Shown here piece after piece: positions 1 to 64,000 of a DNA stretch of 64,000 nt. Source of the DNA: Cetorhinus maximus (taxonomy: Eukaryota); assembly GCF_964194155.1 (NCBI RefSeq), contig NC_135895.1, forward strand, positions 30,876,001-30,940,000, given 5' to 3'. The translations under genes were made by a program, and so were the position numbers. The notes under the pieces are model-generated. The model was not told where the DNA came from and did not search any database. It worked only from the letters and a program-made list of their open reading frames with translations. Numbering within the stretch: the stretch's first letter is position 1; each line of letters opens with the position of its first letter.

Positions 1-146
1 CCTTTATGGTATTCCGGTAGACAAATCTAGCTGTTCCAAAATCTTTCCACATACCTGGAAACTGCATTTAGTTTAAGCAATCCCTGAGTTAATGGCTGAT
101 ATAAAAGTTAATATTTTTAGAAGGTGCATGTACAAGTTGAAAACCC

Positions 147-155
147 AAAGGATAT
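147..155 (-). other. U12-type (minor spliceosome) AT-type 5' splice site of PIGB intron 2
   Basis: Minus strand reads TTC AA|ATATCCTTT, matching the U12 consensus RTATCCTTT exactly where PIGB similarity ends; no GT donor at this point. Confidence 0.85.
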
Positions 156-291
156 TTGAAGACCATATTGTGTGCGACTTCGAGTGACTGCCAATACTCA
201 TCAGGAACGAAACTCGTTTGGACCAGAAAGCAGTTCACCATCCTCAAAGCTACAGTGAACATAATTAGATAGATGTTTGGACCCAATAATC
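156..291 (-). CDS. PIGB: PIGB (GPI mannosyltransferase 3) coding exon 2; gene continues beyond the left edge
   Basis: Translates (G)[44 protein letters not shown], the [13 protein letters not shown] motif. Acceptor ttttcttaaatttAG at 293-292; 136 bp; phase matches exon 1; donor is ATATCCTTT (U12 type). Confidence 0.93.
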
Positions 292-597
292 CTAAATTTA
301 AGAAAACAGAAAAACTACAATTACAAAAGCAGCAAAATATTTTGGTGGCTCCAAATACCAGCTGCCTTTTTCTGAGGAAGACAGTGTCACATTAAACACA
401 TTTCATTGAGTAAACGTTACAGCTTAGGAAAAAGAATCATTCTTCTACAGAAAAAAAAAAATCATTTAAAAAAACTGCACAATTCCATTTTTATACTTAA
501 GGAAAATTGTATTCTAGCATTAAATATTATGAACACTAAACATTTACTGTTGGTCATGAAAATTCTCTTGATCTGTGAGATGTTGTGCTGTACAGCT

Positions 598-1660
598 GGT
601 TAAAAGAGGACCTTTGTTTTCTGGGCATTTAGTGAAAGACCTATTGTCTCAAATGCTTCCGCGGAGTCAGCAATGACCTGGAACTCTGTTTCTGAGTGAG
701 TATACACACATGCATCACATATACTGAAGCCCTGTAACTTAATTTGGAATGGTTTTGGATTGAAGGCAGCATAGGTTGAATGGTTTCCCGTTTGTTCTGT
801 AGATGATCGCCACACCGGTGGCTAATTTGCTGGAGGTGGTCAATGGCAAGATCCCGGACAATGTGGACCATTTTCTGTATCTTAGGAGCCTCCTCTTGAC
901 AAAAGCAGACTTGGACAATGAAATTCATCATCGCTTCCAATGTGCAGCTTAGCTTTGGCTGACCAAGGAAAAGAGTATTTGAGGATCAGGGTCACAAACC
1001 CAAGACTAAGGTCCTAGTTTACTGGGCAACAATGATCCCTACACTCCTATAAGCTTCAGAGACTTGGACAACCTACAGCAGGCAGCTGAAAGTACTGGAG
1101 AAGAACCATTAGTGGTGCCTTCGCAAGATCCTCCAAATCCAATGGCAAGAAAGGTGGTCCAACAGAAGTGTCCTCTCCAAAGCCAACTTGCCAGGCATTG
1201 AGATGCTAATCACTCAAAACCAGCTCTGCTATGTGCCTGAGACCAGACACCTAAAGCAATTACTCTATTCGGAAATAAGTCACGGCAGGAGACTCCTAGG
1301 AGGACAGCAGAAACGCCTTAGGGATGTCCTCAAAAGCATCCCAGAAGAGGTCAAACATACCTGCTGACTCATGAGAGTCCCTGGCTTGTGACAGACCAAA
1401 ATGGAGAAGACTCATCCAGGAGGGTGCCGACACTTTGAGTGACATCGTCAGGAACATGCAGAGGTGAAGTTGAGGTGTCAAAGGAAGCGCACAAATCTCC
1501 AAACAACCTATCTACCCAACCTTTTAAGCATCACTTGTCCTGCTTGTGGCAGAATCTGCAGTTTGCACATTGGACTTACCAGTCATCTCCGAAGTCATCA
1601 AACCTGAGTGGAAGCAAGTCAAACTTGATCCTGAGGGACTGTCTAAGAAGACAACAACTC
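598..1660 (+). mobile_element. RTE-clade LINE 3' fragment, decayed, with an inverted 5' portion (598-~810 on minus)
   Basis: Plus strand gives VNGK..NVDHFLYL and TKVLVYW..IPTLL.ASETWT-like RTE peptides; minus strand 600-815 gives DACVYTHSE..GLSLNAQKTKVL (RT motif region). Confidence 0.7.
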
Positions 1661-2563
1661 TCCAAAATATGCATTTCTGTACAGTTGTTATCTTTGGAAC
1701 AGAGGAGACTGGGAATTAGATTGTGTATAAAATTGAGGGGCCTAGATAGAATGAATAGAAACAACCCATTCCCATTAGCAGAGAGATCAATACACGGGGG
1801 CCATAGATCGGAAGTAATTGGTAGAAGGTTTAGAGGCCTGTTGGTTTTACATCCAGAGGCTGATGGAAGTCTGTAACTTACTGCCTGAAAGGGGTGTAGA
1901 GTCAGAAACCCTCGCGCATTTAAAAAATGGTTCTAAAATGCAGTGCCATCTACCCAAAGATAAGTAATCCTATCACTGTACAAAACATTTACTCATACAC
2001 AGCAACAGAACAAGTGAAGAGGACACTCAGAGTGCATACCTCCACCATGCTGTGTTAACTCAACATCAAAGTTATGCAGCTGTTCTTTGAAGCTTTTCCC
2101 AGCCCGGTTGATGCTCTGTAACTAAAGCTGAAAATTTTTTTTTTAAATTACGAGCTTCCATCTCACTAAGGAGGCATCAGGCCAATCCACGTCCAACAAC
2201 CTGCCTGAAAACTCTGCTCACATTTTTGACAGCTGTGACAAATTCCATCACAGCAGCTGAGACAATCCCAACATTCTAAAACAATAAACAGCATTCTAAA
2301 GAAGTCAATTTGCCTGTCTCCCAATGTTAACGGATCCATTAAAAAATTCTAGGATCCGGATCCTCATCTTTGCCAAAAGCTAATCAATCAGTTCTTTCTT
2401 GGGCCATACCCTGTGTACTAAGATTCCATGAAATCCATCCATTAATTTTTGAGAGGTATTGTTTAAAGACAAACATACTAACAGGAGTGAAGACATTGCC
2501 TCTGCCCATCTTCAGTGAGAGAGGTAACTTTAATTCAAATATTGAAACTTATTGACAGGTACT

Positions 2564-3800
2564 ATAAAAGCCAAACACTGTGGATGCTAGAAATCTGAAA
2601 TAAAAAACAGAAAATATGGGAAATACTCAGCTGGTCCAGCAGCATCTGTGGAGAGAGAAATAGAGTTAATGTTTCAGGTCAAGGCCTTTCATCAGAACCA
2701 AAAAAAGTTTGAGATGTGTCAGATTTTAAGTAAATACAAAGACAGGGAAAGGGGGAAGAGGGGAAGAACAAAAGGGAAGTTCTGTGACTGGCAGGAGAGA
2801 TTAAATGACAAAAGGGATGATGGTGCAAGCCAAATGGAGGTGGTAATGGCAAAGAAACAAAAGATGGGTCCGGAGAAGATGTAAATGGGAAAGCAGAGTC
2901 ATCAACAGCAGCTGTCATCTGAAAAACTGAGGGCAAGGGTTATTATTGGAAATTATTGAACTCAACGTTGAGGCTGGAAAGTGCCTAACCGAAAGATGAC
3001 ATGCAGTTCCTCAAATGTATGTTCAGCCTTAATGGAACTGTGTTTTGTGGGGGGGTGGGAGGGGGGGAACAGAGAGAGAGAGAGAGAATGACAGAGGGCA
3101 GAATGGGAGTGGGGCGGAGAATTAAAATGACAGGAACCCAGAAGCTCAGGGTTACACTTATGGGCTGAACGGAGGTGTTCCACAAAGCAGTCACCCAATC
3201 TGTGTTTGGTCTCCCCTACACATAGGAATCTGTATTGCAAGCAATGAAATCAGTGTACTAAATTTAAAGCGGTACAAGTAAATCACTGTTTCACCTGGAA
3301 GGACTTTTTGGAGCCTTGTACAGTGGGAAGGAACCAGGTGAAAAGGCAGGCATTTAACCTCCTGCACTTGATTGGGAGGGTTTCATGGGAAGAAAAGTAG
3401 ATGTTCTTGGCAATGGAGAAGTGCACCAGGGTGTCACAGAGGGAATGGTCCCTCAGAACGCTGAAAGAGGAGGAAAGGGAAAGATTTGCTTAGCGTTGGC
3501 ATCATGCTGGAGGTGGCGGAAATAGGGGAGGATGATCCATTCAATGTGGAGTGTGGAAGCTGAGGACAATGAGAACGATCAGAGCGAACATCGGGAAATG
3601 GAATGTACATGATCAATAGCCCTGTCAACCACATTGGAGAGGAATCCTCAACTGTGGAAACAAGACGACATATTGGAAGCACTTATGGAAGGTGGCATCA
3701 TCAGAACAGAGGAGGCAGAGAGAAACTGGGAGAGTGGAATCAAGTCCTCACAGGAAGTGGGGTGGGAGGAAATGTAATTAAGGTAGTTATGGGTATGTAG
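2564..3800 (-). mobile_element. Penelope-like retroelement 3' fragment (GIY-YIG endonuclease remnant plus terminal repeat with hammerhead motif)
   Basis: ORF 2962-3240 has CVGETKHRLGDCFVEHLRS...CHFNS...EELHVIFRLGTFQP, typical of the PLE GIY-YIG C-terminus; downstream on the same strand is the CTGATGA..GAAA terminal repeat. Confidence 0.8.
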
Positions 3801-4496
3801 TGCATAGATGTGTATGGTGACAATATAGTGCCTGGAGGAGTCATCAATTTAAAATTGAGACACTTTGGGAGAAATTGTTCGAGCCACAAATGTTTTGCCA
3901 CAGAAATTGGTTGAGGCAAATTCTAAGGTGAAATCGGATGAATATTTGAGGCAGAGGAAGATACAGAGCAATGAGGAGAGAACAGGGAATGGAATTAGTT
4001 TTAGGATAGAAACAGAAAATGACGGAAACACTCGTTAGGTCAGGCATCATATGTGTAAAGAAAGAAATAGTTTATGTTTTCATTAATAGCCTTTCATCAA
4101 GTCAGATGAGATTAGTTTGGATTGTTCAAGCAAAGGACTGGCACAGATAAATGGGCCAAATGCCAAATATCCTATACTATTCACCTCTATGATGACCTCT
4201 AGGATCCTGCGATCCATTAGAAAAGCTTCACTCCAGCTAATCACAGGCAGTTGCGTCCTGGCCAGAGACCAGGAAGGATATATATTTTATATATCTAGGT
4301 CAGCCTGGCTATTTTATAAAATTATTTTTTTTGTTTTTCCAAAATGGACAATTGTTGGGCTGATAAAAATGGCTACAGCTGATCACTTGCTGGTTTCTGG
4401 AAGATTCTAAGCTGTTTCAATGGACAAAGACTACCTTATCATCCTGGAATGTACTTGTATTGTCACATTCCAGCCAAGCCAAAATTCATAGACCAT

Positions 4497-5732
4497 GGGC
4501 AGAATTGTCCCAGATATGCACTAAGAGCAGTAGCAGGCGGGAAAAAGGACGTTTTATCCGTTGGCCACAATGGCGGGGTTTTGAACCATATCATCCCAAT
4601 CCCGCCTCATTAATCATGCATTCCTGGGAAATACATCGCTTCGCTAGCAGGCGGCCTCTGATTCACCCGCCAGACCGTCTCCTTGCCGCTTCCTCATGTT
4701 GGACACCATATTTAAAGTGCACCCGCACGCACACCTTTCAGTGCTTCCAGCCCAGGACTGCTGCACAGAAGATATGACCCCGAAAGGTGAGAAGATTTCA
4801 GCCCCCCACCACCCTCCCCCAATTCAGTGACACATCCCTTGGACGTCTTCTGGACACCACTGGAGCCCGCCGCGATGTCCTCTATACCCGCTCTGGCCAC
4901 AGGAGGCCCATCAGTGTCATCACTCCGACTTGGGAGGCAGTGGCAGAGGTGATCAATGCCAACACTGCACAGAAGAGGTTCAACATCCAGTGCGGAAAGG
5001 ATGATCTCATCCGTGCCACCAGGGTAAGGTGGCCATCTCATCACTCTAAACTCACACACTCACAAGCCCATCACACATTCACTGGCATCTCACTCACTGC
5101 CAGCTCAAGGGATATCACCACTCACACCCTCACCCATCTGGCCTCGTCTCCTCTGGAGACCGCTTCCTCAGCCCTCACCCTTTTAAGGCCACTCACACAG
5201 ATCAACATGTGTCCCCACATACACCCTGACACCTCCCTTCCCCAGCTTCCCTTGCCTGAAGCCACTTCTCCCCCTTTCCCAAGCAAGCCATAGCCCTGCA
5301 GCCATTGAAAAGCCACCCCCACCTTATGGCTAGTCTCGTAAATAGAGACCTGCCCATGAGCTCCCCAAAAGTGATGTGGTAGTGCCTGCAAAGCCTGGCA
5401 CTGATAATCACGAGTGCTGCCCGATGCAAAGTAAGCAAACAAGCCTCAAAGTCCCGAGTGAAGTGCAGCTCGCCAAGTGTCTGGCACTTAAGTTCAGTTG
5501 TGAAACATGTCGGCGTGATGTGCCCGGATATTCCAGCGAGCAGGGCTTATAACAATATGCAGAAATATCAAAATGACATTCCCGATGTCCGGTGGCAAGA
5601 AACGTGGCCTGCCATTTTTGGGTGGAGCAGATGAACGCAAACTGGTTTCACAATGGTGTGAAACCGATTTTTGGCCTTCCTGCCATATTGTCCGTTCACA
5701 CATAACACCAACAGGGATGGAAAATTCCACCC
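4497..5732 (+). mobile_element. Non-autonomous PIF/Harbinger-like DNA transposon with a Myb/SANT-like exon
   Basis: Ends GGGCAGAATTGTCC / GGAAAATTCCACCC form imperfect TIRs; internal peptide PQFSDTSLGRLLD..RRDVLY..WEAVAEVINA..KRFNIQC resembles the Harbinger Myb/SANT protein. Confidence 0.6.
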
Positions 5733-7764
5733 GATAAATCGGCACTAGCCAGCTACAGACAAAGGTAGAGCTCTTTGTGACTCCTAATCTCCAATCTTGT
5801 GCTAATGGCCCCACCATTACCTGCTCCAAAACACAATGGGTTTCAACCAGGCACCTCATTAGCTTAATAGCTTGTCCCGAAACCACCATGTCACATAACC
5901 AAGACTTGAGCTGTTTGAATTCCTTTAATTATGCAGCTCTTGAATTTGATCTTCAGTCCCTGTTTGACCTCAGTAGCGAAGCAGGACTCCAGACAAGCAG
6001 CCTGCCTCTGTCTACCATTGTTTTCATCAAACAGGTAGTAACTGAAAGAGCTCTGTTCAGGTGAAGTGCCTGACCCTCATCTACCATCATGTGGTACCTT
6101 GGAACGTCTGTATCTCTGCGTTCAAGACAAATTCATCTCCAAGTGCCTTCTTCCATCATGGAAGTCCTCGCTTCTGGAAAATTGGATCACCCTGTAACAG
6201 TTCATCCTGCTAACCTCCGAAGGAGTACACCACTGGACTTTTGATTCTGGACTCATGTGAAACCATAACTCTTAATTTTATCATGGTCTTGCCCTGTACC
6301 CCTTTCTTTCCTTTATCCCTGGACATTGCGAAACCCCTTTCTCCCATTTTGCATGTGTGTAGAATAAACCAAACCTCTTATTTTACTTTATCTCGAGTTT
6401 GCTGTGGGGTTATTAACAGAGGATTGGATACCTCCAAAACTGAAGGGTTGGGGGAAAATGCACCACCACTTATAAAGGGGAATATCAAAAATCAAAAACA
6501 CCTTTTTGTTTACGGACGGGTAGTGAGTGGAGAAATCAGGGCTGTTCAAAATGAATCCCTCTCCGATCCATAGCAACCTGTTGAAAAACATTTGCCGACC
6601 AGAGGGTGCATTCAGATTAAAGCGCACCACTTCTTTAGATCATACTATTGCATTTGGGACTGTATGCAATGTTTTTCATAGACACTTGCACGTTATATTG
6701 TCCATTGATAAGGTGCCGGACAAAAGATTAATACACATGATAAGATCACACGGAGTTAGGGGTGATATATTAGCTTGGATAGAGGATTGGCTAACCAATA
6801 GAAAGCAGAGAGTTGGGATAAATGGGTCTTTTTCTGGATGGCAAGCTGTAACGAGTGGGGTGCCATAAGGTTCAGTCCTTGGGCCCCAACTAGTTACAAT
6901 CTATATTAATGACTTAGATTCAGGGATAGAAGGTACTAATTGTAGCTAAATTTGCAGATGACACCAAAATAGGTGGGAAAGTAAGTTGCAATGAAGAAAT
7001 AAGAAACATACAAATGAATATGGACAGGTTAGGTGAATGGTCCAAAATCTAGCAGATGGAGTTTAATGTGGATAAATGTGAGGTTATTCATTTTGGTCGG
7101 AAGAATAAAAAGGCTATTTATTATTTAAATGGAGAGAAACTTCAGAATGCTTCAGTGCAGAGGGATCTGGGTGTCCTCATACATGAATCGGTGAAAGGTA
7201 GAATGCAGGTGCAGCAGGTAATAAGGAAGGCAAATGGAATTTTGGCATTTATTGCTAAAGGAATAGAGTATAAAAATAGGGAAGTGTTGTTGCAACTGTA
7301 CAAGGCATTGGTGAGACCGCGCCTGGAGTACAGTGCACAGTTTTGGTCCCCTTACTTGAGGAAAGATGTGGTTGCATTGGAGGCGGTTCAGAGGAGGTTC
7401 ACTAGATTGATTCCAGAGATGCGGGGCTTGTCTTATGAGGAGAAATTAAGCAGTTTAGGCCTATACTCGCTAGAGTTTAGAAGGATGAGAGGGGATCTAA
7501 TTGAAGTATATAAGATGCTAAAGGGGACAGACAAAGTAGACGTGGAACAGATGTTTCCCCTTGTGGGGCATTCTAGAATGAGAGGCCATAGTTTTAGGCT
7601 AAGGGGTGATACATTTAAATCAGAGATGAGGAGGAATTACTTTTCTCAAAGGGTGTGAATCTGTGGAATTCACTACCTCAGAGTGCAGTGGATGCCAGGA
7701 CGCTGAATAAATTTTAGGAGGAGATAGACAGATTTTTAATTAGTAAGGGGTTGAACAGTTATGA

Positions 7765-8693
7765 GTAAAAGCAAAAAACTGCGGATGCTGGAAATCCAAA
7801 ACAAAAACTAAAATAAAAATTCCTGGAAAGACTCAACAGGTCTGACAGCATCTGCAGAGAGGAACACAGTCAACGTTTCGAGTCCGTATGACTCAACAGA
7901 ACTAAGGAAAAATAGAAGAGAGGTGAAATATAAACTGGTTTAAGGGGGGGGGGGGGGGGGGGAGGCACAAGTAGAGCTGGATAGAGGGCCAGTGATAGGT
8001 AGAGGCAAAAAAGAGATTGCCAAAGATGTCATAGACAAAAGGACAAAGAGGTGTTGACGGTGGTGACATTAGCTAAGGATTGTGCTAATAGGTGACATTA
8101 AGGGTAGAAAGCAGGACGAGCAAGGTACAGATAGCCCTAGTGGGGGTGGGGTGGGGTGGGGGGGAAGGGATCGAAATAGGCTAAAAGGTAGAGATAAAAC
8201 AATGGATGGAAATACATTTAAAAATAATGGAAATAGGTGGGAAAAGAAAAATATATATAAATTATTGGAAAAAGGGGAATCGGAAAGCGGGTGGGGATGG
8301 AGGACAGAGTTCATCCATTGTTTTATCTCTACCTTTTAGCCCATTTCGATCCCTTCCCCCCACCCCACCCGGGCTATCTGTACCTTGCTCGTCCTGCTTT
8401 CTACCCTTAATTAGCACATTCCTTAGCTAATATCACCACCATCAACACCTCTTTGTCCTTTTGTCTATGACATCTTTGGTAATCTCTTCTTTGCCTCTAC
8501 CTATCACTGGCCCTCTATCCAGCTCTACTTGTCCCCCCCACCCCCAACCGTAAACCAGCTTATATTTCACCTCTCTTCTATTTTTCCTTAGTTCTGTTGA
8601 AGAGTCATACGGACTCGAAACGTTAACTGTGTCCCTCTCCGCAGATGCTGTCAGACCTGCTGAGTTTTTCCAGGTATTTTTATTTTTGTTTTT
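7765..8693. mobile_element. Penelope-like element ends arranged as an inverted pair
   Basis: ~7795-8215 is the reverse complement of ~8313-8693; flanked by GTTATGA at 7758-7764 and 8694-8700. Confidence 0.8.
8590..8628 (+). ncRNA. Minimal hammerhead ribozyme motif, CUGUUGA core variant
   Basis: agtt-CTGTTGA-a-gagtc(atacg)gactc-GAAA-CGTT-aact. Confidence 0.55.
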
Positions 8694-8953
8694 GTTATGA
8701 CCGGTTATGGGGATTGGGCTGGAAATTGGATTTGAGGCCGAAATGAGATCAGCCATGATCGTATTGAATTGCGGGGCAGGCTCGAGGGGTTGAATTGCCT
8801 ACTCCTGCTCCTAGTTCTTATTGGATTGGCAGCTGGGAAAAATCTCCCCAGGACAGTTCTCTTTTCGGGTTTTTACAAACTGAATGCAGCGAGACGAGAT
8901 GCAATGACATCTGCACAGAGCAGTGGCAACTAGGCTGGCTGGCTGGTCTGTAC

Positions 8954-9083
8954 CTGTCCCCAACTCCGAGTTGCAGCGCTCTTTGCTGTACAGCGTCGAT
9001 TTTCTCTTTCTCAGCCTCACAGTTTCTGAAGCCGCGGAATGCCTGCCTCGGAGTGCCTCCAGACTACTCCTGAGTGTCTTCAT
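8954..9083 (-). CDS. PIGB: PIGB coding exon 1
   Basis: MKTLRSSLEALRGRHSAASETVRLRKRKSTLYSKERCNSELGT contains the LRKRKSTLY motif of the PIGB N-terminus; donor ACAG|GTACAG; 130 bp (phase 1) joins exon 2 in frame. Confidence 0.85.
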
Positions 9084-9139
9084 TCTCAAACTCAGTGCTG
9101 GCAAGGGGAAGGAGTGCTCAAAGCTCCATTCTCTGACTC

Positions 9140-9736
9140 AGCTTCCTCTCCCGTGACGTCATCCCTCTGCGCGCGACACCCAGCCCAGCTCGAGCCTCAT
9201 TCAAGAATCAGCGCGCCGTGCGCACGCGCCGTGCCGGCCGAACTTCCCCGCGGGGCCTGGGCGGAGCCACTGATGGATGCTCCCTCACCAGACAGAGAGA
9301 GAGAGGTTTGCAGGGTGACAGCTCTCCCTTCCTATTCCTCCCCCACCCCCGCCCTTCACATTACAATCACAAGGCCCCGTCCCTCAACGTTACCCGCCTG
9401 CTAAGCACAAGGTTTATGTTTTACAGTTCGATCGCGCTGGTTTCAAAATAAAACTGCCAGCCCCCCCTTCCCCATGCGTCTGTTTTGAAAGACTGCGAAG
9501 CACAGGACGGCGGGTGGTTTGGTCGATGCGCATGCGCGGTCGGACAGGGTGTGTGGTCAGAATCCAGCTGATTGGCATTTTCTCCAGGCGGCCACCCCAG
9601 AGCCAATCAGGAGAGCGGCAAGGGGGGTGGGAGAAGAATGCTGACATACAAGTTCGCATGAGAGTGCACCGCTGGAGCAAAGCAGACTGAATCCTGGGGA
9701 ATAGCCTAGCTCAGGAAAAGCCATAGGAGGGTAAGC
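9140..9736. promoter_or_regulatory. CpG-rich bidirectional promoter (PIGB / TMEM205-like) including a probable non-coding first exon of the plus-strand gene
   Basis: Local CpG enrichment; CRE TGACGTCA 9154-9161; NRF1-type TGCGCATGCGC 9527-9537; opposed CCAAT boxes 9571-9575 and 9603-9607; plus-strand donor GAGG|GTAAGC at 9731. Confidence 0.75.
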
Positions 9737-11586
9737 GCTCTGCATTTCATCCAAGTAATTTAATCTAGTGGGAGATTAAGCAGCAAACGTAACGGCAACG
9801 TTATTTTTATCCCTAATGTAAAGAACGAGTTTTGGGAAAATGCAAAAAGGGCCAAACGGATTCAAAGCTGAACTTTTGATTTAAATGAAGAGCAGACTAT
9901 CAGTGAATCTTAATCTGGGTCTTTTTGACGTAAAAGCTGTATCTGAAACCCTAGAGTAACATTTGAATGCTTTATTTATCAAGGAGTTTTGAAAAATCTG
10001 TTTCATGGGAAATGTGTTCTTCAACAAAGGAATTGTGGTTTTGTTAAACTCTCGATAACTTAATGACGACTGCAACAGCCTCAGAAAATGGATTATCCTC
10101 ACACAGTTCCCGTTGGCCATCGTACTTTTACCTCCCACCCCCACAACACACTCATCTACAAACACCACCCCCACCCCAAGGTCATTTTTCAGATCCATTT
10201 AATGCTGATAGTTCTCCAGAGTTTAAAATTGTTGATCAAAACCTAGATGAGCAACTCCGGTCTATCTTTTAATGAAAGTTGAAACTGCTGGCAATACACG
10301 TCGTGCAGAATCTGCAAAAAAAAGAGGTTATAACCCTTTGGTCAGATTTCAAAACTAGAAGATAAGCAATCTGGAAGAAAAGAGGAGGGGGGTGGAGAAA
10401 TGGTAAAAAGCAAGAAGCGGGAATGCTAAGTTGCGTCACAAAAAAAGCAATTAATACATGTAATAACCAGCGAACAGTGTAATTGTTTATCAGTTTAAAA
10501 ACAGAAAATGCTGGAAACGCTCAGCAGCGTCAGGCAGTATCTGTGGAAAGAGAAGTAGAGTTAACGTTTCAGGTCGATGACCTTTTATCAGAACTCTGTG
10601 AGAACTGAGCGAAACGTAGTACTATATAAAAAAGAAGCTGGAGTTTCTGGTGTGGAGTTCAAGTCATAATTAAATAAGCTGCATTGTTTAGAGTCAACAG
10701 TGCATGAGTGAGAGCTTCAGTAATCTTAGAGATGAAGTAGGGACAGAGGCACTTGGTGTTACGGAGGTGAAATTAGATAATTTTGCTGATGGATAGTATG
10801 ATGGTTTGAAGCTTAGATCAGGGTGAATAAGGACACCAAAGCCGTAAAGATGGAGTTGGGGCTAGGATGCAGCATTTCTGACAGGATCAATCAATTTTCA
10901 TAAATCTAAATAATGTTGCCAAGTGTTAGTAGTTGAGGATGACATAGGATCCAGAATGGAAAAGGTGATACGGAGCAGAAGGAAAAGCTATTGCAGAAAA
11001 TCTGATGACTATGTTGAGATAGCCAGGACCATGTTTACGTTGAATTACATGGAATAATAGGACAAAAACAGGCCATTCGGCCCAATGAGAGCATACCGGC
11101 ATTTATGCTCCATTCAAACCTCCTCCCATCCTCCCTCATCATATCTTAGATTTGCTTCCTTCTCCCTCATAGGCTTACTTAGCTTCTTCGTAAGTGCATT
11201 TAAAATATTTGCCTCAACGCGAGTTCCACGTTTTCACCACTCTGGATGAAGATGTTTCTTCTCAATTCCCTATTTGATTTCTTGGTGACGATCTCATATT
11301 GGTGGCGTCTAGTTTTATCTTTCTCCTCAAGTGGAAACACTTTGTCTCCTCTTATCAATACCTTTCATAATTTTAAAGTTCTCAATTAGTCTCTTCAGAA
11401 TTTATTTTGGAGGGCACATAAAATTTGCAAATATATTTTGCCTTTTGCTAATCACAGATCGTGTCAGAGATAACCGTTTTGGTTTAACTTTCTTTCGGCA
11501 TTTCACTTCCCTTCCATGTCTTCTCTGTAACTTGGTGCAGGATTTCTTCCTTCCTTGGTTGTGTGATGCCATCTGTGCCAATTGCC

Positions 11587-11686
11587 ATGGCTACTGAAGG
11601 AGTACCTACAACATTTGCCAAACTTCTCCACCTGATGTTCCTATCTACATTCTGGGGAATGCAGATATGGGTCACATTTATATCAG
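11587..11686 (+). CDS. TMEM205: TMEM205-like protein, coding exon 1
   Basis: Kozak GCCATGG; MATEGVPTTFAKLLHLMFLSTFWGMQIWVTFIS matches the TMEM205 HL..WGMQ.WVTF motif; donor CAG|GTAAGT; 100 bp. Confidence 0.88.
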
Positions 11687-12744
11687 GTAAGTGTCTTCTC
11701 CCTTTCCTTTACTGTAATAAATTTCCATCTTGAACTATTGTTATTAATGGTTAAATTTCAGGGTAAAGAACCAGCTATTAACAGGTTCAGATAATGTCAC
11801 AATGAATGTGCATCTACAGCCTACATATGTGCCAGCACATTGGAGATGTCCAACGCAGTGGAATTCTACTTAATTGGTTCTACTGTGTCCTCCTTTTCTG
11901 CATCTCAAAATCCCTTTGTTCACCATTAGTGACAGTGCCTTATGCTCTAGAATTGCCCCCTACATCTCCCTGCCTACCTCCTCCTTCTCCAGTTTCTAAC
12001 CCTAGTATAATTTTCATTTTTGTGACTGTCTGCAGCCTTTTTCAGATCTATTCATTTACCAGATTTTCCTGTCCTCAGCAGTGTACTGCAGGCCAAACAG
12101 TCTGTACTTCTTTTCCTGTGTCTGTAGCCCCTGTGGAATGGGGAATGAAGGGCTGCAGAAAAACTGTCTTATATTGCATTTTGAGGCTCTGCAGATGATT
12201 GCTTTGTAGTGACTATCTGTTGCATAGATTGTCCTTTTTTACTTTCCAAAGGTTTTGTCTCCCATTGAAATTCTGTTTGATGACTTGTACATACTGTGTG
12301 AAAACTGCTTTTCATAGTGAAAACTTCAGTCTGATAATTGTGATAGTCTTAATGTAGACATTTACATCCATAAATATGTATCCCCACACCCCGTTTAATA
12401 TTAGCATCAAAGAACCTACAGTACTGCACTAAATATGTTTTTGTAATTAAGTTATTGCTGCAGTAAAGCTGTCTGAATGGCCACCCGTAATTGCTGTTTT
12501 CATCATTGCGAAATGTACTTAGGGTGAGGTAAGGGACTTCATGCAGAACTGTGTATGTATGCTGTGTAAATACAATATTGAATAAGATAACCTTTGTTGA
12601 TAGCCTAAGACTGATTTTGTATGATGGATTATTTTCCTTATTTGAAGTTTCCTCTTTGCATTTGAAGCTATAGTCAACTTTGCATCGCTTTCACCAACAA
12701 TAATTTATTCAGAGGTCCTTAATGTCACTTTGTTTGTTCTACAG

Positions 12745-12908
12745 GTCTGATCATGGGCAGTAACCTCACAAGACACACGTTTGGCTTCATTCAGAGCAGA
12801 CTCTTCCCATATTACTTTCACCTCGGATCTGCCTGTGCTTTCTTTAACTTAACCATCTTTGCAATGTATCATCCCAGTGAGCTGTTAAATGAAGAAGAGA
12901 CATTTCAG
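12745..12908 (+). CDS. TMEM205: TMEM205-like protein, coding exon 2
   Basis: Acceptor tttgtttgttctacAG; LIMGSNLTRHTFGFIQSRLFPYYFHL matches the family motif RHTFG..QS.LFP.YF; donor CAG|GTATCA; 164 bp keeps frame. Confidence 0.88.
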
Positions 12909-13842
12909 GTATCATACACAGTGCTCATAATCACACAAGATCTAGAATGGATGATAGCATGTTGGGGTTAATGGTCATTATTGTGGATGGGATGTAGCCC
13001 TTTCATTCAAAGCTATTGTTTCCTTTTTTCCAGGTCTACCTGGATCATGCTCAAACTCTCATCAACTTGTTCATAGGCTCTGCTGCTTTGAATAGCAGTG
13101 CAGCTCATTATTTTTTCCTTTTTGTTGTCCCTCCCTGCATCTATTTGGCTGAGGCAAGCTCAGTAATGGGCAATTGTTTTAACTCGCTATGCTGCGGCTG
13201 CCACATATTGGGGCTGTATTGGTACCTTGTCATCATACAAAGAAATTCGAGAGTCATTGAAAACTGCTAGAGCCTCCAGGGGATGTTGAGTAATGGTTGA
13301 ATATTCTGCCAGAGTCTGGGAATAGCCTCTGAATTATATTGCTAGGTATACTGTGGAAGGCAATCGAAGCACTGTCTCATACCCTACTACTGCAGCTCCT
13401 TAGGAGGGCCAGGAGGGACTCTATATATTTACCTAGCTGTTTTTTTAAAAATGAGTTAAGGGATCTGTCATTATACAGAATGCAGTAACCTAGTTGAAAA
13501 ATAGTGTTATGTTGAGGTCTGGTCCTTTATGTCAATCAAACAAGTACACACAGCAATACTCTCAGCCTATTTTAAATAGGTACAAAAGTATGAAAAAGAC
13601 AGTATAGTTTGTTAAATATGCTGTTTCCATTGATTTTTTGCTTTGTTACTGAGGCTGTAAGTGAAAAGTGTTTTGATAGCCTTATCCTAACTCTCGATGA
13701 TCATTCACCCATAATGGAAACCTGCCTTAAACTTGATCATTAAATTGACAGTTTAGAGGAAACATTGCCATACATTTGACTGATGTACATGATGTATTCA
13801 GTGATGATTCAAAATGGTTACACCCAATTTATTTTATTTCAG

Positions 13843-14145
13843 ATTATCATTTTCTTCATCTGTGTGACTGTTGCAGGGCTCAATGCCCAATGGTTTGGTA
13901 AGATAACTTCTGAAATCATGGCTGATATGCATCTGATTGAACAGAGCTGTGGGCTGGGGAAGGATATTGGATTGACAACCAACAGGGAGGCTTATAAGCA
14001 GCTGAAGGAGAGGAACCCCAAATACAAGAAGTTTTCACACCAACTATCCCTGTATCACAGCGCCTCCTGTTTATGTAACCTGTGTTGCATTATCTGTAAT
14101 GGGATAAGTTTGTACTACATGGCAGCCAAGTTATCCACATTATAA
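13843..14145 (+). CDS. TMEM205: TMEM205-like protein, coding exon 3 (to stop; 188 aa total)
   Basis: Acceptor attttatttcAG; LNAQWF..IEQSCGLG..YKQLKERNPKY..YHSASCLCNL matches the TMEM205 C-terminus; TAA ends at 14145. Confidence 0.88.
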   Translation: MIIFFICVTVAGLNAQWFGKITSEIMADMHLIEQSCGLGKDIGLTTNREAYKQLKERNPKYKKFSHQLSLYHSASCLCNLCCIICNGISLYYMAAKLSTL

Positions 14146-17100
14146 AAGTGCTTTGAGTAAGATATTTAAAGGTTGCATACTATGGTGATCTATTTACAAG
14201 TCATGGAAATTTGAAATGTAAACTACTTTGCCAAGTTGACTGTGATGGTGGACAGTAATTCAACATGATCTCTCCAATAATATTTTTTTTAAATGCTAGC
14301 GTCACCATTTGCAAAATTTTAAGCAGAACAAAAAGCAATGATGAGAAGAAGAAATTTTTAAAATCGAAGATGACAATGCTGCTGGAATTAGTCAACTGAG
14401 ATCAATCTGGGGTGGTAGATTTCTGTCAAGCTATAGCCTCACCTGGTCTCCCAGGCAATGTATAATGTAGGATGTAAGTAAGTGGGCTATCATACTTTTT
14501 CACACCCACACCCCCAAATTGATTTGATTGCACAACTGCAGGAGTACAACAAAGGAGAATTGTGCTAGTGCATATCATAACCTTGTGAATGAACTGTATA
14601 TGCTTGCGGCCAATGAGAATCTGTTATTGACTGGACTTAGATAATTAACCTGAATTGATATAGGTGAAATTAGAACATTTTATATAATATACCTTCCTAG
14701 AACATATTGAACTGGAACAGACTATTGTGGTCTATCTGGCTAGCCCCAAAGTTAAAAAAGTGCCATACACTATCTCTCATCTCTTTATCTACCATTTACC
14801 TAGTTCTTACCATTTTGATGACTATACATACCTCTATAGGCTGTCTGCCCCATATATTCACCACCCTTTGGATAAATCAACTTCTATAGATTGTCTGTCA
14901 TTCTAAATAGTTGTATGAGACCTAGATTGAATATATAGTATGAAAAACACCAATGAATGTTTTCTAATGTCAATAAACTCAGAATTTTAAGAACATTAAG
15001 TAAGCTTTTCAAAGATCCATTATTGCACTTCTCTATAATCTGTTTTTCTGCTCCTTACGTATCATTTTGATTAGACCCAGAAAGTTCTGATATTAATATG
15101 GGATATTGTTTATTTTAATTATGTATAAACTGTCATGTGGGCCTAAATTTGGTTTGATGTGCAGCCTGTTATCAGTCAAGCCCATGAATGAAGTTAATCA
15201 CACTGGCAGAAGAAATTCTCTGCCCGACAGCAGATATTACTCACAAACATTCCATTCATTCTGCAGAAGAATGACAGCATCAGAACAGCAGAAAATGTCA
15301 GCTGAGTTTACAGACTACTGAGATGAATTACAATGAAACATAGCATACCCTAACCCCAGTGTGGACTTAAAAGTTTATATTCTTAAAAATAGTTTCTGAC
15401 TGGCTACTTGTGCATGTGCAGAGCAACAGCAGATGAGGTCAAATTGATTCCAACTATTTTTTTTAAGTTCATTGTAAAAGTATATTTTTTTCTGCTAACT
15501 TGCCCCCAAAAAAGTCAACAGAAAGAAAATAAGAAACAACTCATCTAAATTCAGGCTCAATCAGCAAACAAAGTACAAATCATGTGTGGGTGCACTATGT
15601 GCAGAAATAATGCAGGTTATCCTATACCAATAGATACACAGCTCTTCTGGCAAGTAGGTAAAAGTTGCTTAACTCTAACTCTGCAATTACTACTTACAAC
15701 TCTGAGAATGCTGCATTCCTCCAAATCTGGCATTTTGTGTATCAGTGATTTCCTTCACCCCACCACTGGCAACCGTGGCCTCAGCTACGTAGACTTTAAG
15801 TTTTGCAATTTCCTCCCTAAACCGCACTGCACCTTCCTTTCTTTAAGATGCTCCTTAAAAATTATCTTTTTGTTCATGATTTTGGACATGGTTTGGAGTC
15901 AAATTTTGTCTGGTGACACTCCTGAAACACCTTTAGGATGTTTTACTGCATTCTAAATACTGTTTAAATGCAAGTAGTTGTTGTAATGTCAAGGAAATAG
16001 CATTCTTGATAACACTCACTTACAATGTTATAAGTTGAGCTCAATACAAGAGAGTCCAAAGTCAGAGGTCCCTACACCAAACAGCTTATTACAATTCAGT
16101 TATGGCTGTATTTATTAATGCTGAAACTCTAGGGGAGTACTTCCTGCACATGCTTAATTCAGTCTCAGTATCAGGAGTGTCAACTGGCAACATGAAAGCA
16201 AGTTGACTTGATACAGACTAACAAAGTTCAAGTTACCATTTTTTAGTGCAGACCTCAACCAATTGAAAGTTCTTGTATCTAGTCCAGCCTTCATTTAGCA
16301 ATGGTTCATTGTCTCAAATATACCTCTGATGATTCAGTAAATAAAGATATATAATCAGGAAATTTCAGTAAATGAGACTCTCAACTTCCAATGTGGAGAA
16401 GTTATTGTAATATTTAGCTTGTCATTTTTGGCAAAAATCAATGAAAACAATTCTTAGACTAAAATTTTTAAGCAAAACTTAATAACTCAATGTGGGACTC
16501 AATGACAACACTGGGTTTAACAGTACCATTAGACAGTAATTGAGCTACCTGCACAAACCTTAACACAATTGATCTGGCTGAACGCGGGCTTTAACCTCCC
16601 TTCCAATGTCTATCTAGGTCGATCAATGGGACCCACAGCAAGGTTTTAAACTCAGTGACGCGCAAACTAAATGTGTAGATTAAGCCTGTTTTAGCATTGC
16701 TCTGAATACTTTAAGATGATCCAAACTCCTGACGCTGAACAGAAAAGCATCAGGATCAGTTGTGCGTGTGCCAGCAGCCACAGTGAGGATGAAATGAGCA
16801 TGCACAACTATTCCTGATGCCTTTCCAGTCAGCGGCAGGAGTTACAGTATATTGCAATTCAGCTGCAGTCGCTGCAATCTTTAACCAGTTTACTTTGTAT
16901 ACAATCTTGAACATCAGTCAGAAATCTTTAGTTTATGGAACCAGGCCTTAAGTCATCACCGTAAAACGTAAACTGATTCTCTCCCCACATAGCTGCCTGA
17001 CTGGAGTGTTTCCGGAATTTTCTATTACATTGCAGAATTCCAGCATCTGCAGGATTTTATTTTTGTTTTTAATTAAACAATTATTTGGTATTTCAACAAC

Positions 17101-17661
17101 AGGGAGGTAACTGTCTCTCTCTGTAAGCGATGGTGCACATAAAGCCAACAGAGAGAAGGTAAACTAAAAAAAATCTGTTCTACAATTTTTGCAACTTGAG
17201 TTGCTAATTATTTCTTTACAGTAATTGACCAAATTAAAGCCACTTAAACAGCCAATTTAGTTATTAGGATGTGGGTAAGACTGATGAGATTGTACACTAT
17301 CTATAGTACTGTCCATCACTAATTAAAGATCCTTAGGTACTATTTGAAAAAGAAAAGGCAGTTTTTCCAGTTGTCCTGGCCAACATTACTCCTCAATCAA
17401 CATTATTAAAATCAGAGTAACTGGTCATTTATTATTATTTGTGGAATTTCACCATGGACAAAATGGTTGCTGCATTTCAAATAAAATTCTGATGGGAAAC
17501 ACTTCAAGACATTTCTGAGATGTGCTTGGGCCCTTTATTCCCCCATTTCTGTGTAGAGCTTTCAAATGTCAATGATAAATATGGGAATTTTGTGTGTTTT
17601 TTGCTTGGTATTTACTGCTGTTGTTCATGTACCAATATGAATTTAGACAACTCAATTTGCT

Positions 17662-17775
17662 GAATAAAAGCAGTTCTGAAGAAGAGTCATATTCAACTCG
17701 AAACATTAACTCTGTTTCTCTCTTCACAAATGCTGCCAGACCTGCTGAGTATATCCAGCACTTCGTTTTTTTTTT
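17662..17775 (+). mobile_element. Short Penelope-derived hammerhead element immediately 3' of the TTC4 stop codon
   Basis: agtt-CTGAAGA..GAAA motif followed by the PLE tail; flanked by TCAATTTGCT at 17652-17661 and 17776-17785. Confidence 0.7.
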
Positions 17776-17875
17776 TCAATTTGCTTGAAGTTTCTTTTCC
17801 GATAAAAAGTCTCTAGAGAATGATGAACCTCTAACCAGAATTAGGATTCTTGGATTACCAGCCTTCACAACATAT
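17776..17875 (-). CDS. TTC4: TTC4 exon 10 (last coding exon)
   Basis: Acceptor ctttttgtgtctAG; (R)YVVKAGNPRILILVRGSSFSRDFLSEKKLQAN*; phase continuous with exon 9. Confidence 0.85.
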
Positions 17876-18328
17876 CTAGACACAAAAAGATTCAATGATA
17901 TCAAACAAGGACCACTTTTGTGAAATAGAAGGAACAACAATCCAAATATAGAAAGTCTCAACTCATTTAGCAACACAAAATACAACAGATAGACAGCTCA
18001 GTGTTGCAGCAGGCTGAAGCAAAACAATTTGCTATCGCTATATGTTGTCATGCAAGTCTATAACCCTCATGTTGCTAAGTTTTCAATCTCAACTGAGTTG
18101 ATGTGTAGGCCAGATCTCCACTACTTGGGGTTACGGAAGGAAGAAATCTAAGAGGTACAGAGCTGATACTGTGCGAATTCACTTCACTCAGGACCTTTGG
18201 ACTGAAACAATTTTAAAGGTTTTTAAATCAACAAGTCTAAGAGATTAAAAGGTTAATGTTTTAACTGGCTATACCACCCAGCCCTTCAACAAGATTTTAA
18301 TATTGAATATTTTATAAAAGTTATCAAA

Positions 18329-18620
18329 GGAGCTCCCGTGGCACAGTGGGTAGTGTTCTGAGCCAGAAGCTCCAGGTTCAAGTCCCACCCAGGTCTTGAT
18401 GGCCAAGGAAGGTGCAATTATAATGTGGCCAAACAGGTTGAGTATCAACCTGCAAATCCTTCCAAGACATGCCAATGGCAGGTGGTCAGAGCAGGAGAGA
18501 TTCCTGGTCAGTTATGTGATGGAAAAAACACTGGGGCCTCTACCATCACTATCCATAGCTCCAGAGTATAACATGCATGTAAAAGTGCATGTTGCGACAT
18601 CAACTTGAACTCAGGGTGAA
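18329..18620 (+). mobile_element. tRNA-derived SINE
   Basis: A box TGGCACAGTGG and B box GGTTCAAGTCC; a related copy lies on minus at ~50540-50672, with fragments at ~48975-49120. Confidence 0.65.
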
Positions 18621-18761
18621 CTGTAACACACACCAAAGTTATCAAATCATTTTTAGAATATTCAAATAAATGGCTTTATGATAAAGGCCTAGGTAAGACA
18701 AAGGGACAGCAGGAACTGAAAGAAGCAGACACATGGTTAAAAGGACATTCACTCTGCTCAC

Positions 18762-18844
18762 CGGTCATGACTCAGCACTTGCCGCAGGGTGCACGTGGGG
18801 TCCACTTGGAACAGATCCTCTCTTTGCTCATCTTCAAAATATAG
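18762..18844 (-). CDS. TTC4: TTC4 exon 9
   Basis: cacAG|LYFEDEQREDLFQVDPTCTLRQVLSHD|GTGAGC; 83 bp. Confidence 0.88.
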
Positions 18845-20091
18845 CTGTGGACATTGATCAATAAAACAACAGCTTTTCAATTATTTTAATATTCCCCAGA
18901 AACATTTCAGTTAGTTTGCCTTTTCATTGTTTACTACAGCAGAGAACAGTGAAGTACTGGAAGCTTACGGATTCTACAACAGAAACACAAACACTCCTTT
19001 CTCAGTTTTATTATGATTAACAGACCACCTGCACATGAACAATAGTCTCTCCCTCACAAGCCTGCAACTCAAGTTAAATTGACTTTTGCATAATAATAAA
19101 AAAGTGCAATTATCATTGTCACATTCAGAATGGATTCTGACTTCATTACTATTCCTCAGATGCCATTCCAAATTCCGGAAATACAGACTATTATGTGTTA
19201 ATTTAAATTGTTCAGTAAGTTGTGGTCAATCTCCCAAGTGTAAATAAAAATTTAAGGGTTTAAATTTTAAATTTAAATGATCGTTTTAAGTATGTAATTC
19301 AAGTGCAGTATTCAGTGTTGTCCTAAGTTCATGTCACATATAAAACTCTGTTTCGACAACTGTGGGGCGAAGTACTTGTGCAAAACCAAGTAATTGCAAA
19401 ACTAAAAGCTTTAAGGACGTGAATCCCACAATTAGTCTGCAATTTCCTGAGGTGTTCTTTTATAGCACTAATCCGGTGCATCAATCTGCTCCCCTCACAC
19501 CAACCAGGTCAGCACAATGATTGCATGCAGCAAACATTTATATGCATGCAGCATACTTGGACAGCAATGTTTCCTTGGGACCAAAGAATATCAAATGAGT
19601 GCTGTATTCATTACAAGCTCCATTTAAGAGGCTCACTTTTGAAGCATTATGGTTACATCACGCAAGTCCACATTTCATGGCTGTATTCACCAATTTGTAG
19701 ATAACTTTGTTATCTTCAAGCTGAATCTACCTTTTCTGTTTTTAAACAATCATCTGCTTCAAACAAAGATACTATGTAAATACTGGGAGCTCTGTCAGAC
19801 TAGAATGTGTGATCTTAAGGTTTCTGGTGAAGCAGACTACAGTTCAACAAATACAGATTGCTTTCTGCTCTAACTCAGCAAATAAAAGAAATTAAATGTT
19901 GATTTACTTTCTAGCTTGGCTTATTTTACAAAGGACATTAGAATAAAAGAAAACTAATTTGATGAAGGAGGTTGCTAATATTTGTAGTGTTTTTATTCAA
20001 AAACAGTTTGACCCAAATTGGAGACACTCCATCATTTTTTTGCCCTTCAATCAGGGCAACATTCTTAAACACAATTCAAGTCATACTGTAC

Positions 20092-20176
20092 CTCCAAATT
20101 ATTTGGCTTATATTTTTTTTCTGTATCCCAAGGGGGAAAGTTCTCACCAAACATCACAGATAAATGATCAATAAAC
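20092..20176 (-). CDS. TTC4: TTC4 exon 8
   Basis: ttttcAG|FIDHLSVMFGENFPPWDTEKKYKPNNLE|GTACAG; 85 bp. Confidence 0.9.
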
Positions 20177-20714
20177 CTGAAAAGAAAATACAGACAAAAT
20201 TAATTCTCTAGAAGAGCAAATTCTTTGTCTTCTCTGACACACAAAAAAAGTCATAATTCAGTATAAGGAGACCAGGTGGCATCAGTCAGAACATTGGTCC
20301 TTGTGACCTGGGTTCACATCCTTTGGAAAGGGTCTGCTACCAAACTGTCTCAGACCAATTTCATCACATAAGGACATGAACAAAGGAAGAATGCAAATTG
20401 CTAGTATAATCAGATATCTCCAGAAAGCAGGGGGAGATACTAGTGTGTACGCAAAGTATTCAGTTAACCAAAGTGGGAAATAATTTGGATGTGGTTGTTG
20501 CTCAAAGTTTCTGGTCAGTGTGTAGCTCTCTTCAACATAGGAATCAAAACATCAGTTCACATCAAAAGAACATTTGACTATAAGCTGAAACAAATTGTCT
20601 TCACCTTGCTGAGATCACCGAGGGAGCTATTTTGAGACACAGGATATCCTACCTTCAAAAGGACATTGATATTAATTGACTAAAACTGAAGGATATCTTT
20701 ATTTTAATATTTAC

Positions 20715-20944
20715 CGGGTGTCTTCGTGAAAGGCTGAGATGAAATCCATTTGTTCATACTCAGGATACAGAAACAGTACAGGCCAATTTAAGTTGCCATT
20801 TTCATCCAAGTGTACAACAATGCCATTTTCAGAGTTTATGCCATCAAACAGTGTTCTTAATACTCTGTCGTCTTCCTTATCATCACCATCATCAGAATTT
20901 TGACTGGACAATTCCGGAGGCTCAAATAACTTGATCTGCCTCTC
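20715..20944 (-). CDS. TTC4: TTC4 exon 7
   Basis: ttttAG|ERQIKL...LNWPVLFLYPEYEQMDFISAFHEDT|GTAA; Cns1/TTC4 WPVLFLYPE motif; 230 bp. Confidence 0.92.
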
Positions 20945-21426
20945 CTAAAAGAGGTAACAAATGAAAATAAAGCAAAGCCTGGGAAGTATGGAAAATGCAT
21001 GCTTGTATCACCTATCAGGACAACCCAATCCCTTATCCTCAAAGATAAGATATTCACCTATGCTCTGAATTGGACACCACATGACAATCACATGGGGAGA
21101 GGCCCACTGGTAGTGCAGAATAAATGGGGTTTTTAAAAGTAGAGATTATGAAAAATGGTTTCAACATTGTTCCATCATTTCTTACTCTCTACCAGAGTTA
21201 AAGAAAATGTTCATTCTGTAAGTCAGTCACCATATACTAAGAACACAGGAGCAGGAGCAGGCCATTCAGCCCCTCGAGCCTGCTCCACACTGAAGTCCCA
21301 CTCTGTCTCTCCACGCTTTTAGCCCCCACTGCTGCTCTCGCTGATCCTCACACTAGTGCCAAACTAAAATACCAGGTATCTAAAAATATATCCTTTTCAA
21401 GTTCAGTCATGAGAAATATGTATCTA

Positions 21427-23148
21427 CCATATATACTTGTGTAAAAAGTGAACTTTTGAGACCAAATTTTAGGCCAAAAGTCAGAAGGCCGACTTTTACA
21501 TGGGTAATGTTTTTGAAGGATCAACATGCATGCTTGATCTGGGCCCAAATAAGACCATCATGCTGCAATAAAGTAAAAACCAACAACACTAAAGAATTCA
21601 TATTAATTCTCTAGCATTTATTTTATAACTATAAACTATATATATTTCATCCAAGATAATATAAATACATACCATAATGAATTAACTAAAGCACGTGACG
21701 CTGAAATCCTTCGAAATCACTCTGATCACCACTTGAATCACCAAATAATTCATCCAAAAAGCCTGGTTGTCGAACATCATCATTTGGACCTTCCTCCTTT
21801 TCATCGGTAGTACCAGTTACTTTGGCATTATTATTCCAGGAGTAATTGTCTTCTGTAGTATCGAGCGCATTCGTTTATGACCCATTGACACAATGCTGCT
21901 AGTGGGGGTGCTCGCATAGTTCCGCCCTCCATATCTTTCGAATATCGTCCTCGAGAGGTTTATTTATACACACATCCAAAGGCTGAATAACACTCCTAAG
22001 ACCGCCATGGAATAACTGTCACATTGGTATTGATCTCACATCACGACTACCTCATTGATGGCTTGGGATTTTAACATGTCCCAGGCAAGCAAACATTTTT
22101 CTTTGCCTAGTCCTCCTGGTCTTAAATTCCACGCTTTTTTCATCAATGTCTTGCAACCGCCTTCATTCAGCCCTTCTTGTCAACATGGATGACAGTGCCT
22201 TTCTGAAATTTCTCTTTGGGGACAGCTTTGTGCTTGAATATCACCATCAGCTTTAATTTTGTGCCATCCGCCATTCAAAATGGAATCACTGTGAACCATG
22301 TCTTCCCCATGGCCAGTCATCCTTACAAGGGCGGTTCTTTTCTTTAATCTTTGTAATGGTCTTGTTTGCTGGCACATCGAGGTTCAAAAGTGTTTCATTC
22401 ATATTTCCAATGTGGGCCACTCTGTATGCATTCTTCTTTCAATGGCAAAACGATGAAATTTGATGATTTTATCGTCGAGCACAGGTGGAAAATGCTGTTA
22501 AGTTTTTCTTTGCTGAAAGCAAGTCGTGCCTATTCATGAATCTTGTGCATCATCCAACACTGGCCTTGAATTCTCGAATTCCATCTTTCTTTGCTTCTCT
22601 GAGGGCATAGAGTTGGATGGCTCCGCGGGTGATAAGATGATCATTTTGCTGATGCTCCTCAACTCAATCTGCCACTCTTTCTCCAGGTGAGGCTACTTGC
22701 TCGGTCTTCCTCTGATGGCATATTTATTCTTCGGCATCTTTCCTAGTTTATTGGATGTCTTTCCCCAGTCTCTAATTATTTTCTTGGACAAGTAAACTCT
22801 CTTGCTCCTACATAACTATTAGTCTTCTCAGCAAATGCTACAACTTCATTTTAAATTGAGCTACGTAGTTGTTATTCTTTCTCAAAGGCATTGTGATAGA
22901 TCATGTGCTACACATTGGTCTTGTCGATTGGCTGGGAGACTGAGCGCTAGAATTGGCAGGGGGAAAGTCTAAAAGTTCCAGTGTGAACCATAATAATTAC
23001 CAGTAGGTAATTAACAATCAGAATTTAGTTTGATCCCTTAAAAGCTAGGGTCGACTTTTACATGAGGTGTATGGAAAGTTCAGATCTTTTAGGCCATAAG
23101 TCATGTGGTTGTCTTTTACATGAGGTTGCTTTTTTTGAGTATATACGG
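21427..23148 (-). mobile_element. Tc2/pogo-type (Tc1/mariner superfamily) DNA transposon, decayed, in TTC4 intron 6
   Basis: TIRs CC(A/G)TATATACT at both ends after TA (left) and CA (right, decayed TA); minus-strand remnants IGNMNETLLNLDVP, TGHGE and IQPLDVCINKPL match pogo/Tc2 DDE motifs. Confidence 0.8.
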
Positions 23149-23196
23149 CAATTTGAATGACATAGCCATTTTCTCCAATATTTCACATTTCCTTAC

Positions 23197-23283
23197 CTTG
23201 ATAGCCTTCAGTAACACCTCTGCTTGCACCCGTTCCTTCTTCTCCTTTAACTTTGCTTTCCTTACATTACGCTCTTCAACCCG
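23197..23283 (-). CDS. TTC4: TTC4 exon 6
   Basis: tttgtAG|RVEERNVRKAKLKEKKERVQAEVLLKAIK|GTAAGG; 87 bp. Confidence 0.9.
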
Positions 23284-23315
23284 CTACAAAAAAATTAATA
23301 ATTCTGTATGAGACT

Positions 23316-23520
23316 AGGTGGCATAATCAGTCAGAACAATGATCTGTCACCTGGGACTTGGGCTCAACACCTGTTCAAAATGATGGCCTTAAAGCCACTA
23401 TTCTCTACTTGCTGTGAGGGCTTTTAGCACAAAGAGTTTGGACAGGCTCAATCTGTTCCTAGAGAACACAAGGTGGCAGCACAAATCAATCTCTATGATT
23501 ACAATGCAATCCCATGCACT
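23316..23520 (+). mobile_element. LF-SINE-like element (decayed; similar copies near 20275-20460 and 37710-37960)
   Basis: Resembles the recalled LF-SINE body (GAGTTTGG.CAG.CTCAATC..GTTCCTAG..CAGCACAAA); not aligned. Confidence 0.4.
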
Positions 23521-23696
23521 TAATTTATCAGCTGCCGCTCTCCACATCAATAAAGCTCTTTTCCGTCAAACCACACTGACCATTTGTGCAATGTGCACAC
23601 TTGACTAAACCTCCTGTATTCAGCATACACACAACATAGTCATTGTCGACTCTATCTCCCACAGTCAAGTACTCAACCTGCAGTTACTAACCATAC

Positions 23697-23821
23697 CTTC
23701 TGTTTATCAGCTTTGGCTCTCAATTCAACAAGTTGCTTCTCTTTGGGTTCACATTGGAGGCCCTCATCGCACCATGCTATTGCCTTGCTGTAATTTTTCA
23801 GCTCAATATGGCAAAGGACAC
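23697..23821 (-). CDS. TTC4: TTC4 exon 5 (TPR)
   Basis: ttttgacAG|VLCHIELKNYSKAIAWCDEGLQCEPKEKQLVELRAKADKQK|GTATGG; 125 bp. Confidence 0.92.
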
Positions 23822-24563
23822 CTGTCAAAAACCACAGTCAAAAGTTTAGACTTCAGCCACTAATGTCAGTGGAGAACCCATTTCCCAAAACATTATTCAC
23901 TAATCAAGAAGTCATAGTGAAATGTAAGTTTGGTAATGCTTCATCTGTTTCATAATATTGTTCCAATTTTAATTATCAAACATGAGGTCTGTTAAATGAT
24001 CACTAGAGCAAGACCTCTGGGGGCAGTATTGATTCTTAGAAATGCTCAATTTATTTTTCTTACAATAAACAATGGCAAAAATGGGTGAGAGGAAGGGGAG
24101 GTACATCATCACTCACACACCTATGGTTGGTAACAAACAGTGATTCCACACTGCATTGTTCTATCTCAACATCTCATTTTTGACTTTTGCCTTTGGTTTG
24201 GAACAAAAGAAAAATCAAATAGTGGGACATAACATTGTTAACTTAATAATAGCCCATGTGTACGGCACCAATTATTGGAGTTCCAACATATCATTGTGGA
24301 TTTTGAGTTCAGTCTTGTTGTTTCCTGCATATGGAGTTCGTCATACCACCTGTGTTTTTGCTGGAATGAAAAGTGAAATTGAAATTGTGCCTCCAAAACC
24401 TCCTTGTAGATTTTCTAAAAGCTAGGGGGAAAGGGAGGAAAACAGGGGCTCTCATTGCTCTTTGCCAAGTCACACAACTCAGGGAGCAACCAGAGAACAG
24501 ACCGCCCTTGCCGTTAGAAAGGAGGGAAAGTAAAATAAAACATAACTGTTTCTGCAGTCTTAC

Positions 24564-24641
24564 CTCTAATTATTGCTTTCAGATGATTTGGTTTCAGTTT
24601 CCGAGCTGCAATCACATCATTTAGTGCAGATCGACTATTAC
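24564..24641 (-). CDS. TTC4: TTC4 exon 4 (TPR)
   Basis: ttcaAG|NSRSALNDVIAARKLKPNHLKAIIR|GTAAGA; 78 bp. Confidence 0.92.
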
Positions 24642-25059
24642 CTTGAACACAGAATATCAAGAGAATCAGAGCACCAAACTTACTTTTATGTTCACATTTT
24701 CAGTTCCCCACCAAACAACTATCAATTCCTGGGTGCACTGGCACGTGGAAGACGACACCAATTTACTACTGACACACTTTTTACCTCTGATCATATTCAT
24801 TTATGGCCTGTAACTAATTGTTGAGAATTGTTTAATGTTGTGCCTCATTTCGGAACATACCCAACTATACAATGGGACATTTCTGCTGAACACACCAGTG
24901 ATTTTTTCAATCCCCAAGCAAGATTACTTTGGATTCACAGTCCCAAACTCAATTCGTTTAAGATGCTTACACCTAAGAAACTCAAGATTTTTATCCCATT
25001 ATCTGACCTTGATTCAATTCTAAATCTTCAAAGCTAATTTTTGGAACAATCACATCACC

Positions 25060-25632
25060 TATGCCCAACTATCTTCAGCTGCTTCATCAATGACCTTCCT
25101 TCCATCATAAGGTATGGTCGCTGATGATTACACAAGGTTCAGCACAATTTGCGACTCCTCAGATATTGAAGAAGTCCAAATGCAGCAAGACCTGGACAAT
25201 ATCCAGGCTTGGGCTGACAAGTGGCAAGTAACATTAGTGCCACACAAGAGACAATCTAACCATTGTCCCTTGACATTCAATGGCATTACCACCGCTGAAT
25301 CCTACGCTATCAACATCCTGGGGGGGGGTTACCATTAACCAGAAACTGAAGTGGACTAGCCATATAAATACACTGGCTACAAGAGCAGGTCAGAGGCCAG
25401 GAATCCTGTGACGAGTAACTCACCTTCTGACTCCCCAAATATTTCACTGTTTCTTCACTGTTGCTGGGTCAAAATCCTGGAACTCCCTCCCTAACAGCAC
25501 TGTGGGTGTACCTACACCATGTGGACTGCAGCAGTTCAAGGCGGCAGCTCACCACCACCTTCTCAAGGGCAATTAGAGATGGGCAATAAATGCTGGCCAA
25601 GCCAGTGACAGCCACATCCTGTAAATGAATAA
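25060..25632 (+). mobile_element. Internally deleted 3' fragment of a CR1/L2-group LINE
   Basis: FSCFINDLP, ADD, QQDLDNIQAWADKWQV and the tail GGGCAATAAATGCTGGCC shared with 34051-35405. Confidence 0.75.
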
Positions 25633-25693
25633 ACAAAACCCAGCCCACCCCACTTCCACAGCATTAGAACTGGCAAGTAGCAACCAGCCATAC

Positions 25694-25855
25694 CCAAGTA
25701 AAATTGTGCTGCAGCTCTGTTCGTATGGAGTATGACATTCAGCTCAGAGTCACTGCATTTTCTCTTCAGCCCCTCGGTGTAGGAGATGACAGCTTTCTTA
25801 TAATTCTTTTCCTTGAAGTAATGATTTCCTTCATTCTTGTATGTTTTTGCAAGCT
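25694..25855 (-). CDS. TTC4: TTC4 exon 3 (TPR)
   Basis: ttttacAG|LAKTYKNEGNHYFKEKNYKKAVISYTEGLKRKCSDSELNVILHTNRAAAQFYL|GTATGG; 162 bp. Confidence 0.94.
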
Positions 25856-26396
25856 CTGTAAAATGTAATTTAAAAGAAAAAGTCTAACACAATCTATAAA
25901 TCTAGAAATTGCCATCCAGCCTGACTAAAAATACTGATTTATCATTTAATCTCACATGGAGGCCCAAAATGTTTCAAAAGGAGCTAATCAGTAAATTAGA
26001 AGCTTGCAGCATTATTCTGGGAGAGTTGGCATTAAGATTCTCCCCAATGATTTTCCCATAAACAGTTTCAGTGTTTCCAATACTGATTACATAAATGAAT
26101 AAACATTCATTCAGTAATTTAATTAGAAATCAGTTCACAGGAGTACTCTTTTTCTTTGGAATCTTGTGACAATATATATAGGATCAGGCCAAAAGACCAC
26201 AGTGCACAAAATTCATCACATTACTAGCTTTCAGTTTTATACATGTTAACATTGAATGTCCTGTCAATGACAGAAAATTTAATTCCTTGGGTTTCTGTGA
26301 GGAAGGAATCTGCATGAAGGCAGTTGGTTGTCTACAACATTTGCAAATTGGAATGGGTTTTGCTTTTACTTTTTTGTTTGAAATGAACTCCAGTAC

Positions 26397-26514
26397 CTTC
26401 TGGAGATTGATCCTCATCATACAATATTGTCTGGATACAGGCAAGTTCTGGATGCTCCAAAGGATCAAGTTCTTCAGGTGCCTTTTTCATAAACATTGGA
26501 ATCTTGTCAAACTC
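26397..26514 (-). CDS. TTC4: TTC4 exon 2
   Basis: tttttcctgtccAG|EFDKIPMFMKKAPEELDPLEHPELACIQTILYDEDQSPE|GTACTG; 118 bp. Confidence 0.93.
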
Positions 26515-26899
26515 CTGGACAGGAAAAAAAAACAAATACCCATATGGTCAGCAAAGAAATTGCCTTTGGATTTCTCAACATTTAGCTGAAAGGAATTGCA
26601 CTGAATCCTAGATTGGATGTCAGTTAAATAAGACAAAAGAGGTGTTTAAGAGGTAGATCTAGGTGCCATCAGCATACATATGAAAGCTATCCACGCCTGC
26701 AGATGAAGAAAGGGGCCACCTCTAGATCCTTGAGGGGCAGAAACAACATTAGTTACATGAAGAGGCATCATTGTTGAAGATGTTCTGACAACAATTATAT
26801 AAGCAGGACTGAAACCAAGTGAGAGGAATCCCACTGAGCTGGAGCAGGCATTGGAGGAGGACAGCATGTAATACGTATGCAGGAGGTCACACAGAACAA

Positions 26900-27880
26900 G
26901 TGGAGAAAAGGCATCATGCTAAGTTACAGCCGGCATGATTTGCGATTTTAATTAGGGCCATTTCAGCGCTCCAACAGAGGGAGAAACCTGATTGGGAAAA
27001 TTCAAACCTGGAGTCACAGGAAACATGGTCATGGATTTCAGAAGTGTCAAAATATTCAAGGACTTCGGAGGGGAACAGTAGGTTGGAAATGGGCAGTCAT
27101 TTCCAAAGAAGAGGGGTCAATGGGAGGTTGGGGTTGAGGGAGCAGAACTGATGACTAGTTTTGAAAGAGAGAGCGGGGCAATACCTCAGCAGAGAAAACC
27201 ATTTAAAATATCAGCTAGCATGGGAACCAGGAAAGGAGGTCGAGTGACCACTCAACTCATCGGTTGGGAATGGGGTCATGGGAACAGGCGTTGGTCTCAC
27301 AGACAAGGTCAGCTCCAAGAAAGCATATTGGGGAATAGGAGAGAAAATTTCAATGACCCAGACTCAGAGCTAAGGCAAAGGGGAGGGGGAAACAACAGAG
27401 GATTTCAAATGATGATCCCAGTCTTAGCGAAAAAAAAGTTGATAAATTCCTTGTTGTTGGATCTGAGAGGGTTGGAGAGAGGGATTTAAGGCAACAGTTA
27501 GTACTGGAGAAAAGAATGGAGGAGAGGCTCTGAAGGATAATCCTGGAGTACAGGTCACTTTTGGCAGACACTGTTGAGACCTTGTCGAGCTTGATATAAT
27601 CCAGCCAGATCTGGTGATACAAGGCTAAACACAGTGTACTCCAGGTATTCTCAAGTCTACATCCCTTAGGACCTAAGACAACAGAGATGGGAAATAATAA
27701 AGGTTTATTGGAAATAGGGGCATCAAAGATGGAGGTGAAGGAATAGTTGAATGGATCAAAGGCTACAGAAGTATCATGATGAATGGAGGGCCAAATGCTA
27801 GCAGTGTGGTTGTAAGTGAGTAAGTGGAAAGAAAACATCACAAGGCCCAAGAATAGATAAATGAAGCTTATAGCCTCTGA
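26900..27880 (-). mobile_element. Old L2-like LINE fragment
   Basis: Purine-rich plus strand, with degenerate peptides resembling the L2 remnants at 54790-55830; boundaries approximate. Confidence 0.45.
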
Positions 27881-28639
27881 ACAATACAATTCAGAAGTGC
27901 CTTACACTCCCCTAAGGCAGCACAAGATTGAAAGCTCAATGATACAATGATATAAATAATGGCTCATTTCAGCTTTCAAATTTCAAACAAGCATCTAAAC
28001 TCAATTACAATCCAGCAATCCCTGCACTTTAAGTTAGCAGAATTCCTATTCATGGAACAGAAAATTGTGGGTTTAAGTTGTACATCAGGGCTGATTGCAT
28101 AAACCAGGTTGGATCTCTAGTCAGGATTGAGGGTGGACTACACTGTTGGAGGTGTTGTCATTTAACTGAAAGATTAAGCTAAGATCCTGTCTACTGGCTA
28201 AGCAAACATTAAAGATCCAAAGCATTACGAAGGAAAAGAAGAGTTGTCCTTATGTTGTTCCTCATATATTTACCAAAAAACCCCTCTGTTGTTTATGGAA
28301 TGTTGCTGCTCTTGAATAGCTGCCACATTTGCCTACATAATTACGGTCACTGTACTCCTAAAGTAGTTAATTATGTACTTCAAATACATGCTAAAATATG
28401 GAGATTTTTATGCCAATGATTGCATTAATCCAGTGCACCAAAGATAGTAAGTTTAGCCAACTGTCCATAATTTTGATCATTGACCTGAGATTCTCAGTAT
28501 ATACAAAAAATGACATACAACGTCATAGTAGTTAGTTTGAAATCTAATTGGACTGGAATACCACACAGAAGTGTTCAGTCACTGCAAATTTCCACCTCAG
28601 TACAAATGCTAAACATACAGGAGCACTTCAAATGTCACC

Positions 28640-29015
28640 TTAAGTCAGTTGGTAGCAACCCTACTTCTAAGTCATAAATGGTGGATTCAAGCCTCATGAA
28701 AGATTTGAGAGTGCATAATCTTAATGTACAATTCTGCACAGTATCTAGTGAGCGCTGCATTGTAAGAAGTGCTATATTTTGCATCAGATATTAAATGGAG
28801 GTTCTGCCTCTTCAGGTGGAACAGCAATATTCACAAAGCAGAGTCTTAGTCAACATTCTTCAACGAACTTTCTGAGTGACATTAAACTCAGACCCTGTCT
28901 GCTCTCTAAGATGGATGTAAAAGATCCCATGGCACTATTTTGATGAAGAGAGGGATTGGGGAAGTTATTCCCAGTGTCCTGGCCAATATTTATCCTTTAA
29001 TCAACATGACAAATA
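28640..29015 (+). mobile_element. Deu-domain SINE copies (SacSINE1/AmnSINE-like)
   Basis: GGATGTAAAAGATCCCATGGCACTATTT..GTGTCCTGGCCAATATTTATCC matches the recalled Deu domain; weaker copies at ~17320-17520, 28070-28400 and 42265-42690. Confidence 0.6.
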
Positions 29016-29019
29016 CAGT

Positions 29020-29505
29020 TCAGAGAAGTTCACTCAATTGATTCCTGGGATGAAGGGGTAATCTTTTGTAGAAAGGTTGAGCAGGTTGGACCTGCACCCA
29101 TTGGAGTTTAGAAGAATGAGAGGTTATCTTACACATGATACACATTAGATACTGAGTGGACTTGACATGATGGATACTGAGAGGATGTTTCCCCTTGTCG
29201 TGGATTCTAGAAACAGGGGACACAGTTTAAAAATTAGGAGTCTCCCATTTAAGACCGAGGCAAGGAGAATTTTTTTCTCAGAGGGTCATTAGTCTGTGGA
29301 AGTGGAATTCCACTTCCTCAGAGAGCAGTGGAGGCTGGGTCATTGCATATGTTCAAGGCTGTTGACAGATTTTTGGTCAACAAGGGAGTCAAGGGTTATG
29401 GGGGTGGGGGAAGACTGGAAAGTGGAGTTGAGGCCACAGTCAGATCAGGTGTGATCCTAGCTAATGACAGAGAGGGCTTGAAGGGCCAAAAGGCCTGCTC
29501 CTGCT
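29020..29505 (+). mobile_element. CR1 LINE 3' end
   Basis: QRSSLN.IPGMKG / LEFRRMRG remnants followed by a CR1 3' UTR. Confidence 0.75.
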
Positions 29506-31101
29506 CTAAAACGGGACCTGACAGGGGAGATGCTTTTTAGACTTCCAGACAGTGCCCCGTCCATTGTATTCGATTTTGCAGGGGTTTTGCCGGAATGCTT
29601 GTGGAGCTGGCTTCAAGAAGGACACTAGTATTTGTTTAACAGGCCTCTAATTGAATCTAGAGGATGTGGCAGAGGCATTGCTGGTAGAATTACTTTAATG
29701 CTCTTATGTGTTGCTGATACACAGTCCAGGTCTCACTACAGTACAGGAGAGTGGTGGCAACAACTGCTCTGTGCACTAGGGCTTCTGTTGACTTGTGGAA
29801 GTCTTTGTTGTTAAACATTTACTCCTGTAGTTTGTAAATTACTGAGCTGGCACAGGTGATTTGATGTTGCGTCTCCTCATCAGTGGAGGCCTTTTGAGGA
29901 AAGTGACTGCCAAAGTATGGGAAGTGTTCAACATGTTAAAGGGCAGCGTTCTACGGGAAGACAAAGAAAACCCTACAAACACACTCTGAAGCAAGGCAGC
30001 ATTGACATTGCTGACTGAGAGGAGCTTACTATCAATCATTCAAAATGGCGACAACTTGTCCATCAAGCAGCATCAGGTTGCAGCCAAACACCTTAACGAT
30101 GAGGCAAACAAACAAAGAAAAGTAAGCAAATTCTGCCCTCCGGATCCCGCTACCTCGTGGAACCGTGCTCCATGTGCCCAAAGATCTGTGGGTCGAAAAC
30201 AGGCCTGTTCAGTCACACAAAGACCCACAGCAGGAACTCATGGCCCTGTGTAGATGTCATCCTCAAATCGAGGGACGGCCAATGACGACTTCAAAAGTGC
30301 TTCAATGGCTTTAAAGTGGGACATCCTGAGGTTATGAAAGACACTATCATTGTAAGACTTCCACTTATTTGTGGAGCCCTTGTGTATAGATTGGCTGCTA
30401 TGTTCTACAACATGATTGTTTGTGTTGATACACTAAACCTAAGAGGAAAAACTGGCTCTGTCTGTATTATCTTAACAAAAGGAAGCTTAATAATATGACA
30501 GAAAACAAATTTACAATTATATACACCCTTTTCATTTCCTCAGAATACCCCCCAAATACTTTAGAGCCAACAAATTACTTTTGAAGTGCGGTCATCTCTT
30601 ATCGTTATAGCCAGTGCAGGGGCTAATGCTAATCCACCATTAACACGGATAGGACAGAACTTTACTCAATTATATGTCTACAACACCATCACTGTGAGCC
30701 TGCGGTAGGTGGCAACATTGAATCATAAAGAAGCTTCTGTCACTGGGGCTGCCTGAACCAGTGACACTGAAATCACTGGCTGCTAACACATTCCACAGCA
30801 CAGGGTGTTAAAAATAGATAAAAAGTAATTTCTGTCTGACCCTGAGGTAACAAATCTCAGCTGGGATATCCTGAGTCAGCTCCAAATGTTACTTACTAGC
30901 CATCATTCACTTAGTTTTACAATAAGAGTTTGTTCATCCTCGTGTGCCAATGTACCTAGGAAGTGTATTTAACCCTGCCTTGTCTCCATCGCTTGTTTTT
31001 TTTTCCCCCCTCCAATGTAGCAAACGGAGGAATGCAACATTTTCAAAACATTCCTAGTAGTTGCCCCCACTCCAGCTTTTGAGCAGCTCTCAAAATCCCA
31101 C

Positions 31102-31209
31102 CTCCTCCCAGTTATCTTCGTTGAAGCCTTGTTTGTACTTCTTCTCCTTGAACTGGTCGATGAACGCATCCATGCCATCATCTTCCCCCGGGGGTGGACC
31201 AGCGGCCAT
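31102..31209 (-). CDS. TTC4: TTC4 (tetratricopeptide repeat protein 4, Hsp70/Hsp90 co-chaperone) exon 1; spliced CDS 1176 nt = 391 aa plus stop
   Basis: MAAGPPPGEDDGMDAFIDQFKEKKYKQGFNEDNWEE|GTGGGA; all ten exons join in frame with GT-AG sites. Confidence 0.92.
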
Positions 31210-31400
31210 GATCCCCACCGCGCTCCAGGTAAACTCGCCGCACGAGCAGACAAACCGCCCGGCGCCCGGATACTGATACACTCGGCGATTTGCTACATTC
31301 AGCAGCACATGCTTCCGGCTGCACCACCACAAATCGTCCCCCCGGCCCCAAAAAACAGTTCCGCCCAGCCTTAACACTAGCACTAGAGACAGTGGGAATG
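31210..31400 (-). promoter_or_regulatory. TTC4 5' UTR / CpG-rich promoter
   Basis: CpG enrichment directly upstream of the ATG; ETS-like CCGGAAG at ~31312-31318 and GC boxes (CCGCCC). Confidence 0.55.
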
Positions 31401-31661
31401 TTACTCTCTATTTAAGGTGCTGAAATCTGCAGCATTCATGTCTTGGAAAATCATGGATCAAGACATTAAAAGGGGCGAGAGTCCTGACTCCTTACTGTGC
31501 TCAGTGTTCATGCACAGTGTGCGCAAAGTAGTACTGAAATCTCCATAGTGCCTAAGGAACGTTGTATTCGAGTAAAAAATGTAAATAGTTCATAAACTAG
31601 TTACACAATAAAATTTAGAAATGATTAGTCAATAACTAGGTAAAATGTTCAAATGATTATT

Positions 31662-31706
31662 CAGAGTTCTGATGAAGAGTCATACGGACTCGAAACGTTA
31701 ACTCTG
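31662..31706 (+). ncRNA. Minimal type-I hammerhead ribozyme with intact core
   Basis: cagagtt-CTGATGA-a-gagtc(atacg)gactc-GAAA-CGTT-aactctg: 7-bp helix I, canonical CUGAUGA/GAAA core, 5-bp helix II, palindromic ACGU in place of helix III. Confidence 0.75.
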
Positions 31707-31792
31707 TGTTTCTTTCCACAGATGCTGTCAGACCTGCTGAGTTTTTCCAGCAATTTTTGTTTTTGATTCAGAGGCATACATGGTTTAAGTAT

Positions 31793-32009
31793 TGTGGTAA
31801 CTGGATGTATGGTCACTCCCTCCTGCCAATCACAGGTCATGTGATATACTGTGGGGGGGCTCCAACCAGTGAGCTCTTAGCGCGGGCAATCCATGGGGCG
31901 GGGCTTTTCTGATGCGCGATCGGGCCCAGTGTGCAAGCACTAAAAATGTCTCGGTGATAAAGTTTAACTGTTTCTTGATGAAACCAGCCTGCCCCTTAGA
32001 GTCATCACA
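31793..32009 (+). repeat. 5' LTR
   Basis: TGTGGTAACTGG...GTCATCACA; direct repeat of 37166-37379. Confidence 0.9.
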
Positions 32010-32029
32010 TTTGGCGATAAGGGTAAAAT

Positions 32030-32577
32030 CAAAACAAAAACAAAATTACCTGGAAAAACTCAGCAGGTCTGGCAGCATCGGCGGAGAAGAAAAGAGTTGA
32101 CGTTTCGAGTCCTCACGACCCTTCAACAGAACTGAGTATAGTTAGGAGAGTGGTGAAATATAAGCTGGTTTAAGGTGGGAGGGGGGAGAGAGAAGTTGAG
32201 GGGGATGGGGTGGTTGTAGGGACAAGCAAGCAGTGATAGGAGCAGATAATCAAAAGATGTCACAGACAAAAGGATCAAAGAGGTGTTGAAGGTGGTGATA
32301 TTATCTAAGAAAATGTGCTAATTAAGAATGGATGGCAGGACACTCAAGGTACAGCTCTAGTGGGGTGGGGTGGAAAGACTGACAAGGTATTAGTTGTAGA
32401 TTTAAAAATAATGGAAATAGGTGGGAAAAGAAAAACCTATATAAATTATTGAAAAAAACAAAAGGGAGGGGGAAGAAACGGGGTGGGGATGGGGGGAGGG
32501 AGTTTAAGATCTAAAGTTGTTGAATTCAATATTCAGCCCGGAAGGCTGTAAAGTGCCTAGTCGGAAGATGAGGTGCT
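32030..32577 (-). mobile_element. Penelope-like 3' fragment nested just downstream of the Gypsy PBS
   Basis: Minus strand HLIFRLGTLQPSGLNIEF, then 3' UTR with hammerhead motif at 32095-32133. Confidence 0.8.
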
Positions 32578-34050
32578 TTCGACTCTGCACCTCACTCTGT
32601 TACTGTGAGTAAATTGTATTAAAAGAAACACTCACCAACCATGCCGCTGTTTGGAAGAATTGATCTGTCTGATGCTAATATTGAAGATTGGAGCCAGTAC
32701 GTTGAGCTTTTACTTTGTAGCAAATGAAATAACTGCTGAAGAAAAGCAAAAAGTGATCCTCTTAAGTGTATGCGGCAGTAAAACATATAACTTAATTCGT
32801 AACCTGACGGCCCCGAGCACATCCAATTGCAAGACATAGCGAATTAGCAGACCTCGTGAAAACATACTTCCAGCTGAAGGCATCCCTGAAAATGCAGCGC
32901 TTTAAGTTCAAGAGTTGGGGTCCCTATGCAGCAAACCTCAAGCGGTTAACGGAATATTGCGGCATCGGAGACGTTTTAAACGGTATGCTGTGGGACTGAT
33001 TGCTATGTGACATCAAGGACAATGCCATTCAGCGCTGATTACTTGCCAAGGTCGATATAGATCTTAAACGTGCCCTAGAAATCTCCCCTGCCATTGAAAG
33101 TGCTGTGAGAAACTCGCAGGCTTTGCAACACATGGAAAATGGCACCATACTTCATGTTGGGCGAGAACCTGCTGCCGAGCATGGTGTGAAAGCCAGGCCT
33201 GCAGAATTAAAGCACGATTCAATGGCTACTGTGAGAAACATGAAGAAGCCGAACAGATACGCTTCATCATCGGTTTCAAGACAAAATTGCTATAGATGTG
33301 GAGGTGGCCACAGAGCAGATAACTGTAAATTCTAAGAGGCAGAATGCCATTACTGTCATAAGAAGGGACATGTGGTTAGGCAATGGCAGACAAAGTTGAA
33401 GCAATCTGCAAAACAGCAAACAAACATGATAGAAGTAATGGATACAGCAAAGGCTGAAGCTGCTGCTCCTGACGTTTAATCCTTATATAACCTGACTGCT
33501 GTGAAGACTGAGCCTATTACGGTGACAGTACAAGTGAATAAGAAGCCACTGACAATGGAAGTGGATACTGGTGCCTCAACTATGATGGTAGGAGAGCACA
33601 CTTTCAGGTACCTTAATGAAGGAAGACAGCCAATAAATTTGGAGTGGACGAACACTAAGAATTTACACAGGAGAATCTATTCAAGTATAGGGCACCGCCA
33701 CTGTCCCAGTCTCTTACAAGTGGCAGACAGCCCAACTGCCTGTAATAATAGTGAAAGGAGAGGGACCCAGTCTTTTAGGTCTAGATTGGTGCAGAAGATC
33801 AAACTCAACTGGTTTGAGATATTTCACCTAAAATCAGATGGAATCCCAGAACTTCTAAGGAAATACAACATGATTTTTCGGGATGAATTAGGGAAGTTAA
33901 AAGGGATGCATGCCAAGATACATGTTGATCCTCAAGCGACACCATGTTTCTTTAAGGCCAGACCTATGCCTTATAGATTGAAAGAAGAGGTGGATGCAGA
34001 GCTGTGCAGGTTAGCAAAGCTGGGCACCATCCAACCTGCCCAATTCTCAG

Positions 34051-35405
34051 GACAAATTCAACCCATCCAATTACCACCCCATCAGTCTACTCTCGATCAT
34101 CAGTAAAGTAATGGAAGGGGTCATCAACAGTGCTATCAAGCAGCACTTGCTTAGCAACACCCTGCTCACTGACGCCCAGTTTGGGTTTCGCCAGGGCCAC
34201 TCAGCTCCTGCCTTAATTACAGCCTTGGTTCAAATATGGACAAAAAAGCTGAACTCCCGAGGTGAGGTGAGAGTGATTGTCCTTGACATCAAGGCTGCAT
34301 TTGACAGAGTGTGGCATCAACGAGCCCTAGCAAAACTGGAGTCAATGGGAATCATTGGGAAAACTCTCCACTGGTTGGAGTCATACCTAACACAAAGTAA
34401 GATAGTTGATAGTCTGCAGGAGTTCCTCAGGGTAGTGTCCCTGGCCCAACCATCTTCAGCTGCTTCATCAATGACCTTTCTTCCATCATAAGGTCAGAAG
34501 TGTGGGTATTCGCTGATGATTACACAAATGTTCAGCACCATTCGCGACTCCTCAGATACTGAAGCAGTCCATGTCCAAATGTAGCAAGATCTGGACAATA
34601 TCCAGGCTTGGGCTGATAAGTGGCAAGTAACATTCGTACCACACAAGTGTCAGGCAATGACCATCTCCAACAAGAGAGAATCTAACCATCGCCCCTTGAT
34701 GTTCAATGGCATTACCATCACTGAATCCCCCACCATCAACCTCCTGGGGGTTAGCATTGACCAGAAATTGAACCGGATTAGCCATTAAATACTGAGGCTA
34801 CAAGAGCAGTTCAGGGGTTAGGAATAGTGCAACGAGTAACTCACCTCCTGACTCCCTAAAGCCTATCCACCATCTACAAGGCACAAGTCAGGAGTGTGAA
34901 GGAATACTCCCCGCTTGCCTGGATGAGTACAGATCCCATAACACTCAAGAAGCTTGACCTCATCCAGGGCAAAGCAGCCTGCTTGATTGACACCACATCC
35001 ACAAACATTCACTCACTCCACCACCGACATACAGTAGCAGCAGTGTGTACCATCTACAAGATGCATTTCAGGAATTCACCAAGGCTCCTTCGACAGCACC
35101 TTCCAAACCCACGACCACTACCATCTAGAAGGACAAGGGCAGCAGATTGATGGGAACACCACCACCTAGAAGTTCCCCTCCAAGTCACTCACCATCCTGA
35201 CTTGGAAATATATTGCCGTTCCTTCACTGTTGCTGGGTCAAAACCATGGAACTCCCTTCCTAACAGCACTGTGGATGTACCTACACCACATGGATTGCAG
35301 CGGTTCAAGAAGGCAGCTCACCACCACCTTCTCAAGGGCAACTAGGGATGGGCAATAAATGCTGGCCCAGCCAGTGAAGCCCACATCCCATGAATGAACA
35401 ATTTT
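34051..35405 (+). mobile_element. 5'-truncated CR1/L2-group LINE nested in Gypsy pol
   Basis: NYHPISLLSIISKVME..QFGFRQGHSA..LDIKAAFDRVWH..FADD; tail GGGCAATAAATGCTGGCCCAGCCAG..CCCATGAATGAA. Confidence 0.88.
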
Positions 35406-37165
35406 TAAAAAATTCTCAGTTAGAAAAAGGTTTATCAGTAGTATTCCACCTAAAAAAATGTTTCACCAGTACCTACATGGATGAAATTTTACCATTGTGT
35501 CAGACCATAGATCATTAACAGGATTATTCAGTAAGGATAAGGCCAGTCTACCAATAGCATCAGCAAGAATACAACGCTAGGATCTGACATTATCTGCGTA
35601 CGAGTAGACTTTTTGTACTGCCCTGGCCTACACATTGCAAATGCAGAGGCACTCAGTCATCTCCCGTTGCCATATAGTATTGTAAATACTCCCGTTCCAC
35701 AAGAATTAGTGCTATTATTGAATTTCTTAGATTCTTCGCCTGTTTGTGCAAAACAAATTAGAAATTGAATGAACAGAGATCCAATATGTTCGAAAGTCAG
35801 AGACTTGGTTTTGCAAGGATGGCCATACTCGCCTGTACCTGAAGAATTGGGAACATTCCATGTCAGAAACACGGAATTAAGCTGTCAAGACGGAATTGTG
35901 TTGTGGGGTTCAAGAGTTGTCGTATCATCACAAGGTAGAGAGCCACTCTCGACAGAGATCTACAGTGCGCAGCCAGGCATATCAAAGATGAAAATGCTTG
36001 CACGAAACTATGCATGGTGACCAGGTATTAAGAGTGACATTGAAAGCATGGTCAAACACTGCCTCCACTGCCAGCAACAACAGAAGTTACCTGTTTCAGT
36101 TTCCCTGCATCTATGGGAGTGGCCTGGTTGACCCTGGGTTCGACTACATATCAATTATGTAGGTCCATTTTTAGGTACCATGTTCTTGTTAATTGTAGGT
36201 GCACATTCAAAATGGATGGATGTGTATGAAGTCAAATTGCCAATATCGAACACAACTATCGAGAAGCTACGTCACTGTTTCAGCATTCATGGCCTACCTG
36301 AAATTGTCATTTCTGATAATGGTACAGCCTTTACCAGCACCATTTTTCAGAAATTTATGGATATGAATGGAATCTGCCATATAAAGACAGCCTCTTGACA
36401 TCCCTCATCGAATGGTCTGGCCGAGACGGTAATACAAACTTTTAAGTCTGGCATGAAAAAATTACCGGAAGGCACTCTGAAATCTCGACTTTCCTGGTTT
36501 CTCTTCAGTTATCGTACAACGCCACATTCAACTACGGGTTCAACACCGTTGGTGTTATTCATGAAATGCCATTTGCATACACGTTTGCACTTGGTATTTC
36601 TGAGTTTAGCGAGGGAGGTAGCACAGAACCAGAGTAATCAGAAATTTAACCATGACATACACAGTAAAGCTCGCACATTCAGTGTAGGTGACAAGGTGTA
36701 CGTGCAAAATTTCAGCAGTGGACACTGCTGGGCTCCAGGAGCCATTGTTTCAGAGGCTGGTCCATTATCTTTCCAAGTACAAGTGGGAGATGGAATCATC
36801 TGTAAGCACGTAGATCACATCCGTGCCAGGGAGACATTCCAACAATTAACTGATCAACCTGTGATTAACATTAAACTGTCGACTTCTGAAGTATGTGATC
36901 GACCTAGAATAAACATTTCAGATGTTTCAGAAGTGTTACCAAATCCTGAACTGCCCAGTTCCAATCATGTGCCTCACAGTGCAGCTCCAGATCCTGTAGA
37001 TTCTGTTCAGGAACCTCCAGTGGTAAAGCTACACCGCTCTAGCCATTTAGGAAGAGCCCCTCAGACACTTGATTTATAATCACCTGAAATTGTATATATG
37101 TTTGTTGAATTGTTTAAATGTTTTTCTGTAAAGAGTAATTGTAAAAAAACTAAAGGGGCAGGAAA

Positions 37166-37379
37166 TGTGGTAACTGGATGTATAGTCACTCCCTCCTGCC
37201 AGTCACAGGTCATGTGATGTTTGTGGGGGCTCCGACCAGTGAGCTCTTAGCGCGGGCAATCCGCGGGGCAGGGCTTATCCAATGAGAGATCTGGTCAAGC
37301 ATGCAAGCACTAAAATGTCTCTGTAATAAAGTTTAACTGTTTCTTGATGAAACCAGTCTGGTCCATAACAGTCATCACA
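37166..37379 (+). repeat. 3' LTR
   Basis: Direct repeat of 31793-32009, preceded by the PPT; contains AATAAA. Confidence 0.9.
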
Positions 37380-38715
37380 GGTATGCAAATTGATATATAT
37401 TCTATAAAGTATATATTTTATACGTATGTTGCATACAGTGAGTCAAGGTCAAGGAGATTTTTCATCTCAAGTGTGGTTAGAGGGCAGGGAGATAATTGAC
37501 CCAAGATATGGAAGGAGGGGAAATAGAGCAGAGAAGGGGAGTAGGGGCACTGGCAAAATGGGTGAGAAGGGTGGGGAAGCAAGAATGCAAGGTAGTGAAA
37601 GAGGGAAGGGAGGAAATATATTATTACCCAGTCATCATTTTGAAAATGTTGTATGAACCTAACAACACTTTTAAACTATTTTTTTAAATAAAAGAACTGA
37701 GTGGTAAAGGGACCTCCACTTCTGACAGGTGGGTTTAAATTCAGCTGATGTCCAGAAAGTATTTTTTTTCTGGCAACTGAGTTTGAGCAATCCCAACTAA
37801 TCTTCTACTGGGTAAAGGCCACAGCATAAAACTAGTCATAGGTGTTGAACCCACTTAGAAACAGCAGCAGATTGACAGCTTGTGGGAAATGGAAATATCA
37901 CACAGCTGCAATAGAGGTAGCTTTATAAAGATAGTGTTAGAACACATCATTAAAACGGAACAGAGAAATTAATCTACTTTTAAACCATGCTACACATGAC
38001 CTAGAAATGTCTGATGCTGGGCGATAGTGGAAAACACACCTCTTATAATGTTGAAACAGTTTTCCAGGTAGGGTAGCAGAAGCCAAAATTTTAAACTCAG
38101 TGAAGCTGATAATCTCATGCAGGAATGTTCAATCTTTGGGAGTAATGTGCCATTCACAACAAACAAATGCACTGCATAGGGTTAACTCAATTTTGAGTAA
38201 GGAAGAATAACATCAGTTGACTGAATTAGTCAAATTCTGTTTCTACTGTAGGACACCGGTAATTTTCACCAGTGCTTTGGGATCCTATTCTATGATTCTG
38301 TCCATTTTTTTAATGGAAACTCCAAACCAATGTTTTTACCATGACACTTAAGCATTATACCTGACTCTTGTTTTCATTTAAAAGACATCGGAATATGCTG
38401 GAAATGCCAGTCAGGCCAGTCAGCATCCATATTGAGAAAAGGCAAGTTAACGTCAACAGTTGAAATAATTCATCAGAACTGGAAACTGAAAGATCAGCAA
38501 ACAGTTTAATGGAGATCAGCAAACAGTTTAATGGAGATGGGTAAAAAGAGGAGAAAAATCAACTAGAGAGAAATGTCTAACTGACAAAATGATGTACAGC
38601 TGCTTAAACCCAGCCTATCTATATTTATGGCCTCGCCATCAACCTTGCATCTTATGTGGCCCCTCTACTCCCTATTGTCCCAATCATGGTCATGTAAACC
38701 ACAGCTATTTACTTC

Positions 38716-38926
38716 TGTAAAAGCAAAATACTGTGGATGCTGGAAATCTGAAACAAAAACAAAAAAATAGCTGGAAAAACTCAGCAGGTCTGACAGCATC
38801 TGTGGAGAGGAAGACAGAGTTAACGTTTCGAGTCCGTATGACTTCATCAGAACTAAAGAAAAGTAGAAATGAGGTGAAATATAAGCTGTTTGAGGGTGAT
38901 GGGATAGGTGGAGCTGGATAGAGGGC
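38716..38926 (-). mobile_element. Penelope-like 3' end with hammerhead motif (38818-38854)
   Basis: Minus strand agtt-CTGATGA-agtc(atacg)gact-c-GAAA-CGTT-aact plus the PLE tail. Confidence 0.75.
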
Positions 38927-39714
38927 TCACTCCCTTTCTTCCTAAATCTGTGCCCATCTTTCCTGCCACACCACAACTGGGTAAATTCAATCAGGTTTCT
39001 AGCCTACCACAGCACTGAAATGGCCCAAGTCACAAATGGCATTCTCTGTGACTGTGACCATGTTGCAACTTCCCCACTTGTGACTTCTGTGCAGTCTTTG
39101 ACATGGATTATACCACCATCCTGCTCCAAAGCTTCTCCTCTATTGTCCAGCTTAATAGGACTGCCATTGCTGCATTCCACTCTTACCTGTCCAATCGTAA
39201 CAGGAGCCTCTCCTCTTCCTCATTTACTTGCTGACCCTTGGCAATATCATCTGAAGATATAGGGACAGTAGGGTTGCCAACTGTGATTAAATGTATTCCT
39301 GGAGGTTTCATCACATGACTTGCCCCCATGCTCCAGCCATTCATCAGTGAACACATCATTCCTAGTGACATGCTGCCTTCCTATGCCAATTGGAAAGCAA
39401 AAATATTTATTACCCAATTGGATGATGTTTGACTGTCAGCCAAAAAGCCTTTTTTTATCCCCCATTTTCAATATTCATTATCTGTTCAAAGAAAACGACA
39501 AAAAAAATTGTTTTTAATGTCCCTATGATTTTTCTGCAGGATTGCACACAGCAGTGTCCTAGAGATTAATCTTCAATTGGAGGCTCTAGACCAATCCTGG
39601 AGGGCTGGCATCACCAAAGGTCAACTTCCATATGTATACTGACAACACCCAGCTCTGCATCTTTGCTGCCTCATTGTTTGTTTTTTTTGTTATTCTTTTA
39701 CAAAATGTGAGCGT

Positions 39715-40772
39715 CACTGGCTAGGCCAGCATTTGTTGCCCATCCCTATTTGCCCTTGAGGAGCTAATGTGAGCTGCCTTCCTAAACCCAAAAGGAACAC
39801 CCACAATGCTGATAGAGAAGGACTTCCAGCATTTTGTCCCAGTGATAGTGAAGGGACGGCAATATAGTTCGAAGTCAGAATGATGTATGGTTTGGAGGGG
39901 AACTTGCGGGTGGTGGTGATCCCATGCATCCTCTGCCCTTGTCCTTCTAGGTGATAGAGGTCAAGAGTTTGGAAGGTGCTGTCAAAGGAGCCTTGGTAAG
40001 TGGCTGCAGTACATCTTATGTACACACTACTGCCACTGTGCATTGATGGTGGAGGAAGTAAATGTTTAAGTTGATGAATGGGGTGCCAATCAAGCAGGCT
40101 GCTTTGTCTTGGATGGTATCAAGCTTCTTGAGTGTTGTTGGGACTGCACTCATCCAGGCAAGCAGAGAATATTCCATCACACTCCTGACTTGTGCCTTGT
40201 AGATGGTGAACAGGCTTTGGGGAGTCAGGAGGTGAATCACTCACCACAGAATTCCCAGCCCCTGACCTGCTCTTGTAGCCGTAGTATTTAGTAGGTCCAG
40301 TTCAGTTTCTGGTCAATGGTAACCCTCAATATGTTAATAGTGGGGTATTCAGCAACAGTAATGCCATTGAATGTTAAGGGAAGATGGCTAGATTCTCTTT
40401 TGTTGGAGATGGTTATGCCTGGCACTTGTATGGCATGCAAGTATAAATGATACTTGCCATTTATCAGCCCAAGCCTGAATGTTGTCCAGGTCTTGCTGCA
40501 TATGGACATGGACTGCTTCAATTTCTTAGGAGTCACGAATGGTGCTGATCATCATGCAATCATCAGCGAACATCCCCACTTCTGACCTTATTTTGAAGGG
40601 AGATCATTGATGAAGCAGTTGAAAATTTTTGAGCCCAGGACACTACCCTGAGGAACTCCTGCAGCGATATCCTGGGACTGAGATGATTGATCTCCAACAA
40701 CCACAACCATCTTCCTTTGTGTTAGGTATGAATCCAACCAGTGGAGAGTTTTCCCCAATCCCTATTGACTTC
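39715..40772 (-). mobile_element. CR1/L2-group LINE 3' fragment (same family as 34051-35405); its upstream part lies inverted at ~40995-41254
   Basis: Minus strand IYKAQVRSVMEYS, TLKKLDTIQDKAACLIG and the shared tail. Confidence 0.85.
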
Positions 40773-41254
40773 AGAAGGATTTAAAATTTGATATTAAACC
40801 TGTTTTGCCACACTATGAATGGACTAATGGGTGGGTGGGAGTGCCGTTTTTATTTGTTCATTAGGATGGCAAGATTGGGAACAATCTGGCTCATCTGAGA
40901 CAGTGGCAGTGATGGGAACTCAGTTAATGATCACAGTACAGAATTTATGGAGGGGAGATAACGATGGTGACCAATGTTTTCTTGATATTCCAAATACAAT
41001 CCTGCCAATTACTGCCCCATCAGTCTACTCTTGATCATCAGCAAAGAGATGAAAGATGTCACTGACAGTGCTATTAAGCAGCACTTACACAGCGATAACC
41101 TGCTCACTGACACTAAGTTTGGGTTCCACCGGGGCCACTCAGCTCCTGACCTCATTGCAGCCTTGGTCCAAACGTGGACAAAAGAGTTGAACTCAAGAGG
41201 TGAGGTGAGAGGGAATGTCTTTGACCTCAAGGCAGTATTTGACCAAGTGTAGCA

Positions 41255-41820
41255 TAGACCATAAGACATAGGAGCAGAAATTAGGCCATTCGGCCCATCG
41301 AGTCTGCTCCTCCATTCAATCATGGCTGATAAGTTTCTCAACCCCATTCTCCTGCCTTCTCCCCGTAACCTTTGATCCCCTTACCAATCAAGAACCTATC
41401 TAGCTCGGTCTTAAATACACTCAATGACCTTTAAGATCCTGCGGGGTCTTGACAGGGTGGACATGGAAAGGATGTTTCCTCTTGTGGGAGAATCTAGAAT
41501 TAGGAGTCACTGTTTAAAAATAGGGGTCACTCATTTAGGACAGAGATGAGGAGAATTTTTTGCTCTCAGAGGGTCGTGAGACCTTGGAACTCTCTTCCTC
41601 AAATGGCAGTGGAAGCAGAGTCTTTGAATATTTTTAAGACAGAGTATAGATAGATTCTTGATTAACAAAGCAGGGTGGTGGGCGTGGTGAAAGGTTATCG
41701 GGGGATAGGCAGGAATGTGGGGTTGAGGTTACATTCAGATCAGCTATGACCTTATTAAATGGCGAAGCAGGCTTGAGGGACTGAATGGCCTACTCCTGTT
41801 CTTAATTTGTATGTTCCTAT
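41255..41820. mobile_element. Two CR1 3' ends: 41255-41430 (-) and 41431-41820 (+)
   Basis: 41255-41430 is nearly identical to 46651-46830; 41431-41820 resembles 29150-29505. Confidence 0.75.
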
Positions 41821-43529
41821 TTTTAGCTTTTTCCTTTCACACCGTTCCCAGCCAAGAGCACAGGCAAGTGACAATCACAAGAGTTTTAGCTGGTACAGTT
41901 GTCAATTACTATATTTCAATCTAGCTTGATTATTAACAATTTAATGTTATTTGAGTTTAATATTTTAACTTATTATAACAAGTAGGTATAATTTTAAAAA
42001 TAAGTTTAAAAACTAGGTAATCCCAACAAAAGTAAGGTTTATTTGCGCTAGGGTCAAAATCATGAGTTTCTAACATTAACTCCTAAACTTTACTATTGCT
42101 ACTGTGTCTATAAGTAGCTCTACTGTTACAAAAAGTTTATTGAATACAAACACTGACACCACCTGCATGATTATATATACATAAATTATTAATTTGATCA
42201 AATTCACATTTCACTCCAATTCATTAATATATATATTAACAATATTATAAACAATTTCATAAATGGTAACTCAGCTCAGTAGTAGCATTTTCATCTCAGG
42301 AACATTTGGGATGAATTCCAACTCCAGGATTGGAAAATATACTCTAGGTTTGCATTTCAATGCAATAGCGAGAGAATGGCACATTATCAAAAGTACCTTC
42401 TTTTTGGATGAAACATTAAACAGAGGCCTTACATTCTGGGTGGACATAGAAGTTCAAAAGGCCCTATTCAAAGAGGAGTAAAAATTCTTTCAATATCCTA
42501 GCCAAGATTGATCCTTCAACCAACATCACCAGAAACCATATTAACTGACCATTCTATTCATTTTCTACCTGTGAGATGTTGCTATCCACAAATTGGCTAC
42601 TGCATTTATTCTTTTTACAACAATGACCACACTTTAAAAAATGAGTATTCTAGGATGTCTTGCGGATGTAAAAGTTACCACACAAATTTGAGTTTTGTGC
42701 TTCATTCCTTACAGGAATGATTTCCCCAAATTTCCAAATTCAAGTTGATTAATTAGTTGCACCAATGACATTTAATGTATTTTTCCCACCTGTTTCAATT
42801 GCCCAGATATTTTCAATTAGTTTCTATTAAATGTATCTTTTTATTCTCTTTCATATATTCCTGATTTTATTGTATTAAATATAAAAGTGTTAGATCTTTC
42901 TTTTCAGTTTAGTAACTCACCGCTATCTTGACAGTTTTAATAATTCTTAATTCTTCAAGAATCTTGCTATCCGACGTCTTTTAATCTATTATTTGTTCTG
43001 AGGTTGCTTTTTTATCTCACCATCTTTTCTAACCAACTTTGTCCTTATCTCTATCTTCCACATTAGGTTAGCAAGGTTTCTGCTAGTTCTGGATTCTCTT
43101 ACACCCTTAAATTCTCTTTTTACGGTTGTACTATTTCAACTGTCTAAACTGCCAGATTCTCATCTTTTTATTCTTTCTCATTGCATTCTAGAACTTGCCA
43201 GTTTCAAACGCCAATGTTCCAGACTTTCAACTGATTGGCTTTTTAAGCAACACTGGATTTGTTCTGCACAATGGATTTGTTCTGTTCATAACATGGCAGC
43301 AGCCTATACGTTAACTGTTGGAGTTGGTGAATTGCTCTCATGCTGCCCCCCGCACCCATTGTGCAGAAGCGGGTAGGTTGTGCTCAGTTGCCATTGTTTC
43401 TTTCTGTTGACATGCTTAATGATGCCTGAGGCCCAATTCTGGGTGCGTCTCAGGCCTTCTAGTTAGGATAGTTTGAGCTGCTGAGTCCTGAAGGACGGAA
43501 ATACCAGATTGGGCATACGTAGCGCAAAG

Positions 43530-44190
43530 GAAGATGTTTGTGGTTGTTGCATGTCAATCATCTCAGTCCCAGGACATTGCTGCAGGAGCTCCTCTGGGTG
43601 GTGCCTTAGGCCTAACCATTTTCAGCTGCTTCATCAATGACCTTCCCTTCATCATAAGGTCAGAAGTGGAGATGTTCACTGATGTTCAGCACCATTCATG
43701 AGTACTCAGATAATGAAGCAGTCCATGCCTGCATGGAGCAAAACCCATGGATAACACTCAGATGTGAACTGCTAAGTGGCAAGTAACATTTGTGTCACAC
43801 AAGTGCCAGGCAATGACCATCACTGACAAAGAAAGTCTAACCATCTTCCCATGAGTTTCAATACATTACAATCACTAAATCCGCCACCATCAACATCCTG
43901 GGGGTCACCATTGACCAGAAACATAACTGGACCAGCTCTATAAATACTGTGGCTACAAGAGCAGGCTAGAGGCTGAGAATTCTGCAGTGAGTAGTTCAGC
44001 TCCTGACTCTTTAAAGCCTTTCCACCATCTACAAAGTGCAAGTCTCCACTTGCCTGGATGAATGCAAGTTCAGTAACTAAAGAAGCTTGACATCATCCAG
44101 GACAATTCATCCTGCTTGATTGGCACCCCATTCACCAACATAAGCATTTACTCCCTCCACCACCTTAGCTGGACTGTGTATCACCTACAA
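43530..44190 (+). mobile_element. CR1/L2-group LINE fragment
   Basis: FSCFINDLP and TINILGVTIDQK remnants of the same family. Confidence 0.7.
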
Positions 44191-46039
44191 GATGGGCAGT
44201 AAAAATGACTACTGATTCCATTACCACCCAATTACCATTATCACTGTTTATATACAGCAGAAGCAAAACATGATAGTGTTCAATCTCATTCGTAACTCCT
44301 CAGATAAGAAGCAGCCCATGCTTGGTCCATTCATTGTGCTGCTTACCCTTATTAGCTATCCTACAAGTGCTCTTGTACATTCTAGTGCTAGCAGCAGTAG
44401 GTGAGGTGGATGGCTGCTGAAAAGTGGAAAAGAACAGAAATTCTCCTGGGATGACCTCGAAAGGCTATAGGTCAGACGGCCCCACCTCTGGCTGCACCGT
44501 CTCAGTATAGGTTTCAGCAGTGTGGGCTGCCTGGCTGCCCGAACATGGCAGTGGCAGCTAAGGGAGGGAGCAGCAATGCTCGCATCCAGAGAGAGGCCTG
44601 TATGTTCCTGCTCCACCTCAGAGCATCTGTTCAGACAACTCAGTGGGGAAGGACAGACCTCTGAGCATCAGAAACACTGCAAACCCTTTTCAACCAAAGA
44701 GCAGAGATGACAGCTAGCTTCCATTGCAGCTCTTTGTCATTCCATGCCAGCTGCAATGACAGCATTGGAAGCTGCGGCCTGTCTTCAAACACTGCATGAT
44801 TTTAAACTCCACAGGTCACTGGCTATAATTGATTAGCCTCTACATGATGGAGGGGAACAGGGTTCCAGTCTCTGTGTCAAGCAACAGATGAAGTTGGAGA
44901 CAAACTCCTCCATCCCCCAGTATGACAGGTCATTTTGTTCTATTCCTTCACAGGACATGGGCATCGCTGGCTAGGCCAGCAAACCACCTTCTCAAGGGCA
45001 ATTAAGGATGGGCAATAAAAGTGTTGGCCCAGCCAGTGACGCCCATGACCCATGAAAGAATAAAGGAAAATGACCTGAAAACTTTCAGGCAGCCTTTCTA
45101 TAGCAACAAGCATTTGGCTTTTTACATCAATCAACCTTCTTCTGAAGCTTGACCCTCAGATCCTCACCTGACTCTTCTACAGCAGAACTAGTATGTGTAC
45201 CTGCACTCACCTGGCCCAACCTCATTCCACCAGGAAAGACACTAGTATCCCTTCCACTATGCATGGCTGCTGCCCTCTACTGCCCAGTGCATGCTACTGT
45301 GAGGATCCCTCTTCTAAGCTAGCATCTGAGTTGCTTTTGGGGCCGTCTCTAAGCTAGTGCCTATGACAGTGGTACCATTGACAAAATGCATTCTTCCTAG
45401 CCCTCCTTCTTTTGGGGGGCACAAGGCAGATGTTGCTCACTTACTCAGGGTAGGGGGTGGTGCAGGGGGTGGGGGGTGGGCTTGAGGTGAATCATGTTCC
45501 TGATAACTTGCAATGATAACACTGGGTTAGATTGTGGAATATATGGCCACAATAATAGGATCAATGTGATAACGACGTATGGAGTTTAGGAGAGAGGGTA
45601 GTTTTGGGGATTAGGGATTATGAATAATTGTGCATTTGTTAGGAAACTGGAGTTGCCACATCCCTTTCGTTGATATGTCCCCTGCTCTGTATTTAGCTGT
45701 GGCATCTCTCACCTGCCCTCCCAATCACTGGCTTCTCAAAGGGAGTGATGTCATACAAGCATGGTTTTCTTCCCTGATCAGGCCCTGCCTGTTACCTTGT
45801 CCTGGAAGATAGTGATAATTGTGAATGTTGAAAAATTGGCAGGAGTGTTTTGTGTGTGTGCCTCACTTGGCTTAGGAGCTGTGAGATCTGTCTGCATTGA
45901 GTGGTGTCAATGAAGGATGTAATAGTGAGGATTGTGTAAATGTCAGTGTATAGTTAGATGGTAGATGAAGTGCGTTGAGATTATGATGCTGTTGCAGGTG
46001 GTGCAATTATTCAGAAGTATATTTGTAAGACGGAACCTT

Positions 46040-46300
46040 ACCTTGACAACTCATGTAATTAAATTTCTTATGACACTTGAGCGGTGTGTGGGCCAGAGCT
46101 CTTGGCTGTCACCTTCTGGATGATCTCTTCCCACATACGCTGCATTAGCTGCCACTGTGGCCTTCTTCCTCTCTTGGGAACAGAACAACGCTCCTGCTCT
46201 ATAGCTTGCCCACAAGGACCTCCATGACTGCATCTGAGAACCTGAGTGTCCTCTCTTGCTGTTTGAGACATCCTTCCACATTGGTTTCACTCTCCAAGCC
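46040..46300 (-). mobile_element. Harbinger-type Myb/SANT remnant
   Basis: RFSDAVMEVLV...RMWEEIIQKVTA..KFN across frameshifts, followed by AAG|GTAAGG; same architecture as 4787-5030. Confidence 0.5.
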
Positions 46301-46650
46301 AGTGCACTCCATATCTTCAGTGGAAGTGAGTGCGAGCAATAGAGAGTTCCAGAACAATTGTTGCATCACTGCTTGAGTGCTAAACTTGTAATTGTTAGTT
46401 TCAGCACCTTCAGGCACGTTTAAATCAAGATATTCATCAATTAAACCAGAAATTGCATGCTAAATCTTTCTTTTTGCAAAAATATACTTTATTCATAAAT
46501 ATCTAAAAGAACATTACAAAATATTTCAAAATGGTCATTACAGAAAATGCTATGATATTCAAGTTTTCTACATAGGTCATGTTGCACTTTGAGGTGCTTC
46601 AATGCAATTGTGATACATGTAATATTTACTGTATACGTTCAATGTGAGTC

Positions 46651-48810
46651 CATAAGACCATAAGACATAGGAGCAGAAATTAGGCCATTCAGCCCATCGA
46701 GTCTGCTACGCCATTCAATCATAGCTGATAAGTTTCTCAACCCAATTCTCCCGCCTTCTCCCCGTAACCTTTGATCCCCTTACCAATCAAGGACCTTAAG
46801 TATCTCGGTCTTAAGTACACTCAATGACCTGTCCCCCACAGCCTTCTGTGGCAATGAATTCCATAGATTCAGCACTCTCTGGCTAAAGAAGTTTCTCCTC
46901 ATCTCAGTTCTAAAAGGTCTTCCCTTTACTCTGAGGCTGTGCCCTCGGGTCCTAGTCTCTCCTACTTATGGAAACATCTTCCCCATGTCCACTCTATCCA
47001 GGCCTTTCAGTATTCTGTAAGTTTCAATCAGATCCCCCCTCATCCTTCTAAACTCCATCGAGTATAGACCCAGGGTCCTCAAACGTTCCTCATATGTTAA
47101 GCCTTTCATTCCTGGGATCATTCTCGTGAACCTCCTCTGGGCCCTCTCCAGGGCCAGAACATCCTTCCTGAGATACGGGGCCCAAAATTGCTCACAATAT
47201 TCTAATTGTGGTCTGACCAGAGCCTTATAAAGCCTCAGCAGCATATCCCTGCTTTTACATTCTAGTCCTCTCGAAATAAATGCCAACATTGCATTTGCCT
47301 TCCTAACTACCGACTCAACCTGCAAGTTAACCTTAAGAGAATCCTGGACTAAGACTCCCAAGTCCCTTTACACTCCAGATTTCTGAATTCTCTCCCCATT
47401 TAGAAAATAGTCTATGCCTCCTACCAAAGTGCATGACCTCACACTTCCCCACGTTGTATTTCATCTTCCACTTCTTTGCCCATTCTCCTAACCTGTCCAA
47501 ATCCTTCTGCAGCCTCCCCGCTTCCTCAATACTACCTGTCCCTCCACCTATCTTTGTATCATCTGCAAACTTAGCCAGGATGCCCTCAGTTCCTTCATCT
47601 AGATCATTAATGTATAAAGTGAAAAGTTGTGGTCCCAACACTGACTCCACTAGTCACCGGCCGCCATCCTGAGAAGGATCCCCTTATCCCCACTCTCTGC
47701 CTCCTGCCAGACAGCCAATCTTCTATCCATGCTAGTACCTTGCCTCTAACACCATGGGCTCTTACCTTACTGAGAAGCCTCCTGTGCGGCACCTTGTCAA
47801 AGGCCTTCTGGAAGTCCAAGTAGATAACATCCATTGGCTCTCCTTTGTCTAGCCTACTCGTTACCTCCTCAAAGAATTCTAACAGATTTGTCAGACATGA
47901 CCTCCCCTTGATGAAACCATGCTGACTTTGCCCTATTTTACCATGCACTTCCAAGTATTCTGAAATCTCATCCTTAATAATGGACTCTAAAATCTTACCA
48001 ACGACCGAGGTCAGGCTAATCGGCCTGTAATTTACCATCTTTTGCCTCACTCCCTTCTTAAACAGGGGGGTTACATTAGCGATTTTCCAGTCCTCTGGGA
48101 CCCTCCCTGACTCCAGTGATTTCTGAAAGATCACCACTAACGCCTCCACTATCTCTTCAGCTATCTCCTTCAGAACTCTGGGGTGTTATCCATCTGGTCC
48201 AGGTGATTTATCCACCTTCAGACCTTTCAGTTTTCCTAGCACCTTCTCCTTGGTAATGGCCACCATATTCACCTCTGCCCCCCCGACTCTCTTGAACTTT
48301 GGGGATGTTACTCGTGTCTTCCACCGTGAAGACTGACGCAAAGTACTTATTCAGTTCCTCCGCCATTTCTTTGTTCCCCACTACTACTTCACCAGCATCA
48401 TTTTCCAGCTGCCCAATGTCCACTTTTGCCTCTCTCTTACCCTTTATATATCTAAAAAAACTCTTGCAATCTTCTTTTATATTACTGGCTAGTTTACCCT
48501 CATATTTAATCTTCTCCCTCCTTATTTCTTTTTTAGTTGTCCTCTGTTGGTCTTTGTAGGCTTCCGAATCCCCTGGTTTCCCACTGCTCTTCGCCGCATT
48601 GTATGCTTTCTCTTTAGCTTTTATGCTGTCCCTGATTTCCCTGGTCAGCCATGGTTGCCTCGTCCTCCCTTTAGTCCCTTTAGTATGCTTCTTCTTCCTA
48701 GGGATGAATTTTTGCTGTGTCTCCCAAATTACTCCCAGAAACTCCTGCCATTGCTGTTTCACTGTCTTTCCGGCTAGGCTCATCTCCCAGTCAATTCTGG
48801 CCAGCTCCAA
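46651..48810 (-). mobile_element. CR1 LINE, 5'-truncated, relatively well-preserved ORF2/RT
   Basis: PEDWKIANVTPLFKKG, NYRPISLTSVVGK, QHGFIKGRSCLTNL, YLDFQKAFDKV, KFADDTK; (TCTTATG)-type tail. Confidence 0.93.
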
Positions 48811-49123
48811 GGCATCAAACATTGATCACCACATTATCTCCCCTCCATAAATTCTGTACTGTGGTCATTAATTGAGTTCCCGTCCCTGTCATTGTCTCAG
48901 ATGAGCCAGATTGTTCCCAATCTTGCCATCCTAATAAACAAATAAAAATGGCAGTCCCACCCACCCATTAGTCTATTCACAATGTAGCAAAAGAGGTTTG
49001 ATATCAAATTTTAAATCCTTCTAACAAACCACCTCCCCAGGAACCTGCCATTGGTGTAAGAGTGGGAGAGATTCCTGGTCAGCCATGTGATGGAAGAAAA
49101 TTGGAGCCTCTACCATTACTACT

Positions 49124-49486
49124 GGAGGTGGTGGTGTAGTTGTAATATCACTGGTCTGGTAATCCAGAGGCCCAGGCTAATGTTTTGGGGACATTGATAA
49201 AATTTCACCATGGCAGCTGATGGCATTTAAATTCAATTAATAAAAATCTGGAATATAAATTGATGGTGACCGTGAAACTATCATTGGTTGTCATAAAAGC
49301 CCACCTGGTTCACAAGTGTCCTTTAATCTGTCGTTCTTACCTGGTCTGGCCTACACGTGACTCCAGGCCCACAGCAACGTGGTTAACTCTTAACTGCCCT
49401 CAGCAATGGGCTAACAAGCCATTCCAGCAATTAGGATGAGCAATAAATGCTGACTTTGCCAGCAATGTCCACATCCCATGAATGAA
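49124..49486 (+). mobile_element. tRNA-derived SINE carrying the 3' tail of the CR1/L2-group LINE
   Basis: A-box-like GGTGTAGTTGT head; ends GCAATAAATGCTG..GCCAGCAATGTCCACATCCCATGAATGAA like 35350-35398. Confidence 0.7.
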
Positions 49487-50939
49487 ACTGTCTTGTCATT
49501 GTTGACCACCTTTCTAACACCTCCATTTAAAATTCTTATCCTCATGTTTAAATCCTGTCATGGCCTTGCCCCTATCTCTATCATCTCCACCAAACCTCTC
49601 TGATCCTCTGACTCTGGCCTCTTTGCAACTCCCTAACCCGCATTCCCAGCCCCTTTGCTCCAACATTGACCTTCAGTCACCTAGATCTTAAGCTCTGGTT
49701 TTCCTCCCTAAACTTTCCACCTCTATGACCCTCTCTAAAATCCACCTCTGTGACCAAAAACATTCCTAATAGCTCCTTCTATGCTCATGACCCCATTTTG
49801 TCCGATTACCTCTCTGTGAAACTGAGACACTTTTTTACATTAAAGGCACTACATAAATATAACTTGCTGTTAGTCGCACACTGGTAAATATAAATGTTTT
49901 CAGGTCATTTCTCTCACTGACTTTCTATATGATTGGTGCATCTTTCATGTTTCCAACCCCTTGAAAATTTTCAATTCTGTCAAAGGATTTCACAAAAAAT
50001 ATTATTCTGCCTATTCACTTCACAGATGGTGACTGAACTGCTGTGTTTCAAGCATTTCCTAATTTTGTTCCAGATTTCAGAATTTGCAATCATTTTTCCT
50101 TTGTGCTTGCTCTCTCCCAATGAAATCTGTACTCCTTGGAGTTGTTGAATCATGCCATCATCACCTTTTTTATTTCTTTTGTTTCCCTATTTCATGTGCT
50201 TCTCCATTTTTTTAAAAAAAAACTATTTTTTCCACTTTTTTCCCCATTCCTTACTTTTTTTCCCCCATCCCTCTCCTTGAGCACCAACACAATTCCTATT
50301 CCTGCCCACCCCCATCTTTCTGCCAGACCCTGCATGTGACAATTTTTCTTTTCAGCTCTCTGCGCAAAGGCAGGTCCAATCCACAGTGCTACAACCTCTA
50401 CCAGGGGTAGGGCAAGGAGGCAGGACCCAAATTCACTCCAACTGGAAAAGGGATCAAACCCCACAACAGCCATCCAGCTAACTTACACTAATGGCAGGTG
50501 GTAAGAGCGGGAGAGATTCCTGGGCAGGTGGTATGTTAGATTTAAAATTTGATATTAAACCTGTTTTGCCACATTATGAATGCACCCATGGCCATCAAGT
50601 CCTGGAGTGGGACTTGAACCCAGAGCCTCTGGCTCAGAGCCAGTGACACTACCCACTGCACCACAAGACCATATGATGATAACCCAAGCCAAGCTGTGAT
50701 ATGTGAGAGAGAACAACATCTGCTGGTAGCCAATGGCCCACTGGAAACATGCAGCACTTCACCCCTTGTTATTTTTAATGCCATCTAGTAGATCAGTTGC
50801 TTTTACCAGTTGGTTTTCTTCAAGCAAGGGCTGTGTGATGGGCCATTTGAAATCATTGAAAGGACCAGATTCAGCCTGCTGGTTAGACAGCCTGCTCCAA
50901 CAGAAGAGTTAGGGTATCGGAGACCTCGGCTGACCTTCT

Positions 50940-51104
50940 CCCTCCCCCCCACCCCCCCCGTAAACCAGCTTATATTTCACCCCTTTCCTATTTTTACTTA
51001 GTTCTGTTGAAGGGTCATGAGGACTCGAAACGTCAACTGTGCTCTTCTCCGCCGATGCTGCCAGACCTGCTGAGTTTTTCCAGGTATTTCTGTTTCTGTT
51101 TTTG
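50940..51104 (+). mobile_element. Penelope-like 3' end with hammerhead motif (51000-51038)
   Basis: agtt-CTGTTGA-a-gggtc(atgag)gactc-GAAA-CGTC-aact. Confidence 0.75.
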
Positions 51105-53257
51105 TTCTCTCATCCTTGACTTTTTATATTCTTATCCTACTGGGAGCTCCAAGAATGATAGAATATACATTCATGCAGCGAGTCACCATTCTCAAGAAAG
51201 ACATTGTGGAGTGCTGGCAGGCAGTTTGCCTCATCCAGGGACAGGGAAAAATAGCCAGATGATTTATTGCCATGTCGCAACCAAGTTAACAAAAGCTAAA
51301 CAGCAACCTCCAGCCTGCCATCTATGTCTTGAAGGAAAGAAACAGCAGCCCCAATATTTCTTCACCCACCCCTCACCCGCCCCAGTTCCTTTCTGATGGC
51401 TCTGGACACTGACACCCAAAATGAAGTGTGTTTGTCCTGACCTCAGCATGCCTGAATTTCCTGTATTACAACAGTGACTAAACTTCAAAGGTACTTCACT
51501 GTCTGTAGAGCACTTTGGGGTGTCCTACAGTTGTGAAAGGTGCTATTTAAATGCAGGTCTTTCCTGTTCTTTCTTTTCCTTCACAGGCCTATAGCAAGGG
51601 GCCTGCATAATGTTTCCATGGCCTTCAGGCAGTTCTCAAAAAGATCAGGTCAGAACAAATCTGGACCCAGGGATCTATGGAGAGGCTGGGAGAGCAAGGC
51701 AGCATTTAAATGTTCAAGCTTCTCTCATTCCAAACCTTGTCATCCTCAGATTCTCTGATCCAAAGAAGGGGGAAACCAGAAATAAGATCGAACACCACCT
51801 TCTTCTGACGACCCTCAGATGAAGTTGGAGGAATATGAGGTGGAGCTTCGAATGCTGTCTCTCACCTCATGCCTGCTCTTGACCACAGATCTCCCCACTC
51901 TTAGCCATGATAATACCCAGGACAACAGAAAGGGGCCAAAGACCTGGCACCATAGATCTCTGCCTGTATTTCCCATGCTTTCCTATTTCCCGGATGCACA
52001 TCACAAAAATTAGCCCCAAAATGCTGCAACCACAGAAGAAGCAGTTGGAGTGGAAATAATAAACTCCTTGTTTAAATAAACGGCATTAGTAACTTAAAAC
52101 TGGACTTTGCTTCAAACGATCACTGACATGTAGGGTAGTATACGGCAATATAATAACAAGGCATAAAAGGAAATTGGAGGAAGGTATCCTCTTACTATTG
52201 ATATTTTCTAACATTGAATCAAGAGGCTTGAAATTCATCCTGAGCGATGGTGCAAAACGGGCAATAGTGGATTATGTTACAAGCAGCGCTGATATTCAGT
52301 TCCTGTGCAGTCAATGGAATGAAGCCCCAGGTGCTGCATATAATGAGCGGCTAATCTGATATCACCCTTTTTGTGCCACCACCCAAGACTAATTTCCACC
52401 TCAAGATCTTTCAAATTCAACGATACCTGACAGAATCTGATGATCTAAATGGTGGAGAAGCAGATGACAGCACAATGCATGTCTTCTGGAGGTTTTTCAT
52501 ATTAGCTTAGAGATTAGACTACCTGTAACATGTTCTAAATTAGTTAGAAAGTCTTGCAAGACTGTTCCAAGAATGACACAGAGAAACTAGGCAAAACAAC
52601 TTTCTTTAAAAATCGTTCCCATTTTACTCAGAGATGACATTCTCTGAATTCAGACATTACATTATCTGTGTAGCTCTCCTACTCCATAGGACACAGTGGA
52701 AATTAATTAACATATTAATATCGGTGTGAAATAAATAGTCGGCCACCAGAACAAGAACAATACACTTAGAATCAAGCCGTGATTGTGGAAGTGTGATCAT
52801 TCCAACAACACATCAAAAACAATTCAACAAACCTGCATGTTCAACACACGATACTTCTCATACAAGTTTTTTTTACAAATTACCAACATGCGTGTGTATA
52901 GTCCGAGATATTCTCGGTATAGTTTGTAGTTTTTATTGTGTTGACGGATGAATGGCTTTGGTCTGTTACTGATCCCATTGTCTGCAATCCTGGAGCTTCA
53001 ATTTCAATTGCTACACTGTATTCTCCAAGACAGTACATTGATTACATTTTTCTCACGAATGGTGAATCAAATAAAAACACGTCGACTGTTACTCTCTTTG
53101 ATAATCTTAACAACTCCCCCACAATAGGGAAACTGTGTAACTACACCATTGTACACATGATTTTTTTTTCTGTATACTTCCAAAAGACCCTGGTTTCAAA
53201 GGTCTAACAAGCCACATTAAGGCACTTTCACCGGCATAGGTGATCCTAAAATAATGG

Positions 53258-54670
53258 CTAAGCAGTCTTCACATTTCTCAGAAAGTCCAAGACACCTTCT
53301 TGCGTGAGAAAGATTGTCTTTCCATTATTTTGGCAGCTGACTTCAAAAACAGGTGGATCTTCCAAAACCCTCTTCCCTGCAATGACAACGTATGGGTAAC
53401 CCAGACGGCTGGCATCTTTCAATCTCTTGCCTATAGTCAGATGACTGCGGTCATCCAACAGCACCTCTCCGCGAAGCTGTGGGACAGCATCTACTAAAGT
53501 ATCATACAGTGCCTCCGAAAGATCCGTGATCAGTTCCTCCTTACTGCCTTTCTTAGGTGAAATGATGCAAACCTGGTAAGGGGCCAGGAGACTTGGCCAG
53601 CGAATGTCATCTTCAGTCGACAAAACCTCTATGGATGCAGCTAGTATTCGTGTGACCCCAAGGCCAAAGCAGCCCATCTCAGTTACAATGGGCTTGTTCT
53701 CAGCGCTGGAATATGAGGCACCTAAAATATATGAATACTTGGTCCCAAGGTAAAAGGTATGACCCACCTCAATGCCTTTACTTTCTCTCAACTTTCCATG
53801 ACACTGTGGACAGTTTGTTCCAGCATCCATTATTGCTTCGACATTGGCTGCAAAGTGGCAGTCAGAACACATTAAAAGGCGATCCTCCCCAATTTCTGCT
53901 GGCAGCTGGAACTCGTGAGACATTTTACCGCCAATACTGCCTGTGTCTGCCTGCACCTTTACAAACTGCAGTCCCAACCGCTCAAAGATGTGACTATAAG
54001 CATCAGAAACAAGGTTATAGGTCTCCATAGCAGCTTTTTCTGAGACATCGAACGTGTACATGTCCTTCATGTAGAACTCTCGTCCACGGAGCAAACCAAA
54101 ACGTGGCTTTGGCTCATCTCGGAACTTCCTTGTCACTTGGTACAGCATCAATGGTAGCTGTTTATATGAGAGATTACCCTGCATGGCAATAAGCTCTGTC
54201 ACCGCTTCCTCGTGTGTTGGACTTAAACAGTATTCCATGTTATGCCTGTCCTTCAGTCTGAAGAGTTCCTTCCCCAGGAGGTCCCAACGTTCACTGGTCT
54301 TCCACAGACTCGCTGATGTGAGGCTGGGCATATTCACCTTCTGGCCCCCAATGGATTGCATTTCCTCATCAATCACACGGACAAGTTTCTCCATGGCTCG
54401 GACTGTAAACGGTAGATAGTGAAAGCACCCTGTATTAGCTGGCTGAATGAGGCCTGCCTGAAGCATCAGTCTCTGGCTCTTGCAGCTAAGCTCATTGGAC
54501 CGGCAACCCCCAATCACTCTGTCTTCACGGAGATTCATAGGCTGAAACAGACGAGAGATCAATAGACGCTTGGACCTACCATGGTGATAATGGGACTTGT
54601 GTAAATGTAAGAAGTCACAGAACATTCTGTTGAACACTCGTCTTGAATATGAATGGATTGCCATCTCCAT
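53258..54670 (-). CDS. PARS2: Mitochondrial prolyl-tRNA synthetase, single coding exon, 470 aa
   Basis: Uninterrupted ORF with class II ProRS motifs LSPTHEE, YQVTRKFRDEPKPRFGLLRGREFYMKDMYTF, GIEVGHTFYLG, MGCFGLGVTR; basic N-terminal leader; acceptor ttttcctttctAG at 54696-54695; AATAAA at 52937-52932. Confidence 0.96.
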   Translation of the reverse strand: MEMAIHSYSRRVFNRMFCDFLHLHKSHYHHGRSKRLLISRLFQPMNLREDRVIGGCRSNELSCKSQRLMLQAGLIQPANTGCFHYLPFTVRAMEKLVRVIDEEMQSIGGQKVNMPSLTSASLWKTSERWDLLGKELFRLKDRHNMEYCLSPTHEEAVTELIAMQGNLSYKQLPLMLYQVTRKFRDEPKPRFGLLRGREFYMKDMYTFDVSEKAAMETYNLVSDAYSHIFERLGLQFVKVQADTGSIGGKMSHEFQLPAEIGEDRLLMCSDCHFAANVEAIMDAGTNCPQCHGKLRESKGIEVGHTFYLGTKYSYILGASYSSAENKPIVTEMGCFGLGVTRILAASIEVLSTEDDIRWPSLLAPYQVCIISPKKGSKEELITDLSEALYDTLVDAVPQLRGEVLLDDRSHLTIGKRLKDASRLGYPYVVIAGKRVLEDPPVFEVSCQNNGKTIFLTQEGVLDFLRNVKTA

Positions 54671-54789
54671 TATAAGTCCAAGAAATAAATAGTTCTAGAA
54701 AGGAAAACAAACAATTTAAGTTGAAATCCATTCTGAAAACGCAGCATATTTTCAAAATCCACACAACACACAGTCTTCCCAATATTTAA

Positions 54790-55830
54790 TTGGAGGAAAT
54801 TTCTGCTGATCCAGTACTGGTTGTCCGACAAGCAGTCTGATAATTTGGCAAAAGTGGAGGAGTTGAGAGAGTTGGGTGAAGAGGTACAGCTGGATATTTG
54901 TGAAAACTAACAGTGCATTCGGATGATGCTGCTGAGGGGCAGCATGTAGATGAGAAGTAGGAGTGGGTGAAAAGATAGATCCTGGAGGAAATGGTGCAGG
55001 GAGCAGGAGGTAAGCCATTTCTGCTGTTTCTCTGTAGATAGATAAGTTAGAACCACGAGAGCAGTTTCACCAAACAGTGGTGAGATGTTGGATGATGGTG
55101 TGGTCAACTGTGTCAAAGGCTGCACACAGTTCAAGAAGGATGAGGACCGATAATTTACTTTTGTCACAGTCACATACGATATCATTTCTGACATTGATAA
55201 GAGCTTTTTTAGTTCTCTGGCAGGGTTGGAAAGCTGAATTTGAAGGTTTGAACATGGAATTGCAGAAAAAATAGACAAAGATTTGGAAGACGACAACACA
55301 TTTAAGGACTTTGGAGAGGAAAGGGAGGTTGGAGATGGGATGATAGTTTGCAAAGGTTAGGGGGGTCAAGGCTTTTTTTGAGGGTTGATGACGGCAGATT
55401 TAAAGGAGAGAGGTACAACACCTGAAGAGAAAGAGAACCTTTGGCAATATTGGCTAATGTGGGGGCCAGGAGGGGAAGTTGGATTAAAGCAAAATACTGC
55501 GGATGCTGGAAATCTGAAACAAAAATTGAAAACGCTGGCAAAACTCAGCAGGTCTAACAGGATCTGTGGAAAGAAAAACAGAGTTAACCTTTTGAGTCCA
55601 TATGACTCTTCTTCAGAAGTTGGATGTCAGCAGTTTCGTGAAAATCGGATCGAGGAAGCAGGATCTGGCTCTCAAGGACAAAATGAGCTTGCTGAGGGCA
55701 TGAAGGGAGACTGGAAAGAAACTAGAAAAAGATTCAGGGAGATAGGAAGTTTGGCCCGGTGGGCTAGTGGAAGGGAGTTAAGGCGCAGACAAAATAAGCA
55801 AGCTTTCAGTCTGATTGAAATATGTTGAGG
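54790..55830 (-). mobile_element. L2-like LINE fragment in the PARS2 5' UTR intron, with a hammerhead-bearing insertion at 55485-55615
   Basis: ANYHPISNLPFLSKVL..VRNDI..LILLELCAAFDTVDH. Confidence 0.75.
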
Positions 55831-56003
55831 GAATGGCCCCAAGTATCGATGGTTTCTTTCAATATGGGTGAATGGCACCTAATGTAAATTCCAGATCTGT
55901 GTACAAAGCTGCAGAACAGGAAAGTAGAGACTCCAACACAGTCAAAGTCAAGTGACTGATGCCAAACTCTTCCTTCCTCAGTTTGGCAAGACTGTGACTG
56001 ACA

Positions 56004-56890
56004 CTCCCCTCCTTCCCCACCCCTCCCCTCCTTCCCCACCCCTCCCCTCCTTCCCCACCCCTCCTTCCCCACCCCTCCCCTCCTTCCCCCCTCCCTTCCT
56101 TCTCCCCTCCCCTCCTTCCCCCTCCCCTCCTTCCTTCCTTCCCCCTCCCCTCCCCCTCCCTTCCTTCCCCCTCCCCTCCCTTCNNNNNNNNNNNNNNNNN
56201 NNNNNNNNNNNNNNNNNNNNNNNNNNNNNNNNNNNNNNNNNNNNNNNNNNNNNNNNNNNNNNNNNNNNNNNNNNNNNNNNNNNNNNNNNNNNNNNNNNNN
56301 NNNNNNNNNNNNNNNNNNNNNNNNNNNNNNNNNNNNNNNNNNNNNNNNNNNNNNNNNNNNNNNNNNNNNNNNNNNNNNNNNNNNNNNNNNNNNNNNNNNN
56401 NNNNNNNNNNNNNNNNNNNNNNNNNNNNNNNNNNNNNNNNNNNNNNNNNNNNNNNNNNNNNNNNNNNNNNNNNNNNNNNNNNNNNNNNNNNNNNNNNNNN
56501 NNNNNNNNNNNNNNNNNNNNNNNNNNNNNNNNNNNNNNNNNNNNNNNNNNNNNNNNNNNCCCCTCCTTCCCCCCTCCTCTCCCCTCCCCTCCTTCCCCCT
56601 CCTATCCCCCCTCCCATCCTTCCCCCTCCCTTCCCCCCTCCCTTCCTTCCCCCTCCTCCCCCCTCCCCTCCTTCTCCCCTCCTCCCCTCCTTCTCCCCTC
56701 CTCCCCTCCTTCTCCCCTCCCCCCTCCCCTCCTTCTCCCCTCCCCCCTCCCCTCCTTCTCCCCTCCCCCCTCCTTCTCCCCCCTCCCCTCCCCTCCCCTC
56801 CCCTACCCCCTCCCCTCCCCTCCCCTACCCCCTCCCCTACACCCACCCCCACCTTCACCATCCCCTCCCCCCCACTCCCCTTCTTCACCC
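56004..56890. repeat. C/T-rich low-complexity polypyrimidine tract containing an assembly gap (N at 56184-56559)
   Basis: Almost pure C/T (CCCCTCC/CCTT units) on both sides of the N run. Confidence 0.95.
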
Positions 56891-56892
56891 TC

Positions 56893-57030
56893 ACCTCCTT
56901 CGCTATCCAACCGCCTCCAGTCTTCCTAATGCGCATGTGCCGGTTGCGGGAACGGATCGGCACTCGGCTCAGAACGCACCGGCTCTCGAACCTCGGCCAA
57001 CAGCCGGCAAACGGCTGAGTTTTCGCAACT
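56893..57030 (-). promoter_or_regulatory. Probable PARS2 promoter and short non-coding first exon
   Basis: CpG cluster; NRF1-like TGCGCATGTGC at 56930-56940; minus-strand donor GAG|GTGAGG at 56894. Confidence 0.6.
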
Positions 57031-58693
57031 GTTATAATTTACAGCTCTTCAGTTTTACTTCCCAATGAGAAGTGCTGGTGATTTTATGAGAAATGTATCA
57101 CCCCAAACACCACAGGTTACAGGATGAATTGTCCATATAAACACAGCTATTTTACTTTGTCCTCAAAAACACCACTGATTTAAAAACAGAAACTGCTGGA
57201 AATACTCAGCAACCATGGAGAGAAAGAGCCTTAACGCTTCAAGTCCATGATCTTTCATCAGAATTGGGTTTGATTTATGCTGAAACTTGTATTGTGCCAG
57301 CAGATCACTCGGTTTAGCAATAAACTGTAGGGAAATTAGAGAAAAAATTCAAAAGGAAGTGAGGCTAGTCTTCTTGCCCAAAAATTGCAAACTGCTTTCT
57401 TCGAAGACATCAAATTCTGAACGGCATTTCAAACGGAGATAAGGCAAAACTTCACTTCCTATGCAGTGCACACACCTAGAAACTTATTTTCGGAAAATAG
57501 CCTGTAACTTGAAGAAAAGCGCTTTTAAGGGATACCTGCAAATAGACAGTGTGTCAGAGCATCATTTTCTCCAAAAGGCTAATCAAATGTGTACTGCAAT
57601 GTGTGTGAAAAATTGACCTGATTGAGCCACAACAGATTCTCAATAGAACGATTTTACCATTTTTAAAAAAAGATTGTTCGCGAATGTAAGAGGTGGTGCT
57701 TGATGTCGGGTGGCAGCGAGTGAACCTAATTTTGTGTATTTATATAATATTTGAGAGACAATGATGAGTTGCGGCTCCCAGGGACACACACTGAGACAAA
57801 CATCAACTGCAGCTGAAAGATCATCAACTCGGTGAAAGACGCTCTTTGGTCTGCCTGAAACTTGTTGGTCTTCCAGCGCAAAGTGTTGTCCCTGACCTAG
57901 TGTTGCAGACTGGCACATTATAAGGTCCAGAACTACGTGCTGAGGGATGCACTAAAGCTTGGGGCAGTTGCTGCAATGGGGAAAGGTCACTGTCTAAGAC
58001 CTTTCTGCCAAAGTGCACCAAGGGGCTGGGAAATGTATAGACCCCTTGGGCTGTACGGCTCACAATGATTGTCTGCATTGAATACTAATTGTATTATAAT
58101 TGTATTGAAGCACCTCAGAGTGCAACGTGATGTATGTTCATAACTCCAAACCCATTGCACTGTCTGACTGTAATGACCATATTGAAATGACTGTAATATT
58201 CATTGATTGTATTGAAGCACCTCATGATCCAAGTGTAAAAGTTAAATCTGATTGCACTTTTTGTGATGGTGATTTAGAAATGTTTTCTAATGTTCTTCTA
58301 GATATTTTATGAATAAAGTATATTTTTCAAAAAAAAAAGTTGTTGGTCTTGGACAGGGCAGGCTGTGCTGGGGTAGAGACCGTTATTCACCTCTTCTTGG
58401 AATGTGCCTTTGCCAGGAAGGTTTGGAGACAAATGCAGTGGTTTTTGTTGTGCTTCATCCCGAGCAACTGATACAGGACTCTGGGCTGTTCCCAGGGACG
58501 CACACCAAGACAAATACCAACCGCAGCTGATGGATCATCAACTCGGTGAAAGATGCTGTTTGGTCTGCCCGAAACTTGTTGGTCTTCCAGTGCAAAGAAT
58601 TGTCCCTGACTGAGTGTTGTAGACTAACACATTCCAAGGTCCAGGACTACATGCTGAGGGATGCACTAAAGCTTGGGGCAGCTGCCACAAAGG

Positions 58694-58791
58694 GTTCTGA
58701 AGAAGAATCATACAGACTCAAAACGTTAACTCTGCCTTTATCTCCACAGATGCTGTCAGACCTGCTGAGTTTTTCCAGCAATTTTTGTTTT
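58694..58791 (+). mobile_element. 98-bp hammerhead mini-element with 11-bp TSD inside a Tx1 copy
   Basis: TGCCACAAAGG at 58683-58693 and 58792-58802; the insert begins gttCTGAAGA. Confidence 0.8.
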
Positions 58792-61700
58792 TGCCACAAA
58801 GGCACAATGGGGAAAGGTTGCTGTCTAAGACCTTTCTGCCATAGTGCACTGAGGGACTGGAAATTATATAGACCCCTCGAGCCGTATGACTCAGAAGGAA
58901 TGTATGCAGTATTATAATTGTATTCAGTATTACAATTGTATTGAAGCACCTCAGAGCTATGTAGAAAAGTTGAATATGATTGCACATTTTGTGATGGCCA
59001 TTTAAAAACGTTTTGTAATGTGCATCTCTACAACCCCCGTGTCCCTGTTGCTGATGTGCTCACCTTGTACATCGACAAGGATGGGAACTGCTCCAAAGTC
59101 AAAGACACCTTCAGGATTTGGACCAGAAAACGCCAGGTCAAGGTCACAGTCAAGATGGATGGTAAGGGAGCAATCCTCATCCCTCCTTCCAGCTTCAATA
59201 TTGGGGGAAGCTGTGACTACCTTATCTATGCTGGGTAGCCCAAACTTTGTCACTCATGTGGCAAATCTAGTCATGTGGCAGCCAACTGTAGCGCCGTCCT
59301 CTGCAAGAATTGCAAACAGGAAGGGCACCAGACAAAGGACTGCAAACAGACTAAGTGCTGTAACCTGTGTGGCGAGGCAGGCCCCCTCTACAAGACTTGC
59401 TCCTCATTGGTTTTGGCAACCTGTGCATGTGAGGCAGCGTTTGGGGCAAGTAGATGAACTGGTCAGTGTCTCTACCACCAAGGACACTTGCAAACCTCCA
59501 CCCACCAAGGCCTCCAGTGAGCACAATGGGACAAAAGAGGAGACAGAGAGAGACAAGACGAAGGGGAACATTGAGGCAGCAGACTGCCAAACAACTGCAT
59601 TGCCCCCTGAACCTCCCACTCCTCAGCAGAGTGAATCAATGGAGGATGATCCAGCAGACAATCAACCGGGGAAGTGGCAGCTGGTGAAAAGGACCAAAAA
59701 GTAGGGGCTAAGAAGGGACCAAGCCACCTCGCAGACGAGTGGCAAGAGTCATCTCCCATCTGACATGGATGACAAGGGCTGCTGCTCTTCGAATGAAGAA
59801 GGGCAAGGGCGGCACCAACAGAAGAAGCGGCAAAGCTCCAGGGAGCTGGAGGAGACACCCGAGCTCCAGAACATTAGAGACAATGAAAAGACCAGTGCAT
59901 CCCAACTTCACCCTCAACTTGAAGAGGCCAGCGCACCCCAGCCCCAGGAAGCTTGGAGCAGTAAAGCAGTCAGCACACCCCAGCTCCGGGAAGTCGGGAG
60001 CAACAACGGCCCGGAAGGGGAATGGATTGGAGAGGCTTCTCCAACAGAGAATAACTCAAACCTCGCCCCTCGCATGAAGGCCCCAATGCCACCTGAGTGG
60101 AACATCTCCAATGGGGCGGTACGGGGTGGTTTCTTCAGTCCATCCAATGTGAGACAATTTGTGAACACTATGGGTATGCAGGAGCAGACCAAAGGTCTGA
60201 AATTCTCAAAGACAACAGGTTTGGTAAGTGGCAAAATGCTTTAAAAATGGGGATAAAGATTGTATCCATTAACATGCATAGCGTTAAATCTAACGTGCGA
60301 TGTGTTGACCTGGTCATCAGATGTGAGGCACTCTCCGTGTTGCTGTACGTGGCACAGGTCTGGCCCATTCCTCACTCCTGTGCGATGGCGATCACCCGAA
60401 CCATCTTTTGCTTTACCTGGAGGTCAAAAATGGATCATGTTTGCAGGGACATGATGTACAAGCCTCTAGCTAAAGGGGGAAAAAACTTGCCCTACATCGC
60501 CCTCATCCTGATGGCCACCTTTGTGTGTGGCTGCACCAAGCTGTGCATAGACCCTCAGTATGCAAACACCAAGTGTCACTACGTGCTGAGGTTCTACCTG
60601 TCCCCGGTGTTGCGAAGGATGGGTCTGGCCATGCTGCCTCGGAACGCTCCAAGTAGTTGGACCGTGCCGTACCACCTGTCCCTCGTGGAAAAATTTATGT
60701 AGAGAAACACCTTTGACCACAAGTCCATCAGGCAGTGGTCTGCATGTTTCATCCTCGAGATTGTGCAGGAAAAGGACATGGTGGGATCCTGTTGCATGGT
60801 TCCCTGAAAAGACAGTCAAAGTCAATTAGCAGAATGCCTCATCACCAGAACTTTCAAACAAGCAGTGGAAAAATTTATGTAGAGAAACACCTTTGACCAC
60901 AAGTCCATCAGGCAATGGTCTGCACATACTGTCCTAGAGGCCTTGAGGGAAAAGGAGATGGTGGGTCCTGTCGGATGGTTCCCCGAGCAGATTGTCAAAG
61001 TCATTTGGCAGGATGCTTCATCGCCAGAACTTTCCAACAAGTACCAAGATGTAGCTTGGCTGGTGGTGAGAAAGGCCTTCCCCGTCAGATCCTTCCTACA
61101 CGCCAGGAGTCTCACCTCCTCCGCACATTGCCCTCGAGGTGGCTGTGGTGGGAAAGAGGCCATTGTTCACCTCCTTGTGGAATGTGCCTTTGCAAAGAAG
61201 GCCTGGAGAGAGATGCAGTGGTTTTTGTCAAGGTTCATCCCGAGCCGTCCTGTGACACAGGACTCTGTGCTCTACGAGCTGTTCCCAGGGACACACACCG
61301 AGACAAACATCCACTGCAGCTGGAGGATCATCAACTCAGTGAAAGATGCTCTTTGGTCTGCCCAAAACATGTTGGTCTTCCAGGGCAAAGAACTACGTGC
61401 TGAGGGACGCACTAAAGCTTGGGGCAGCTGCCGCGAAGTGCACCGAGGGGCTGGGAATTGTATAGACCCCTCAGGCTGTATGACTCACAATGAATGTATG
61501 CAGTGAATGCTAAATGTATCAGAATTGTATTGAATCACCTCAGAGCGCAACATGAGCTACGTAGATTACTTAAATATCATTGCACTGTCAGAGGGTCTGT
61601 TATGACCATTTTGAAATGTCTGTAATGTTCCTTTGATTGTATTGAAGCACCTCAGGGTGTGACATAATCTATGTAGAAAACTTGAATATTATTGTACTTT

Positions 61701-63087
61701 TTGTGATGGCCATTTTGAAATGTTTTGTAATGTTCTTTCAGATATTTTTTGAATAAAGTATATTTTTGAACAAAAAAGGAGCCATTTGCAGACATTCCAA
61801 GGTCCAGCACTAGGTGCTGAGGGATGCACTAAAACGTGGGGTAAAGGCGCAATGGAGAAATATTGCTGTCTAAGACCTTTCAGCCATAGTGCATTTAGGG
61901 GCTGGGAATTCTATAGACCACCTTGGGCCGTATGACTTACATGTAATATTTACTGCATACATTCAATGTATCACACTTATATTGAAGTACTTCAGAGTGC
62001 ATCATGATCTATGTACACATCTTAAATATCATTGCACTGTGATGACCATTTTGAAATGTTTGCCATGTTCTTTCAGATATTTTATGAATAACGTATATTT
62101 TTGCAACAAAAAAAAGAGCCATTTCTGGCCAAGGTCATTGCGAATCAGGTCAAGTCTGCTCTGGAGTCAGTGATCCACTCTGACCAGACCTGAACCATAC
62201 CTGGAAGAAAGATCTCCGATAGGCAACCATATCCCTGAGTAGCACAAGACTATGTACGGAATAGGGGTGTGGACCACTGCCTCATCAGCCAGAACCAGGA
62301 GAGGGCCTTTGACAGAGTATCGCACACCTACATGAAGAATTCGTTCTCCAAAATGGGGTTTGGGGAGGTAATCCGCAATTAGATCCAGCTGCCCTACACA
62401 AACATCAGTAGCACAGTTTCAATGTGTGGTAATCTGAAACTTTTCCGATCAAATCTGGAGTCAGGCATGCCTGCCCTCTCTCCCCTGCCCTGTTCATGTG
62501 TTACATAGAACTTTTTGCTGAGTCCATCAGGAAGAATTTGTGTATGAGGAGTGATGATCCCCAGCAGTGGAGGCATGCAGGTCAAAGCCTCCAGGTACAT
62601 GGATGACATCACCGTCTTATGCTCGGATCCGCGGTCAGTGCTTAGACTGATGAGCATCTGCAACCAGTTTGAACTAGCCTTTGGTGCCAAAATAAACCGT
62701 GGCAAGAGTGAGGCCATTTTCTTTGGGAACTGGGCTGACTGACCCTTTGTTCCCTTCACAGTCAGGTCAGACTATCGAAGGTGCTGGGGAAACAGTTTGG
62801 AGAGCCTAGGGCATGTGCCAAAAACTGGGAGGAGCGTATACCAAGATGAGGAGGAAACTGGGCATGTGGGACTGACGATCCCTCTCCATTGCGGTTAAGA
62901 ACCTGGTCATCAGGTATGAAGCTCTCTTGGTGTTTCTGTACGTGGCGCAGGGGTGGCCTATACCCCGATCCTGCATTACAGTGGTCACTCGAGCCATCTT
63001 CTACTTCATCTGGAGGTCAAAGATGGATCGTGTCCACAGAGACAGCAAGTACAAAGCTCTGGATAGAGGAGGTAAAAACATACCAAA

Positions 63088-63183
63088 ACAAAAACAGAAT
63101 TACCTGGAAAAACTCAGCAGGTCTGGCAGCATCGGCGGAGAAGAAAAGCATTGACGTTTTGAGTCCTCATGACCCTTCAACAG
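63088..63183 (-). mobile_element. 96-bp hammerhead mini-element with 11-bp TSD inside Tx1 ORF2
   Basis: AACATACCAAA at 63077-63087 and 63184-63194; removing the insert plus one repeat restores GGKNIPNVTLIL. Confidence 0.82.
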
Positions 63184-64000
63184 AACATACCAAACGTCAC
63201 CCTCATCCTGATGGCCACCTTTGTGTGCGGCTGCATTAAGCTCTGCCTGGACCCTTGGTATACAAACGCTAAGTGTAGGTTCTACTTGTCCCCGGTGTTG
63301 CGAAGGATGGGTCTGGCCTTGCTGCCATGGAATGCTCAAAGTAGTTGGACCATGTCATATCAGCTGTCCCTCATGGAAAAATCTGTGCAGAGAAATACCT
63401 TTGACAACAAATCTATCAGGCAGTGGTCTGCATGTTTCATCCTCGAGATTGTGCAGGAAAAGGACATGGTGGGATCCTGTTGCATGGTTCCCTGAACAGA
63501 CAGTCAAAGTCAATTAGCAGAATGCCTCATCACCAGAACTTTCAAACAAGCACCAAGACCTAGCTTGGCTGGTGGTGAGAAGGGCACTCCCCATCAGATC
63601 TTTCATGCAAAACCGAAGTCTCTGCACCACCACAAGCTACCCTCAAATCAGCTGCGATAGGGAAGAGATAATCATACACCTCCTTCTAGAATGTGCCTTT
63701 GCAAAGTAGGTCTGGAGAGACATGCAGTGATTTTTGTCAAGGTTCATCCCTAGCAGCTCCATGACATAGGACTGTGCTCTACGGGCTGTTCCCAGGGACA
63801 CACACTGAGACAAACATCAACTGCAGCTAACACTGGATGAACTGACTAAGGTCCTCGAGCCCTTCGAGTAGAGTAAAACTCCTGGAAGTGATGGCTTACT
63901 GGCTGAGTTATATTCGGCTCTTTGGGACTGGATTGGCACAAATCTGCTAGAAGTGTATGAGAGTATCCTTCTGGCCGGAAACATGTCAGAATTTATGAGG

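Follow-up and report, generated by a model that had tools for sequence, protein, structure and literature searches.

Short hammerhead-headed insertions in Cetorhinus maximus as by-products of a Neptune-type Penelope-like element

A stretch of 64,000 nucleotides from Cetorhinus maximus, hereafter the window, holds several very short insertions made of a hammerhead-like motif and a tail, opening at almost the same base, which raises the question of whether they form a self-standing mini-retroelement family, as proposed by a first-pass annotation, or come from a larger element, and of what fixes their 5' edge. The short insertions, each a minimal hammerhead with its tail, represent the end module of a Penelope-like element (PLE) of Neptune type, and they are a real, measurable by-product class of a known element, not a new mini-element. 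Their 5' edge is also real, with approximately 35–40% of the young copies starting within one 6–8-base window.

The hammerhead module is present in 17 copies within the 64-kb window. All six direct repeats reported by the first-pass annotation were recovered, with spacings of 107, 109, 107, 141, 124 and 95 bp, the near-constant first three being thus confirmed. Taking the A of AGTTCTG (window 31665) as +1 of the module, the copies at 31659, 58683, 63077 and 55475 start at +1, +2, +2 and +3, respectively, which is 2–4 nt before the CUGA core, as had been noticed for these four. The first copy (forward strand) has the left target site duplication (TSD) ATTCAGAG at 31659..31666, whose last two letters are also element +1/+2 (microhomology), followed by the hammerhead motif (31665..31703), the leader/tail of the PLE (31704..31765), reaching the first U-rich 3' end at about +101, and the right TSD (31766..31773). 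The copy at 58683..58802 (+) covers +2..+99 with an 11-nt TSD and sits in another repeat, of which a paralogue lacks 117 nt at this site, 8 above expectation. At 63077..63194 (-), a copy of the GUC-site subfamily covers +2 to about +103, also with an 11-nt TSD, and the paralogous repeat at 60392-60576 represents the empty site, from which precisely the 107 nt of 63077-63183, the element with one TSD, are absent. The insertion is thus confirmed to the base at 63077 and approximately at 58683. The copy at 55475..55625 (-) runs from +3 to about +136, the second 3' end, with a 10-nt TSD, while the older one at 17652..17785 (+) has 10 extra letters ahead of an element starting at +1 and a 10-nt TSD. 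The sixth copy, at 57176..57277 (-), is diverged, starting at about +4 with an internal deletion, and an additional short copy at 10497..10595 (-) starts at +1 with no TSD of at least 8 nt detected.

The module reads as a minimal type I hammerhead for which self-cleavage is predicted, many of its cores and sites being non-canonical. Helix I pairs +1..+4 with +36..+39 (31665-31668/31700-31703 in the first copy, forward strand), the core CTGATGA occupies +5..+11 (31669-31675), helix II lies at +13..+27 (31677-31681/31687-31691), followed by GAAA (31692-31695), and the predicted cut falls after +35 (31699). Over 250 parsed motifs, pairing reaches 94–96% in helix II and 92–99% in helix I, with few compensatory changes; 52 of them carry the non-canonical core CUGUUGA, and the predicted cleavage site is GUU in 172, AUU in 37 and GUC in 31. 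The Rfam scan gave no hammerhead model match to the module, and its folding energy was not better than that of shuffled sequences (z -1.14, -0.74, +1.79 and +0.65). Elsewhere, at L217:1358-1570, a 38-nt piece of the hammerhead (about +8..+46) is repeated in tandem ahead of an inverted pair, possibly the birth of a micro-satellite from a ribozyme.

The parent is seen in the long copies, in which the module is preceded by a 3' UTR and the final part of a GIY-YIG domain, as in the 5'-truncated copy at 32031..32577 (-), having the GIY-YIG C-terminus, a 3' UTR with a TATA-like box, the hammerhead and the tail. The window also holds two long pLTR copies of this PLE in head-to-head inverted orientation (7765..8699) and two medium copies, one from about -72 with a full tail (38715..38926, -) and one from about -55 to -67 (50935..51106, +). 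In the 4.0-Gb host genome, a near-complete, frameshifted ORF (L084) has reading frames with a reverse transcriptase (RT), a CX4CxxC linker and, at the C-terminus, a GIY-YIG, the motifs being CNRRRCNTC in the linker and then CIRCSQC plus two histidines (CCHH); its Pfam GIY-YIG match is weak (E 6e-4, below the cut-off). Homologues of the parent ORF bear PF00078 and PF01541, the relatives being about 50% identical, and the nearest named proteins come from sharks and rays. According to PMC8557442, which like the other papers cited here is drawn on in excerpt, a CX2-5CxxC linker before GIY-YIG is the signature of Neptune/Nematis and is absent from Poseidon. By sequence, the parent has the features of an EN+ PLE of Neptune type, the linker motif being common to Neptune and Nematis; a Poseidon assignment was dropped on the same motif. 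It also has the partial tandem pLTR, the optional 30–40 bp tail and the inverted arms of such elements, and its pLTR carries a minimal hammerhead of type I. An N-terminal ORF probe found 29 other copies, eight of which carry the whole module approximately 700 nt upstream, running into the ORF, so the module serves as leader as well as 3' end in a partial-tandem PLE, with the ATG near +178. At two loci, L287 and L231:1074 (-), the +1 edge was seen by eye to be joined to the 5' part of the same ORF, which suggests template jumps past the RNA end.

Regarding the edge, 5' ends were placed by alignment to long references, all-against-all upstream matching being confounded by inverted arms, and 10 near-duplicate loci, 5 further rows and 3 rows without a tail were left out before the counts. 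Among 91 young copies (contig C1, exact match to +5..+39), 36 start at -3..+5, only 20 over the whole of -7..-300 and 35 further upstream, 14 of these last at the limit of the long references, so that the density of ends passes from about 0.07 to 4.5 per base at the edge; among the 36 edge copies, 24 stand alone, the other 12 lying next to an inverted arm. When copies were chosen by the tail pattern, blind to the head (30 + 20 copies), 17 of the 50 started at -6..+5, 7 at +6..+51, 6 at -100..-7 and 20 further upstream (binomial p 2e-12 for the peak). In the whole genome, exact matches decrease from 1654 to 1337, 1151 and 994 as the pattern grows from +5 to +2, +1 and -2, and approximately 40% of the 1,654 lose the parent sequence within six bases, compared to 8% of the long copies, 46 of 50 of which retain bases up to -2. 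The histogram of 5' ends thus bears out the earlier suspicion of a fixed edge instead of a smooth truncation. In 1.25 Mb of tiles including the window, with copies of all ages, 27 of the 121 scored matches end at -3..+4 and 46 at +5..+55, a count that leaves out 29 of 150 matches for low score or too little flank, and the peak is therefore blunter among old and inverted copies. The tiles outside the window contain 18 stand-alone edge copies per 1.19 Mb, corresponding to roughly tens of thousands per genome, a rough extrapolation because some tiles lie near chromosome ends and some of the 18 are without a clear TSD. One old short copy was multiplied by segmental duplication, with flanks in common (L182-L191, L193 and L194, mostly G000:C24).

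Direct repeats are well above chance as a whole, a TSD of at least 8 nt being present in 39 of 62 stand-alone edge copies compared to 16 of 300 mismatched flank pairs, and one of at least 10 nt in 29 of 62 compared to none of 300; in the 39 TSD-bearing short copies, the length has a median of 11 and a range of 8–21. With the module also found in long PLE copies, the short copies are thus separate, PLE-derived insertions as had been supposed, and each of the six copies named has its own direct repeat, although the 7-nt one at 57176 is by itself no better than chance, 57 of the 300 mismatched pairs giving 7 nt or more. Longer stand-alone truncated copies also carry TSDs of at least 8 nt (14 of 30). 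Short and long copies share two 3' ends, at about +100/+101 and about +136, used by 16 and 12 of 36 edge copies and by 30 and 18 of 55 long copies, respectively. At the 5' junction, 20 of the 39 short copies have a TSD that abuts the edge or overlaps it by microhomology, leaving no room for further cDNA, 14 have 1–10 extra letters and 5 have more; in the copies inspected, the extra letters are copied from the nearby flank or from an inverted tail. Fold-back pairs turning at or beside +1 were observed in L175, L088:959, L300 and L378, and two unrelated loci of the GUC-site subfamily, L228 and L238, share one short fold-back head, the joint lying at about +36..+39.

It is extremely unlikely that these copies are ordinary random 5' truncations with an edge created by how they were found. 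Truncation at the 5' end is typical of PLEs in the excerpted PMC8557442, older tile copies often end at +5..+55 and one set demanded an intact +5..+39, but the head-blind set gives the same two-sided peak and the density of ends jumps at the edge in the 91 copies; for young copies, random truncation is refuted by the 91-copy, tail-picked and nested exact-match counts. As marks of ordinary truncation, the first-pass annotation had named a smooth 5'-end distribution, which was not found, and interleaving of short with long copies, which was. The opposite proposal, a self-amplifying SINE- or retrozyme-like mini-element whose short copies are transcribed and yield more short copies, is very unlikely too, despite the high copy number in the tiles and the fact that the nearest neighbours of short copies are short slightly above chance (p 0.017 in one set; p 0.004 pooled, a test confounded by how the sets were sampled); the few stand-alone edge copies of the GUC-site subfamily (2 of 29 primary matches at +1) would also suit it. 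When 129 long copies and 39 short ones with TSDs were placed on a tree, the label changed 33 times compared to 35.3 when shuffled (81 of 500 shuffles as low); at the weak resolution of 95 alignment columns, with most forks open, the short copies form no clade of their own. No diagnostic column for short copies was seen within the evenly ascertained set, and all sampled subfamilies hold both kinds; neither the clade nor the diagnostic substitutions of an independent non-autonomous (SINE-like) family are thus present. Moreover, the copies have no private head, the unit forms no tandem arrays, and the ends lie away from the cut site. Together with the common 3' ends and the TSDs of long copies, this argues against the self-standing family, and it is concluded that short copies arise repeatedly from autonomous PLE lineages and are not a separate family.

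The edge is likely the transcription start of the PLE RNA, a prediction based on a TATA-like box about 30 nt upstream, on the YYAGTT context and on ORF-bearing copies that start there. TATA and initiator elements have known consensus sequences, separated by about 30 nt. In long copies, TATAAAT stands at -31 in the older subfamily and TATATTT at -29 in the younger ones, and +1 sits within the initiator-like YYAGTT. Of the 14 upstream sequence clusters, 6, comprising 113 of 122 copies, have TATAWAW with at most one mismatch starting at -33..-28, compared to none of the 14 at each of six shifted windows, with an A frequency of 64–71% at -28..-26. Among 15 copies running into the ORF, 3 begin at +1/+2, one of them near full length (L115, to at least +2656), 8 extend upstream and 4 start inside the leader. 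Against the promoter reading, the modal first matching base of 103 edge copies is +2 (36), not +1 (19), and 8 of the 14 clusters, whose copies are related by descent, fail the strict TATA test; the 8 of 15 ORF-leading copies that reach upstream of +1 require a second route. There is no excess of a cap-derived G, with 11 G compared to 8 A before A+1, and T22:G11:C3 compared to about 20:12:4 expected before G+2. A depth step at +1 in the RNA-like contigs X3, X5 and X9, and loose ends at +1, were rejected as evidence of a start, these being assembled contigs. In other PLEs, the excerpted sources give a TATA plus Inr-like motif for a rotifer pLTR (PMC3846280) and, for Drosophila virilis PLE, a start about 120 nt before helix I (PMC2377424).

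Other ways of setting the edge have to be weighed against a transcription start. A ribozyme-bounded RNA, one of the two origins suggested by the first-pass annotation, fails because the predicted cut lies at +35, which is 32–34 nt inside the edge, as that annotation itself had warned, and only 2 of the 50 tail-picked copies end in +30..+40. In one set, 8 of 29 primary matches have 5' ends at +36..+39, and this pile-up was also rejected as cut ends because the query began at +38, selecting such junctions. The -20..-1 region, being 65–90% pyrimidine and ending in YAG, is also readable as a splice acceptor, and the edge would then be a 3' splice site (YAG|TTCTG behind a polypyrimidine tract), with short copies coming from a spliced RNA or a splicing intermediate. 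The AG at +1/+2 is invariant, and the edge copies, with G at +2 in 73 of 103 and A at +1 in 44 of 103, resemble the known base composition of exon ends; in D. virilis, an intron is described as ending at helix I (PMC4209133, in part). Splicing is nevertheless unlikely, as the 62 stand-alone copies have no common upstream exon (the longest 5' suffix common to any pair is 9 nt) and no match above 8 nt ending at an element GT, 20 of 39 TSDs adjoin or overlap the edge with 14 more at most 10 nt away, and the branch-point zone at -40..-18 holds only 3 of 141 ends; a weaker point is that no joint into +3 is among those listed for the RNA-like contigs. Quite unlikely is also the other suggested origin, a structure-defined stop, where the RT, primed in the 3' pLTR of a long RNA, would stall by structure or a bound protein at the far edge of the hammerhead or its U-rich tract. 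The edge does coincide with the 5' strand of helix I, paired in 92–99% of the motifs, and at least half of the copies pass the site, as with a leaky block, but the RT would meet the 3' strand of the stem first, so that a block is expected on that side and +36..+39 would already be copied at +4. The module folds no better than its shuffles, a stall leaves the TATA-like box at -30 unexplained, and a promoter-defined start fits better.

Considering a transcription start at the edge, it is probable that the short insertions are the TSD-flanked first 100–140 bases of the Neptune-type end module, produced when the RT primes in the RNA leader and runs off the 5' end. The short copies correspond to +1/+3 up to about +101 or +136 of a module that flanks the ORF on both sides in long elements. 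Pol II would start at the A of YYAGTT, about 30 nt past the TATA-like box, so that hammerhead helix I would be the first four bases of the RNA. The GIY-YIG endonuclease would nick AT-rich DNA, the RT beginning at one of two U-rich internal sites, on a template that may be the full mRNA or the transcript of a solo 3' pLTR. On uncleaved, leader-primed RNA, the cDNA would stop at +1 and be joined through microhomology, locally templated bases or fold-back, the resulting stubs, without the TATA-like box, being probably dead ends. For long copies, the RT would have to be primed in the 3' repeat, make a jump, or copy a template that is circular or results from read-through. As described in the excerpts of PMC11167929, the Anolis Poseidon protein starts reverse transcription in vitro at two internal sites that are separated by one tail, depends on RNA extending past the start site, and acts mainly on uncleaved RNA. 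Extended across clades, from Poseidon to Neptune, priming at about +100 or +136 on a transcript from +1 would yield the stubs seen.

A more speculative extension, to be held as a tentative possibility, is that the PLE RT starts mainly in the leader, that mini copies are integrated strong-stop cDNA, and that long copies and pLTRs are made by a jump from +1 to the 3' repeat or through a dimer-cut circle. In retroviruses and LTR elements, minus-strand strong-stop DNA is a short cDNA that is primed internally and extends up to the RNA 5' end, thereby covering the terminal repeat. The resemblance is an analogy only, since here the cDNA would be target-primed and integrated alone, without a tRNA primer or integrase. 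Linkage between variant sites gave no clear break, among the sites listed, such as a strand transfer or the closing of a circle would leave at +1 or +35. If the strong-stop reading were true, the cap-proximal hammerhead would be a switch between short and long outcomes, and the ratio of short to long copies would preserve a fossil record of how often pLTRs were regenerated.

Truncated ends of PLEs, tails, inverted arms and minimal hammerheads standing alone have been described before (PMC8557442; PMC4209133; PMC3846280, each in excerpt). As in the EN+ Neptune PLEs of PMC8557442, the parent has an RT, a CX4CxxC linker and, at the C-terminus, a GIY-YIG, together with partial tandems, inverted arms, an optional 30–40 bp tail, a pLTR hammerhead and TSDs; the difference to their truncations is the concentration of starts in one 6–8-base window. 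No description of a 5'-end peak at a PLE hammerhead edge was found in the literature searched, subscription papers, Repbase and supplements being largely outside its scope. The solo minimal hammerheads of metazoan PLEs (PMC4209133) have the same motif, with no helix III, a palindromic centre and an unpaired base before helix II, and are mostly single, dispersed and ascribed to truncated PLEs, as here, whereas in the present copies helix I opens the insertion, with boundaries and TSDs mapped. Anolis Poseidon PAc (PMC11167929) likewise shows two 3' ends one tail apart, an uncleaved hammerhead that is kept and AT-rich targets, but belongs to another clade with its ORF starting inside the hammerhead, compared to an ATG well downstream here. 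Animal non-LTR retrozymes, as far as the excerpts of PMC7229834 and bioRxiv 10.64898/2026.07.22.740005 go, share the non-coding nature, the type I hammerhead, the PLE pLTR origin and the larger TSDs, but consist of tandem arrays with cleavage-to-cleavage monomers and circular RNAs. The present copies are single or head-to-head, with one minimal motif at the head and one 38-nt partial array (L217), and their 5' ends at +1..+4 do not bound a cleavage monomer.

How PLEs rebuild a promoter-bearing pseudo-LTR is stated as open in the part of PMC2377424 drawn on, and the sharp edge gives a hint as to their mode of copying. The accumulation of insertion ends, sharp to the base, at a predicted transcription start would be an in-genome read-out of the template 5' end, tying the in vitro internal priming of PMC11167929 (excerpt) to a countable product, and the model predicts a defined cDNA of about 100/136 nt. 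Many solo hammerhead motifs in such genomes would be explained as PLE by-products, and solo copies should not be annotated as a SINE or retrozyme family.

Besides the PLE, the window has a weak Rfam match to a CPEB3/HDV-like ribozyme at 18389-18463 (+), with 26 bits and E 0.012, below the gathering score of 35; the repeat holding it recurs at 50549-50664, and it could be the HDV-like ribozyme of another retroelement. Host exons were translated at 120-260, 25640-26520 and 53480-53700, all on the reverse strand, presumably of PIGB, TTC4 and PARS2, which their translations resemble.
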